NCBI GenBank assembly: GCA_963788655.1
Contig: CAWBHS010000076.1
Location: forward strand, 128,001-192,000
Direction: 5' to 3'
DNA length: 64,000 bases
Origin: an uncultured Verrucomicrobiae bacterium
Lineage (GTDB): Bacteria; Verrucomicrobiota; Verrucomicrobiia; Limisphaerales; JAFGQR01
Below the pieces are notes generated by a model. That model worked only from the letters and a program-made list of their open reading frames with translations. It was not told the origin of the DNA and ran no database searches. Position 1 is the first letter of the stretch. Each line of letters begins with the position of its first letter. Shown piece by piece: positions 1 to 64,000 of this stretch. A program made the translations under genes and the position numbers.

Positions 1-663
1 GCCACCGGCACGGAAGAGATGAGTGCGAGCATCAAGGAGATCGCCAAGAACGCCCAGGACGCCGCCAAGGTCGCCGCCACCGCCGTCAAAGCGGCTGAGA
101 CGACGAACGCGACGGTGACCAAGCTGGGCGAAAGCAGCGCTGAAATCGGCAAGGTCATCAAGGTGATTACTTCGATTGCCCAACAGACCAATCTGCTCGC
201 GCTCAATGCCACCATCGAGGCCGCGCGCGCCGGCGAGGCGGGCAAGGGCTTCGCCGTCGTGGCCAACGAAGTCAAGGAACTGGCCAAGGAAACCGCCAAG
301 GCCACCGAAGACATCAGCCAGAAAATCGAGGCCATCCAGTCTGACACCAAGAGCGCCGTCACGGCCATTGCCGAAATCAGCACGGTGATTAACAAGATCA
401 ACGACTACCAGAACACCATTGCCAGCGCCGTGGAAGAACAAACCGCCACGACCAACGATATCAGCCGCAATGTGGCCGAAGCCGCCAAAGGCAGCTCCGA
501 GATCGCGCAAAACATCACCGGCGTGGCCCAAGCCGCCAAGAGCACAACCGTCGGCGCCAATGACACGCAACAGGCCTCGGCCGAACTCGCCAAGATGGCC
601 GCCGAACTCCAGCGACTGGCCAACCAATCGAAGCAATCCTCCAGATCCTCGGTTGCATCGTGA
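1..663 (+). CDS. Methyl-accepting chemotaxis protein, C-terminal signalling domain (5'-truncated by window edge)
   Basis: Hairpin tip [37 protein letters not shown]; frame is open to the window start. Confidence 0.95.
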
Positions 664-873
664 CTCAGCCACACGGGAACAATGCCACCCTGCGATCTGA
701 GGCTTCCCGGGCCTTCAGGCGCTGCGTCGGCGCGCGCAGAAATGCGCTCGTCGGCGCCCGCCAAGTGGCGTCTCAGGCCCCCAACCCGGGGCTAAACCCC
801 GCTCCCCGAAGCCGCGCGGCTTGGCCCTCCCTCCAGTCAACGGCTGAATCAGTTTCAAATCATAGGAAAGCAG

Positions 874-1239
874 ATGCGCGCACTCGTAGTTGATGATTCC
901 AAAGCCATGCGAATGATCCTGGGAAGATCTCTCAAAGAAATCGGTTTCCAGGTCACGGAGGCGGGCGACGGCCGGGAAGCCCTCGCCCGCCTGAACCAGG
1001 GTGAGGCGGTGGACTTGTTGCTCGTGGACTGGAACATGCCGGTGATGAATGGATACGAACTGGTTTGTGCCGTTCGCGCCAATGTCCTCCTCGGCAACGT
1101 CCGCATTATGATGGTTACCACCGAAACCTCCATGAGCCAGCTCGAACAAGCTCTGGCCGCCGGGGCCAACGAATACCTCATGAAGCCGTTCACCAAAGAA
1201 CTGCTGCTCGAAAAACTCGCCTTGCTGGGCCTGAATTGA
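874..1239 (+). CDS. cheY: Chemotaxis response regulator CheY
   Basis: Stand-alone REC (VVDDS, VDWNMP, KPF) between MCP and cheB. Confidence 0.9.
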   Translation: MRALVVDDSKAMRMILGRSLKEIGFQVTEAGDGREALARLNQGEAVDLLLVDWNMPVMNGYELVCAVRANVLLGNVRIMMVTTETSMSQLEQALAAGANEYLMKPFTKELLLEKLALLGLN

Positions 1240-1245
1240 ACCGCT

Positions 1246-2379
1246 ATGCCCAAAATTCGCGTACTCATCGCCGACGACGCCGTTGTCATTCGGCGGCTGG
1301 TGTCCGATTGCCTCGCCGAGGATCCGGACCTCGAGGTCGTTGGCACGGCGGCCAATGGCCAGATCGCGCTCGCGAAGATCGAGCAGGTCAATCCTGACCT
1401 TATTACTCTCGACATCGAAATGCCGGTGTTGGACGGGCTTCAGACGCTGGCCGCCATCCGGAAAACGCATCCGCGCCTGCCGGTGATCATGTTCAGCACG
1501 CTCACCGAACGTGGCGCGAGCGCCACGCTGGACGCACTTTCCGGTGGGGCCAGCGACTACGTGACCAAGCCGGCCAATGTGGGCAGCGTGGGTGCCGCCA
1601 TGCAGCGCGTCCGCGAGGAATTGATTCCCAAGATCAAGAGCCTGTGCCGCCCCATGCCGGTTCGGACGGCCAATGACGCCTCCCGTCCGAGCGCTCAGGT
1701 CCAACGGACCATTGAGTTCCGGACCGCGATCCTCGCTCGCGCTGAGATCCTGGCCGTCGGCGTTTCGACCGGCGGTCCGAACGCGCTCTCGGCGCTGCTT
1801 CCGGAATTGTCCCGCAACTTTCCGGTACCCATTGTGATCGTGCAACACATGCCGCCGTTGTTCACCCGGCTCCTGGCCGAACGCCTCGCGGCCGTGTCGG
1901 GTGTGCCCGCGCGCGAGGGCGAGGCGGGCGCCCGGCTGCGTCCCGGAGAAATCTGGGTGGCTCCGGGTGGTTTTCACATGGAGGTCGAAGGCAGCACGGA
2001 TGGCACTCGACTGCGCACCTTCGAGGGGCCGCCCGAGAACTCCTGCCGTCCGGCAGTCGATGTGCTGTTCCGCTCCGTGGCGCGAGTGTTCGGCCCCCGC
2101 GCCCTCGCGGTTGTGCTCACCGGCATGGGACAGGATGGTCTGCGAGGCTGCGAATGCATCCACGAGGCGGGCGGCCAGGTGTTGGTCCAGGACGAAGCCA
2201 GCAGCGTTGTTTGGGGCATGCCCGGGGCGGTGAGCCAAGCCGGTTTGGCCGACAAAGTTTTGCCCCTGGGCGAACTGGGATTTGAGATTAACCGTCGCGT
2301 CTGCACCGGCAAAACCCGGGGGCAAATCCCGTTGTCGGCCACGCTCCCTTTGCCGCCTAAACTGGCCCGAACGTCATGA
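1246..2379 (+). CDS. cheB: Chemotaxis methylesterase CheB (REC + esterase)
   Basis: REC plus [26 protein letters not shown] motifs. Confidence 0.95.
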
Positions 2380-3194
2380 GCCCCGCCGACTTCGACTACA
2401 TCCGCGGTTTCGTCCGCGACCAGGCGGCCATCGTCCTGGAACCGGGCAAGGAGTACCTCGTCGAGTCCCGGTTGCACACCCTGGCGCACAAAGAGGATTT
2501 TGGTTCGGTGGACGCCCTCATCAGCAAGCTCCGCTCCGAGCCGATGAACGGCCTCCATCGGAAGGTGGTGGACGCCATGACGACCAACGAGACGTCGTTC
2601 TTCCGCGACCTCCATCCCTTCGAGACCCTGCGGAAATCGGTGTTGCCGGAGTTGATGGCCCGGGGCGCGCAACAACGGCAGTTGCACTTTTGGTGTGGCG
2701 CCGCCTCGACCGGTCAGGAGCCTTACAGCATCCTGATGCTGATCGCGGAACACTTCCCCGAACTGCTCGCGTGGGACTTCAAGTTCATCGCCACGGACCT
2801 TTGTGGCGAAGTTCTGGCCCGCGCCCGGTCCGGCCGCTTCAACCAGCTCGAAGTCAACCGCGGCCTGCCCGCCACGCTGTTGGTGAAATACTTCGTCCGC
2901 CAGGGATCCGACTGGGAAATTCGAGAGGATTTTCGGCGGCGAGTGGACTTCCGCGAGATGAACCTGGCCAAAGAGTGGCCCTGGCTGCCGCCGCTGGATC
3001 TGGTGCTTCTTCGCAATGTCCTGATCTATTTCGATCTCGAAAGCAAGAAGGCCATTCTCGCCAAAACGCGACGCTTGCTGCGCCCGGGTGGATTTCTTCT
3101 TCTGGGAGGCACGGAAACCACCTTCAACGTGGATGACGAATTCGAGCGCGTTACGTTCGACAAGACGACGTGCTATCGGTTGAAGCAAACGTGA
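2376..3194 (+). CDS. cheR: Chemotaxis methyltransferase CheR
   Basis: [31 protein letters not shown] overlap with cheB. Confidence 0.95.
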
Positions 3195-3200
3195 AACGCC

Positions 3201-4052
3201 ATGCTTATGATCGACCTCGCCCGCCTTATCGTCCAAGCCAATGAGCTGGCCCCGCTCCCGGCCAGCGCAGTGCGTCTGGCTGAACTGGTCGGCAGCCCGG
3301 AGTGTCATTTGGATGACGTGGCGGAATTGATCGCGTTCGATCAGGCCCTCACCGTCAAACTGTTGCTGGCGGCCAATTCGGCGGCCAGCGCCAGTGCGGT
3401 GCCGGTGGGCGATGTGCGGGAAGCCGTGTCCCGGATGGGCACCGCGCAAGTGCTGGCCCTCATCGTCGCGGCCAGCGCCCGGCCCTTCCTGCAAACCCGT
3501 GTGCCCACCTACGGTCTCGGCGAAGGCGCCTTGTGGCGGCATTCCGTGGCGGCGGCCGCGGCGGCGGAAACCGCGCCGAGTTTCTGTCAGGTGGAAGTGC
3601 CACCGGAAACCTTCACCGCCGCCCTCCTCCATGATGTGGGCAAGCTGGTCATGGGCCGCTTCCTTAGTCCCGAAATCCTCGGCTTCATCCAGCGGGCCCA
3701 CGAAGTCGATCATCTGGGCCAGTTGGAAGCCGAGTCGCTGCTGCTCGACGTGCATCACGGCGAGCTCGGCGGCCTCATCGCCCAGCATTGGAAATTGCCG
3801 CCCCGGGTCGTGCTGGGCATCACTTACCACCACAACCCGGAGCAGGGGCTGGATGTCATTTGTGACCTCACGTATCTGGCCAACCAGGTCGCCAAACGCA
3901 TCGAAGCCGGCCTCGACGGCCGGAAGTTCGACCTCGCTTTCTCTCCCGCAGTCGCCGAACGCCTGGGCCTGACGCCAAAAATGCTTAACAACCTTTGCCC
4001 GATCGCGGCGTCGCGCTTCCTCCAGGTGAGTCGCCGTTACAACGCGGTTTGA
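3201..4052 (+). CDS. HDOD domain protein
   Basis: LAPLP..DQALTVKLLLAANSA, LWRHSVA, ALLHDVGK, HWKLP, YHH. Confidence 0.9.
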   Translation: MLMIDLARLIVQANELAPLPASAVRLAELVGSPECHLDDVAELIAFDQALTVKLLLAANSAASASAVPVGDVREAVSRMGTAQVLALIVAASARPFLQTRVPTYGLGEGALWRHSVAAAAAAETAPSFCQVEVPPETFTAALLHDVGKLVMGRFLSPEILGFIQRAHEVDHLGQLEAESLLLDVHHGELGGLIAQHWKLPPRVVLGITYHHNPEQGLDVICDLTYLANQVAKRIEAGLDGRKFDLAFSPAVAERLGLTPKMLNNLCPIAASRFLQVSRRYNAV

Positions 4053-4057
4053 AAGGT

Positions 4058-4549
4058 ATGAACGCCATCACTCCGAACCTCATCGACGACGTGTGCGACC
4101 TGCTGAGCCGCGGTGTCCGCGAAGTCTTCAACACCATGCTTGCTTTGGAGGCCGAGCCGGAGCCGCCACACGACTGGAGCGCTTCGGGCGAACCGCTCGT
4201 AGCCGGCTCCGTCGGATTTATCGGCGACGTCAAGGGCGTCGTCTATATCCAGGCGGCCGCCCCCTTCGCCCGCATCCTGGCCAACCGCATGTTGGGCTTG
4301 GCCGAGGCCGAGCTGGAGGGCGACGAGATGGTCAACGACGTTGTCGGTGAACTGAGCAATATGATCGTAGGTTCCGTGAAGTCCCGTTTGTGCGATCTCG
4401 GCGCCCCCTGCGTGCTGACCATTCCGTCCATCGTGCGCGGCCACAACTTCGAAATCGAGCCGGCCTGTTCGTCGGAGCGCCGCTCGCTGAGTTTCCGTTG
4501 CGGCACCGACCACATCGTGGTCGAACTCCTCATGAAACATTCCGCGTAG
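4058..4549 (+). CDS. cheX: CheX-family phosphatase
   Basis: GSVGFIG, DVVGELSNMIVG (ExxN), LTIPSIVRG; ATG at 4058 after GAAAGG. Confidence 0.9.
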   Translation: MNAITPNLIDDVCDLLSRGVREVFNTMLALEAEPEPPHDWSASGEPLVAGSVGFIGDVKGVVYIQAAAPFARILANRMLGLAEAELEGDEMVNDVVGELSNMIVGSVKSRLCDLGAPCVLTIPSIVRGHNFEIEPACSSERRSLSFRCGTDHIVVELLMKHSA

Positions 4550-4575
4550 CCTCGCATCAACCTCCCCGCAAACCT

Positions 4576-4962
4576 ATGAGCAAAAAGATACTGACGGTCG
4601 ATGACAGCAAGACCATTCGCATGATTATCAAAAGGGCGTTCCGCGCTCATGATTGCGCGTTTTGCGAAGCCGCCAATGGGGAGGAAGGCCTCGCCGCCGC
4701 CGCCCGCGAAAAACCCGACCTCATCATCCTGGACATCACCATGCCGGTGATGGACGGCATCACCATGCTCGGCAAACTCCGGCAGGACGCTGATCTCAAG
4801 ACCACCCCCGTCATCATGCTTACGGCCGAGTCCGGACAGGCCAACGTTGTCAGTGTCGCCCAACTCGGCATCAGCGATTATCTCGCCAAACCGTTTAAAG
4901 AAGAGCAATTGCTGGAAAAGGCCGGTAAAGCCATCCCGCTTACGATTAAAGCCGCGGCCTAG
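4576..4962 (+). CDS. Single-domain response regulator
   Basis: MSKKILTVDDS, LDITMP, LTAE, KPF. Confidence 0.9.
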   Translation: MSKKILTVDDSKTIRMIIKRAFRAHDCAFCEAANGEEGLAAAAREKPDLIILDITMPVMDGITMLGKLRQDADLKTTPVIMLTAESGQANVVSVAQLGISDYLAKPFKEEQLLEKAGKAIPLTIKAAA

Positions 4963-4977
4963 CCTAAGCTTCACCAT

Positions 4978-5410
4978 CCTGACACGCCTGTCCGGAAAGT
5001 TCCATCCAAAGCCGACGACCTCGGCAAGCGGTACGGCTTGGAACCGCCTTCCGAAGGCGTGGTCCAACTCCCCCGGCTCGTCGCCCGATAGGACGCCAGC
5101 ATCGAGGAAGTCGCCCGGATTGCTTGCCATTACCGCGCGGCTCCTCTGCTCCGCCAATCCCCGCGCCGAGTCCGAGCAGGACTACGGCATCACCACCGCC
5201 GCGGAGTCCTTGATGCGCACCGGGATGGCCCCGGTGAGCCTGCTGGCCATGCTTGATCTGCTGACCCGCGCCATGATCAAAGCCTTCGCCATGTTCCACA
5301 CACCGATCGCTGCGGCCCCCGTGGAGAACTTACCGCCCTTCACCGGCGAACATGTCCTCGGCACGGTGGAATTCTCCGGCAAAGCGACCGGATGGATAAG
5401 TGTTACCCCA
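4978..5410 (+). pseudogene. Degraded HDOD-like/CheX-like gene
   Basis: One frame reads LEPPSEGVVQLPRLVAR*DASIEEVARI (TAG 5089-5091), then shifts to ITARLLCSANP..TAAESLMRTG..HVLGTVEFSGKATG; no clear start codon. Confidence 0.55.
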
Positions 5411-5479
5411 AAACTGCAGGACCGCCCATTGTTCGTGTTTCAAAAATTCATTTCCTATCACTTTCAGCCAAGCCCGAAT

Positions 5480-5534
5480 AAAAAAATGGAAAAAATGCTA
5501 AAGCCAGTGAACGCCCTGCCGCGCCTGCCGATGT
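5480..5534 (+). promoter_or_regulatory. Putative sigma28 (FliA) promoter of flagellin with A-rich upstream tract; spacer abnormal
   Basis: TAAAG at 5499-5503 and GCCGATGT at 5527-5534; spacer 24 nt rather than 15. Confidence 0.45.
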
Positions 5535-5620
5535 CCTGAGTGTTGAGAAGACAGGTGGTTGGCCACCTTGAAACGCCAACCGGGGCAACGGTGAGCCCCC
5601 GCCAAACAACCGTTCACCAG

Positions 5621-5680
5621 GCGTCACGGACGTCGCTTAACAAAAAGAAAAAACCACCTCCAAAAGGTGGCTCACGGAAA
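5621..5680 (+). promoter_or_regulatory. Putative CsrA-binding sites in the flagellin leader
   Basis: CACGGA at 5625-5630 in a short GC hairpin and CACGGA at 5673-5678 at the RBS position. Confidence 0.45.
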
Positions 5681-5688
5681 GACGAAGT

Positions 5689-6498
5689 ATGGTTATCAAC
5701 ACAAATATTTCCGCACAGAGCGCGGCGCGTTTGCTGATGGACTCCTCCAGCATGCTGGCTAAATCGCTGTCGCGGCTGTCCTCCGGGTCGAAGATCACCT
5801 CACCTGAAGACGATGCGGCCGGGATGGCCGTCTCCATGCGGTTCGATGCCCAAATCAACCGCATCAATGCCGCGGGCACCAATGTCGGCAACGCGATCTC
5901 GTTCAGTCAGACGCAGGACGGCTTCCTGCAAAAAGTCGGTAAAGCCCTGGATCGGATGAGCGAATTGGCCATCCTGGCCCAAGACGTGACGAAGACCGAT
6001 GACGATCGTGACCTCTACAACACCGAGTTCTCGACGTTGAAAGACTATATCAGCAACACGTCGAACAAGGACTTCAACGGGGTCAGTCTGTTCAGCAGCT
6101 CCGCGCTCTCGGTTACGATTGATTCGGATGGCTCCTCCTTCGCCATGGATAACATCGATTTCAGCACGGGAGATGTGGCGGACGCCATCACCAGCGGCGT
6201 CACGATTTCGACTACCACCGCGGCGGCCGCGGCGCTGGAGAGCGTCAAATCGGCGATCGCCGAATTGGCCAGTGACCGCGCCACCATCGGGGCGAACATC
6301 TCCCGGTTGACCTACACGAACGAACAATTGTCGGTGCTGCGTGACAATCTCACCTCGGCTAACAGCCGTATCAAAGACGTGGACGTGGCCGAAGAAAGCA
6401 CCCAATTCGCGCGCTACAACATCCTGGTACAAGCCGGCACGGCCATGCTCGCCCAGGCCAACACGGTGCCGTCAACGGCCTTGCGACTTTTGTCATAA
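5689..6498 (+). CDS. fliC: Flagellin (short, 269 aa)
   Basis: MVINTN..RLSSGSKITSPEDDAAG N-terminus; SRIKDVDVAEE..ILVQAGTAMLAQAN C-terminus. Confidence 0.97.
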   Translation: MVINTNISAQSAARLLMDSSSMLAKSLSRLSSGSKITSPEDDAAGMAVSMRFDAQINRINAAGTNVGNAISFSQTQDGFLQKVGKALDRMSELAILAQDVTKTDDDRDLYNTEFSTLKDYISNTSNKDFNGVSLFSSSALSVTIDSDGSSFAMDNIDFSTGDVADAITSGVTISTTTAAAAALESVKSAIAELASDRATIGANISRLTYTNEQLSVLRDNLTSANSRIKDVDVAEESTQFARYNILVQAGTAMLAQANTVPSTALRLLS

Positions 6499-6527
6499 AC
6501 ACGGTTCGGCACAAAACCTGTTGCACA

Positions 6528-6565
6528 AACCGGACGGTGCGTAAGTACCGTCCGGTTCTGATTTT
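6528..6565 (+). terminator. Hairpin/probable intrinsic terminator after fliC
   Basis: AACCGGACGGTGC-GTAA-GTACCGTCCGGTT followed by CTGATTTT. Confidence 0.6.
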
Positions 6566-6628
6566 AGGCAAGCGCCGCCCCAGGGCGGCCAAAATGTAGA
6601 ACGGTATGAACGCAAATAGCAGATTATT

Positions 6629-8332
6629 ATGGAGTTAGGACTATCCGGCCTGGCTTCGGGATTCGACTGGAACTCGCTGGTGGACCAGTTGGCCGAAGTG
6701 GAACGGGCGCCCGAAAGGCGCCTGCAGAGCGAGCAATCTGTGCTCGGTCAGCGGAATTCCGCCTACGGCAGCATCGCCACCCAATTGACCACTCTGAAAG
6801 AACGCGCCGATGCGTTGAAAGACGTCAGCTTGTTTGACGGCCGCTCGACGCGGGTGGGCGATTCGACCATCGCCACCGCTACTGCGGAAGGGGCCACGGC
6901 CTTGGGCTCCTACACGTTGAACATCACTCAGTTGGCTTCCTCGAGTCGGCAACTAGGGACGTCGAATGTGGGGCAGCCATTGAGTGCGACCAATGATGTG
7001 TCGAGCCTGGTGCTGAGCGAGGCTGCCTTTGCGACCGCGATCACGGCGGGAACGTTCACCGTCAACGGCGCGCAAGTGGATATTGAAACCGACGACACCC
7101 TCCAGGAGGTGTTCGACAAAATCAGCGACGCCACTGGGGGCGAAGTCACCGCCAGTTACGACAGTTCCACCGACAAAATCACCCTGTCCGGTTCCGGTAC
7201 CATCGTTTTGGGCAGCGCCACGGACACGAGCAATTTCCTCACCGTCGCCAAACTGACGAACAACGGCACTGACACCGTCGCCAGCACCTACTCCTTGGGA
7301 ACCGTCGCCCAATCGGCCACCCTGGCCAATGCCCACCTGGCCACAGCCATTTCCGATGGCGGCAGCGGCGCGGGTGAGTTCATGGTCAATGGGGTGAGCA
7401 TCCGCTTCGACGCGGCGACGGATACGCTGACTGATGTGTTGGGGCGGATCAACAATTCCAGCGCGGGCGTGACCGCGAACTACGACGCCACCGAAGACCG
7501 GTTGGTGTTGACCAACAAAGTGACGGGCGACCTCGGGATTGGGTTGACGGACGTGACCGGGAATTTCCTGGCCGCCACGGGATTGTCCAGTGGTACGCTG
7601 GCACGCGGCAACAACCTGCTGTACACGGTCAATAATGGCAGCGAATTGAGCAGCCGGTCGAACACGATTACGGCGGACAGTTCCGGCATTGCCGGGTTGA
7701 ACATCATGGCGTTGGCAGAGGGGACCAGTACCATTGAAGTCACCAGCGACACCACCACGATCAAGAAGGCTATTACCGATTTCATCAGCCAATACAACAA
7801 GGCGCAGTCGTTGATCGACAATTACACCGCCAGCAGCACGGATGCGGACGGGAAAGTCACTGCGGGTTTGCTCGCAGGACAGAGTGATACGTTTGAATTG
7901 AGCTCGAAGCTCCGGGGCAAAGTCAATGCAGTCATGTCCGGTTTGTCCGGCACGCTGGACCAACTGGCGGACTTGGGGATCGTTTCCAACGGCACGGACG
8001 ACACCTTGACGCTCAGCGACGCAACCGCCCTGGACAATGCGCTGGCCAACAACCTCGGTGGAGTCCGGTCGTTGTTTGCGGACAGCGCCAACGGTTTGGG
8101 CACCACGCTCAGCGCGTATCTCGAGAGTCTGGTGGGCGACGACGGTGAACTGGTGACCCGCCAGTCCACCCTCACCAAGCAAATCTCGGACATTGATACG
8201 CAGATCAGCGACATGGAACGGATAGTCCTGGCGAATCGGAAACAGATGATCAACAGCTTTGTGTCCATGGAAAAAGCCCAGGCCCAGATCAACCAACAAT
8301 TGCAGTACCTCACCAATCAGTTTGGCAATTAG
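6629..8332 (+). CDS. fliD: Flagellar filament cap protein FliD
   Basis: GLASGFDWNSLVDQL..ERAP N-terminus; ITDFISQYN; C-terminal FVSMEKAQAQINQQLQYL; follows fliC. Confidence 0.93.
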   Translation: MELGLSGLASGFDWNSLVDQLAEVERAPERRLQSEQSVLGQRNSAYGSIATQLTTLKERADALKDVSLFDGRSTRVGDSTIATATAEGATALGSYTLNITQLASSSRQLGTSNVGQPLSATNDVSSLVLSEAAFATAITAGTFTVNGAQVDIETDDTLQEVFDKISDATGGEVTASYDSSTDKITLSGSGTIVLGSATDTSNFLTVAKLTNNGTDTVASTYSLGTVAQSATLANAHLATAISDGGSGAGEFMVNGVSIRFDAATDTLTDVLGRINNSSAGVTANYDATEDRLVLTNKVTGDLGIGLTDVTGNFLAATGLSSGTLARGNNLLYTVNNGSELSSRSNTITADSSGIAGLNIMALAEGTSTIEVTSDTTTIKKAITDFISQYNKAQSLIDNYTASSTDADGKVTAGLLAGQSDTFELSSKLRGKVNAVMSGLSGTLDQLADLGIVSNGTDDTLTLSDATALDNALANNLGGVRSLFADSANGLGTTLSAYLESLVGDDGELVTRQSTLTKQISDIDTQISDMERIVLANRKQMINSFVSMEKAQAQINQQLQYLTNQFGN

Positions 8333-8369
8333 AGCCGCACCCGAAATCCGCCACCCGGACAAAACTCAA

Positions 8370-9173
8370 ATGCAAGAACTCCAAAACAGCATCCGTTCGA
8401 GCCAGCTCGCTCCGCCCGATGGATCGCGGCGAAAGCCCGGCAGGGTCCGACGCTTTTGGTTTTCGAGGCGACGGATTTCGAATCTCGGAATTCGGATTTT
8501 TGCGGCACTGAGCGGGTTGCTCACGGCCTCGCTGCTCAGCGGCTGCCTTAGCCCTTCGCAAATCGATCAAGCGCTGGGCCCCTCCTATCATCCCGACAAC
8601 ATCCATTGTATTTATCCGGTGATCCCCGACCAGTTGCGCCGGGTGGCCGTGCTGCCGATCAGCGTCAATCAGGGCGATTGGCAGGCCGCGCGCGAACGAG
8701 AGTATTTGCAGCCGGTGTTGAATGCGGAATTCGGCAAAGCCAAGAAATTCGAGTTGGTGATGGTAAGTCCGCAGCAACTGCGCGCCTGGACCGGACGCGC
8801 AGCCTGGCGCACCGAAGAACCGTTGCCCGACAACCTGTTGGGCCAGATGCAGGCGCAACTGGCCTGCGATGCCGTCTTGTTTACCCATTTGCACGCCTTT
8901 CACGCCTACAAACCCATGGTCATGGGGTGGAAGCTCGAACTCGTGGAATGCCGTAACCAACAGATTTTCTGGGCGGCCGACGAAGTGTTCGATGCCTCGG
9001 ATGAGCGGGTGGTGCGGGCCGCGCAGAAGTATTCCCAGCAGCACGGCGAGAGTTGGTGGCGGCCCTTGGCCGACCCGGCGAGCATCCTGAGTTCCCCGCG
9101 GCGGTTCAGCCAATACAGTTTGAGCGCCTTGTTTGCCACCCTGCCCGAACGATGTCCCAGTGAACCATTGTGA
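8370..9173 (+). CDS. Putative lipoprotein of unknown function (start uncertain)
   Basis: Hydrophobic stretch ending in lipobox LLSGC; RRVAVLP alpha/beta domain; within the flagellar operon. Confidence 0.7.
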   Translation: MQELQNSIRSSQLAPPDGSRRKPGRVRRFWFSRRRISNLGIRIFAALSGLLTASLLSGCLSPSQIDQALGPSYHPDNIHCIYPVIPDQLRRVAVLPISVNQGDWQAAREREYLQPVLNAEFGKAKKFELVMVSPQQLRAWTGRAAWRTEEPLPDNLLGQMQAQLACDAVLFTHLHAFHAYKPMVMGWKLELVECRNQQIFWAADEVFDASDERVVRAAQKYSQQHGESWWRPLADPASILSSPRRFSQYSLSALFATLPERCPSEPL

Positions 9174-9187
9174 AATTGCACCGATGA
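9161..9187 (+). promoter_or_regulatory. Putative sigma28 promoter
   Basis: TGAA-N15-ACCGATGA upstream of the flgM-like gene. Confidence 0.4.
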
Positions 9188-9254
9188 TCATTAATGGAAT
9201 GGTTGCCCCAAATACTAATGTAAATGAACGGACTGCCAGAAAGGCATTCAGAGT

Positions 9255-9527
9255 ATGCAAATCAATAGTGTTTCCCAGTCGGATGTAAACGCCGCCAGCG
9301 CCAAGGTGCGTCCGACGACGCGGACCGCCCCGGAGGCGGAACCGAAGATTGCGGCCTCGGACACCGGAGCCTCGCAAGAATTGTCCCGCGCGATGGACGC
9401 CGTGCCTGACGTTCGCGCGGAGGCCGTGGCGCGGGGCCGGGAGCTGTACCAGCAAGTCGCCTACCCGCCGACGGAGATCGTGAATGGAATTTCCCGGTTG
9501 ATCGCCCGCTTTTGGGAAGGTGCCTGA
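9255..9527 (+). CDS. FlgM-like anti-sigma28 factor (divergent)
   Basis: 90 aa, low-complexity N-terminus, C-terminal PDVRAEAVARGRELYQQVAYPP..I resembling FlgM; next to fliS. Confidence 0.55.
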   Translation: MQINSVSQSDVNAASAKVRPTTRTAPEAEPKIAASDTGASQELSRAMDAVPDVRAEAVARGRELYQQVAYPPTEIVNGISRLIARFWEGA

Positions 9528-9979
9528 TGTCCGCCCTGCCAACCATGCCGCAAATCAACCCCTGCCACTCCTACCGGGCCGTAGCGACGCAGACGGCAAC
9601 GCCCGGCCAACTGATCCTCATGCTCTACGAGGGTGCGATCCGGTTCCTGGAACAGGCCCGGGCAGGCTTCCATCACGAGGATCCGCTGGAATTCAACCAG
9701 ACCATCAACAATAACATCCAGCGCGCCCAGGCCATCATTCACGAGCTGAACGAGACGCTGAACATGGATGCCGGCGGTCAACTTGCCCGCACCATGCGCA
9801 GCCTCTACGATTACATGGACCGCCGCTTGCACGAGTGTAATCAGCAGAAGACTGAACCCGGCCTGATGGATGTGCTGGACCGGCTCGGCCAGTTGCGGGA
9901 CGCCTGGGCCGAGATGCTCCAAAAGCAGGCCATGGATTCCGAGGCCGAAACCACCTTTCGCCTTTCCGCCGCCGCCTGA
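9527..9979 (+). CDS. fliS: Flagellin export chaperone FliS
   Basis: YRAVATQTATPGQLILMLYEGAIRFL, AQAIIHELNETLNMDAGG, LYDYM, LRDAW. Confidence 0.93.
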   Translation: MSALPTMPQINPCHSYRAVATQTATPGQLILMLYEGAIRFLEQARAGFHHEDPLEFNQTINNNIQRAQAIIHELNETLNMDAGGQLARTMRSLYDYMDRRLHECNQQKTEPGLMDVLDRLGQLRDAWAEMLQKQAMDSEAETTFRLSAAA

Positions 9980-9999
9980 ACCTGAATCCAAACGCGCCA

Positions 10000-10377
10000 A
10001 TGAACACGGAAGATCGATTACTGCAACTCTACGACCAGTGGCGTGTCTTCACCGAATCGGAGCGCGAGGCCATTCACGCCTCCGACTGGGTTAAAGTAAC
10101 CGCCGCGCAGGCGGAAAAGCAGCGGCTTCAGGAGGAGATTATGCTGGCGGGCGAAGCCGCGGCCGATCCGGCCAGAATGCGGCCGCCTACCCCACGGTTG
10201 CAGGCCGTCGGCGAACATCTGATTTTACTCGAACGCGAAAACGCCGCGGCGCTGGCGGACAAGCGCCGGGCGATGGAACTAGAACAACATGGGCTGGACC
10301 AAACCAGCCGCAACTTGCAGCAAGTTCACCGGGCGTATGCCCAAGGACGGGAACCCGCATGGCAATCATATTCCTGA
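10000..10377 (+). CDS. Small helical protein, FliT/FlgN-like chaperone candidate
   Basis: Coiled-coil character, position after fliS, AY motif near the C-terminus. Confidence 0.55.
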   Translation: MNTEDRLLQLYDQWRVFTESEREAIHASDWVKVTAAQAEKQRLQEEIMLAGEAAADPARMRPPTPRLQAVGEHLILLERENAAALADKRRAMELEQHGLDQTSRNLQQVHRAYAQGREPAWQSYS

Positions 10378-10423
10378 CCAGTCCAACGGGCCTCGCCGCG
10401 CGTGCCACTTGCTGCGCTGGACG

Positions 10424-11725
10424 ATGAATGCCCCACCAACGCAGGATAGACCTGCTGAACCAAGCAATGGTTGCGCCCGCATCCTGGTGCTGGATGACGA
10501 AGAAGTCATCACCCTGGCCTTGCGGGAAACCCTGATCCGGGAAGGCTACGAAGTCGTGGCCGAGACCGATCCGCTCCGCGCTCTCCAGCGGGTGCGTGAC
10601 ACGCCCTTTGCCCTGTTCCTGACCGACCAGCGCATGCCCGCGCTCAGCGGCTTGGAATTCTTCATCCAGGCCCGGGAGATCCAGCCGGACGCCACCCGCA
10701 TCCTCATGACCGGGGTGGTGAACCTCGACACCATCATCGAAGCGATCAACCAGGGGGAGATTTATCGGTTTATTGTCAAGCCCTGGTTGCGCGAGGAATT
10801 GCTGGTCACCATCAAGAACGGCATGCAGCGTTACCAGTTGATCCGGCGCAACCACGAGTTGCAACGGACCACGCTGGGCATGAACGAGGAGTTGGGCCGG
10901 TTGAATGCCTCGCTCGAGCAGCAGGTGGCCCGGGAAGCCGCCCAAAACCATAAACTCGCCGAACTCAACCAGGTGCTCGAACAGAACTTGCAACGGTCCG
11001 TCGAGCTTTGTTTGAAGACGATGGAAACGTTCCATCCCGGCCTGGGCACGCAAGCCCGGCGAGTACACGAATTGTGCCGTTTGATGGCGGACGACCTGCG
11101 GATGTCGCCCGATGAACGCGAGGTGTTCGAATTCGGCGCCTGGCTGCACGACATCGGTTTGATGAGCGTGCCGCGGCGGCTGATCAAGCTCTGGCAGCGC
11201 ACCCCCGAGAGCCTCAACCGGTCGGAACTCCAACAGATTCAACAGCACCCGGTGCTGGGACAGGAACTGGTCTGTTTCATGCACCATTTGTCGAACGTCG
11301 GCATCATCATCCGCGCCCACCACGAGCGGTTCGACGGCACCGGTTTTCCCGACCAATTGACCGGCGAGGAAATCCCCTGGCTGGCGCGACTGTTGGCGGT
11401 GGTGTGCGACTACGTCGAGAGTCATCGCCCCGAAGTCGAAGCGCGCGAACGCATCCAGAATGGCAGCGGCAACTGGTACGATCCCGAAGCCGTGCGGGCG
11501 CTGCTGCGCGTCGTCCGGCGTGCCCCCAGCTCATCTCGCGAGCGCGAAGTGCTCATGGCCGAGCTGAGTCCGGGCATGGTGACGGCCAACGGGATCTACA
11601 CCGCAAACGGCTTGCTGCTGATTCCGTCCGGCCAAACCCTCAGCGAGCCGTTGCTGGACAAACTCCGCAACCACAACCGGGTCAATCCCATTCGCCAGAC
11701 GTTGCTGGTGTACCTGTTAACCTGA
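10424..11725 (+). CDS. REC + HD-GYP response regulator (putative c-di-GMP phosphodiesterase)
   Basis: VLDDE..TDQRMP..KPW receiver, coiled coil, LHDIG, HHERFDGTGFPDQLTGEEIP. Confidence 0.88.
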   Translation: MNAPPTQDRPAEPSNGCARILVLDDEEVITLALRETLIREGYEVVAETDPLRALQRVRDTPFALFLTDQRMPALSGLEFFIQAREIQPDATRILMTGVVNLDTIIEAINQGEIYRFIVKPWLREELLVTIKNGMQRYQLIRRNHELQRTTLGMNEELGRLNASLEQQVAREAAQNHKLAELNQVLEQNLQRSVELCLKTMETFHPGLGTQARRVHELCRLMADDLRMSPDEREVFEFGAWLHDIGLMSVPRRLIKLWQRTPESLNRSELQQIQQHPVLGQELVCFMHHLSNVGIIIRAHHERFDGTGFPDQLTGEEIPWLARLLAVVCDYVESHRPEVEARERIQNGSGNWYDPEAVRALLRVVRRAPSSSREREVLMAELSPGMVTANGIYTANGLLLIPSGQTLSEPLLDKLRNHNRVNPIRQTLLVYLLT

Positions 11726-11749
11726 ACGGCGCCGGTTTTGCGCCGATTT
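11723..11749 (+). promoter_or_regulatory. Candidate promoter (sigma28-like, overlapping a sigma54-like motif)
   Basis: TGAA-N15-GCCGATTT; the spacer contains GG-N10-GC (CGGCGCCGGTTTTGC). Confidence 0.35.
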
Positions 11750-11798
11750 ACCTAGTGGCGGCTGACGGCATCGCGCCCGGCCGGCAATTGAAGCTATT

Positions 11799-12335
11799 TT
11801 GAAGTCAATACGCGCATACCTCTACGGAACTGCCGTGGCAATCCTGGGTTTCCAGGCCATCTGCCTGGCGGCCTATCTGCCGGTCACCGGACCGGGCCCC
11901 TTGCGATTTCGACCGGCGAAACCGCGCGTAGCCACCGTGCCGGTTAAAGCGCCCGCCGTCGGCAACGACACCGGCGAAAAAGCGGAAACGGCGACCACGA
12001 CGGCCACGGCGTTGACCAACACCAACACCCCGGCAGTCGTGACGATTTCCACCAATCAGGTGGCAATGGAGGCGATCACCAATACCGTCCGTTCTCCGTC
12101 GCTGACCGAAGAAATGGCCTTTCTCAACAGTCTAACCAATCTGGACCAGTCCGCGGCAAACGGTGGGCCCGAAACTGGGAGCCTCACGCCCCAAATGATG
12201 CTGCATTTTTTCCAGAAAGACCGCGAGGGTAGGCGCCCCTCATCGGTTATTGCCGTCCCCTTCAGTTTCATACCGCCGGTGCCGTTTGCGCCGCCTGAAT
12301 CCAAAGCCACCTTCACGACGCCGGACGCGAACTGA
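11799..12335 (+). CDS. Hypothetical exported Thr/Pro-rich protein
   Basis: Signal-peptide-like N-terminus, YLPVTGPGPLRF, low-complexity linker, FIPP..SKATF tail. Confidence 0.65.
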   Translation: MKSIRAYLYGTAVAILGFQAICLAAYLPVTGPGPLRFRPAKPRVATVPVKAPAVGNDTGEKAETATTTATALTNTNTPAVVTISTNQVAMEAITNTVRSPSLTEEMAFLNSLTNLDQSAANGGPETGSLTPQMMLHFFQKDREGRRPSSVIAVPFSFIPPVPFAPPESKATFTTPDAN

Positions 12336-12343
12336 AGCCCGCC

Positions 12344-13753
12344 ATGCTGCCCTCCGCCCATACGCCCGGACCTGCCCAATGCTTCCGTACGGCCCTGCTG
12401 CTGGCGGTTCTCGGACTGGGCCTTGGGGCCGCGTACGGGAACCGCCGCCCGGCGCCACCGCCCAAACCTGCGCCCGCGCCGACCCTCGAGAATCTGACGC
12501 ATGGGTGGTTGCCCGAGGCGAAAACGAACGTTGCGGCGAACGACCAGATGCTGTTGCCACCGCCAAATTCCGAAGAAATCAATCCGTCGTTGGTTGAGAA
12601 TTATCATCTCATCGCCAGTTCCAACCTGCTCACGACCACGCACCCGAACGCCTCAACGAACACACCGCCCACTTATGTCCTGTTGCTCAATCTGGCGCGA
12701 CAGCAACGGGCGCAAAAGAATTATTCATTTGCCATCCGGCACTACGCGTCGATTCTGGAAAGCGGCGCCCCGGAAGATTATCAACGCACCGCCATGGTGG
12801 AAATGGCCCTGGCCAACCAGGAGGCCAATCAACCCGTCAAAGCACTCCAGGTATTTGCCCAATACCTCCAGCACTGGCCGCAAGATCCTGCCGCCCCGGA
12901 AATCATGCTGCGCCAGGGACTGTTATACCGGCAGATCGGCGCGTCCACGATGGCGCTGGCGAAATTCTACTCGGTCATGACCAGCGCCCTGACCCTGAAA
13001 AACGGGAGTCTTGCTTATTACAAACGCCTGGTGCTGCACGCCCAGGCAGAAATCTCGGACACCTATTATCTGGAAGGCAAGTTCGACGAGGCGGTCGAGT
13101 ACCTGAATCGCCTGCTCAAACAAGACGCCGCGCACCTCAACCGGCCCATCATTCAATACAAACTCATTCGCAGCCTGGCCATGTCGGATCGGCACAACGA
13201 AACCATTGCCCAGGCCCGCGAATTTCTCGATCGCAATCCCCAGGCGCCCGAAGCCGCCGAGGTTCGGTTCCTATTGGCCAAAACGCTCAAGCAGAACCGG
13301 CAGAATGACGAGGCGTTGCGCCAGGTGATGTTGCTGCTCAAGTCGCAGCAGGCCACCCGCACCGCCAATCCGACCAACTGGGTGTATTGGCAACTGCGCG
13401 CCGGCAACGAGATTGGCAACCGTCTGTATCTCGAAGGCGATTACCTCTCCGCCTTGCAGATCTATGCGACCCTGGCCGAATTGAATCCTTCGCCCGCCTG
13501 GCAACTGCCCGTGTTATACCAGGTCGGCCTGGTTTACGAACGCCTGGAACAGCCGGAGAAGGCGGCGGAAACGTATCGGCGCATCCTGGCCCGTGAAAAA
13601 GAACTGGCACCCGAGGCCGCCCCAGGCTTAAAAACCGTCATGGATATGGCGAAATGGCGGAACAACTTTCTGAGCTGGCAGGTGCAGGCCGAGCGGTCGA
13701 GTCAAACCAATTACCAGGCCAATGCGTTTTCGCCCGCCCCGGCGACTCCATGA
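12344..13753 (+). CDS. Exported tetratricopeptide-repeat protein
   Basis: N-terminal hydrophobic segment; repeated TPR-like helices (e.g. VLYQVGLVYERLEQPEKAAETYRRIL). Confidence 0.8.
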   Translation: MLPSAHTPGPAQCFRTALLLAVLGLGLGAAYGNRRPAPPPKPAPAPTLENLTHGWLPEAKTNVAANDQMLLPPPNSEEINPSLVENYHLIASSNLLTTTHPNASTNTPPTYVLLLNLARQQRAQKNYSFAIRHYASILESGAPEDYQRTAMVEMALANQEANQPVKALQVFAQYLQHWPQDPAAPEIMLRQGLLYRQIGASTMALAKFYSVMTSALTLKNGSLAYYKRLVLHAQAEISDTYYLEGKFDEAVEYLNRLLKQDAAHLNRPIIQYKLIRSLAMSDRHNETIAQAREFLDRNPQAPEAAEVRFLLAKTLKQNRQNDEALRQVMLLLKSQQATRTANPTNWVYWQLRAGNEIGNRLYLEGDYLSALQIYATLAELNPSPAWQLPVLYQVGLVYERLEQPEKAAETYRRILAREKELAPEAAPGLKTVMDMAKWRNNFLSWQVQAERSSQTNYQANAFSPAPATP

Positions 13754-14181
13754 GGGATCCAGTGACCATCGCCGCGGACCTGCGCGGACACCTGGCGCTG
13801 TGTGAGGAACTGCTGCTCCTCGTGGAACGTGAAAACCAGTTGTTGCGCGCGACCGGCGATTTCCCCGCGGGCGAGTTTTACCAGCGCCGCAAACGATTGC
13901 TGCCTCTCCTCGACGCCTCGGTGCAGAAAGTCAAAGCTCACCGCGTCGAATGGCAACGGGCGCCGGTGGCGGAGCGCCGGCAATCCTCGGAAGCGGCTTC
14001 GCTCATCCGGCTGATCCAGGATCTGATCATGAAAATCCTGATGCTGGATCGCGAGAACGAACAAATCCTCCTGCGCCGAGGCCTGTTGTCGGCCACCCGC
14101 CTGCCGCCACCAGCCCGCCAGCGGCCGCACTTTGTGGCGGACCTCTATCGGCGGCACAGCCAGGTTTCAACTTTGGAATGA
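13750..14181 (+). CDS. Hypothetical helical protein (FlgN-like candidate)
   Basis: LCEELLLLVERENQLL, ILMLDRENEQILL; ATGA coupled to the TPR gene. Confidence 0.6.
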   Translation: MRDPVTIAADLRGHLALCEELLLLVERENQLLRATGDFPAGEFYQRRKRLLPLLDASVQKVKAHRVEWQRAPVAERRQSSEAASLIRLIQDLIMKILMLDRENEQILLRRGLLSATRLPPPARQRPHFVADLYRRHSQVSTLE

Positions 14182-14185
14182 TCCC

Positions 14186-15595
14186 ATGAGCATCGGCAAA
14201 ATTCTCATTCTCGAAAACGAAGAGGTCGTGGCCCAGCAACTTCTCGAACCGTTGCGCGAACGCGGCGAGGAAGTCCGCGTGGTCGCCACCGTCGCCGCCG
14301 CGCGAGCAAGCCTGGCCCAGGCTGAAGTGGACTTGGTGATCAGCGAAGCGACGCTCCCCGACGGCTCCGCAGCCGACCTGCTCGGGCTGCCGCAAACCAC
14401 ACCCGCTCCGCCTCCATTGGTGGTCATTTCCGAATTCGGTTCCGTGGAGTCCGCCGTCGAATGTCTGCGCCAGGGCGCGCTGGCTTATTTGCTCAAACCG
14501 TTCTCCGGAACGCAGGTGGAAGTGGTGCTTCAAAAAGTCGAAGAGCACTTGCGCCTGGTCCAGTTGAGCCGCCTGTTGAGCCGCGAGTCCGAGGCCGACG
14601 GCGGCTGGGAATTGCTCGGGGAGAGTTCCGCCATGCAGGTGTTGCGGCAGACCATCCGCCAGGTGGCCCGGACCGATGCCACGGTGTTGATCACGGGCGA
14701 AAGCGGTACCGGCAAGGAACGGGTCGCCCGGGCGATCTACCAGCAGAGCCCGCGCGCGCCTGCGCCGCTGCTCAAGGTGGATTGCGCGGGATTGCCGGAG
14801 GCGCAACTCGCCGTGGAAATGTTCGGCCAGGAAAAGGGCGCCGGCACGCCGGGTGGCGGGTCGCGTCCCGGACGTTTCGAATTGGCCGAGCACGGCACCG
14901 TTTTGCTCGACGAGATCAGCGAGTTGATGCCGGACATCCAGGGCGGACTGCTGCGCGTGCTCCAGGACCGCACCGTGCAACGGCTCGGCGGCAGCCGGTT
15001 GCGGCCAGTGGACGTACGGGTGCTGGCCACGACCAGCCGGCCTTTGGAAGATTTCGTCCAACGCAAGCAATTTCGCGAAGACCTTTACTTGCGGCTGAAC
15101 ATCGTGCCGGTGGCCATTCCCCCGTTGCGCGAGCGCAAGTCGGACATTCCACTGCTCGCCGAACATTTTCGCCAGCGCTTCATCCGCAAACATGGATCGT
15201 CCGCGCTCGCGATTTCGCCCGAATGCCTGGCCGCCCTCCAGCGGCATTCCTGGCCCGGCAACGTGCGCGAACTCAAGAATGTCATCGAACGGGCCGTCAT
15301 GGCCTGCGTGGCCGGCAATGTTCTCGAACCGGTTCACCTCGACTCGCTGGTCGGCCGCGCCAGCACCGCCGCAACCCCGGTCGCGCCAGCACCGGTTGTG
15401 GAAGTGCCGGATGATCTGGGCGAAGTGGAAAAGCGACACATCCTTGCCATCGTCCAGAAATACGGGGGCAACCGCACTCATGCCGCCCGACAATTGGGCA
15501 TCAGCATCCGTACGCTGCGGAATAAATTGAAAGAATACCGTACCGCGGACGCCACCGCGGACGCCCAGCCGAACGCAGCCGAATCCGAAGCTTGA
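14186..15595 (+). CDS. NtrC-family regulator (REC-AAA+-Fis HTH) with degenerate motifs
   Basis: GESGTGKE, LLDEISE, FREDLYLRLN, WPGNVRELKN, HTH GNRTHAARQLGISIRTLRNKL. Confidence 0.9.
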   Translation: MSIGKILILENEEVVAQQLLEPLRERGEEVRVVATVAAARASLAQAEVDLVISEATLPDGSAADLLGLPQTTPAPPPLVVISEFGSVESAVECLRQGALAYLLKPFSGTQVEVVLQKVEEHLRLVQLSRLLSRESEADGGWELLGESSAMQVLRQTIRQVARTDATVLITGESGTGKERVARAIYQQSPRAPAPLLKVDCAGLPEAQLAVEMFGQEKGAGTPGGGSRPGRFELAEHGTVLLDEISELMPDIQGGLLRVLQDRTVQRLGGSRLRPVDVRVLATTSRPLEDFVQRKQFREDLYLRLNIVPVAIPPLRERKSDIPLLAEHFRQRFIRKHGSSALAISPECLAALQRHSWPGNVRELKNVIERAVMACVAGNVLEPVHLDSLVGRASTAATPVAPAPVVEVPDDLGEVEKRHILAIVQKYGGNRTHAARQLGISIRTLRNKLKEYRTADATADAQPNAAESEA

Positions 15596-15641
15596 TCCGG
15601 CGATACCGAACGGGTGGGCGGTATTGCCCACCGCACCGGAT
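15594..15641 (+). terminator. Stem-loop after the NtrC-like gene
   Basis: GATCCGG..GGTGGGC-GGTATT-GCCCACC..CCGGATC; no U-tract. Confidence 0.35.
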
Positions 15642-15775
15642 CGCGGATGGCTTCATCCGCACGAATGCCCCCCGGCGCGGATGCCAGCGGAGCTTGAACA
15701 ATTCAGCAGGAAGTCCAGTTCATCGAAACTTTGGCAGACAGAAATCAGAAGCACCGTGCGGATATCTTTATCGGT

Positions 15776-15802
15776 TAAAGTCCGGAAGCGAGGCGACGAT
15801 GA
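15776..15802 (+). promoter_or_regulatory. Putative sigma28 promoter of cheR-cheD-HDOD-cheB
   Basis: TAAA-N15-GACGATGA, about 10 nt before the cheR ATG. Confidence 0.55.
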
Positions 15803-15811
15803 ACCTGGTGT

Positions 15812-16636
15812 ATGCCTTTGGCCGTGCAGGATGCAGAAGCTTACCGCTTGATCAGCGCTTTGGTTTATGAGCGTTGTCGGATCCGTTTGGATGACAGCAA
15901 ACGTCAACTCATCAGCACCCGTTTGGGTAAGCGCTTGCGGCAATTGGGCTTGAGCAATCTGTCCGACTACTGCCGAGAACGGCTGCGTGGACCCGAGCGG
16001 GAAGATGAGATTACGCATGTCATCAACGCGCTCAGCACTAATTTCACCCATTTCATGCGCGAGCCGGACCATTTCGACGTGCTGGTCCATCAGGCGTTGC
16101 CGGCGCTGCTAGGGTCCACTCCCCGCCCCTTCCAAGTTTGGAGCGCCGCCTGCGCCACCGGCGAAGAACCCTACACGATCAGTTTCTTTTTGGAGGAAGC
16201 CTATCCATTGGCGGCAGGCTGGGACTGGCAGGTGCTGGCCACGGATGTTTCGACCAAGGCGCTGGACAAAGCCATTCCCGGCATTTACCCGGAAGAGCGG
16301 CTGCGGGGACTGCCGGCCGGTTGGGCGCGCAAGTATTTTCAACGAGGAGTGGGTAATTACGCCGGCCAATACCGAGTCAAACCGTACCTGCGCCAGCGCA
16401 TCCGTTTTCAGCAACTTAATTTGTTGGGGGATTACGGCTTTCGTGATTCGTTCGCGGTGGTCTTTTGCCGAAACGTAATGATCTACTTCGACCGGCCCAC
16501 CCAGGAACAACTCGTCAACCAACTTGGCCAAATGATTGCTTCGCAGGGTTTCCTGCTGATTGGCCATGCCGAAAGCTTGAATGGCTTGAACGTGCCATTC
16601 CGGTGTCTGCGGCCCAGCATTTATCGGAAAACCTAG
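15812..16636 (+). CDS. cheR: Chemotaxis methyltransferase CheR
   Basis: STNFTHFMREPDHF, WSAACATGEEPYT, FCRNVMIYFD. Confidence 0.95.
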   Translation: MPLAVQDAEAYRLISALVYERCRIRLDDSKRQLISTRLGKRLRQLGLSNLSDYCRERLRGPEREDEITHVINALSTNFTHFMREPDHFDVLVHQALPALLGSTPRPFQVWSAACATGEEPYTISFFLEEAYPLAAGWDWQVLATDVSTKALDKAIPGIYPEERLRGLPAGWARKYFQRGVGNYAGQYRVKPYLRQRIRFQQLNLLGDYGFRDSFAVVFCRNVMIYFDRPTQEQLVNQLGQMIASQGFLLIGHAESLNGLNVPFRCLRPSIYRKT

Positions 16637-16643
16637 TTTTTGA

Positions 16644-17166
16644 ATGCCGTCGCCGTCGCTCACCGGATTTGCCCAACAGGTCGTCGTGGGGATCGCGGAT
16701 CTTGGCGGTGTCGAATAATCCGAATGTCGTGCTGACCACCTATTCGCTGGGCTCGTGCCTCGGGGTGACCATCTACGATCCGGTAAGCTGCGTGGGCGGT
16801 CTGGTCCACGTCATGTTGCCGGATTCCGGACTCGACGCCACCAAGGCCGCGGCTCAGCCGGCCATGTTTATTGACTCAGGCGTGGCGGCCTTGTTCCGCG
16901 CCGCTTACGGTCTGCGGGCGGAAAAACATCGCGTCCAAATCTGCGTGGCCGGCGGCGCGCAAGTGCTGGACCAAACCGGTTACTTCAGCATTGGCAAGCG
17001 GAATTACCAAGCCCTGACACAATTGCTCCAACAGCACGGGCTGGTCATCCGCGCCGAACACGTCGGGGGCTTGGTCAGCCGCTCGATGCACCTGGATTTG
17101 GCGACCGGCAATGTCCGTTTGAAAATCTCCGGCCAACCGCGCGAGGTATTGCTATGGAAGAACTAG
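16644..17166 (+). CDS. cheD: Chemoreceptor glutamine deamidase CheD (one frameshift near 16701)
   Basis: MPSP..VVVGIADL then +1 shift to AVSNNP..TYSLGSCLGV..HVMLP..AGGA..IGKRN..VGG. Confidence 0.88.
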
Positions 17167-18003
17167 ATGCCTTGATTGACCAAGTCGAACACTTGCCCCC
17201 GGCGCCGCGGATTTTGCCGGAACTGCTCACCTTGCTGAATCAACCGGACATTGACAGCAGCCGGGTGGCGCAACTGTTGACCTTCGACCCGGGCCTGACG
17301 GTCAATGTGATCCGCCTCTGCAACAGCGCTTTGCTCGGCGGCGCCCGCCCCGCCGAAGACTTGCAGGAGGCACTTGACGCGGCTGGGCTTTCGCCCAGTG
17401 TACCAATTGGTGGCGGCCATCAGTGGCTCGCGCGCGCTGACGCCGCCGCAACGCGGCTACGGGCTGGAACCGGGCGAATTGTGGCAGCACTCAGTGACGG
17501 CCGCCGTGGCGGCGCAATTGATTGCCCAGGATCGCAATGAGGATGATACCGTGGCCTTTACCGCCGGCTTGCTCCATGACGTGGGGAAGATCGTGCTCTC
17601 GGAATTTCTGGCCGCTAAAACCGCCCAAATTTTTGAAGAAACCGAAACCAACCATCATTCGATGCGCGAAGCCGAAAAGCTGCTGGTGGGGTGGGACCAT
17701 GCCGAAATCGGCGCCCGTTTGTTGGAGCGGTGGCACCTGCCGCCTTCCTTGGTTACGGCCGTTCGCCATCATCACGCGCCGGGCGAAGCCGGCGACTACA
17801 CCCGGTTGGCGTCGGTGGTTTACCTGGGCAACCTGGTGGCGCAGTGCCTGGGACGGACCTCCGGTTACCAGTCGTTTGCAATACACGGCCGGGCCGAGGT
17901 GTTCGACATTCTGAAGATCACGCCGGAACAATGGCCGCTCTATCTGGTGCGGTCCTGGGAAAAACAACAAGTGGTCCAGGCACTGCTGGACATCAAAGGG
18001 TAA
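17154..18003 (+). CDS. HDOD domain protein (one frameshift near 17375)
   Basis: HLPPAP..FDPGLTVNVIRLCNSA then LWQHSV..GLLHDVGK..DHAEIGARLLERWHLP..HH. Confidence 0.85.
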
Positions 18004-18005
18004 TC

Positions 18006-19112
18006 ATGAATTCGCAGTCCATCCGCACCTTGATCGTCGATGACTCGGCCCTGGTCCGAAGAATCCTGACCACCAGTCTCGCCCCTTACCGCGACATCGA
18101 AATCGTCGGCACCGCGGCCGATCCTTACGAAGCCCGGGAAAAGATCCTGGCGCTGAATCCTGACGTGCTGACGTTGGACATCGACATGCCCAAGATGGAT
18201 GGGTTGACCTTTCTCAAACTGATCATGAACCACCGGCCGATGCCGGTGATCATCTTTAGTTCACACACGCAAGCAGGTTCGGCCAAGGCGCTGGAAGCCT
18301 TGCAGTACGGAGCCGTCGATGTCCTCGGCAAACCCAGCGGCGCGAATTCAGCTTATTTGGACGGTTCCTTTTTGGCCGAGCGCATTCGCCTGGCTGCCCC
18401 GACCCGTTTCCGCGCTTGGTCCCCTGCTCCTGCGCCCGTCCCAACGACGGTCGTTTCCCCGCGTCCGCCGTCGCCGGGAATGGTCACGGGCCGGGCCTAC
18501 GCGGCCCGCCAGGTTATCCTGATGGGCGCCTCCACGGGGGGGACCGAAGCCTTGAAGGACGTGCTAAGCCGGTTGGGCCCGGACCTGCCGGGCATTTGTG
18601 TGGTCCAACACATTCCGGCCTATTTCTCGGCGGCGTTTGCCAATCGCCTTCACGAACTCTGCGCCCTAACCGTTCGCGAAGCCCGGGCCGGCGATGCGGT
18701 GCAGCCCGGGCAGGTGCTCGTGGCACCGGGCGGTTTTCATCTCGTGCTGAAATGGCGGGCGACCCAATATTTTGTGGAGCTTAGTGAAGCGCCGAAGGTG
18801 CATTACCAGCGTCCGGCGGTGGACGTGCTGTTCGAATCCGCAGTCCGCACCGGGGCTGGCCCGCACTGCCTGGCCGTGTTGTTGACCGGCATGGGTACGG
18901 ATGGCGCGGACGGCATGTTGAGTCTGCGCCGGGCGGGCGCGCCTACCATTGCCCAGGATGAAAAGACCTCCTTGGTTTTTGGAATGCCGCGTGCGGCCAT
19001 TGAACGCGGTGCCGCCCAACAGGTGTTGGGATTGGAGCAAATGGCCCCGGCCATCGAGCGATATGCCAGCGAGGTGGCGTTGAGCCAGGGTCGAAAAAGC
19101 GCCTTTTCGTAA
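18006..19112 (+). CDS. cheB: Chemotaxis methylesterase CheB
   Basis: REC plus [35 protein letters not shown]. Confidence 0.95.
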   Translation: MNSQSIRTLIVDDSALVRRILTTSLAPYRDIEIVGTAADPYEAREKILALNPDVLTLDIDMPKMDGLTFLKLIMNHRPMPVIIFSSHTQAGSAKALEALQYGAVDVLGKPSGANSAYLDGSFLAERIRLAAPTRFRAWSPAPAPVPTTVVSPRPPSPGMVTGRAYAARQVILMGASTGGTEALKDVLSRLGPDLPGICVVQHIPAYFSAAFANRLHELCALTVREARAGDAVQPGQVLVAPGGFHLVLKWRATQYFVELSEAPKVHYQRPAVDVLFESAVRTGAGPHCLAVLLTGMGTDGADGMLSLRRAGAPTIAQDEKTSLVFGMPRAAIERGAAQQVLGLEQMAPAIERYASEVALSQGRKSAFS

Positions 19113-19399
19113 TCCGCGCCTTGGGAACGCGTATGCGTTCGACTGCGCCAAGGGCCGACGGGGAAACACGCGGGTGAAGGCCCATCAGACCGTGGCCGGG
19201 CCTTCTGGCATTCAGGTGGGTGGTTTAGTGCTAGCTGACCGTTCAAATGCTTCCTCACAGTCGCGGCTTCAAACCGAGCCGCGTCCGTGAGGGTGCATCA
19301 CAAACCCATTCCCAATTGGCTCCGCAGTACCGGAATGCAGAAGGTGAGCACGCCCCGCAACGATTCCACCGCGTCATCCTTCACCCGCAACGCCCCAAA

Positions 19400-20539
19400 T
19401 CATGCCGCTTCTTTTCGGGCGAATGATGCCAGCGCGTCCTGCCAATTTCCGGCAAAACGCCAGCTTTGCGTTTCGGCGAAATTCACACACTCCGCGGTAA
19501 CGCCTTCCGAGCCGACCAAGGCGTAGCGCAAGCCGAGATCGCCGCAAAGCTTCACAATCCGGCTGCACAACTTGATGAGGACCGCGTCCGCCGTGCGCAA
19601 TTGGCTGAGGTCCACCACAACCTTGTCGCTGCCGGCATCCACGCTGGCGTTGATTTTCGGCTGCAGTTGTTTCTCAACTTCCTCGGCCACGTTCGCGTTG
19701 AATTCGGTGGGCAGCGTAATGGCCAGGGCGCCGTCGCGCGCGGCAAAGTATTTGCCCGAGGTGTCCAGGTTGAGCGCCTTGACCACCTTGGCGTGAACGT
19801 CCTGCGGATCGATGGGTTTGGTGATTATGCCCGCGAAGCCCAAATGCAAGGCCCGCTCCTGTTCCGGCAGCGCCGTCTTCACGCTGATGCCCAGGATGGG
19901 CACCTGGCGCGCCTGCGCCCCAGGCCGCAAGGCATCAAACAAAGCGAACGCCGCGCCGTCGGGCAGCGAGAGGCTGATCAACACCGCGTCCGGCAAACGC
20001 GTGTTGAAGAAATCCGTGGCGGCTTTGGGTTGGGCCTGACCTTCGATTTTCCAGGAGGTCGCGCCGAGGGCGGACTTGATCTGGTCCACGATGGCCGGTT
20101 TGTCGTCCACCACGAGAATTTTGAGCGCCTCGGTGTATTGCTTCTTGCGGCTGGGATCAACGGCCTTGGGCGGGAGTGAGATGACGCGGCTGACGCGTTC
20201 GATCACCAGGTCTTCCTTGAAGGGTTTCACCAGGTAATCGCGCACGCCCAGCTTGGCAATGCGCAACACGTTTTCCTTGCCCGCCTCGGCAGTCAGCATG
20301 ATCACCGGAATGTTCTTCAAGTCGGCCGATTCCTTGAGTTTGGTCAGCGTCTCGTAGCCGTCCATAATCGGCATGGTGATGTCCAGGATGATGAGGTCCG
20401 GTTTCTCCCGGGCGGCCACGTCGAGGCCCTCCTGGCCATTGGCGGCTTCCAGGATTTGCAGGTCGAACAATTTGAACGCGCGCGCGACGATCATGCGGAT
20501 CGTCTTGCTGTCATCAATGGTTAACAATTTCTTGGGCAT
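19400..20539 (-). CDS. Response regulator with tandem REC domains and a STAS-like C-terminus
   Basis: REC1 TIDDS..LDITMP..KPF; REC2 VVDDK..LISLSLP..KPI; C-terminal KVVVDLSQLRTAD. Confidence 0.8.
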   Translation of the reverse strand: MPKKLLTIDDSKTIRMIVARAFKLFDLQILEAANGQEGLDVAAREKPDLIILDITMPIMDGYETLTKLKESADLKNIPVIMLTAEAGKENVLRIAKLGVRDYLVKPFKEDLVIERVSRVISLPPKAVDPSRKKQYTEALKILVVDDKPAIVDQIKSALGATSWKIEGQAQPKAATDFFNTRLPDAVLISLSLPDGAAFALFDALRPGAQARQVPILGISVKTALPEQERALHLGFAGIITKPIDPQDVHAKVVKALNLDTSGKYFAARDGALAITLPTEFNANVAEEVEKQLQPKINASVDAGSDKVVVDLSQLRTADAVLIKLCSRIVKLCGDLGLRYALVGSEGVTAECVNFAETQSWRFAGNWQDALASFARKEAA

Positions 20540-20559
20540 AAGACTTCGGGGACGGACGG

Positions 20560-21054
20560 TTACTCCGAGGGTTTGACCAGGATTTCGACCATGATCGAAT
20601 GCTCCTGGGCGCGGAAGCCAACTTTTCGGTTTTGAGTGCTGGTGACCGGTTCCACGCAAAAATTCTGGCCGCGGAGAATGGAGGGAATGGTCAGCACGCA
20701 TTTGCGGCCGCGGTCGCACAGCCGGGATTTGATCTGGCCGACGATCATGTTGGCCATTTCGCCCATCGTGTCGTTGACCATTTCATGGCCTTCGATTTCC
20801 GGCTCCGGCATGTCGAGCATCCGGCTGGTGATCTGGAGCGCGAGCTTTTCCGTCACGTAAATGTAAACCACGCCGGTGACCTCCCCGATGAAGCCGACCG
20901 AGGCCGCCACCAACCGTTCATCGGCGGCGAAGGCCACGGGCGGCTGGGATACGATGGGCATCGCCAACATGGTATCAAACGTCTGGGGCATGGCTTCGGT
21001 GAGCAATTGCTCCAGTTCGTCAATCATTGCGAATTCAGTTGTTGTTTGACTCAT
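20560..21054 (-). CDS. cheX: CheX-family phosphatase
   Basis: ASVGFIG, DTMGEMANMIVG, LTIPSILRG. Confidence 0.9.
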   Translation of the reverse strand: MSQTTTEFAMIDELEQLLTEAMPQTFDTMLAMPIVSQPPVAFAADERLVAASVGFIGEVTGVVYIYVTEKLALQITSRMLDMPEPEIEGHEMVNDTMGEMANMIVGQIKSRLCDRGRKCVLTIPSILRGQNFCVEPVTSTQNRKVGFRAQEHSIMVEILVKPSE

Positions 21055-21230
21055 AAAAGGGAAGGGAAGAAGAAATCCAAAGGCCGAAGGGCCAGACTCC
21101 ACCAACGGGCAGCCGGAGCGAAACGGCTCCCGGGGGCGCTATTCGGATTGCTCTGCCTCTGCATGTGCGTTTTGAAATTCGTTCGGATTTCGGATTTCCC
21201 AACGGCTTCCGCCGCCAGGTTCGGTTGCAC

Positions 21231-21247
21231 AGCAAAAACATGACCAA
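21231..21247 (-). promoter_or_regulatory. Putative sigma54 -24/-12 promoter
   Basis: TTGGTCATGTTTTTGCT (GG-N10-GC) on the minus strand upstream of cheX. Confidence 0.5.
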
Positions 21248-21291
21248 GCCTTCAGGCTCTGGAATTCTGGGGTTGCAAATATTATTGCGCT

Positions 21292-21885
21292 TCATCGGAC
21301 TTCGCGGGCCAGCAGCGTGGCGATTTGTTCCGGCGGCAATTCATAATCCACGCACCCCAGTTTCACCGCGGCGGCGGGCATGCCGTACACCGCGCAGGTC
21401 GCCTTGTTCTGGGCAATCGTCAATCCGCCCAACTGCTTGATATGGGCCAGGCCGGCCGCGCCGTCCTTGCCCATGCCGGTCAGTAACACGCCGATCAACT
21501 TTTGCCCGGGCGCCGGTGGCCGCAGCGATTGCATCGTCACGTCGATGGCGGGACAAACATAATTAACCTGCGGACCGGCGTGCAGGCGCACCGAGCAGTT
21601 CTGCACCAGCGTGCAGTGGACCTCGCTGGGCGCCAGTAATACTTGTCCGGGCGCCAGTTCATCGCGGTCTCCGGCCAAACGCACCTCCGCGGCCGTGTGT
21701 TGACTCAGGCTACGGGTTACGGAAGCGTTAATGAATTTGGGCATGTGCTGAATGATGAGCACGCTGGCCGATGCCAGGGGCAGACCCTCCAGCAGATGCG
21801 GCACAACGCGCGTACCGCCCGTCGAAGCCCCGATCACAATCAGGCATCGCGGCGCTCGCGCTCCGTTGGCTCCGCTCAAGCTCAT
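21292..21885 (-). CDS. Stand-alone CheB methylesterase domain (no receiver)
   Basis: GASTGG, IQHMP, PAIDV, LTGMGKDG, VYGMP in 197 aa. Confidence 0.88.
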   Translation of the reverse strand: MSLSGANGARAPRCLIVIGASTGGTRVVPHLLEGLPLASASVLIIQHMPKFINASVTRSLSQHTAAEVRLAGDRDELAPGQVLLAPSEVHCTLVQNCSVRLHAGPQVNYVCPAIDVTMQSLRPPAPGQKLIGVLLTGMGKDGAAGLAHIKQLGGLTIAQNKATCAVYGMPAAAVKLGCVDYELPPEQIATLLAREVR

Positions 21886-22259
21886 GCCGCCAGGTAACTT
21901 GAGGCATGCTGGACGAATTCCAGCAGATTGTTCCCATCAAATGGCTTGGGCAGGTAATCGAACACGTGCTCCTGCACGTCCTCCCCCTCGGCGCCGGGTT
22001 CGGCTTTGGCCGTGAGCATGCAGATCAGATTCTGTCCCAGCAATTGTTCCTCGGCCAGGGCGCGAATGGTTTCCCAGCCGTTCAAGCCCGGCATCATAAT
22101 GTCCATCAAGATGACCCCCTGGAACCCCTGGCGCAACGTGTCCAAACAGACCGTGCCACTGGGCGCCTTGATCACTTCGAACCCGTAGTAACTCAGCAAC
22201 AGCGAGACGGTTTCCAAAATGGTCGGATCGTCATCAACAATTAGAACGTGTTTCCTCAT
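21882..22259 (-). CDS. Single-domain response regulator
   Basis: IVDDD, MDIMMP, LTA, KPF. Confidence 0.88.
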   Translation of the reverse strand: MRKHVLIVDDDPTILETVSLLLSYYGFEVIKAPSGTVCLDTLRQGFQGVILMDIMMPGLNGWETIRALAEEQLLGQNLICMLTAKAEPGAEGEDVQEHVFDYLPKPFDGNNLLEFVQHASSYLAA

Positions 22260-23928
22260 GGATTTTCTTGGTGTCGCCGGTGTTCGCCGCCGGCAGCGCA
22301 AAATTGATCAACGTGCCTTTTTGAGCCCCGCCGCTTTCCGCCCAGATTCGGCCGCCGTGCCGTTCCACGATGGCGCGCGTGATGGCCAATCCCAGGCCGG
22401 GCGCGCTGCGGTCGTGGCGCGACGCATCGGCTTTGTAAAACGGATCGAAGGCGCGCAGCAAATGCGGCGCCTCCATGCCCTGGCCATTGTCGGCCACCGT
22501 CACCACGACCTGGCGGCCCTGCAACTCGGCCCGCACGGCAATGTGGCCGTCCGGCGCGGTAAATTTCACCGCATTGTCCAGCACATGCTCGAACGCCTGC
22601 AGCAGCAGGGATTCGTCCACTTGCGCGACCAGGCTTTCCGACACTTCGTTGGTTATGATGCGGCCCATCAGTGATTCTTCGGGGTGATTTGCCGCCAGCG
22701 CCATGTCCACCAGATGGCGCAACGGCCGGGTGGTCAGGTTAAGCGTCCGGTCGGGCGCCGTCACCCGACATAACTCGAGCATTCGCCGCAAGGTCACGTG
22801 AATGCTGCGGGCACCGTCCAGAGCCAGGTTCAACATTTGCTTCCGGTGGGCGTCCGACTCGTGCGCCAGGAGCAACGGCAACAGCGACAACAGCGGGGAC
22901 AAGGGGGTCTTCAAGTCATGCCCGAGCTGGTCAATCAACAGTTGCTTGTCCATCAGCAGACGTTCGACCTCCCGCGTGCGTTCCTGAACGCGCGCTTCGA
23001 GTTGCTGGTTCAACTGGCCCAGTTCGGCCCGCGCGGCTTCCAATTCGTGGTTGCGGCAGCGCAACGTAAACTCCATTCGCTTGCGCTCAGTAATGTCTTC
23101 CTTGATGGCGACAAAGTGGGTGATCTGCCCCTCGTCATTCCGAATCGGCGCAATCGAGGCCGACTCCCAATACAGCGTGCCATCCTTGCGTTTGTTGTGG
23201 AATTCCCCCCGCCATTGATTGCCCGACTGAATGGTCTCCCAGAGTTGCCGATACCCTTCGGTTGGCATTTCGCCGGACTTGAGCACGCGTGGGTTTTGCC
23301 CCATGACTTCTGCGGGCGTATAGCCAGTGGCGGCGGTGAAATGCGGGTTCACGTATTCAATCCGACCCTGCGTGTCGGTGATCAGTACCGTGCTGTTGGA
23401 ATGTTCGATGGCAAAGTATAGCGTTCGCAATCGCTCTTCAGCCTGCTTGCGCGCGTTGATGTCAGAAAAGGTGCCAATGATTTGGCGCGGCTGGCCCTCA
23501 GTGGTCCGTTCCACCACTTTGCCCCGCGCGAGAAACCAGCGGTAGTTCCCGTCCTTGCAGCGAATGCGATGTTCGTTTTCATAAACCTCCGTTTCGCCGC
23601 GGAGATGACGTTCGAGCAGATCGTAACTGCGCGCTTTATCGTCCGGATGAACCCGCTGGTCCCATTCCTCAAGCGTGTCGCCAATTTCCTGCTCGTCGTA
23701 GCCCAGCAGGGCCAAACCCTGCCGCGAATAGGACGCGCGGTTCGTGGGCACGTCCCAGGTCCAAACCCCGTCCTTGGCGCCTTCCAGCGCAAACTGCCAC
23801 CAGACCTTGCTGGCCGGCCAATCCCCGTGATCGCCCCGCGGCCCTCCGGCGGGCCGTCCCCCGTTCGGCGCCGCATCCGCTTGCCGCTTGGCCCGACGAG
23901 GTTGACGTTTCTGCGCGTGGTTGGCCAT
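22234..23928 (-). CDS. Cytoplasmic PAS-PAS histidine kinase
   Basis: Two PAS/PAC domains, H-box GHDLKTPL, NAVKFT, DNGQG, GLGLAI. Confidence 0.92.
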   Translation of the reverse strand: MANHAQKRQPRRAKRQADAAPNGGRPAGGPRGDHGDWPASKVWWQFALEGAKDGVWTWDVPTNRASYSRQGLALLGYDEQEIGDTLEEWDQRVHPDDKARSYDLLERHLRGETEVYENEHRIRCKDGNYRWFLARGKVVERTTEGQPRQIIGTFSDINARKQAEERLRTLYFAIEHSNSTVLITDTQGRIEYVNPHFTAATGYTPAEVMGQNPRVLKSGEMPTEGYRQLWETIQSGNQWRGEFHNKRKDGTLYWESASIAPIRNDEGQITHFVAIKEDITERKRMEFTLRCRNHELEAARAELGQLNQQLEARVQERTREVERLLMDKQLLIDQLGHDLKTPLSPLLSLLPLLLAHESDAHRKQMLNLALDGARSIHVTLRRMLELCRVTAPDRTLNLTTRPLRHLVDMALAANHPEESLMGRIITNEVSESLVAQVDESLLLQAFEHVLDNAVKFTAPDGHIAVRAELQGRQVVVTVADNGQGMEAPHLLRAFDPFYKADASRHDRSAPGLGLAITRAIVERHGGRIWAESGGAQKGTLINFALPAANTGDTKKIHEETRSNC

Positions 23929-23958
23929 AAGGGTGGACTACTGTGATTGCTTCAAGGT

Positions 23959-25653
23959 TCAAGCCGCTTTCGCTGAAGGCTGCCGGGCCTGGGCACACCG
24001 GCCGGGACAATCCTTCAACTCGGTGTCCACCCCGCAAATGTGATTCACCAACCAGTCGGACACCATGCGTTTCAATTCGAGCAACAGGTGTGTGCTTTGG
24101 CTTTGCTGTTTATACGCGGTCAGCATACGGGTGAATTCCTGGAGGAAGTTCTGATGGGCCATTTTGTTTTTGGCGCGGGCTGGGCACTGGTGTTCTTCCA
24201 TGATGCCCTCTTCGTGTTTGAAATGCGTCTGCGCGTATTCCGCCAGGAAATCCACCATGCCCCCCAATTCTTCCTTGCCCTTGCCCAACGCGCAGGCCGA
24301 GTGCAGGCGATTGAGCATGCGGATCAATTCCTGGTGTTGCGCATCCACCGACGCCACCCCGGTGCTCATGCGCTCGGAATCCCAGCGAATAAAATCAGCT
24401 TCGTCTTGGCTGACTTGGCCAGGCGCTTCCGTCGGCGGTGGAGGCATGGGCAGGTAATCGTTGGTCGTCGAAGTTGCCGGCGATGGCGCCGCCACAGTGG
24501 ACGGCGGCAGAACTGCGGGCGGCCGACCCGGCCGGTGGAAGATTCCAGCGGCCGACCTCTCGAAATTGGCGGCGCCGGGCTCCGCAACCGTGCCGCCAGG
24601 GTTGGTGGCCACGTCACCGATCAACTGGGCCAGTTCGCCGACGGCGGTTTCCAGGGCCGACGCTTGCACATTAAGTTCATCGGCCGCCACGGCGCTTTCT
24701 TCGGCGCCCGCGGCATTGGCCTGGGTGGTCTTGTCAATCTCGGTGACGGCCACATTGATTTGCCGCACGCCGGTGCTTTGTTCCTGCGCGGCGGCGGCCA
24801 TTTGGGCGGCCAGTTCGTCCAATTGCTGCACCTTGCTCACAATGACCTGCAGGTTGGCTTGCACGCTGCGGCCCTGGGCATCGACGGTTGCCAAACTTTG
24901 CGCGATGGACTCGCTCACCTGCGTTCCCTGCCGGCTTTGTTGGACCGAGGCTTCGATTTTATCGGAAGTTTCCCGGGCGGCGTCAGCGCTGCGTTGCGCC
25001 AGGTTGCGCACTTCATCCGCCACGACCGCAAAACCTAGTCCGGCTTCGCCCGCGCGCGCGGCTTCCACGGCGGCGTTGAGCGCGAGGATGTTGGTTTGAA
25101 ACGCAATCTCGTCGATGGTCTTGACGATCTTGGCCACTTCATCGCCGGCGTGGCAAATCCCTTCCATCGCGGCGCGCAATTCCTGGCCACGGGTTTTGAT
25201 GACTCCCACCGCCTCGGCCAACGCCGCCATGCTGGCGTCGCCGGTGGTCGCGGTCTGCCGGGCTTGCTGGCCGAGTTCCTTCACCGCCTGGGCGTGTTCG
25301 GCGGTGCGCGCGGACATGCTCGAAAGTTCCTCGATCGACGAACTGGTTTCCTCGAGTGACGACGCCTGTTCGCTGGTGCGTTGGGCCAGGGCCATGCCGG
25401 AGGTGGCCATCTGGCCACAAGTCTGCGAAATGTGCAGCGACGCTTCAGAAAGCCGATCCGCCAGCGATTTCAGAGGCCGGCCGAGCCCCGGGGCGAGCCG
25501 CCAAAAAATGTAGCCGGCCAACGCCAGGTTCAATCCGATGACCACCCATTGAATGGCTTGCGCCCCCCAATAAAGGGAAGCCGCGTTGGCCAGGGTCAGC
25601 AGGAACAGACCGATCGCGGTGCGGCGCAGGTTGGTTTGAAAGGATAGATTCAC
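23959..25653 (-). CDS. Methyl-accepting chemotaxis protein with C-terminal bacteriohemerythrin domain
   Basis: Two N-terminal TM segments, MCP tip, Pro linker, [34 protein letters not shown] start. Confidence 0.92.
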
Positions 25654-25656
25654 AGC

Positions 25657-25881
25657 TTAAGCATTTTGAGAATTCCCGTTCCTCGTGCGGTCACTGCCGT
25701 TGAACACGGCGTTGAACGTGCGCGGTCTCCGAAGGGCGGCACCTGCGATCATTTGCTCGAAGCCGCGGTATATTTCGCCGGAGACAACCCCCCGGCTCAC
25801 GGGATCGGCAGCAATCTCGACGTTGACGGCCAGGCGGCCCTCGATACGGGTCACCGGATTCAAAGTGATTTTTGCGCTCAT
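25657..25881 (-). pseudogene. N-terminal fragment of a [NiFe]-hydrogenase large subunit
   Basis: ITLNPVTRIEGRLAVNVE..SGEIYRGFEQMIAG matches the PVTRIEGH..RGFE start; ends before the RxCGxC motif. Confidence 0.75.
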
Positions 25882-26115
25882 GCAACGGCGCTCGCTATTC
25901 GTACATCTATTGCGTGGGCGCTTCGGGATATGTCATTCGAAGCCGATAGCGCGCTTGAACGGATCAAGTTGCGCCGGAACCACGACACCACTGAGGCCAA
26001 ATGCGGAGCAAACTGCCGGCCAAATCCGCCCGGAGGAGTGTTATTGATGAGACAGCGCAATGGGCTGGGCATCGACGCAGCGCAGATTGCTAATCTGCTG
26101 CCGCTGCCGGGCTTC

Positions 26116-26261
26116 GGGGAGCGCGCCCGCCCCGGGCGCGGGGGTTGGCGCCTCGCCAACCACGTTCGAGGATCCCAGGGATTCACTATTCAGTGACTGC
26201 TCAGTTGCGGGGCCAACCGGCGAGGCGCCGGTTGGCAGCGCCCGAGGCGGGCGCGCTCCCC
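26116..26261. repeat. REP/MITE-like palindromic element, family A
   Basis: Terminal inverted repeats GGGGAGCGCGCCCGCCCCGGGCGC / GCGCCCGAGGCGGGCGCGCTCCCC; related copies at 36213 and 57887. Confidence 0.8.
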
Positions 26262-26396
26262 AAACCCAAATGCATAAATGCATAGATCCGGCTTGGGATA
26301 TCGAACGCGCTTCCACGCCGACCCAACGGGCCAAAGACGCCGAAAAATCAGGGCGGCGCGGCAGCGCCGCGCTACCACCAATTGGATTAAACCGAC

Positions 26397-28646
26397 TTAA
26401 AAATCCTTGAAATCCGCGTCCATCGGGATGTCGCCTCCCTTGAATACGCCCGGAACGACAATCGGTGAACGGTTGCTGCGTCCGTTACTGCCGGCCGACC
26501 GTTTGGCCGGCAGGGAGGGCTTGGTTTTCAAGGGACGGTGCCCGGTTGCGGCAGATTTGGTCTGAGCCGTTGTCGCCAAGCCGGAAGTTGAGGGGCGCTC
26601 GCCCTGCACCATCTGGGTCAGTTCCGCCGCGACCTGATGCACCGCGTCTGCCTGGGCCACCAATTCCTGGGCGGCACTGGAGCTTTCCTCGGCGATGGCA
26701 GCGTTGCTTTGGCTGACTTGGTCCAACTGGCTCACCGCCGTTTGAATGTGCGTGGTGCCCTGGTTTTGTTCCTTCGAGGCCAGCGCAATTTGGGCCATCA
26801 CCTTCTCGAGCGTATTGATCCGGCTGACGATGTCCTGGAACCCGCTCTCCACTTTGTGCGCCGTGGCTTCAACGGCGGTCAGGCTTTGGGCCACTTTCTC
26901 GCTCACGCCGACACTCCGGCGGCTGCGTTGCAGAGAGGTCTGAATTTTTTGGGCGGTGTCCTGGGCCGCGGCGGCGCAGCGCTGGGCCAGGTGGCGCACT
27001 TCATCAGCCACGACGGCAAAGCCCATGCCGGCCTCGCCCGCGCGCGCCGCTTCCACCGCGGCATTCAAGGCGAGCAAATTAGTTTGAAAAGCAATCTCGT
27101 CGATGGTCTTCAAGATCTTCCCGACTTCCTGGCTGGAGCCGTGCATTTCTTGCACGACCGTAGCCATCTCCGCCACGGCCCCCTTGATGCCCTCGACGGT
27201 TTGGCCCAGTTCGCGCAAGCGCTCCAGGCCGGTGGCGGCGGCCAGGTGCGATTGCTGACTGAGGTCCTGGCCCTGGGTAGTATGTTCGGAGTTGCGTTGC
27301 GTCCTGGTCGCCATTTCCTCGAGGGAGGCACTGGTTTCTTCGAGAGACGCCGCCTGTTCACTGGCCGCTTCCGCCAGTTTTTGACTGGCCGCCGAAAGCT
27401 GGCCGGCTGAGCCGGCGACCTGATCGGAGGAATTCCCCAGTCGTTTGACAATGGCTTGGATCGGACCTGCCAGGGATAATGACACCCGATAACTGACCAG
27501 CAACACCACGAGGGCTACGCCGATGGCGCCCGCCAAAATCCACCACATCATGTGCGCCATGGCCGCGGAGACCTTGTCCACCACCGCGGATGTTTCGTCC
27601 TCATAGGCGCTCACGCCAACCACCCAGTCCCACGGCGCGTAATACGTCACGGCGGCCAGCTTGCGGCGCCCGGTGTCTTCCCCGGGATTTTTCCACGGAT
27701 ACGATTCCAACAGCACCGAACCGTCCGTCCGCCGCACCGCTTGCTCCACGATGGATTGGATGACGTAGCGGCCATCGGCGTCTTTGGCCTGCCAGATGTC
27801 TTCGCCATCGCGCTTCCCGTCCTTCGAAATCAGGTAATGGCCGCGCTGCTCGCCGTGGCCGCCGAGCACAAAAACATACCCCGTCTTGCCGACCACCAGC
27901 TTGAGCATGGTGCGGCGCACCGTGCGGGTGAGATCGCTCTGCTTGACGCCGACGTACAGCATGCCCATGACGTTGCGGTGTGCCGCGTCCCAGACCGGTT
28001 CATAGACGGTCTCGTGCCATTCGTTCACGACGAAGGCACGTCCGCGATACGTTTCCCCGCGCAATACGGCGCTCACCACCGGGTTGGGGTTGCCGTCCGG
28101 ATTCTTGGCCGGGATGTAAGTGCCGATGGCGCGCCGGCCGTCGGTTTCGAGCACGGTCGTCGCCACGCGCAGCATGTCGCCGCCGGCGTTCATCCGCTGA
28201 AAGACGGTGCAGTGATCGCGCGTCAGGCGTTGGACGTCATCGACCAGCAGCGAGGATTGGTTGGTGGTCAGGTTCTGCCCGAACCATTGATTGCCCAACT
28301 GGAATCGGGGCAACTTGACGGAAGTGCTTTGTTTGGTGAACTGGTTGACAGCCTGCCAGGTGGCGGTTTCGGTCGCCAAGGTGAGGAACCCCTTGGCGTC
28401 AAACAATTCGCGAGCCACGGCCGCACTGTGGACAATGCGGTTTTGGTTCCGTTCATCTGTCGCGGAGCAAAGTTGGTAAAGCGTCTGCGCGGTCTGCTTG
28501 ACGGTTGCCACACTTTCCTGCTGCACGAGCGCGCGCAGTTGGGGTTCGGTGGTGTGCTTTTGATACCAGGTGACCACCGTCAAAGTGGCGGCACTGATTA
28601 AGGCCAGGCCGCTTCCCAACAGACTAATTTTGGTGCTGATTTTCAT
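26397..28646 (-). CDS. Methyl-accepting chemotaxis protein, Cache3/Cache2-fusion-type sensor
   Basis: [48 protein letters not shown] tip; ends DFKDF. Confidence 0.92.
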
Positions 28647-28765
28647 GGTTAAAGCATGGTCAGGGTTGTCTCCGTCGCGGGAAAGCGCTGAACGATTGCA
28701 CCCCGTCGCGACGGGTGGGAGCGTGGGACGGCCACGATCATTGCGCCGACCGCGCGCCATCACGC

Positions 28766-30586
28766 TCAGAAATCCTTAAAATCGTTTTCCAGTGGAAGGC
28801 CTTGTCCAGCAGCGGCACCAATGACGGCCAATTTTCCGCGCGATGCCGGGCCCCGGCCGTTCCCCTGGCCGTTCCCGTTGGTGGCAGGTTTCCCGCGGGC
28901 GAGGTTGACCATTGGTTGGGGCGGCAAAATCAGCGGCTCCGCCACGGCAGGAGGTGCCGGCGGGAGGACCTCAGTCGCCGCCGCGTGCTCCCCTTGCACC
29001 ATCTGCCTCAAGGAGAACGACACCTGCCGGACCATTTCGGCCTGGCTGACCAATTCATGGGCGGCGCTCGAGGTTTCTTCGGAGATGGCGGCGTTGCTTT
29101 GACTGACATGGTCCAGTTGGCTCACTGCCGTTTGGATGTGCGCGATGCCCTGGCTTTGTTCCTTGGAAGCCAACGCAATCTGCCCCAGCATGGTGTCCAG
29201 TGAATTGATGCGGGTTACAATATCCTGGAAACCGCTTTCCACCTTGTGCGCGGTGGCTTCCACGTCGCCCAGGCTTTGCACGACCTTCTCGCTGAACGCC
29301 ACCCCCTGATCGCTACGCTGAAGGGAAACCTGGATTTTGTCCGCGGTATCCTTGGCCGCGGCAGCGCTGCGTTGGGCCAGGTTGCGGACTTCGTCGGCGA
29401 CAACGGCAAAGCCCATGCCGGCCTCGCCCGCCCGCGCGGCTTCGACCGCCGCGTTCAACGCGAGCAAATTGGTCTGGAAGGCGATCTCGTCAATGGTCTT
29501 GAGAATCTTGCTGACTTCCTGGCTGGACCCGTGCATTTCGCGCACGACGGTGGTCATTTCGGCGACGGCCATTTTGATGCCGTCGAGGGTGTGGCGCATT
29601 TCCTCGAGCCGCTCCAGTCCGGCATCGGCAGCCTGACGGGAAAGTTGGCTGAGGTCCTTGCTTTGGGCGGCGTGCTCGGCGTTGCGCTGGGTCATGGTGG
29701 CCATTTCCTCAAGCGAAGCGCTGCTTTCCTCGAGGGACGCCGCCTGGGCGCCGGCGCCTTCGGCCAAAGACTGACTGGCGGAGGCAATCTCGCGCGCGGC
29801 GACCGTGGTTTGATCGCTGGTGCTTTGAATTTCGTCGATGGCTTGGGAGAGCGGCCCCAGGATCATGCGGCGGTTCAGCAGGAAGAACCCTCCGGCAATC
29901 AACATGACGCCGGGCAACACCCAAAAGATGGCCTTGAACATCCCGGCCCACACGACGGCGTCCACCGCGTTGAATTTGGCTTTCAACACAAACGCGCCGT
30001 GAGTTTCGCCGGTTTTCCAACCTTCCATGGGGCCGCCCACGAGATCCTTGCCGTCGCCCGTGGGACTGCTTTTCGGGTCGCCATGGCAGGCCAGACAATC
30101 GGCGGTCAGCACGATGGGCCGCGCATACACCAACTCTTTGTTCTTGGTGTCCACCTGGAAATATTCCTCATGCGATCCGTCCGCCAGGTACTTCAGGATT
30201 TCCGCTTCGGCCGGCGTGGGAGTGTTGCGGGGATTGCGCGGTTGGTGCTTGGGAATGCGAAAATCGAAACCTTCTTTTTCGGCGGCCCGTTGGATGGCGG
30301 TCCAGGTGGCCACAATGGGGATGGTGCTGTAGAGCGTGGAGGCTTGGAGTTCGCCGCCCTGTTGGAATTCGGCCAGCAACTTCGGCCGGTCATAAGCGCC
30401 GCGGGCAAAAAGCTCCGACGCATGCTGGCGCATTTGCTCGGCTTCGGTGATGACCAAACGCATGGTTTGGTGGGTGAGCTCAATCTCGCGACGCCGCAGG
30501 ACACTGCGGTGGACGACTTGGGTGATGATGACTGCCAGGAGCACCGCCCCCACCGCGGCAAAGATGATTTTCGTGCCCAGTTTCAT
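28766..30586 (-). CDS. Methyl-accepting chemotaxis protein with heme-c (DUF3365/Tll0287-like) sensor
   Basis: [42 protein letters not shown] tip; ends DFKDF. Confidence 0.9.
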
Positions 30587-30662
30587 GCCATCAAGACAAG
30601 CGACGGCTCATCGCTCCAGCCAGCTTCCGCATTCATACCACGCATATATCAAAACCACGCTG

Positions 30663-30679
30663 AGCAAAAGGACTGCCAA
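30663..30679 (-). promoter_or_regulatory. Putative sigma54 promoter
   Basis: TTGGCAGTCCTTTTGCT (GG-N10-GC) upstream of the heme-c MCP. Confidence 0.6.
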
Positions 30680-30764
30680 AGCAACTCCGCAGCAGGAGGT
30701 TTCTCCAGGCGATTAGAGGCACTCCGGAGAGCCGAAGCCGTTGGGCGGTTTCCGTAGCGCGCGC

Positions 30765-31207
30765 TCAGGCGGCCACGTTGAAAAGAAAGTCCTCGTCGAG
30801 AATCAGAAGGGTTTGCTGGTTCTTTAATCGCTGCCCGACCCGCCACGCCATTCCGGGTACTCGCCTGGGCCAACCCCACCGGCAATGCTTCAATGTTCTC
30901 TTCCGGAATCGGCTCCACCGCCTCCGCCAAGTCAGCACTGAAAGCCAGTGAACCATTACCGCGGGACAAAACAATGGCCAACTCCCGATGCCCTTCCGTC
31001 AATATGCGCCGCGATTCCTCGAACCGCCGGATCAACGCTGCCAACTCGCGGTTGCGGCGGGAGGCGATTAATTCGAGCGCCCCATCGGTATCGCCACAAT
31101 CGGCCCGGCGCAGCGCCTCGTCCGCCGTGGCATGAATTTGTTGATGGGGTGCCTCCATGCTGGGCAGCGTCATGCGCAGCAGCCGGTCTTCATCAGCAAG
31201 GGCGCGT
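30765..31207 (-). pseudogene. Truncated CZB-containing CheW-like gene relic
   Basis: EAPHQQIHATADE (CZB HxxxH helix), RELAIVL..LAFSADLAEAVEPI, frameshift to TLLILDEDFLF*; in-frame stop upstream. Confidence 0.6.
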
Positions 31208-31329
31208 TAATGAAGCCTCGACTTTCGAGGGCGAGTGCTTACGTGCAATAACTGCGAGCGAAAAGCGGCTGTGATCCACGGTTCGCGGTTGGAGCTTTGA
31301 CTTCAGCACGGTGCAGGCGGGGCTCGATT

Positions 31330-33325
31330 CTAGGAATGCTTGAAATCCCCTTCCATCTGTAGTTCCACCCCGTTGACCACTCCACGAGTTTCAGACTGAG
31401 GCAGGATGCGGCGCCCGTTGCCGGCGCCGTAAGGTTTCACAATCATGGGGCCGATCAGATTGGAGGACTCCGCGCCGGTTGCCGCCACGTTGGGGGCGCT
31501 TGGGGGAGAACCGGTGGCCGGCCCGCGATGCCCGTCCACCATCTGTCGCAATTCGAGCACCACCTGTTTGACCGCCTCGGCCTGGCCGACCAGTTCCTGC
31601 GCGGCGCTCGCGCTTTCTTCGGCGACTGCGGCGTTGTTTTGACTCACCTGGTCCAATTGGCTGACAGCAGTTTGAATGTGGGTGATGCCCTGGCTTTGTT
31701 CTTTCGACGCCAACGTGATCTGCCCCATCATCGTGTCCAGGGAATTGATCGCTTGTACAATGTCATTAAAGCCGGCCCGGACCTTTTGGGCGGTGGCATC
31801 AATTTCCGCCAGCCGCTGGACGACTTTCTCGCTCTCGTTCACGCTCTGGTCACTGCGCTGGAGGGAAACCTGGATTTTGGAAGCCGTGTCTTTGGCGGCG
31901 GCGGCGCTGCGCTGGGCGAGGTTGCGCACTTCGTCGGCCACCACGGCGAAGCCCATGCCGGCCTCGCCCGCCCGGGCCGCCTCCACCGCGGCGTTCAAGG
32001 CCAGCAGATTCGTCTGAAACGCGATCTCGTCAATGGTCTTGAGAATCTTGGCCACCTCCTGGCTGGAGCCGTGCATCTCCCGCACCACCCGGTCCATTTC
32101 GGCCACGGCGGTTTTGATGCCTTCCACCGTACCCTGCATTTCCTGCAATCGTTCGCGACCACGATCAGCCGCCGCGCGGGACTCGTGACTGAGGCGCTGG
32201 CTTTGGGCGGCGTGTTCGGCATTCCGCTGGGTCATCGTCGTCATTTCCTCGAGCGAGGCGCTGGTTTCCTGCAGCGACGCCGCCTGTTCGCTGGCGCCCT
32301 CGGCCAGTTTCTGGCTGGCGATGGACACCTGGCCGGACGCCTCGGCGCTTTGCTCCGCGCCCTCGGCCAATCGGCCGGCGAGGCCTTGAATGTTGAGGAA
32401 CACCGAGCGCGTCCCCCACCAGACCGTGCCGGTGATGACCCCCAGCGCGGCCAGGATCATCCAGATCGAGGCGTGTTTCATCGGCGCCAGTCCCGCCAGG
32501 AACTCCGCGCGGGGCGCGATGGCCATGACGAGCCAGTGCTTGCGATCATACGTCGCGAACTGGGCCACTTTGGCTTCGCCTTTGAACACGTATTCACTGC
32601 GCCCATTGCGTTGGGCCAGGATCGTTTTGCCAAAGTCGGTACTTGGAAATGTTGACCTTGAGAATGAAGTCCAGGTCCTTGTGCGCGAGCGTCAAACCGG
32701 AGCGGTCGGTGATCGCCACATAGCCGGATTTCCCGATGGTAATATCGCGGAGAAACGCCGTGGAAAAGGCGTTCAATTCGACGGGGGTGCCGACCATGCC
32801 CACCACCCGGTGCTGTTCATCGGTAATGGGCGCGGTGATCAGCACCACGGGACGACCGGTGGCCGGCGATTGCTGGGCGTCACCCACCCAAGCCTCTCCC
32901 GCCAGCGCCTTCTGCACGTTGATGGCGTAGGCGGGGAGCTTGCCGACTTCAATGCCTACGGATTTTCCCGCAATTGAATCCAGGAAGATGGTGCCGTTGG
33001 TGTCGGCGAGGAAGACGTTTTCATACACGGGATGAAGCTGGTGAAACGTCGCCAACCGCGCTTTGGCGTCATCCAATTGCCGCCCGGCGCAAGCCGTCTC
33101 GAACCCGGGATCGCCACTCAAGAACTCCGCTTGGCTTTCTCGATCTGCCACCCATTGCTCCAACTCGCGCAACGCCTGTTGCACGGTGGCGGCGAGATGT
33201 TGGTCCTGCTCATGGAGGATTGAGCGCGAGGCAATGCGATACGCGTTGAACACGATTCCCATCATGATGAGGAGCATCAGCGGGGTGAGGGTGAAAATCA
33301 GTTTGGTACGAAAGTTAAACTTCAT
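31330..33325 (-). CDS. Methyl-accepting chemotaxis protein, dCache sensor (one frameshift near 32638)
   Basis: [34 protein letters not shown], shift at KY/DFG; MCP tip; ends DFKHS. Confidence 0.9.
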
Positions 33326-33429
33326 ATTTCGCTAAACAGGAAAGATGGGCGCGGTACCGATGCTCTGCGGCGGGAAACGTCGTTGCCCATACGCGGAAAA
33401 AGGTACCATCACCGGATGTTGGAGTGCGT

Positions 33430-35160
33430 CTAAAAGTCTTTGAAATCACCGTCCATGGGAATGTCGCCGCCGGTGACGACCCCGGCGACCTTGGGTTGCG
33501 TTCGGCGGCCGTGGCCGTGGCCGTTGGCGGAGCGCTTGACATACATTGGCTTCAACGGTTTCGGAGCGGTCATGGCGGTAGCGGGGCGGCTGATCGTCGG
33601 GGCATGGCGGGCTTCATGAGCCGTGGCTTGCTTGCCTTCCACCGTTTGGGTCAATTCGACGGAAACCTGGTTGACCGTGGCTGCCTGCGCCGCCAATTCC
33701 TGCGCGGCGCTCGAACTTTCCTCGGCCACCGCGGCGTTGCTCTGACTCACCTGGTCCAATTGGCTGACGGCAGTTTGGATGTGCGCGATGCCCTGGGTTT
33801 GTTCCTTCGACGCCATGGCCACCTGGCTGATCATCGTGTCCAACGAAGTAATGCGGCTCACGATGTCCTGGAAACCGCTTTCCACCTTTTGGGCGGTGCC
33901 TTCCACTTCGGCCAGGCTCTTGACCACCTTTTCACTGACGCCCACACTTTGGGTGCTGCGCGCCAACGACACCTGGATTTTTTCGGCAGTGTCTTTGGCG
34001 GCGGCGGCGCTGCGTTGGGCCAGGCTGCGCACTTCATCGGCGACAACCGCGAAGCCCATGCCCGCTTCGCCGGCGCGGGCGGCCTCGACGGCGGCGTTCA
34101 ATGCCAGCAAATTGGTTTGAAACGCGATCTCGTCAATCGTCTTGAGAATCTTGCTGACTTCCTGACTGGACCCGTGCATTTCGCCGACCACGGTCGTCAT
34201 TTCGGCCACGGCCGCTTTGATGCCTTCCAGGGTGTGGCGCATTTCCTGCAGCCGTTCCAATCCAGCATCGGCGGCCTGGCGGGATTGCTGGCTGAGGTCT
34301 TTGCCCTGCGTGGAATGCTCGGAATTGCGTTGGGTCATGGTAGCCATTTCCTCGAGCGAAGCGCTGGTCTCCTCCAGCGAGGCCGCTTGCTCGCTGGCGC
34401 CTTCGGCCAGTTTCTGGCTCGCGGCCGATACCTGCGAGGCGGCGGATACCGTCTGGTCCGACGAAGCCGCCAGTTTCTGGATGCTCTCCTTGATCGCCGT
34501 CATCAGTCGCGTCGTGGAACGGGTCGTCCAGAGGGCGGCGCCCAGTCCGCAGAGACCGCCGAAGCCCAGCAGTAGCAGGCACCAAAGGCGCAAACGCTGG
34601 TAACGCGCCGCCGCCGCGTCGTACTCTTTGCCGGCCACCCGCAATTGCAAATCGACCAACTGCCCGATCTTGGCCGTGACCGGATCGATGTCCGTGTAGA
34701 GCGGGCCGTCGAATTGGGCAAGTTGGTCCTTGAGGCTGCCAGTGTGGGTGGACAGGAACTTGTCCAACTCAGCCACCGCTTTATCCGCGGAGACAAACAA
34801 CGTTTTCAATTCCTCGGCCAACCGGCTTTCCTCGGGAGTCAATACGGTGGCCATGTAGGCGTTCCAGTTGGTTTGGATTTGCTGACCCGCCTCGCGCATG
34901 CTGCCCAGCGCCTGTTGGGCGGTGAACACGCCGGCGTTGGCCTTGTTGATCGCATCGATGATCAGCACCGCGTAGGCGTCGGAAATACTCTTGAGTTGCT
35001 CCAAGGGCACCACCCGATCGTTATAGACCGTTTCCAGGCCTTGCTGCGTTTGCCGCAGGCCCTTGAGCCCCAACAAGCCGGACGCCAGGGCGATGGCCGC
35101 CAGCAACAAGCTGGGACCGATGAATTTGACAGACATTTTGCTGAACAGGGCGATTTTCAT
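33430..35160 (-). CDS. Methyl-accepting chemotaxis protein, four-helix-bundle sensor
   Basis: [33 protein letters not shown] tip; ends DFKDF. Confidence 0.93.
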
Positions 35161-35214
35161 GAGGAAGGGGGAAGGGCAGGTTTTGTGGGGATGTTCATTA
35201 TGGGGAAGGGAGGA

Positions 35215-35394
35215 GAAATCCGAAGGCCGAAAGCCGACATCCGAATGAAATCCGAAGGACCGAAATGGAAAGGCGCGTCGGTTGCTGTCGCTGTTTCTTC
35301 ACTGGGCTGGCTGGCCAACGGGATCCGTGGGCACCGTTTGGAACTGGTGACATTGCGGCTTGGAAATGCTTTCGGATTTCGGCCTTCGGATTTC
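35215..35394. repeat. Inverted pair of heptamer-repeat tracts (CCGAAAT/CCGAAGG type)
   Basis: GAAATCCGAAGGCCGAAA at 35215 and TTTCGGCCTTCGGATTTC ending 35394; similar tracts near 8341-8500, 21071-21200, 36070, 36310, 60036-60078. Confidence 0.7.
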
Positions 35395-35405
35395 GGGTTT
35401 TCAGC

Positions 35406-35915
35406 TTAGGCAGCCGTCAACATACTTGCTGCGGCGATGTTGGCGACGCCCACCGCTTGGTCGATGTCCAGCAGGGCCACCACGCGGGCCTTGATCTTGG
35501 CCATGCCCAGGAGATAGGCCGTATCCAATTGGGTGCCAAAATCCGGGGTGTCCTCAATGTCGGCGGCGCCAATGTTGAGGACTTCTTCCACGTCGTCAAC
35601 GACCAGGCCCATGAGAATGCGGTTCGTGGAGGCGCTTTGCACCTGCACCACGACAATGCACGTGCGTTCGGTGGTGGCCGCCTGGGGCAAACCAAACTTC
35701 AGCCGCAGGTCAATCACCGGGATGATTTTGCCGCGCAAATTGATCACGCCGCGGATGTATTCGGGCATTTGCGGCACCACCGTGATGTCGCTCTGGCGAA
35801 TGATCTCGCGAATCTTGAGCACGTCGATTCCATAGGATTCGTGGCCCAGGACAAAGGTCAGATATTTGCCGGCCAGATTGGTTTTGGCCGGCGCTTCGGT
35901 TGTCACATTGCTCAT
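35406..35915 (-). CDS. cheW: Chemotaxis coupling protein CheW
   Basis: KYLTFVLGHESYG, RGVINLRGKIIPVIDLR, GLVVDDVEEV. Confidence 0.95.
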   Translation of the reverse strand: MSNVTTEAPAKTNLAGKYLTFVLGHESYGIDVLKIREIIRQSDITVVPQMPEYIRGVINLRGKIIPVIDLRLKFGLPQAATTERTCIVVVQVQSASTNRILMGLVVDDVEEVLNIGAADIEDTPDFGTQLDTAYLLGMAKIKARVVALLDIDQAVGVANIAAASMLTAA

Positions 35916-35928
35916 CCCTGCCCGACTC

Positions 35929-35945
35929 AGCAGGAGGATTGCCAA
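35929..35945 (-). promoter_or_regulatory. Putative sigma54 promoter of cheW
   Basis: TTGGCAATCCTCCTGCT (GG-N10-GC), similar to the site at 30663. Confidence 0.5.
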
Positions 35946-36212
35946 GTTACATGGAGGGCGGAGTGGCTGTGGCAAGCAGGGGAGGGAGAATGGCCAATGG
36001 ACAATGCTCAAATCCCACCGAAGGATCAATGAGCAGTGAACCAGCGGAGTGGGAGGAGCCAAAAGCCGTAGGCCGAAAGCCGAGGTCGAAAAACTGTTTA
36101 CAGTTCGAACGGTTTCCGGGCTGACCTTACAGCAACACTTTCAAACTCAACAGGACCAACGGTCGCACTAAGATCATGCGTGGTTTTCATCCGAAGAGCG
36201 GCCCCGGGGCTG

Positions 36213-36267
36213 TTCGAAAGTGGTTGGCGAGGCGCCAACCGCGGCGCCCGGGGCGGGCGCGCTCCCC
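36213..36267. repeat. REP-like family A, half element
   Basis: GGTTGGCGAGGCGCCAACC..GCGCCCGGGGCGGGCGCGCTCCCC, near reverse complement of 26116-26170. Confidence 0.75.
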
Positions 36268-36381
36268 AACTGAATGGTTACTGCCAACGCAAGCTGGAGA
36301 TGTTGCAGGAATCGGATTTCGGATTTCCCCAACTCCCTGCGTTCGTCGCAATTCGCCCTTTGACAAACTCAAAATCTTCGC

Positions 36382-36410
36382 TTGACCTGCGGGCGGCGGC
36401 TGCATAAATT
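36382..36410 (+). promoter_or_regulatory. Sigma70-type promoter of the ilv leader
   Basis: TTGACC-N17-TAAATT. Confidence 0.65.
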
Positions 36411-36418
36411 TCCCGCCG

Positions 36419-36497
36419 ATGTTAAGAAATATTCGACTGGTGACTGGGTCTGGTAGTCGTCGTAGCCGACGGCGCCGTTGGTGCTTGTCGAAATTGA
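36419..36497 (+). CDS. ilv attenuator leader peptide (needs one base removed)
   Basis: Removing one G from ACTGGGTCTG gives [25 protein letters not shown], rich in Val/Leu/Ile. Confidence 0.65.
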
Positions 36498-36514
36498 ATT
36501 GCAATTTCAACAAG

Positions 36515-36549
36515 AACCCACGGCTGCCAAAACGGTCGTGGGTTTTTTT
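36515..36549 (+). terminator. Attenuator terminator upstream of ilvB
   Basis: AACCCACGGC..GTCGTGGGTT followed by a T run. Confidence 0.85.
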
Positions 36550-36588
36550 ATTTTGCCTGCGGCCTTCAGCCCCAACCATAGAAAGAAC

Positions 36589-38480
36589 ATGAGCAAAAGC
36601 ATTGCCGAAAAGAAAACCAAAACTGCCCGCCGTTCCCGCGCCGAGGTGGGCCGGACCATGTCGGGCAGCGACATCCTCGTCGAAGCGCTCGAGCGCGAGG
36701 GCGTGGACACCATCTTCGCCTATCCCGGCGGCGCGAGCATGGAAATCCACCAGGCGCTGACGCGGTCCAAGAAGATTCGCACCGTCCTGCCGCGCCACGA
36801 GCAAGGGGGCGCGTTCGCGGCCGAAGGCTACGCGCGGGTCACCGGCAAGGCGGGGGTGTGCATGGCCACCAGCGGCCCCGGGCGCGACGAACCTGGTCAC
36901 CGCCATCGCGGACGCTTACATGGATTCGGTGCCCATGGTGGCCATCACCGGCCAGGTGCCGCAGCACATGATCGGCAAGGGCGCGTTCCAGGAAACGGAC
37001 ATCTTCGGCATGACCCTGCCGGTGGTGAAGCACAGCTATCTGGTCACCGACATCAACGACATCCCGCGCATCGTGAAGGAGGCGTTTTACATTGCCCAGA
37101 CCGGGCGGCCCGGACCGGTGCTGATTGACTTGCCGAAGAACGTCCAGCAATCCCGCACCCAGCCGGTGTGGCCCAAGGAAGTCGAGTTGCGCGGCTATTC
37201 CCCGCGTCCCAAAGCCGAGCGACGCTGGCGCTGAACGAATCATCGGCCTGATCGAGAAATCCGAGCGGCCCGTGCTCTACTGCGGCGGCGGCATCATCAG
37301 CGGCAACGCCAGCAAGGAATTGCGCGAGTTCGTCGAAGCCACCCAGATTCCCGTGACCACCACGCTCATGGGCTGTGGCGCGTTTCCCGAGACGCACGAC
37401 TTGTCGCTGCGCTGGCTCGGCATGCATGGCGCGGCGTTTGCCAACTGGGCGGTGAACGGCGAATACGAACCGCGGCAAAAGACCGTCCGATCCGATGGGT
37501 GAAGGTCAAACACGGCGCGGATTTGCTGCTGGCGTTCGGGGTGCGTTTCGACGACCGCGTGACCGGCAAGGTCGAGGAGTTCTGCGAGCACGGGCACGAT
37601 CGTTCACATTGACATTGACCCTTCGGAGATCAACAAGAACACGCAAGGTCGCAACTGCCCGATCATCAGCGACATCAAGTATGCGCTCGCGCGCTTGAAC
37701 CGAGATGATCCGCGAACGTCCGATTCGAGAAGAAGTTCAACGGCTGGCATCGAGCAGATTGCCGAGTGGAAGGAGAAGGCGCCCTTCGGCTATCGGGTCA
37801 CCGAGGAAGTGGTCGCAGTCGCAGCACATGCAGGATCATCTCAGGGGCCGCGAAAACGAAGTCATCCTGCCGCAGATGGCCATCGAGATGCTGTACGAAT
37901 TGACCAAGGGCGAAGCCATCATCACGACCGGCGTGGGCCAGCACCAGATGTGGAGCGGCGCAGTGCTACAAGTTCAAACACCCGCGCCAGTTCGTCACCA
38001 GCGCCGGTCTGGGGTCGATGGGCTTCGGCTATCCGGCCGCGCTCGGCGCCAAAGTGGCGCGTCCGCGACAAGCAGGTGGTTGACATTGACGGCGACGGTT
38101 CGTTCCTGATGAACGTCCAGGAACTGGCCACCGCCCACATCGAGAAGATTGCCGCCAAGGCGATGATTCTGAACAACCAGCACCTCGGCATGGTGATGCA
38201 ATGGGAAGACCGCTTTTACGCGGGCAACCGCGGCCACACCTACCTCGGCGACCCGGACAAACGGAAGCTGATCTATCCGGATTACGTCGCAGTCGTGCAA
38301 CAGCTTCAACGTGAAGTGCGAGCGGGTGATGTTCCGGCAGCGACCTGCGAGCCGCCATGCAGCGAATGCTCGACGCGAAGGAGCCGTATCGTGCTGGACG
38401 TCATCGTGCCGTACACCGAACACGTGCTGCCGTTCATCCCGGCCGGCAAGACGGTGGCGGACATGATCTGGAAGGTGTAG
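36589..38480 (+). CDS. ilvB: Acetolactate synthase large subunit; many frameshifts (assembly error or pseudogene)
   Basis: [71 protein letters not shown] spread over several frames. Confidence 0.9.
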
Positions 38481-38636
38481 GCACCGGATCGATTTCGCTT
38501 CGGTTTCGGCAGGGCGGCGCGGCGGCGCCGCCCTGCGTTCTTCCAGAGGTCGGTGGTTTGCGAATGGGTCGTGCCAGCGCGGCCAATGTCCAATGCTCCC
38601 TTCGAAAAGGGCTCCGCGGCCGGCGCGTCAAACATG

Positions 38637-38772
38637 GGGAGTGCGCCTGGCTTGCCGACGCTTTCGGACGAAGGCGAGGTCGGGTTGCGCGCCCGTTGCG
38701 CTGGTATTGTTCAGGCGGGCTCCGAGCAACAGCGGGAGCAAGTTCCGCGCATTCCAAACGCGGGCGCGACCT
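38637..38772. repeat. REP-like element, family B
   Basis: GGGAGTGCGCCTGGCTTGCCGACGC...GCATTCCAAACGCGGGCGCGAC; related copy at 41553-41700. Confidence 0.6.
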
Positions 38773-38935
38773 TCGCCGACCGGTGGTCTGGTGAACTCGA
38801 ATCTCCTATAATCCATCTTTTCGCCCGGCGCGGCAAAAGAGGCACAAAATCTGGTTCGTATCCTGGATACAAGCGGTTCGCGAGGGCGGCTGCGCATACG
38901 GAAATGGAATTGAAACTGGATAAGAATTGCGAGCA

Positions 38936-41497
38936 ATGGACCGCGGCGTGTTGAAGCGGGCGAACGCCGGCGCCAAGACAACGCACCAGGAAGCACCGGC
39001 CCCTCGCCGTCTGCTGTTTGTCATCTTCGGCCTGTCGGGCGCGGCGGGGTTGATGTACGAAGTGTTGTGGGTCCGTCAGTTCACACTGGTTTTGGGCGCT
39101 TCTTCCTGCGCGGTCACCACCATTCTGGCGAGTTTCATGGCCGGGCTGGCTCTCGGTGCCTATTGGCTGGGACGCCATGCCGATGGCACCAACGAGGAAA
39201 CACTCGCCCGTTGGTATGTGGGCCTGGAAGCTGGCATCGGCGGGTATGCGTTGCTCATCCCCGGCCTGCTGGCCGGAGCGAAAGGATTGTTGCTCCCGCT
39301 TTGTTTGCGCTTCGACCCGGGCCCAATGACCTTCAACGTGGTTCGCATCGGACTGTCGTTCTGTCTGCTGCTCCTGCCGACCATGCTCATGGGCGGCACG
39401 CTGCCGGTCCTGGCCCGCTACGCCATCCGGACCCAACCAGCCATCGCACCGACCATTTCCAAGTTGTATGGAGTCAATACCCTGGGAGCCCTGGTGGGCG
39501 TGGCCGTCAGCGGGTATTTCCTGCTGCCTTGGCTGGGCACGCGCTGGACGAACGCTCTCGGTGCGGGCACGAACTTCCTGGTGGCCGCGCTCTTCTGGCG
39601 ATGGCACCGGCAGGCGCGCGGCGATGGAGTCGAGCCGTTCCGCCGGTCCACGGCGTTGCCACCTCGTCCGTCGGGATTGCATCCGAAGCTCACACTGCTG
39701 CAAACCGGGGCGCTGCTGGTGTTCGGCCTGTCGGGCGCGGCAGCCATGATTTACCAGGTGGCCTGGACCCGCACGCTGTCGTTGATGCTCGGCACAACCA
39801 CCTACGCCTTCACCACGATCGTGGCCATGTATTTGTTGGGCATCGCGTCCGGCAGTTTGATCTATGGCCAACTGCGACGCCGGGCGGAACCGGTCGCACT
39901 GATAACCGTCCTGCAATTCACGGTGGCGTTCACTGGTTTGCTCACCCTGCCGCTCTTCGAGAAGCTGCCTTTTCTCCTTCTTTCCGCCCAGCGGTGGATC
40001 AACGACTGGAGCGAACTGCAATTGGTTCGTTCGGTCCTCGCGGGGCTGCTCCTGCTGTTGCCCACCCTGGCCATGGGCGCCATGCTGCCGGCGGTGGCCG
40101 AGTTGCTGGCGGACGGCGTGGATGTGCTGGGGCGGCGGTTGGGCCGGGCTTACGCTGTCAATACCTTCGGCGCGGTGGCCGGCACGGTCGGCGCGGGATT
40201 GGTGCTGATTCCCGCCGTCGGCCTGCAGGGCACCATTCTCCTGGCGGTACTGATCAATCTGCTGGCCGGATCGGGATTGAACCTGTTGCGCGCAGAAGGC
40301 AACGTTGGCAAACGGCTGGGGCAGGCGGCGGCAGCCATCGCCGTCGTGGTCGTGCTGATTCTGCGATTGCACCCGTGGAATCCGCAAATCCTGAGCAGTG
40401 GCGTCTATGCGTACGCTGACCGTTACCTGCAAGTGGTGGAACGCGCGGAGCAAGCGGCGCCGGCCAATCCGCAGGGAAGTGACCCCGACCCGTGGACGCT
40501 GTGGGGCCAGGCGATGCGGCAATATCAGGTATTGTTCCATCGCTCGGGCCCGGCGGCCACGGTTACCGTGATGCAAAACCCGGAAGGCATTCGCTTTCTC
40601 TCCGTGGATGGGAAAACCGACGCGAGCACCAGCCTGGCGCACGATATGAAAACGCAGGTGATGCTGGCCCAGTTGCCGCTGTTGGTGCGGCCGCAAGCGC
40701 GTTCGGTATTCATGGTGGGGCTGGGCAGTGGGGTGACGGCCGGCTCAGCATTGTCGCATCCGCTGGACCAACTCCTGTGCGCGGAGTTTTCGCCGGCGGT
40801 GATTCAAGCGGCTGGTTTGTTCACCGAAGCCAATCGGGACGTCCTGAATGATCCGCGGTTGCGGCTGTTGCGCCGCGACGCCCGCAACGCCTTGCTCACC
40901 ACGGCGGCGCTATTTGACGTAATCATCGCCCAACCCTCGAATCCCTGGATCAGTGGCCAATCCGCGTTGTTCTCCCGCGAATGGTATGAAACGGTGAAGG
41001 CTCACTTGAATCCGGGCGGGCTGTTTGCCCAATGGCTGCCGGCCTATGCGATTGATCCAGCCAGCTTGCGGGTGCTCATTCACACGCTGCGCACGGTCTT
41101 TCCCGGCATCACCGTCTGGACCAGTGGGGCGGCCGGTGACGTGATCTTCCTGGCGCCGGGGCGCGGGAGGCTGGAAATCGACATGGCGGCAGCGGCCCAA
41201 TGTTTGCAATCGCCGGCGATCCGAGCCGACCTGGCCCGGCTGGGATTCGCCCCGAAGGATTTTCCGGAGCAGTTCTTTCTGATGGGGCCGCCGGGGGTGC
41301 GGGATTATCTGGGGCACGGGCAACAACCCATTGCGCTCAACACGGATGACCGGCTGATCACCGAGTTTTCCAGTCCGCGCGCGATGTTTTATCAACGCAC
41401 GGCCCCGCGGTTCGCGGAGGAGGACCAGTTGCGGCATCAGCGATTGGGAGATCTGGCGGCGTTGTTGGCGGGGAACGGCCGAAGCTCTGCCAACTGA
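38936..41497 (+). CDS. Fused MFS-like membrane domain/spermidine synthase-like protein
   Basis: Two repeats of FGLSGAA..Y(E/Q)V.W.R..L..G; VDGKTDAS, VGLGSGVTA, DARN, FDVIIAQPSNPW. Confidence 0.9.
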   Translation: MDRGVLKRANAGAKTTHQEAPAPRRLLFVIFGLSGAAGLMYEVLWVRQFTLVLGASSCAVTTILASFMAGLALGAYWLGRHADGTNEETLARWYVGLEAGIGGYALLIPGLLAGAKGLLLPLCLRFDPGPMTFNVVRIGLSFCLLLLPTMLMGGTLPVLARYAIRTQPAIAPTISKLYGVNTLGALVGVAVSGYFLLPWLGTRWTNALGAGTNFLVAALFWRWHRQARGDGVEPFRRSTALPPRPSGLHPKLTLLQTGALLVFGLSGAAAMIYQVAWTRTLSLMLGTTTYAFTTIVAMYLLGIASGSLIYGQLRRRAEPVALITVLQFTVAFTGLLTLPLFEKLPFLLLSAQRWINDWSELQLVRSVLAGLLLLLPTLAMGAMLPAVAELLADGVDVLGRRLGRAYAVNTFGAVAGTVGAGLVLIPAVGLQGTILLAVLINLLAGSGLNLLRAEGNVGKRLGQAAAAIAVVVVLILRLHPWNPQILSSGVYAYADRYLQVVERAEQAAPANPQGSDPDPWTLWGQAMRQYQVLFHRSGPAATVTVMQNPEGIRFLSVDGKTDASTSLAHDMKTQVMLAQLPLLVRPQARSVFMVGLGSGVTAGSALSHPLDQLLCAEFSPAVIQAAGLFTEANRDVLNDPRLRLLRRDARNALLTTAALFDVIIAQPSNPWISGQSALFSREWYETVKAHLNPGGLFAQWLPAYAIDPASLRVLIHTLRTVFPGITVWTSGAAGDVIFLAPGRGRLEIDMAAAAQCLQSPAIRADLARLGFAPKDFPEQFFLMGPPGVRDYLGHGQQPIALNTDDRLITEFSSPRAMFYQRTAPRFAEEDQLRHQRLGDLAALLAGNGRSSAN

Positions 41498-41552
41498 CTG
41501 TCGGCGCCCAGGAGAGTTTTAAAGGTGCCCGAAAAGAACGGTAGGTCGTCAG

Positions 41553-41700
41553 TCGCGCCCGCGTTGGGAGTGCGTCCGGCTTGCCGGCGCCATGTGTGCA
41601 AGCTGACGTGGCAAAGCCAGCGAACGCAACTGTTGACAACGAAACGTACACGTCATGCGAGAGCGGCGGAGGACCGCACGCATTTCAAAACCTGGCGGGA
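41553..41700. repeat. REP-like element, family B
   Basis: GTCGCGCCCGCGTTGGGAGTGCGTCCGGCTTGCCGGCGC, between convergent genes. Confidence 0.6.
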
Positions 41701-41784
41701 ATTCGAAAGGGCCTGCGTCGAACACCCCCGCACGGTTGTCACGCATCCGGCATCCGGGATCGCGCATCCGGCATCTCCAGTTCC

Positions 41785-43742
<1,958 letters not shown>

Positions 43743-43752
43743 CAGGCCGATT

Positions 43753-44163
43753 TCAATCTCCCGACGGCGGGAGGGAGCGCTGTTCCATCTGCGAACCCCA
43801 GTTCAAGTCCAGCACCGCCTCGACCGCCTGAACCAGCCGTTCGCGCGGAAACGGTTTTTGCAGGGCCAGACGCGCGCCCAGCGCCCGGGCCGGAATGAAC
43901 CGGTTCTGGGGCGAAGGGCGCGCACTGATCGCGATGAACGGCACGGTGCGGCCCATCTCCCGCGCCCGCCGCATGACTTCGATTCCGTCCGGGTCCGGCA
44001 TGTAGATGTCCGTGATGACGAGTTCCACCGGTTCTTGTTGCAGGATTTCCAACGCCCGCGTCCCGGAAGCCGCGGTAAAGACCGTGTGGCCTTCCTCGCG
44101 CAGAATTTGCGCGAGCAGGGCGAGCGTCGATTCCGAATCGTCCACGACCAAAATTCTTGCCAT
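43753..44163 (-). CDS. Single-domain response regulator
   Basis: Own ATG at 44163: MARILVVDDS, TDIYMP, ISA, KPF. Confidence 0.85.
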   Translation of the reverse strand: MARILVVDDSESTLALLAQILREEGHTVFTAASGTRALEILQQEPVELVITDIYMPDPDGIEVMRRAREMGRTVPFIAISARPSPQNRFIPARALGARLALQKPFPRERLVQAVEAVLDLNWGSQMEQRSLPPSGD

Positions 44164-44197
44164 CGGATGGTACTGGGTTGCGGGTGGGCACGCCGAC

Positions 44198-44706
44198 TCA
44201 GGCGGCCACCGGCGTCGTTTCGGTGGTGGCGGCCGCCTCCTGCAGCGCCAGGTCCGCCGAGGTGAACACGCGGTTGATGTCGAGGATGATGATGAACTGG
44301 TCCCCTTGTTTGCCCATGCCCTGGATGAGCTCGGTCCGCCAGCGCATGGCAATGCGCGGGGGCTCGTTGATTTGGCGGGCTCCAGTTCGATTACGTCGTG
44401 GACGCTGTCCGCGAGTCCGCCGATGACGGTGGTTTCGCCGTCCAGCTCGAGTTCCATGACTACGATGCGGGTGCTCACGGTGTCCGCCGCGGCAGGCAGA
44501 CCGAACTTCGACCGGAGGTCCACCACGGGGATGGCGTTGCCGCGCACGTTCACGACGCCGCGCATGTATTCCGGCGCCGTGGGCACCTTGGTGATCTGGG
44601 TCAGGTCCAGGACTTCACGCACCTGGCTGACGTTGATGGCAAACAGTTCATCGCCCAGCTTGAAGGTGATGTATTGGGCGGTTTGAGAAATGGTGGAAAC
44701 GCTCAT
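44198..44706 (-). CDS. cheW: Chemotaxis protein CheW (one frameshift near 44372)
   Basis: QYITFKLGDELFA, RGVVNVRGNAIPVVDLR; shifted frame continues PPRIAMRWRTELIQGMGK..IIILDINRVF to TGA 44198. Confidence 0.92.
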
Positions 44707-44775
44707 GTGATTCAAATTGAATTGTGGTTGGAGAGGGCCGCCTCAACCGCGGGCCGGGGCGGCGCGGGCGGGACT

Positions 44776-46902
44776 TCAATAGCGCTCGAACAACTCGTCC
44801 TTGGCATCCGGGTGGGCCGGGCTTTCGGCCAATTCGAGGTTGATTCCTTGGTTCCGGTCGCCGTGACCATTGCCCGCGACCTTGGCCGGGGTGGAACCCT
44901 GTCCGGGCGCTTGCGGCTTGACGGTCGGCGCTTTGCCGTTGCCCTGGCCGTTGCTCCTGGGCGCGTGCGCCATGGCCGCCGGTTTGGCCGCGGCCAGGTG
45001 TTTGGTGATGTAGGAACCTTCGGCCACCTTGAAGAAGCTCATGGTCGCCTGCAATTGCTGCGCTTGCGTCGCCAATTCCTCGGAGGTGGAGGCCATTTCC
45101 TCGGACGCCGACGCGTTTTGTTGGATGACCTGATCCAACTCCTGGAGTGCCTTGTTGATCTGGCCCACCCCGCTGCTTTGTTCGCCGCTGGCCGCATTGA
45201 TCTCGCGCACCAATTCGGCAGTCTTGCGGATGTCCGGCACCAGCTTGGTCAACATGTCGCCGGCGCCTTCGGCGGTCGAGACGCCGTTCTTGGACAACTG
45301 GCTGATTTCGGCGGCGGCCGTGGCGCTGCGTTCGGCCAGTTTGCGCACTTCGCTGGCCACCACGGCAAAGCCTTTGCCGTGTTCGCCAGCGCGCGCGGCT
45401 TCGACGGCGGCGTTGAGCGCGAGCAAATCCGTCTTCCGGGCAATCTCCTCGATGATGTTGATCTTCTCGGCGATTTCCTTCATCGATGCCACCGTCTTGA
45501 TGACCGCGTCACCACTGGCTTGGGCGTCTTCGGCGGCTTTGCCGGCAATCTTGTCGGTCTGCTTGGCGTTGTCGGCGTTTTGTTGGATGCTCGAAGTCAT
45601 TTGCTCCATCGAACTGGTGCTCTCTTCGGCGGCGGCGCTTTGTTCCGTGGCGCCCTGCGAAAGCTGCTGGGCCGTGGCGCTCATTTCCTCGGAACCGGAG
45701 GCGACGTTGTCCGAGGCGGTGGACACATCCCGCACGACCTTGCGCAGGTTCTCCACCATGCCGTTGAGCGCGGCGAGCGTTTGCCCGATTTCGTCCTGGT
45801 TCTTCAACTCCGCCGTGCGGGTCAGGTCGCCCTCGGCCACGGCCTTGGCCAACTGCGAGGCTTGATGCAGCGACTTGATGATGTAGCTCAACAACCAGAA
45901 TGCGGTGAGAATGCCCACCAGCACCGCGGCCACGAGCACGCCGAGGAGGAGGTTGCGCGCCGAGCTGTACAACTGGTCGGAGTTGACCTTGGCCACATCC
46001 ATCTCCTGGTTGTTTTTATCGACAATGGCGTTGAGCGCTGTTTCGCAGGCATCCGCGAGTTGGCGGCCCTGATTGAGCGAAAGTTTGACGGCTTCCGAGT
46101 TGCCATTTTCGAGCGTGGCCTGGCAAACCTTGGCTTGCACGTCGAGGAAGTTGGACCACAGCTTGCGGAATTGGACCAGCTGGGTTTGTTCGTTCGGCGT
46201 GGCGGCTTTGTCCAGCTCGACCAGGTGCGCGGTCAATTGGGCCTTGCGATCTTCGATCACCTTGGTCTGCTTCTCCATCACCGTTTTGTCGGTTTCCAGG
46301 ATCATGTTCTTTTCCGCCCGATGAATGGCCAACAAGTCCTGGCCGGCGCGCGCGGCGCTCACGGCAGCCAACGCGGCGTCGGGGGGATCCTTGGCCCGCT
46401 TGAGGAACTCGGCTTCGATTTCAGAGAGCGCGGCCACTGCGGCGTCCATGGCCTGGCGGCCTTCAGTCTTCGAGAGGGTGCGGGCCCGCACGTTCGAGTT
46501 GAGCCGCGCGCACCGCGGCACCTTCTCGTTGGTGTCGGTGAACTGCCGCCATTGGTCGGCGAAGTCCTTGAGCTTGGCCTGCCCCTCGGCGTCGGTCAGC
46601 CGTTCCAGCTTTTGCCGGCTCTCGTCCAACGCGTTCAGGTATTTGTCAATTTGCGCCGCGTAGGTGTCCATGGCTTCGGTGGTGTCCACCAGAATCATGT
46701 TCTTCTCCGCCCGATGCACCCGCAGGAGGTTTTGCTCGAGTTCGTCGGCCAACTGCACTTTGGCGGCGTTGGAATCGACGATGTTGTTGAGTTGATCGTT
46801 CAGGGTTCCCAGCTTTTTAATGCCGAGGATTGCCGAGACAGCCAGCATGGCCAGCACGACGGTGAAGCCGAGGATCATTTTGGCTTTGATGGTGAGTTTC
46901 AT
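44776..46902 (-). CDS. Methyl-accepting chemotaxis protein, duplicated helical sensor + HAMP
   Basis: HRAEKNMIL occurs twice; [33 protein letters not shown]; ends LFERY. Confidence 0.93.
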
Positions 46903-46937
46903 GTCAGAGGTAGTGTTGGTGTTGTTGATTTTGTTGT

Positions 46938-49050
46938 TCAGTTAAAGCAGGTGGCTGGAAAAACCGTCCGGATAGTTTTCTCCGCGTGGCGGAGCAGGCC
47001 GGCAACATCGAGAATGAGGGCCACGCGACCATCGCCCATGATGGTCGAGCCGGAGAACAGCCCGAGGTCCCGATAGAAACGGCCGAGCGATTGAATGACC
47101 GTTTGGTGGCTGCCCAATACGCGATCGACCACCAAGCCGACGCGGCCCTCGCCCTGACGGGCGATGACGATCTTCTCGAGGTCGGGCTCGGCGCCGCCCA
47201 CCGCAAACGTGTCGCGCAAACGGAGGTACGACCAGTTCCCCGCGCACCGGAATGGCGTTGCGGCCGTTATGACGGCTGCGTTCGGCGCGGGGCAGTTCGA
47301 CGTTCTCCGCCACGTCGGACATGGGCACAATGAATTGGTCGTGGCCGATTTCCACCAGCAGACCCTCGATGATCGCCAGGGTGAGTGGCAGCGTCAGCGT
47401 CAACGTCGTGCCGCGGCCAATTTCGCTCGCAATCCTGACCTGGCCGCGCAAGGCGTCGAACTGGCGCTTCACCACGTCCATTCCGACCCCGCGGCCGGAG
47501 ACGCTGGTCACTTGTTGGGCCGTCGAGAAGCCGGGCCGGAAGATCAGGTCGTAAAGCTCACGTTCGGTCAGCGTCGTCGGGCGCAATGAGCCGTTGCCGA
47601 CCGCTTGGCGCGCACCGCGCGGATCGATGCCCCGTCCATCGTCGCGAATGGTGATGACAACGTTGGACCCGACGTGTGTCGCGCTGAGCGCGATGGTGCC
47701 GCAGCGCGGTTTGCCGCGACGCAGGCGTTCGGCGGGCAGTTCGATGCCGTGGTCCAGGCTGTTGCGGATCAGATGCGCCAGCGGATCGCCCAGTTGATCG
47801 AGCACCGTCTTGTCCAACTCGGTTTCCGCGCCTTCGGTCACCAGATCAATTTCCTTGCCCAATTCCTGGGAGAGGTCGTGGACGAGGCGTTTGAACCGGC
47901 TGAAGGTGGTGCCAATGGGCATCATCCGGATGCCGAGCACGTTGTCGCGCAACTCGGCCACGAGGCGTTCCAGTTCCTCGACCGGCGCGGCCAGGTTCGG
48001 CACGCTGGCCCGGGCCGCCACTTGCGTGAGCCGGGATTGGTTCATGACCAGTTCGCCCACCAACCGCACGAGCCGATCCAGGCGCTCGGAGGGGACCCGC
48101 ACGGTGGATGCTTTGGCCGCGGCGCCCGCCCGCGTGCCCGAGGAACCGCCGCCCCGTTGTTGCGGCAGAGGGCTTGGAGCGGTGGGTGGAAGTCGGCAAC
48201 TCACGCCGGCAGGTTCCGCCGAACTCGGGTCAGCGTGTCCGGGGGGCGGTGCGGCCGGCGGTTCCGTGGGCGAACCTGCTTGGTTTTCCAATTCCACGGC
48301 CACGCTCGGCGCTTCGGCAGCGGCCAAGGCAATGGTCAACTCACTGCCGTCCTCGACGAACACGAACACGTCTTAATGGCGTCGGGCCCGGCCGCCGGCC
48401 AGGGTGATTGCCCATGCCAGGTAACAACAATCGGGTGAAGCGCGGCCAGCGTGGGAATGGCTTCCAGGTTCGCGGCGACCCGGCATTCGCCCAGCGCGCG
48501 CAGCTCGTTGAGCAGGGCGAGGGGATCGGTGCCGGAAGCCAGGAAGCCGGGACGGGCGGAACCCAGTTCGATACGTCGGCAACGGGCCATCGTTCGCCGT
48601 CGCTTCGGCGGCCATTGCCGCGGCCGGCTCTGCCGGGGAGTAAGGGATTTCCGTGGCCGCCGTGGTGGTCGCCGGCAAGAGTGCTTTCAACGCCGTGACG
48701 ATAGTCTCCCCGTTGGCCGTGGGCCGTTCCCGGCCGGCCGGCGTCGCGTCGAGCAAAGCCTTGAGGTGGTCTTTGGCGCGGAGCAAGAGATTGATCAACT
48801 CCTCGGAAAGGGACAGGGCGCCGTTGCGGACCTGATCCATGACCGTTTCCACGTGATGGGTAAACGCGGCCACGGCGTCGAAGCCGAACATGGCGCCGCT
48901 GCCTTTGATGGTGTGAAAGGCGCGGAAGAGCTGGTTGATCGCTTCGCCGGATTCCTGCGCGGGATCGAATTCGAGCGCGATTTCCTCGATGCGGGTCAAC
49001 AGCTCGTCCGCTTCGTCCAGAAACGTTTGGGTGGGTTGACGCGGGTTCAC
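46938..49050 (-). CDS. cheA: Chemotaxis histidine kinase CheA (several frameshifts)
   Basis: [74 protein letters not shown] start overlaps the cheY stop. Confidence 0.93.
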
Positions 49051-49412
49051 GGCAAAAGCTTTTTCACGACCAGCACCAGTTGTTCGCTGCGGAAGGGTTT
49101 CACGATCCAACCACTGGCGCCCGCAGCGCGGCCTTCCTGCTTCTTGGCGTCCTGGGATTCGGTGGTCAGCATGAGAATGGGCAGGTATTTGAATGGCGGC
49201 AACGCCCGGACTTGCCGGATGAGCTCGAGCCCGTCCATGTTGGGCATGTTCAAGTCGGTGATCAGCATCTGCGGATTGCTGGCGGCGATTTGGGTCAGCG
49301 CTTCGCGGCCGTCGGCCGCTTCCACGACGCCGTAGCCGGCGTTGCGCAGGGTGAAGCTGATCATCTCGCGCATGCTCGCAGAGTCGTCGGCAGTGAGAAT
49401 GGTTTTGGTCAC
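49047..49412 (-). CDS. cheY: Chemotaxis response regulator CheY
   Basis: TILTADDSASMR, TDLNMP, LTTES, GWIVKPF. Confidence 0.92.
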   Translation of the reverse strand: MTKTILTADDSASMREMISFTLRNAGYGVVEAADGREALTQIAASNPQMLITDLNMPNMDGLELIRQVRALPPFKYLPILMLTTESQDAKKQEGRAAGASGWIVKPFRSEQLVLVVKKLLP

Positions 49413-49416
49413 GGTA

Positions 49417-49725
49417 TCAAACGATGGGCGACAGCCAGGCTGCCGGAGCCACGCCGAGTTGGCGGGCGCATTCCTCGACGGCGGGCGCCGTCGCGCGAAT
49501 GGCGAACGGTTTGCCGGTGCGAAGGGCGCTCTGGCGCGTGGCGAGCAGCAATTGCAGGCCGGCGGCGTCGCAGGCATCAAGGCCCGCCAAATCCAGCACC
49601 AGCGGACGCCCATGGGCAAGCCGGTCCAGCAAGGCCTCCCGCGCGGCTTCGGCCCGGTAAATGTCCAGGGTGCCCACCAGGCGGATGGCTTCGGTGTCCG
49701 GGGAATCGAGGATTTCGAGTTTCAT
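49417..49725 (-). CDS. STAS domain protein
   Basis: LVGTLDIY, LVLDLAGLDACDAAGLQLL; upstream of cheY-cheA. Confidence 0.88.
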   Translation of the reverse strand: MKLEILDSPDTEAIRLVGTLDIYRAEAAREALLDRLAHGRPLVLDLAGLDACDAAGLQLLLATRQSALRTGKPFAIRATAPAVEECARQLGVAPAAWLSPIV

Positions 49726-49732
49726 TGCGGAG

Positions 49733-51728
49733 TCAAAAGAGTTCCACGTTGTCGCCCCAAGCATCGTCCGGGGCTTTCAGGCGCGCGGTCGCAGCGGGCG
49801 AGGGGGCCTCATCAACGGGGACAGGCCCGGCAACGGCAGCGGCAGGGTTGGGCGGTGGGACAGCGGCAACGCATGCCGGCGGTTCCGCGGACGGAAGGTC
49901 CGGCATGGGGATGGCGGCGTTTACGGTGGCTTGTCGAGCGCGTTCGTGAATCTCGCGCTCGCTCTGCATCGTGTAACGGTGGGTGGGCGTCGCGGCTGAC
50001 TGATCGGAGCCAACTGGATTTACGCGCATCCGCGGAGCCAGCATTTGGCGGAACGCAGTCAATTCCTGGATTTGGCCTTCAATCGCCGCGCCGTGTTGCC
50101 CGAGGAAAGCCAGCAACGCCTGGCTCCGTCCCAGCGCGGTTTGTTGTTCGTCCACCAGCGCGCCGGCGGACGCGGACGTTTCGCGACAGGCCTGATACGC
50201 GGAATCGATCCGCGGCATCCCCGCCTGCAACCGCGCGCCCGAGGCCGATTCGGCAACATCAGCTTGCTGACTGACGGCGCCGGCTTGCCGGAGGATCGAC
50301 TCGAGGATGGCAACGACCTCATTCACGACTTCGTTGGATTGGCGGTAGAGGCCGTCGAGTTGCATGGACAGGACGGACAAGGTCGCGCCCTGACTGTCCA
50401 GCGTCGCGGTCTTCACGATGGCATTCAACGCCCGCAGATGAATGTCGGCATTGATGGCCTTGACTTCGTCCACATGGGCGCCCAATTGCGTGGCGGCTTC
50501 GACGGCCGTGTGAGCGATGTGCCGCGCCTGGCGCCGCAATTCCTGGCCTTGATCGTGCAGGGTTTCGAGTTGGCGCAGGTCGGTCCGAAACGACTCCAAC
50601 GGATCGGGGCCGGCCGCGCGACCGGCCAGCGATGGTTGCCAGGGCTGAAGGGTTTCCTTCAATTGCAGGGTTTCCTGGGCGAAGCGGTGAAAGGATTCGC
50701 CGAGTTGACGTTGCGCCGTGCCAACTTCGGTGCGGATCGCTTCCAATTGGCTGATCTGGATGCGCAGCAGTTCATCCACCGCTCGGGCCTGCCGGCCCGT
50801 GTCGCGCTGGGCGGCCGCGGTGGCGAGCAAGTCCGCGGCGTCGTTCAACGCGGCGGCGATGTGTTCGGTTTTTTGCCGCACGATGTCACCGAACTGGAGG
50901 TAATAAACGGCTTCGTTGGCTTGCCGGCTGATTTGGCGGGTGCGGCCTTCGGCTTGTTCGAGCGCCGCCACCGCGGCATCCAACAACGCCTGGGCTTCGG
51001 CGGCAGTTACGCTGGCAGTGGTTTCCACCTGCTGAACCAACCGGCACAGCCGGGCGTGGTTTTCCGACAAGGCGCGCCATTCGCGTTCCTGGGCGTGCTC
51101 GGTGGCGGTAACGTGGGTGCCGAGTTCCTGGGAAACGTGGGCAATCTGGTCGCCCACCCCTCGCAACTCCTCAACGAAGGAACCGAAGCTGAGCTGGCCC
51201 GCGGCCGTCCGCGCGCTTTCGATCGCGAAGCCCAAACCGAAGGCGCGAAAAAACACCCCGATCCGCTGGATGCTCGCCAGCGGACTGTGCAAGCGGTGCA
51301 GTTCGGCGGCCATCGTGTGCAGCGTGTTGAGTTCTTCCGAGGCCTCTGCCAACGCGCTTTGCACGTCGCGCAAGAACTGCGGAGTCATCCCCTCGGCGCC
51401 GCTGAGGCGGCTGTCCGTCAGCGCGTCGCGTACAGGCGCCCACGCGTTGGTTGGCCAATTCGGTTAACGTCTGGGCGCTGGTGTAAAGATGGCGCAGAGC
51501 GCGGGCCAGTTCGACAAATTGCCCATCCGCTTGGGCGGAATCCGCGGTGAAGCCGTGGTTGAACGCGCGCAAGCGGGCGGCGAGTTGCTGGTTGGCGGCG
51601 TGGCAGCGCGGCGCGCTCAGATAGGCCAGGAGCGCCTGGGCATGCCCGCGGCTCCCTCGCCACATGGCCGGCACCGCCGCAGCCAGCTTGGACTTGAGGG
51701 GGCTTGTCAAATGTCCCATTGCCATCAT
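49733..51728 (-). CDS. Soluble coiled-coil, MCP-like protein (frameshift near 51435; start uncertain)
   Basis: Degenerate hairpin motifs FAIESART and LRALNAIVK; LQFGDIVRQ; RYTMQSEREIH; ends GDNVELF. Confidence 0.7.
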
Positions 51729-52022
51729 TGTGTTTATCCGAACAACTCAATCGCGCCGGCCAGCGCCCGTCAGTGGGAGTCCCATCACCAGTTCGGTCAT
51801 TTGCCCGGCGGCCGCACGTCGCGCCGGGCAGATCCGATCTGGTGTTCCGCTGGACCACGGCTTCTCGCAACCGGCATCCATACCCGCCGCTTACTAAGGT
51901 TCATCGGCACCGTCGCGCGTCCGTGGACCCAGGGAAAACCTGAAGGGCGGAAGACGAAATTCCTGAACGCCTGACGGGAGGGGGTGACTTCCGGTTCCGC
52001 GGGAAACGAACGTCGCGATTCG

Positions 52023-52691
52023 CTACAAGCTGGTGAGCCCTTCGCGTAGCGCGTACTTGGTCAGTTCGGCCACGCTATGCAACCTCAGCTTGGCCATGAG
52101 GCGCAACCGGTGAGTTTCAATGGTCTTGACGCTCAGGTTCAGCTCGCCGGCGATTTCCTTGGTGTTGCGGCCTGCGGCAATGAAGCGGACCACCTCGCGT
52201 TCGCGGTCGGAGAGTTGGGTTTCGGGGCGAGCCGTCTCGGCGACCAGCAGCCGCTTGTAACGGGGAACCAGCAAGGCGGCCAGTTCGGGAGACAGATAGG
52301 TTCCGCCCACCGCGACCGTGCGCAGGGCTTCCAGCAATTCATCAGCGGAATCGGCTTTGGGCACGTAGGCGCTGGCGCCCGCGGCCAGGGCCCGGTCCAA
52401 CAAGTGCGGATCCACCTCGGCGGATAATACAACCAGCCGAAGGGCGGGCGCTTGCTGGAGTGCCTGCCGGGCCAAATCAAGTCCGTTCATATCCGGCAAT
52501 CCCACGTCCAGCACGACAACATCCGGCAGAAGCCGTGTCACTTGTTCCAGCGCGGTGCGGCCATCGCCCGCTTCACCGACGACGGTCAAGCCGGGCTCGC
52601 GTTGCAGCAACAATCGGAGACCATCGCGCATCACTTGATGGTCGTCCACCAGCAGGACGCGGCAGGGAGGGGTAACTTCAGCGTTGGCCAT
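52023..52691 (-). CDS. NarL/FixJ-family response regulator
   Basis: LVDDH..LDVGLP receiver; LSDREREV..KEIAGELNLSVKTIETHR LuxR HTH. Confidence 0.93.
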   Translation of the reverse strand: MANAEVTPPCRVLLVDDHQVMRDGLRLLLQREPGLTVVGEAGDGRTALEQVTRLLPDVVVLDVGLPDMNGLDLARQALQQAPALRLVVLSAEVDPHLLDRALAAGASAYVPKADSADELLEALRTVAVGGTYLSPELAALLVPRYKRLLVAETARPETQLSDREREVVRFIAAGRNTKEIAGELNLSVKTIETHRLRLMAKLRLHSVAELTKYALREGLTSL

Positions 52692-52731
52692 GGCTCGGCA
52701 ATCGGGGGGATCGTTCCAGCCGAGCGCGGGA

Positions 52732-55700
52732 TCAAGTGACCTCATGGGTGATCGTGTTCGGGGCCGCCGGACCGCCTAAGACCGAGTGCAAGGCCTCCAG
52801 CAGTTGGCCGGCAGTGAAAGGTTTCAATAGAAAGGCATGGGCGTTGGCCGGCGGCAGCAAGGCTTCATCTTGTTGGGTGGGCAGGCCGCTCATGGCCACG
52901 ACAGGCAGCCTGGGCGCCTGCCGCCGTAATGCGCGAATCATCGTTCCACCGTCCATGATGGGCATGACCATATCGGTGACCACCGCTTGAATCGCGTTCT
53001 CCTCCTGCATGTAAGTCATTAAGCCGTCGGCGCCGTCCGTGGCGGCCAGGACTTGGTAGCCAAAGGTTTCAAGCGTGCGCCGCGCGACTTCGCGGACGGC
53101 TTCTTCGTCGTCCACCAGCAGGATCGTTTCCCCGTGGCAGGGCGGGAGGGTTCGCCGCTGGACTTCCGTGTCGCTCAGGTGCTGGCCGGCGACCGCGCGC
53201 CAATAGACGCGGAGTTGGGTGCCGTAACCCAGGCGACTTTGCACCTGCACGAAACCGCCGTGGTTCTTGACAATCCCCATCACGGTCGAGAGCCCCAGCC
53301 CGGTGCCCTGGCCGGGTTTCTTGGTCGTGAAGAACGGATCAAACACCTGCTCCTGAAGTTCCGGCGGGATACCCGTGCCGGTGTCGCCGACTTGCATGAC
53401 CACATACGGGCCGGGTTGGGCTTCCGGGTTCAAGCGCGTGTAAGCCTCGTCCAACATCAGGTTCTCCGCGGCCAACGTGAGCGTGCCCCCGTGGGGCATG
53501 GCCTCGCGCGCGTTGAGGCACAGGTTCAACAGCACCTGCTGCACCTGGGTGGGATCGGCGCGAATCGTCCACAAGTCCTCCGGGAAGTGCGGCTGCAGCG
53601 TGAGGTTCTTGGGGAAGGTTTCGCGAATCACCTTGGCCATCTCTTTGAGCAGGGTGCGCGGCTGCAGTTCGCGCCGCTCGCCATCGATGCCCCGGCCAAA
53701 GGTGAGCAATTGCCTGATGATGCCGGCGCCGCGCCGGGCGCTGCTGGAGAGCATGCCCAGCAACGTTTCGTCGTCGGGGCCCTTCAGCCGCTCGCGCAGC
53801 AAGTCCACGGCAATCATGATCGGCAGGAGAATATTGTTGAGGTCGTGCGCCACGCCACTGGCCAGGGTGCCAATGCTCTCCATGCGTTGCGCGCGCAGCA
53901 ACTGGGCTTCCAGACGCTTCTTCTCGGTGAGGTCCGTGTTGACAATCAAGATGGATTCCGGCTGGCCGTCGGCATCGCGGACCAACGTCCAGCGGCTTTC
54001 CAGGACTTGGGCGGGACGCGCGCCGGCGGCCTGGCGAATTTCGCCGGACCACCGGTCCTGTTGCAGGGTGCGCTCGAAGGCTTCGTGGGCGCGGGCGGGT
54101 TCGTCACGAAACAGCAGTTCTTGAATCGGCGTGCCGGCCAATTGCGCGGCCGACCGGCCGTGCAGCCGCTCCGCGCTGCGATTGGCATAGCGCAGGCGCT
54201 GCGCCAAATCCAAAGCCAACACCGCATCCTGGGTCTGGTCCAGCAATGCCGCCTGTCGGCGCACGTGGTCTTCCGCAGTTTCAGACTGCTGACATCCTCG
54301 AGGCAGACCAACAGATGCGGGCGTCCTTCCACGTCGATCCGCGCCGTGGATACCAGCAGCGTGGGCCGGCAACGCTCTTCCTCGCCGGCCACTTCGGGAT
54401 GCATGGCCAACCGCTGAACCGGTTCGCCGGTCTGGAGCGTCTGCCGGGCGGCCTTCCGCAACGGGACACTGCGGACAACCGGGGCCAAAACCGCAGCCAC
54501 GGATATCATCGTGCGCATGAACGCAGCCGAACAAATCGCCGGTGGCTGTTCCCGCACAACTCCGCCTCGCTGCGTCCGGCAAAGCGGGCCGCCGCCTGGT
54601 TGACCCGCACGATGCGGGCCTGGTCGTCGAGCAGGCAGATTATGAGCGGGGCATGATCAAGGGTTGCGCGCAGTTCCGCCTCGCGATTTTGCAGGGAGGT
54701 CTGAACGGCCTTGAGGGCGGTGATGTCGCGGGCGATGCCGCACAAGCCGGTGATTTCACCCTGGGCATCGCGCAGGGGCACCTTCACGGTTTGAAACGTG
54801 CATGCCTGCCCGTTGACCAACACCGTGTGTTCGTCCCGAACCACGCGCCCCTGCCATATTTCCGCATCCACGGCACGGAGGTGTTCGGCGACATCCGCCG
54901 GCCATAACTCGGCATCGTTCGCGCCCACCAGGCTGGCTGCCGGCCGGTTGAACAACTGTTCGACGGGCGGATTCAGGTGCGTGTACCGACCTTCGATGTT
55001 CTTGATGAAGATACAGTCGGGCGTTGCTTCGAAAATGGCCCGCAACAGTTCTTCGCTCTGGCGCCGGGCCTGTTCGGCTTGGAAGCGTTCGGTGATGTCT
55101 CGAAAGCTCCACACCCGGCCGACCACGCGCTCGTCGAGCCATTGGGGCCGGGAATAACGTTCCAACACCCGGCCATCCTTGAATTCGAGCACCGACGAGC
55201 TTTCCGCTTCGGGTTGTGCCTGTAATTCCTGCATCTTCGTCAGAAAGGCGAAGGGATCCTTGAGCTGTTTCAAAATCTGCTCGATGGGGGTGGTGCCAGA
55301 CTCAGGCCGCAGAGCATCATCAGGCAACTGCCACAACTCGAGGAACCGCCGGTTGTAGCGGACCACTTGGCCGTCCATATCCACCACCAGAATGCCGTCG
55401 GCGGTGGATTCAAGCGTGGAGGCCAGCAGCGAATTGGCACGGCGCAATTCGTCCTCCGCCTGCTTGCGCTCGGTGATGTCCACCACGATGCCTCGAATCC
55501 CCACCACCGCGCCGTCCTGGTGAATGGCCCGCACATGAATGAGTACCGGCAGACCGGTCCCATCCTGTCGGCGGCCTGAGTATTCCTCGGCGGGGAACAC
55601 TTCGCCGGCAGCCACCCGGGCGATGTTGTTGCGGGTGCGTTCGTGCTCCTCGGGATTCAACATATCGAACGCGCTCAAGCCGTGCGCGAGGTCTGCCGGC

Positions 55701-56963
55701 GTGCAGCGGAAGGTTTCAAATCCTTGCTGGTTGACGAAGGTCAGCCGCCCCGTGAGGTCCATCTCGAAAATCGTTTGTGGTAACGACTCGGCCAACTCGC
55801 GGAACCGTTGTTCATTACGCCGGGCGTCGGTTACGTTGTGCAGCACGCAATGCGTGCACTGGAACCGTCCCTGATCGTCATACCCAATCCGGCCATCTGC
55901 CACAATTTTGACCACGGTGCCGTCCTGGCGTTGCAGGTCGAACTCGACCCCATGAACGGCGCCGGCCATTTTGAACTGGGCAAAGCGTTCGCGGAACAAT
56001 TCGACTTGTTCCGGGACCAGTAAATCCCCAAACCACCGGCCCAGCACTTCGGCGCGCGTGCAGCCCAGCATGTCCAGCCAGGCGGCATTCACTTCCCGGA
56101 GGCGACCCTCCGCGTCGAGCGATTGGTAGGCGACAGGTGCCCGCTCGAAGAGCTGTCGAGCCCGCTTCTCGCTGGCTCGCAGGCTGGCCGCGGTGCGCTC
56201 CTGCTGCTGGATGCGTTGGTGCAAGTGCCGACCGCCGCCAAGCAAACCAACCAGGCCCAGCACCCACAAGGCCCCATGCCCGAAGAGCAACGGAGGCAGA
56301 TGGGACCGGGCCGCGGCATAGTACGGCTCGAGTGGCACCGCCACACTGATTCCGCCCCACAGCGTTCCTGCCGGTTGGTTGCGCGTGACGTGGCATTGCC
56401 GGCAGCTTGCTTCGCCGACCATGGGCCGCATCAAACGCAGCACCGGATGGCGCTCCCGAAATTCGACGGAACTCACCTCGGTCGCTCCGGCCCCCAGGGC
56501 GTGAAGAGCATTTGTTTCCCATGGGTCGGCAGCATTTTCCGTAAGGGATGCCTTCAAGCTCGCGAGGTGCTCGTGTACGGCGAAGGGCGAGCGGGGCCGC
56601 TGAGGCATCCCGTTAATCGCGTCGTGCGGATCCATCAGCGTGAGCACTCGCCCGGACGGCGTCGTGATGTCGCGCTCCGGTAGATGCGCCAAATGGGGAT
56701 TGGGCGGAGTGTTCGGGAGTAACAGGCACATAATCGCCGCCATGCCGGCCCGCCCAGCGGCGATAATCCAGGTTTCTTTGGCAGTTGAAACGGGCTTGTT
56801 CCCGCGCCAGTTCCTGCCCCTGGCGTACCAGTCCTTGCCAGTTCAACCAGGTGAGCACGGCGACCAGTACCGTCCAACCGACCGCCAAAATTCCGATCAA
56901 CCACTTGAGCCGTTGAACGGTCGAAAGCGCTTTTAAAAATTGATGCATCCGTAAATGTACTCA
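52732..56963 (-). CDS. Large hybrid sensor kinase: heme-c (DUF3365-like) sensor, multiple PAS, kinase, REC; several frameshifts
   Basis: YRRW..HGG.YVP, PPNPHL, MRPM..CRQCH; PAS repeats; GVAHDLNNIL, PFFTTK..GTGLGL; LVDDE..TDMVMP..KPF; start 56948 or 56963. Confidence 0.85.
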
Positions 56964-57117
56964 TGACTTCCGTGAGATCACACAAACGCCTTCCTAACAA
57001 TTTTGTGCCGTGCCACCGGCGGGGGATTGTTTGGTTCCTTGGCGGGCACCCCGGTGGGGATTGCGTTCCCGAGATTGTTTCCCCGCGTTGGCTGCCGCGG
57101 GAATCGACCCCACTGGA

Positions 57118-57870
57118 CTACTTGGTGGTCGTGCCGGCTCCGATCAATGCCGCCGGTTCGCCATACAGTCTGCGGTTACTTTGATTGAACTCAAACTTCA
57201 GGTCCACTTCCAGGTCCTGCAACGTGATCAGTTTCCACTGCACCGGCAAAAACACCGGACGTCCGTCGCGTTGTTCCTTCGTCAATTCGTAGGCCAGCAA
57301 CAGGTGCAGCGCGTCGTGCGTCACCTTGGGAACGGCCGAAGGTGAATAATAGAAGGACCGTTGGGTCGTGTTCGCGGTGGTGGCGCTGTACGTTTTCAAT
57401 TCGAGGTAACACGGCACCGGTTCGGTGATCTCAATATCCGGATAGCCCACCGCTTGCGCCCGCCCTTCGGAGTTCACCGGCACTCGGGCACTGACGTTCA
57501 CATCGGCCAACGCGGTCCGGACAAATTTCTCGATGCGATTACCCGCCTCGTTCGCGCGCGCCGTGGCAATACCTTCCGCGCTTGCCCGCGAACCGGCGAG
57601 GGCGGCGGCTTGTTGCAATCGCCGGATCAATTGGACGTGCGCGGGATTGTTGGTGTCCAAATCGAGCAAACGAAAGCCGGTGGTCGCCCGGAGCACCGTC
57701 TTGAACGGCACCGCCCGGAGTGGCCGCTTCAAGCCGCGCAACGTCGCCTCCAAGGCGGCTGAATCTTCGGGGACCGGACGGTTCGATACCGCGGAGCTTG
57801 GTACCGATTCGGCCGCCCATCCCAGGCTGCTGATCACGCCGACCAACGCCAGACATCCAATGGTTTTCAT
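57118..57870 (-). CDS. PD-(D/E)xK (restriction-endonuclease-like) protein with putative signal peptide
   Basis: MKTIGCLALVGVISSLGWA|AES N-terminus; NEAGNRIE..GYPDIEI..YLELKTY. Confidence 0.6.
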   Translation of the reverse strand: MKTIGCLALVGVISSLGWAAESVPSSAVSNRPVPEDSAALEATLRGLKRPLRAVPFKTVLRATTGFRLLDLDTNNPAHVQLIRRLQQAAALAGSRASAEGIATARANEAGNRIEKFVRTALADVNVSARVPVNSEGRAQAVGYPDIEITEPVPCYLELKTYSATTANTTQRSFYYSPSAVPKVTHDALHLLLAYELTKEQRDGRPVFLPVQWKLITLQDLEVDLKFEFNQSNRRLYGEPAALIGAGTTTK

Positions 57871-57886
57871 AAAGTCGATTCCGGCG

Positions 57887-58003
57887 GGGGAGCACGGGCG
57901 CGCCGACCACGAATGGAGCGGGGCTCCCCAATTCGTGGCCGCCGTCCGCGTCCGAGTCAACGGCGAGGCGCCGTTGACAGCGCCCGAGGCGGGCGCGCTC
58001 CCC
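57887..58003. repeat. REP-like family A element between MTase and nuclease-like gene
   Basis: 57961-58003 is nearly identical to 26218-26261. Confidence 0.75.
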
Positions 58004-59289
58004 TACGATTTGCGAAACACCGTGATCCGGTTGGTGTTCGTGCCTTTGGCCATGTTATCGACGCCCCAACAATTCGCCGTCTTGGTAAACTCCTGATCGT
58101 TGATCACGATCAGCCGCGCTTCCAGTCCGGCGGCGAGGCCGCACGGGACGACCGCTTCCTCGAGCTTGGTTTCGCCGCCATGGACTTCACCGACCTCGAA
58201 GGCGACGTGTCCGCCGGGCTTCAAGACCCGGTGCAACTCGCGGAAGACTTTGGTCATTTCCGCCTGCCAATCTTCCAGCTTGCGCGGCACGGTCAGTTGC
58301 ACGCTTTCCGCGTCGATGCCAATGAACCAGGAACGCAACCAGTTGTCCGTGGCGTACTGCACCACGTTCAGAAACGGCGGTGATGTGACCACCAGATCGA
58401 CCGACGCGGACGGAATCTGCGGCGTTCGGTGCGCCGGCGCGGTCAGTAATTGCGCTTCATTCGCTACGCTCTGCACGTTGCGCCGCGCGGCGGGCGTGCA
58501 ATCGCCCAACAACTGTTTGGACTTTTTCAGAATCAACTTCGGCACATCGCGCGGCGGCGGCGTTTGTTGGCGGCGTTCATTGATCTTGCGTTGCGACTTG
58601 ATGGAAACCGCCTGGTTGGGCGGCATGGTATAGACTGAAAAGAATCCGTTCGAATGACCGGTCAGCCGGTTGATCGCCACCAGGCAAATCCATTCGTCCA
58701 GCGCATCCAGTGTTCCCGCCTGCCGGCGTTGCAGCAGGTAGTTCTTGAGCGCCGTGATCTGGGTGAGCGTCTCACGGTGATAAAACACCAGCAGGTCTTC
58801 CCACAGATCGGCGGTGGTGGTGAAATCGATTTGCTTGAGCCGCCCCGCCACCTCGTCGAGCGTTGGGGGATGCAGCCGCCCCCGCACAAACACCTGGCTT
58901 AACGGATTGATGTCACAACCCAACGGCACTCGTCCCAGCAACGCGGCCTCGATCGGCGTGGTTCCGCGGCCCATAAACGGATCATAGACCCGGTCGCCGG
59001 GTTGGGTAAGGCGCGCGATGAAAAAGCGCGGCAACTGCGGCTTGAAACAAGCGCGGTAGGACACTTCGTGCAGGCTGCTGGCCTGCCGCTGCCTGGCGGT
59101 CCAGAATTCGTTGACATACGTCTCCACCCGGACCGATTCGCCGGCAAAGGAATACGCCGGCGTCACCAACCGGCGCGTGGCCTTCCCGAATTCGTGAAAA
59201 CTCTCCAGGTCCTTGGCCAGCGAACGGGAGGGGCGTTTCGTGACCGGACGTTCAGCGTCCAAGCGCAGATCCAATAGTTCTTGTGTCAT
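58003..59289 (-). CDS. Amino (N4-C/N6-A) DNA methyltransferase
   Basis: YRACFKPQL, DPFMGRGTT (motif I), VVTSPPF (motif IV), RVLKPGG. Confidence 0.9.
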   Translation of the reverse strand: MTQELLDLRLDAERPVTKRPSRSLAKDLESFHEFGKATRRLVTPAYSFAGESVRVETYVNEFWTARQRQASSLHEVSYRACFKPQLPRFFIARLTQPGDRVYDPFMGRGTTPIEAALLGRVPLGCDINPLSQVFVRGRLHPPTLDEVAGRLKQIDFTTTADLWEDLLVFYHRETLTQITALKNYLLQRRQAGTLDALDEWICLVAINRLTGHSNGFFSVYTMPPNQAVSIKSQRKINERRQQTPPPRDVPKLILKKSKQLLGDCTPAARRNVQSVANEAQLLTAPAHRTPQIPSASVDLVVTSPPFLNVVQYATDNWLRSWFIGIDAESVQLTVPRKLEDWQAEMTKVFRELHRVLKPGGHVAFEVGEVHGGETKLEEAVVPCGLAAGLEARLIVINDQEFTKTANCWGVDNMAKGTNTNRITVFRKS

Positions 59290-59341
59290 ACAACTTCAAT
59301 CGGTTACTGCCATGCTCTGGTCCTTGGTTCGTGGCCATGGG

Positions 59342-59968
59342 TCATTCCCCATGATGGTGGTGTTCGAGGCGGGTGTGTTCATCGCCCAGCACGCGCGTCA
59401 AGTGCTCGCGCAATTGGAGCCGGGCCCGCAGCAGGCGCACTTTCACATTGGCTTCGCTGAGCCCCAGGGCTTCGGCGGTTTCCTTCACCGAAAGCCCCTC
59501 GAGGTCGCGCAATAAAAATACCAGCCGATGCTTTTCGTCCAGTTGCTCAAAGGCCTCCTCGAGCAGCCGTTGAATTTCGTTCTGATGGACCAATTCCTCC
59601 GGCGATTGCCGCCAGTCCGCGATGTATTCAGGATGAGGGATCGTGTCGAAATTCTCCTGGGGTTCGGTGGCTGCCTCCAACGACACCGTCGGCAGCCCGC
59701 GGCGTTTGCGCAGGATCTTCAGCGCGGCATGCGTGGCAATCCGCAGCAGCCAGGTGGAAAAACTCGCTTCCCCGCGAAAGCCGTGGAGGTGCTCCAGGAG
59801 GCTGATGAACGTTTGCTGGGTGACATCCTCCGCATCCTGTTCCTGACGCAAAATCCGCATGGCCAGCGAATAGACCTTGCGCTCGTATCGCGTCGTCAGG
59901 GCTTCAAACGCCTCCAAGTCACCGGCCTTGGCCTGTTGGACCAATTCGGCGTCGCTCGGAGCATCCAT
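59342..59968 (-). CDS. ECF RNA polymerase sigma factor
   Basis: DAELV..GDLEAFEAL, DAEDVTQQTF, FSTWLLRIA, VFLLRDLEGLS..NVKVRLLRAR. Confidence 0.92.
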   Translation of the reverse strand: MDAPSDAELVQQAKAGDLEAFEALTTRYERKVYSLAMRILRQEQDAEDVTQQTFISLLEHLHGFRGEASFSTWLLRIATHAALKILRKRRGLPTVSLEAATEPQENFDTIPHPEYIADWRQSPEELVHQNEIQRLLEEAFEQLDEKHRLVFLLRDLEGLSVKETAEALGLSEANVKVRLLRARLQLREHLTRVLGDEHTRLEHHHHGE

Positions 59969-60142
59969 TGCGGAATCGTTCACGGGCGGATGTTTAGCAG
60001 AGGTTGCGGCGCGGGTAAAACGAAACCGGAAGTTAAAATCCGAAGGCCGAAGGCCGGAGTTTGGATTTCGGGCTTCGACTTCTGCACGCCGGACCCCCGG
60101 CTTGACCTGCCGCGGTGTCCTCTCCAAAGTCCTCACCGGCTC

Positions 60143-61990
60143 ATGGACAACGTTCCGGCAGCAATCAGTTTAGTGCTCGTGCTCGGCATGGCCGCCCAAT
60201 GGTTGGCATGGCGGGCCAAGCTGCCGTCCATTCTGTTGCTCCTGACCTTCGGCTTCCTGGCGGGCCGCGTGTTCCATCCTGACAAATTGATCGGGCAGGA
60301 TTTGTTGTTTCCTTTGGTTTCACTCGCCGTGGCCACCATCCTCTTGGAAGGTGGACTCAGCCTCAGCTTCCGGGAAATCCGCGAGACGCGCCGGGCTGTC
60401 CTGCGATTGTGTACGGTGGGCGTGGCCATTGCCTGGGGCTTGACCATGGTGGCGGCTCGTTTCCTGGTGGACATGACGTGGTCCATCGCCGCGTTGTTGG
60501 GCGCCATTCTGGTCGTCACCGGGCCGACGGTTATCGGGCCGTTGTTGCGCCAGATCAAACCCATACGCAGCGTGGGCGCGGTGGCCAAGTGGGAAGGCAT
60601 TGTCGTGGATCCCCTCGGCGCCGTGCTCGCGGTGCTGGTGTTTCAAGCCGTCATGGCGCAAAGCCGAACGCACGCCTTCACCGGACTGGGGTGGTCGTTG
60701 CTCAAACTCATTCTGGTGGGGGGTCTGGGTGGATTCCTGGTGGCCAAAGGTTTGGAAGTCATTTTCAAACGGCACCTCATTCCGGACTTCCTTCACAGCC
60801 CCACGTTGCTGGCCGTGAGTCTGGCGGCGTACACCGTTTCGAACGAGGTGCAATCGGAAATGGGTTTGTTTACCGTGACGATCCTGGGGATTGCCCTGGC
60901 CAACCAGAACAACGTATCGCTCGAACACATCGTCGAGTTCAAAGAAACCCTGCGCGTGCTGCTGATCTCGTGTTTGTTCATCATCCTGGCGGCACGGATT
61001 GAACTCGGTGAAGTCACGCGCCTCGGCCTGCGCAGTCTCTGGTTTTTGCTGGCGTTGATATTCGTAGTGCGGCCCGCCAGTGTGTGGCTTAGCACGTATG
61101 GCTCGGGCTTGGGGTGGAAACAGCGACTGTATCTCTGCTTTCTGGCGCCACGCGGCATCGTGGCGGCGGCGGTGACCTCGGTGTTTGCAATTGAACTGAT
61201 CGAGGCCGCAGAACGCTACTCGTTGCCCGCCGCCCTGGTGGCCGACGCGGCCAAACTGGTGCCGCTGACGTTTGTGGTGATCATTGGCACGGTGGCCTTC
61301 TACGGTTTGCTGGCGGGGCCGCTGGCGCGACGTTTGAAGCTGGCGGCGGCCAATCCGCAAGGTATCCTGTTCGTTGGCGCCCGGCCGTGGGTAATCGAAG
61401 TGGCCAAATGCCTGCGTGAGGCCGGGATTGAAGTGCTGCTGGTGGACACGAGTCCGGAAATCGTGGCCCGCGCCCGCATGGCCAATTTGCCGGCCTTGCA
61501 CGCCAATATCTTGAGCCGCTTTGTCAGCGAGGAATTGGAACTGTTCGGCATTGGGCGATTGCTGGCCGTGACCTCCAATTTCGAAGTCAACACGCTGGCG
61601 TGCGGCGAATTCATCAGCCAGTTTGGCCGGCAGAACGTCTATCAACTCCAATTCAAGGACACCGCCAGCCAACGGCGGGATCTGTCGCATCGGATGCGGG
61701 GCCGGCCCTTGTTTGCCGAAAAATTTACGCACGATGTCATTGCCGAATGGATCGCCGGCGGCGCCGTGGTGAAGAAGACCCAGATCACCGACAAATACTC
61801 GTATGCTGATTTTCGTGCCCGCTATGGCGAAGTGTTGCCTTTGTTCGCCATTAGCGGTCCCGGGAAAGTCACCGTGTTCACCAGCGACTCGCCGGAGCCT
61901 GGAGCCGGCACCACGCTCATCAGCCTGATTCGCCAAATGCCGGAAGAAGCTCCGGTGTCCGAATCGGACGAGCGGAGCGCACGAGCCTGA
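60143..61990 (+). CDS. Cation:proton antiporter (CPA1/NhaP-like) with C-terminal TrkA-N-like domain
   Basis: QWLAWR.KLPSILLLL, VTGPTVI, WEGIVVDP, APRGIVAAA; about 12 TM segments; GILFVGA. Confidence 0.9.
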   Translation: MDNVPAAISLVLVLGMAAQWLAWRAKLPSILLLLTFGFLAGRVFHPDKLIGQDLLFPLVSLAVATILLEGGLSLSFREIRETRRAVLRLCTVGVAIAWGLTMVAARFLVDMTWSIAALLGAILVVTGPTVIGPLLRQIKPIRSVGAVAKWEGIVVDPLGAVLAVLVFQAVMAQSRTHAFTGLGWSLLKLILVGGLGGFLVAKGLEVIFKRHLIPDFLHSPTLLAVSLAAYTVSNEVQSEMGLFTVTILGIALANQNNVSLEHIVEFKETLRVLLISCLFIILAARIELGEVTRLGLRSLWFLLALIFVVRPASVWLSTYGSGLGWKQRLYLCFLAPRGIVAAAVTSVFAIELIEAAERYSLPAALVADAAKLVPLTFVVIIGTVAFYGLLAGPLARRLKLAAANPQGILFVGARPWVIEVAKCLREAGIEVLLVDTSPEIVARARMANLPALHANILSRFVSEELELFGIGRLLAVTSNFEVNTLACGEFISQFGRQNVYQLQFKDTASQRRDLSHRMRGRPLFAEKFTHDVIAEWIAGGAVVKKTQITDKYSYADFRARYGEVLPLFAISGPGKVTVFTSDSPEPGAGTTLISLIRQMPEEAPVSESDERSARA

Positions 61991-62003
61991 TGGACGTGCC
62001 TTT

Positions 62004-62301
62004 CCCCCTAACCCCAGCCCTCTCCCTCGGGGAGAAAATTCCCCGGAAATTTTCGCGCGTTAAACCTGTGAACCATTGTAATAGCGGACGTAAGTCCGCT
62101 CTGACTTTTTTTCGAATTCAGATAGAGCGGACTCACGTCCGCTGCTACGCGGTTCGTGGGGAGGGAGCACCATTCGTTGCGTTCGTCGGACAGCGAAGCC
62201 CCAGAAAACACGACACGAGGCTCCTGCCAATTGAGCATCGCATCAAAAAATCGCCCCCTCGGCTGTTCCCTCTCCTTGGGGAGAGGGTTAGGGTGAGGGG
62301 G
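62004..62301. repeat. Nested palindromic repeat composite
   Basis: Outer CCCCTAACCCCAGCCCTCTCCC..GGGAGAGGGTTAGGGTGAGGGG; inner TGAACC..GGTTCG enclosing GCGGACGTAAGTCCGCTC..GAGCGGACTCACGTCCGC. Confidence 0.8.
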
Positions 62302-62442
62302 AACAGGCCGCCCATTTAACGGAAGGCACAGCGCATGGAATGACCAATCCACAACCACCAAATCCCAGAAAGCGCTTCAGAACCAATGCTCAACGAGCAA
62401 GGAGTGCGGCGCGTAATGGGAGGTTGGGTTTGCGGGAGGCGC

Positions 62443-63945
62443 CTACGCGAACAGACTCATGATCGGTTTGCCCAAGCCGTCTTTCGTCACGAAGAAGGGG
62501 CGTTTCTCCACCTCGTAGGCGAGTTTGGGCGAGATGCCCAGGGCCTGGTATAACGTTGCGTGCAAGTCCTCGATCACCACGCGGTCGGCCAGCGTTTTGC
62601 ACGGACGCTCGTCCGCCGTGACCCCGTGGAGATGACCCCGCTTGAGACCGCCGCCAAACAACAGCACGGAGCCGGCGTCCGTGAAATGCCGGTGCATTCC
62701 GTAATTCTTGGGATCCTCGATGGTATCCGGCACCGGCACCTGATCTTTCACCTTCTTGTTCGGTTTGCCTTCCACCAGCGCGTCGCGACTGAATTCGCTG
62801 GCCAGGACAATGAGCGTGCGGTCCAGCAAGCCGCGTGCTTCCAGGTCCAACACCAGTTGGGCGATCGGCGCGTCGATCTGCTTCTTCATCGCCGTCGCGC
62901 GCCGGTGGCCGTTCTCGTGCGTGTCCCAATTGAGGAAGGGAATGTATTCCGTTGTCACTTCGATGTAGCGGGCACCGACTTCCGCCAAGCGCCGCGCCAG
63001 CAAACAGCCCAAGCCGAAACGCCCCACCATTTGCTCTTCGTACTGCGCGCCGAACCGGTCCTGGGTGGCATCGAATCGCTGGCCCGCCTGATACCCTGGC
63101 ACGTACCGGCGGACGCTTTCCAGCGGTTCCAAGGATAAATCAAACGCTTTCGCCGCCGGCGAGCTGAGCAATCGATGCGCGTTGTCGAGCGAACGCAACA
63201 AGGATTCCTTCTGGTAATCGCTGCCGTGCGATCCAATCGGGCTGGCGGCCAGCAGCTTTTTGAAAAACGAGTTCCGCCGCTCGAACCGTCCCGGCGTCAT
63301 CCCCCCTGGCGGCCGCACCGTGTCCGCCGCGCGATCCGGAAACGGGATATTGAACGGTCCAAATTCGCTGCCCAGAAAACCAGCCGTGGTGAAGGCCTTG
63401 AGTTCCTCGCCCTCGCCCACGTCGAAACGCTGGCCAACATTGATGAACGCCGGCACCGCCGGATTGTTCGGCCCCAGCGTGCGCGCAATGACTGCCCCGA
63501 GGTGCGGCGCGGCCACGGTTTGCGGCGGGGCATAACCAGTGTGCCATTGATACTGATGGCGCGAGTGCAGAATGAACCCTAGGTCGCCCGCGGTGTAGGA
63601 GCGGATCAAAGTGCCGCGATCCATTACTGCGCCGATCTTTTCCAGTCCCTGGGACAATTTGATGTGGTCCACGGCGGTGTCGATGGCCGGGAAGGTGCTC
63701 AGCACTTCGGACGGTTTGATCCCTTTGGCAAACGGCGTGTAACGTTTGGGATCGAATGTTTCCGTGCTCGCCATGCCGCCGCCCATCCACAAGACAATCA
63801 GGGTGTCCGCGCGCGGTTTGATTTTTGTCGCCTCGACCTCGGCACCCAACAGCGCGCGTGGGTAGCCGGCGGCCAACGCCGAAAGCGTGGCCGTGCTGGC
63901 GGTTTTCAGGAAGTCGCGGCGGGTAAATTGATGAGAGTGTTTCAT
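62443..63945 (-). CDS. DUF1501 family protein with Tat-like signal
   Basis: TRRDFLK, LWMGGG..ETFDPK, CLLARRLAEVGARYIEV, WDTH, DLEARGLLDRTL..SEFSR. Confidence 0.9.
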   Translation of the reverse strand: MKHSHQFTRRDFLKTASTATLSALAAGYPRALLGAEVEATKIKPRADTLIVLWMGGGMASTETFDPKRYTPFAKGIKPSEVLSTFPAIDTAVDHIKLSQGLEKIGAVMDRGTLIRSYTAGDLGFILHSRHQYQWHTGYAPPQTVAAPHLGAVIARTLGPNNPAVPAFINVGQRFDVGEGEELKAFTTAGFLGSEFGPFNIPFPDRAADTVRPPGGMTPGRFERRNSFFKKLLAASPIGSHGSDYQKESLLRSLDNAHRLLSSPAAKAFDLSLEPLESVRRYVPGYQAGQRFDATQDRFGAQYEEQMVGRFGLGCLLARRLAEVGARYIEVTTEYIPFLNWDTHENGHRRATAMKKQIDAPIAQLVLDLEARGLLDRTLIVLASEFSRDALVEGKPNKKVKDQVPVPDTIEDPKNYGMHRHFTDAGSVLLFGGGLKRGHLHGVTADERPCKTLADRVVIEDLHATLYQALGISPKLAYEVEKRPFFVTKDGLGKPIMSLFA

Positions 63946-63951
63946 GAGCGG

Positions 63952-64000
63952 TTAGTAGATCAATTGGAACTCGGGCAACATCGCCATCGCCCACAGGAAA
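63952..64000 (-). CDS. C-terminus of probable DUF1553 (PSD1) protein, truncated by window edge
   Basis: Reads FLWAMAMLPEFQLIY*, directly upstream of DUF1501. Confidence 0.65.
   Translation of the reverse strand, partial: FLWAMAMLPEFQLIY

Follow-up and report, generated by a model that had tools for sequence, protein, structure and literature searches.

A putative type II restriction-modification pair of Verrucomicrobiota with a predicted export signal on its MjaV-family endonuclease

The window analyzed here is a 64-kb stretch of DNA from an uncultured Verrucomicrobiae bacterium. Near its end it carries two adjacent genes, here named P0002 and P0001. Both are located on the minus strand, with a 250-aa ORF lying downstream of a methylase gene as the original prediction had described. 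The features of the locus were as follows.

58003..59289, minus strand: P0002, upstream gene of the pair, for a DNA amino-methyltransferase of 428 aa (Pfam and PADLOC matches)
58957..58983, minus strand: methylase motif I, DPFMGRGTT, residues 103-111 (position in the translation)
58372..58386, minus strand: methylase motif IV, TSPPF, residues 302-306 (position in the translation)
57871..58002, no strand: structured spacer of 132 nt between both genes (RNA fold, inverted repeats)
57118..57870, minus strand: MjaV-family type II restriction endonuclease gene P0001 with N-terminal extension, 250 aa plus stop (PF27324.1, PADLOC)
57814..57870, minus strand: predicted Sec-type signal peptide, residues 1-19, with MK, a hydrophobic core and GWA before A (heuristic and conservation in the clade)
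57766..57813, minus strand: Ser/Pro-rich linker, residues 20-35, without secondary structure (pLDDT 54-82)
57121..57765, minus strand: nuclease core, residues 36-250 (AlphaFold, Foldseek)
57529..57552, minus strand: NEAGNRIE helix with E108 and E114 (conservation; model helix 106-123)
57394..57447, minus strand: GYPD145 to E157-L-K159, PD-(D/E)xK catalytic strands (conservation and model)

The first gene of the pair matched the Pfam family N6_N4_Mtase (PF01555) with 68.1 bits (cut-off 26.7; E 1.4e-18), and its residues 23-427 matched the PADLOC model MTase_II PDLC03325 with an E-value of 2.1e-181. These family matches show the predicted product of P0002 to be a cytoplasmic DNA amino-methyltransferase, and the motif I/IV enzyme proposed at the outset is borne out. 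Motif I aligned with positions 138-213 of the 221-position Pfam profile; the motif order in P0002, with I before IV, is opposite to that of the profile. The closest solved relatives by sequence were TTHA0409 (2zie, 2.4e-8) and a DNA cytosine-N4 methyltransferase (8s9n, 5e-8). An SPPF motif is typical of N4-cytosine enzymes. Together with the nearest solved relatives, the presence of this motif suggests N4-cytosine methylation as the modification made by P0002. Motif IV reads TSPPY in the archaeal partner methylase of locus L048, a canonical member of the endonuclease family described below.

The second gene, P0001, begins with an ATG at 57870 and ends with the stop codon 57118-57120; its frame is open upstream as far as a TTG at 57960. 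P0001 carries the precomputed family PF27324.1, as do all 120 relatives among the matches listed. In the Atlas this family is labelled as MjaV type II restriction enzyme family, and the label is present on 100% of the members of the three nearest clusters. Additionally, residues 40-237 matched the PADLOC model REase_II PDLC03511 (E 1.8e-22). Scans of P0001 against NCBIfam and against a Pfam set without PF27324 returned no family. In total, 412 relatives at E<=1e-3 were found in one protein collection and 509 in a second one, and the occurrence of a P0001-type protein is therefore far beyond chance. A tblastn search with P0001 against 72,556 plasmid records gave zero matches. The domain of P0001 is small.

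Residue conservation was counted across 94 diverse members of the family. Invariant in all of them were R105, Y143, P144, K159, E227 and Y236, while D145 was present in 92, E108 in 90 and E114 in 88 members. At position 157 a glutamate was found in 84 and an aspartate in 8 members. The PD-(D/E)xK signature that had been read from the window protein, consisting of E114 in GNRIE (residues 110-114), GYPD (142-145) and ELK (157-159), is thus conserved across the family. In the AlphaFold model (pLDDT 91, pTM 0.82, most of the core at 96-98) D145 lies just ahead of strand 146-148, and E157 and K159 lie within strand 154-161.

A Foldseek search of the PDB with this model gave SfiI (2ezv) as the best match with 1.6e-4, followed by many EcoRV entries between 6e-4 and 2e-3. 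All nine matches with E<=0.001 were type II restriction enzymes, namely SfiI and EcoRV. The EcoRV-type layout of the original prediction agrees with this result, even though the TM-scores of the model against solved restriction enzymes were low (0.3-0.4). The SfiI, EcoRV, BglI and HincII branch, which provided the best structural matches among solved enzymes, shares with P0001 the helix glutamate, the PD at the start of a strand and the ExK on the next strand. At the level of sequence no solved chain was matched: searches of the solved structures with P0001 and with a 94-member profile gave nothing significant, the best hit being an unrelated barrel at E 0.073. A symmetric homodimer was supported in silico for P0001 (ipSAE 0.77, best control 0.00; runs agreeing in at least 97% of contacts; partner pLDDT at least 87). 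Of 30 proteins solved as one-chain pairs 20 reached this ipSAE mark, compared to one of 23 solved as single chains; these counts hold only roughly here, since our own alignment was used. The target of a P0001 homodimer may be a short palindrome. To our knowledge, the enzymes of the EcoRV branch have no signal peptide.

Taken together, the family matches show P0001 to be a putative MjaV-family, EcoRV-like type II endonuclease of the PD-(D/E)xK type. The founding enzyme MjaV cuts at GTAC. The MjaV system of Methanocaldococcus jannaschii (R.MjaV, MJ1500, and M.MjaV) is the namesake of PF27324, and P0001 belongs to the same nuclease family; the connection was made through the family label and shared relatives and not by direct comparison with the MjaV sequence. 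Canonical archaeal member L048 had at least 120 close relatives, and among the matches listed none was named MjaV; full names were either 'hypothetical protein' or 'Uncharacterized protein', with a few UniRef names beginning with 'Restricti...'. The catalytic residues are the same in P0001 and the MjaV family, and the partner methylases carry SPPF or SPPY as motif IV. The order of methylase and then nuclease is likewise common to the window pair and the canonical relatives, with overlapping genes in L048. However, canonical members of about 220 aa lack a hydrophobic N-terminus, whereas P0001 adds a predicted signal peptide and a linker. MjaV itself is described as an active restriction enzyme in a passage of PMC2615612, and M.MjaV as making m4C at GTAC in a passage of PMC11033074. 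Within the window, GTAC was mildly under-represented (67 observed against 95.7 expected, ratio 0.70). Since AGCT, TGCA and CTAG were depleted as much or more, this is uninformative on the cleavage site of P0001.

The spacer of 132 nt between both genes contains inverted repeats and folds as RNA with -81.5 kcal/mol (z -4.0; none of 200 shuffles was as good). A short REP-like repeat forms its methylase-proximal part of about 43 nt (57961-58002), and copies with compensatory stem changes were found at 26218-26260, 26117-26139 (inverted) and 36244-36266. Four copies are thus present in 64 kb, and the element is a short, GC-rich, hairpin-forming intergenic repeat as expected of the REP type. The REP element that was said to separate the two genes is hence supported by recurrence and strong folding but not by a known family, as an Rfam scan of 56500-60500, spacer and repeat included, matched none. 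The spacer was not found in the related loci that were searched for it.

Gene neighbourhoods were compared in 75 genome loci, 34 of which belong to the Verrucomicrobiota clade of P0001 and 41 to other groups. In 26 of the 34 clade loci a P0002-type methylase gene directly preceded the nuclease gene in the same orientation, with 60-72% identity over full-length matches and higher values over short fragments at contig edges. Among the other 41 loci a related methylase frame was present in 35, mostly just upstream, and two more were recognized by Pfam. The linkage to this methylase family thus extends well beyond the window, and because the methylase-then-nuclease order is conserved, the fallback of the original prediction, a repurposed nuclease fold standing beside an orphan methylase by chance, was rejected. 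A screen for a conserved third partner gene at the loci found none, and the flanks of the window shared no synteny with the 75 loci. Some loci deviate in detail: the nuclease of L034 lacks the YPD segment, and the methylase frames of L019 and L027, the latter a nanopore assembly, look frameshifted.

Six clade loci carried the nuclease with no methylase in the DNA around the locus. All 14 conserved residues that were checked are present in these six solitary nucleases, and among three of them dN/dS was 0.11-0.13, compared to 0.09-0.19 for methylase-linked genes. Judged by these measures, the solitary genes are intact and under purifying selection. Their neighbours are housekeeping genes, for instance hemC/hemA, rml genes and uvrA. 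A methylase may be encoded elsewhere in these six genomes.

The N-terminus distinguishes the clade from the canonical members of the family. In P0001 it reads MKTIGCLALVGVISSLGWA, followed after the predicted cleavage site by AES and a Ser/Pro-rich stretch up to about residue 35, in line with the signal-like peptide and linker noted earlier. Our signal-peptide heuristic is home-made and looks for a basic residue, an uncharged hydrophobic run and a small-x-small site. For P0001 it returned K2, an uncharged run of 18 residues with a mean hydropathy of 3.05, and the site G17-W18-A19 before A20. Mean pLDDT was low in the first three blocks of the model (residues 1-30: 49, 54 and 64). The heuristic was passed by the window protein and by 31 of the 34 clade loci, with weak passes for L007 and L019. 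In contrast, none passed among the 35 loci with an assignable start that came from archaea or other phyla. A similar picture was obtained from the collected proteins: at 53% identity or above, 116 of 131 had an extension that was hydrophobic and 18 aa or longer, whereas 104 of the 137 more distant ones had no extension. The linker varies in length and sequence among the homologs. Twin arginines were found in three of 35 clade N-termini and a lipobox in none. Outside the clade, further groups with a predicted export signal were those of P0127, P0196 and P0247 as well as P0145; P0199 of Rubellicoccus peritrichatus, which represents an Opitutales-type clade with such a signal, is located on a 5.8-Mb contig.

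From this pattern we infer that P0001 and its Verrucomicrobiota clade carry a predicted Sec-type signal peptide. The usual state of the MjaV family, cytoplasmic and without targeting sequence, would accordingly not apply to the window protein and 31 of the 34 clade loci. The conserved export signal suggests that P0001 works outside the cell membrane and not in the cell interior. Of the envelope-located or secreted nuclease that had been proposed, the conserved signal-like N-terminus stands; the support as a whole is partial and consists of sequence features and our own heuristic. In our estimation the pair is probably, though by no means certainly, a type II restriction-modification system with an exported endonuclease.

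The same evidence for export would also fit a nuclease that has lost its role in defence and degrades DNA from the environment, either within the periplasm or extracellularly, to obtain food or to turn over biofilm, with the methylase kept purely as an insurance against folding before export. The six clade loci with an intact, selected nuclease among housekeeping neighbours and without a methylase speak for such a function. So does a subset of eight loci that have a stable housekeeping setting in common, with trmD-rplS on the upstream side and a plsY-like gene on the downstream side; this would be expected of a gene long established at its site and not of a mobile defence island. Nevertheless we consider this unlikely. 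A methylase of the same lineage is kept in 26 of 34 loci, and a transporter or second nuclease was never a conserved neighbour. Furthermore, family-wide conserved residues other than the catalytic ones are the same in the clade with the predicted export signal, which argues that site-specific recognition was kept, and a site-specific cutter would be poorly suited to digest DNA to nucleotides.

A second alternative concerns the fate of the hydrophobic run, which might remain uncleaved and tether the nuclease to the inner membrane with the catalytic domain facing the periplasm. The flexible linker of 15-40 residues behind the run resembles that of tethered proteins, the h-regions are fairly long, as seen from the 18 uncharged residues of the window protein, and in some distant relatives (P0128, P0129 and P0258) the N-terminal region is longer and contains two or more hydrophobic runs. 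Against an anchor, 30 of the 31 clade loci passing the heuristic have a small-x-small site behind the run, the exception being the weak pass L007. The run itself varies freely in sequence, and the segment after the predicted cleavage site, which carries a TN motif, is conserved as protein and resembles a mature N-terminus. A membrane anchor therefore appears quite improbable.

An ordinary cytoplasmic restriction enzyme, with the extension being a mis-called start or a leader without function, is very improbable in view of the start codons. No in-frame ATG, GTG or TTG was present between positions 26 and 55 in 15 of 35 clade genes, and an internal start codon at any one alignment column was shared by at most five of the 35. 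It is true that the window gene offers in-frame TTG codons at positions 40, 44 and 47, that high-GC genomes often have long open frames ahead of true starts, that most loci retain the methylase and that the characterised relatives known to us are all cytoplasmic. However, although the sequence of the upstream frame is not conserved, a basic residue, a hydrophobic run and a small-x-small site are invariably specified by it: in 26 aligned homologs and 31 of 34 loci the N-termini are unalignable yet uniformly hydrophobic. The region past the cleavage site is conserved as protein, as mentioned above, and in relatives outside the clade the protein has a clear start some 10 residues ahead of the core.

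A weapon against neighbouring bacteria, with methylation as self-immunity, is scarcely credible: secreted PD-(D/E)xK DNase toxins of polymorphic toxin systems, such as the T6SS effector PoNe (PMC6688995), do exist and leave the cytoplasm of the producer, but such toxins are domains of larger effectors with dedicated secretion systems and protein immunity partners, whereas P0001 is a single domain with a bare predicted Sec signal and a methylase partner, the sole longer form among proteins of 439-2000 aa was P0391, the frameshift-fused methylase-nuclease of L027, and neither a delivery domain nor a secretion-system gene nor an immunity protein was among the conserved neighbours.

For the preferred reading, a restriction-modification pair with an exported endonuclease, the following course can be proposed. 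Because of the predicted Sec-type signal peptide and the flexible linker, P0001 would cross the inner membrane unfolded and would fold in the periplasm or beyond. There it could cut unmethylated double-stranded DNA prior to passage of the inner membrane, the substrates including DNA from pilus-driven uptake and free DNA of the surroundings. DNA of the own cell and its kin would be marked by the methylase, which would also protect the chromosome from nuclease that folds before export. Periplasmic restriction of double-stranded DNA is our leading idea for the role of the pair.

Several points do not fit smoothly. Retention of the methylase in most loci implies continued access of the nuclease to the chromosome, and this would be odd under full export. 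For phage DNA, which normally enters by injection through a channel, we know of no route that leads to exposure in the periplasm. No competence genes were found in the 64-kb window.

A precedent for the place of action exists in the periplasmic or extracellular non-specific DNases of Gram-negative bacteria (endonuclease I, EndA or Dns type), which are exported by Sec and encounter double-stranded DNA in the periplasm on its way into the cell. These DNases differ from P0001 in fold and family, and P0001 matched no Pfam or NCBIfam model of this type; they are not site-specific and have no partner methylase. As stated in a passage of PMC10287943, the uptake machinery brings double-stranded DNA to the periplasm and one strand then enters the cytoplasm. 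Since transforming DNA reaches the cytoplasm single-stranded, cytoplasmic restriction enzymes would be unable to act at the periplasmic entry stage.

A wider proposal, which we put forward tentatively and regard as doubtful, would be that Verrucomicrobiota restrict outside the cytoplasm, with a site-specific, methylation-sensitive endonuclease patrolling the periplasm and cutting foreign double-stranded DNA before it passes the inner membrane. The export signal would have changed state at least three times in the family. Having lost contact with the chromosome, the nuclease would in some lineages have persisted after its linked methylase was gone.

In the literature that was searched, no phrase for a secreted, extracellular, exported or periplasmic restriction endonuclease or restriction enzyme was found, and broader terms gave nothing relevant. 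An immunogold study of the 1980s reportedly placed the EcoRI endonuclease near or in the periplasm. Restriction enzymes are generally regarded as guards of the cytoplasm, with methylation and gene regulation as the only checks on the harm they can do to the host. If true, export throughout a clade within a type II family that is otherwise ordinary would add physical separation from the chromosome as a second control, as well as a new place of action. It could explain how nuclease genes persist without a linked methylase, and it would bear on the handling of incoming and environmental DNA by bacteria with large periplasms. Furthermore, it may offer a natural route for producing toxic restriction enzymes by secretion.

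The two genes form a type II restriction-modification system of the MjaV family that is located on the chromosome. A predicted Sec-type signal peptide on the nuclease is the unusual, clade-wide feature of the pair. The relevant features within the window were:

58003-59289, minus strand, methylase gene (P0002, 428 aa), the upstream gene of the pair
57118-57870, minus strand, nuclease gene (P0001, 250 aa; ATG at 57870, stop codon at 57118-57120)
59342-60133, minus strand, ECF sigma factor gene
57961-58002, repeat copy immediately 3' of the P0002 stop codon
26218-26260, repeat copy
26117-26139, repeat copy (inverted)
36244-36266, repeat copy

Both genes are separated by a spacer of 132 nt, and the motifs quoted in the original prediction were all found where it had placed them in P0001 and P0002. 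The GC3 of the pair (0.74-0.76) was the same as that of the neighbour genes. Chemotaxis and flagellar genes, two-component systems, a Na+/H+ exchanger and a DUF1501 gene are also present in the window, and none of the 75 genome-assembly loci that encode P0001 relatives had the same flanks. The region from 1 to 51400 is rich in chemotaxis and motility genes, with at least six methyl-accepting chemotaxis protein genes, two CheR, two CheB, CheD, a CheW-receiver fusion, a CheA-like kinase, flagellin and FliD.

The repeat is a short GC-rich element of two hairpins (core GGCGAGGCGCC ... GCGCCCGrGGCGGGCGCGCTCCCC) with at least four copies in the window, and its first stem carries compensatory changes from copy to copy. 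The copy following the methylase stop codon may influence how strongly the two genes are expressed relative to each other. Such a spacer was absent from the related loci compared; in at least one of these (L048) the methylase and nuclease genes overlap.

By sequence, P0001 matched neither Pfam nor NCBIfam in the copies used, nor any PDB entry. The precomputed family PF27324.1, named 'MjaV' and described as a type II restriction enzyme family in the Atlas, was assigned to P0001 and to all of the best 120 relatives listed in the protein collection. In addition, the PADLOC REase_II model PDLC03511 matched residues 40-237 (E 1.8e-22). MjaV itself (MJ1500) has restriction activity (PMC2615612), and M.MjaV forms m4C at GTAC (PMC11033074).

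Conservation was counted over 94 diverse family members. R105, Y143, P144, Y155, K159, E227 and Y236 were found in all of them, D145 in 92, E108 in 90 and E114 in 88, while position 157 was E in 84 and D in 8. In the AlphaFold model built from this alignment (pLDDT 91, pTM 0.82) a helix holds E108 and E114, D145 opens a strand and E157-x-K159 lies in the next strand, so that the modelled layout is that of PD-(D/E)xK enzymes. This agrees with the original prediction of a restriction-endonuclease-like protein, as does a Foldseek search of the model against the PDB: restriction endonucleases were matched, with SfiI at the top (1.6e-4), many EcoRV entries next and then BglI, MvaI, HincII and SwaI, at TM-scores of just 0.3-0.4. 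Two copies of residues 36-250 were predicted together in three runs along with three controls, giving ipSAE values of 0.80, 0.77 and 0.77 (best control 0.00), contacts agreeing to at least 97% and a pLDDT of at least 87. Among proteins of solved structure, 20 of 30 one-chain pairs and 1 of 23 single chains reach the ipSAE mark, counts that apply just roughly here because an own alignment was used. The prediction supports a symmetric homodimer, as support and not as proof of binding.

P0002 scored 68.1 bits against Pfam N6_N4_Mtase (cut-off 26.7) and matched the PADLOC type II methyltransferase model PDLC03325 end to end (E 2.1e-181). Its motif I (DPFMGRGTT, 103-111) precedes motif IV (TSPPF, 302-306); the Pfam profile has the two the other way round. 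An SPPF/SPPY motif is typical of N4-cytosine methyltransferases. The closest solved relatives by sequence were a Thermus modification methylase (2zie) and a DNA cytosine-N4 methyltransferase (8s9n), followed by M.MboIIA and M.PvuII.

The 75 loci were separated into the clade of the window (L001-L034, 53-66% identity) and an outside set (L035-L075, 34-49%) from many other phyla and archaea. In most loci of the clade the nuclease shows both features noted in the original prediction, the methylase neighbour and the signal-like N-terminus: a P0002-type methylase lies upstream in 26 of 34 loci, on the same strand, and a signal-like N-terminus is found in 31 of 34. These methylases share 60-72% identity over full-length matches and more over short edge fragments; four are cut by contig ends and two (L019, L027) appear frameshifted. 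In L027, which comes from a nanopore-derived assembly, methylase and nuclease read as a single protein (P0391, 670 aa). About 40 residues short of its end the methylase changes frame, and the fusion is therefore probably an indel error. In L034 (5001-5576) the segment with the YPD catalytic motif is absent (alignment gap, 197-aa core) next to an intact methylase; this nuclease may be inactivated.

Eight clade loci have no intact P0002-type methylase. L006 carries a different, conventionally ordered N6_N4 methylase, adjacent and divergent. L001 retains only remnants (the first 121 and last 24 residues, 1319-4445) around a 2.7 kb insert with another N6_N4 methylase (1822-2829, minus), an unknown 236-aa ORF and a PIN-domain gene; the exported nuclease gene downstream is still intact. 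No methylase was present in the locus DNA examined of the other six (L008, L014, L018, L023, L029, L033), with upstream DNA of just 1049 bp in L008 and 348 bp in L014. Their neighbours are hemC/hemA, rml genes, uvrA, an OmpA-family gene and an AIR-synthase-like gene. All 14 conserved residues checked were kept in each of the eight loci, and dN/dS was 0.11-0.13 among L008, L018 and L029, compared to 0.09-0.19 for methylase-linked genes. The L033 gene (4590-5729, 380 aa) encodes a signal-like N-terminus and about 120 extra residues ahead of the nuclease core, with uvrA downstream as in L014. Outside the clade, 35 of 41 loci contained a related methylase frame, mostly just upstream (on the opposite strand in L075). 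Pfam added a methylase at two more, and the remaining four are without upstream sequence.

The N-terminus of P0001 reads MKTIGCLALVGVISSLGWA, followed after the putative cleavage site by AES and a Ser/Pro-rich stretch up to about residue 35; residues 1-30 are unstructured and of low confidence in the model. A heuristic applied to the frames 5' of the conserved core looked for a start codon and a basic residue, then for 8 or more uncharged residues (mean hydropathy 1.7 or higher) and a small-x-small site. It was passed by the window and by 31 of 34 clade loci (L007 and L019 weakly). L012, L014 and L032 failed, showing by eye a hydrophobic run and an AxA-like end without a clean start. In the outside set a start could be assigned for 35 loci, of which none passed; their proteins begin about 10 residues ahead of the core, in a polar helix of the EEYIKQLE type. 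The other six outside loci are partial. Among the collected proteins of at least 53% identity, 116 of 131 had a hydrophobic extension 18 aa or more in length, 4 a non-hydrophobic one and 11, which may be truncated gene calls, none. Below 53%, 104 of 137 lacked an extension, 28 had a hydrophobic and 5 a non-hydrophobic one.

The rival reading as an ordinary cytoplasmic enzyme whose start was mis-called is unlikely, since an in-frame ATG, GTG or TTG at positions 26-55 is absent from 15 of 35 clade genes and no alignment column holds a possible start codon in more than 5 of the 35. The P0001 frame is open for 30 codons further 5', as far as a TTG in the structured spacer (57960). The likelier start is the ATG at 57870, because it yields the kind of short basic n-region that is usual in the clade. 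The hydrophobic segments are mutually unalignable and the segment right after the putative cleavage site is conserved, which matches signal-peptide behaviour. A twin arginine in 3 and a lipobox in none of the 35 N-termini point to Sec and signal peptidase I. We infer that P0001 is exported and cleaved; a membrane-tethered form is a rival explanation for the same N-terminus.

A quick maximum-likelihood tree was calculated from 128 core sequences (the window, 62 near-complete-match loci and, picked by hand from the collected proteins, 20 signal-bearing and 45 signal-less representatives; partial loci and P0194 omitted), with the signal state of L007, L012, L014 and L032 assigned by eye. The window's clade (38 rows, support 99) is signal-bearing throughout, and its sister is a signal-less pair of L035 (Ignavibacteria MAG) and the collected relative P0123 (support 97). 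Four changes of signal state are needed, at least three of them forced by well-supported branches. A second exported clade has two named members that are likewise Verrucomicrobiota, one from Rubellicoccus peritrichatus and one from an Opitutales MAG. Eight assemblies titled 'uncultured Bifidobacterium sp.' or 'Bifidobacteriaceae bacterium' (L004, L009, L013, L015, L017, L021, L022, L024) look like mislabelled bins; their nuclease genes nest among Verrucomicrobiota and their methylases are 60-72% identical to P0002.

Phrases that call a restriction endonuclease or enzyme secreted, extracellular, exported or periplasmic were absent from the literature searched, which lay mostly outside subscription journals, and broader searches returned nothing relevant. 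An older immunolocalisation claim reportedly exists for EcoRI.

During Gram-negative uptake, double-stranded DNA first reaches the periplasm, and a single strand then passes into the cytoplasm (PMC10287943). The most likely job of the exported nuclease would be to cut unmethylated double-stranded DNA in the periplasm. A scavenging nuclease is a rival explanation, and an inter-bacterial toxin a further one; no third conserved neighbour gene was found around the loci. That most loci have kept the methylase suggests that methylation may still separate own from foreign DNA, or that unexported enzyme may still endanger the chromosome. The persistence of solitary nuclease genes under selection suggests in turn that export lowers the risk of the nuclease to the chromosome, with an unlinked methylase as a possible alternative.
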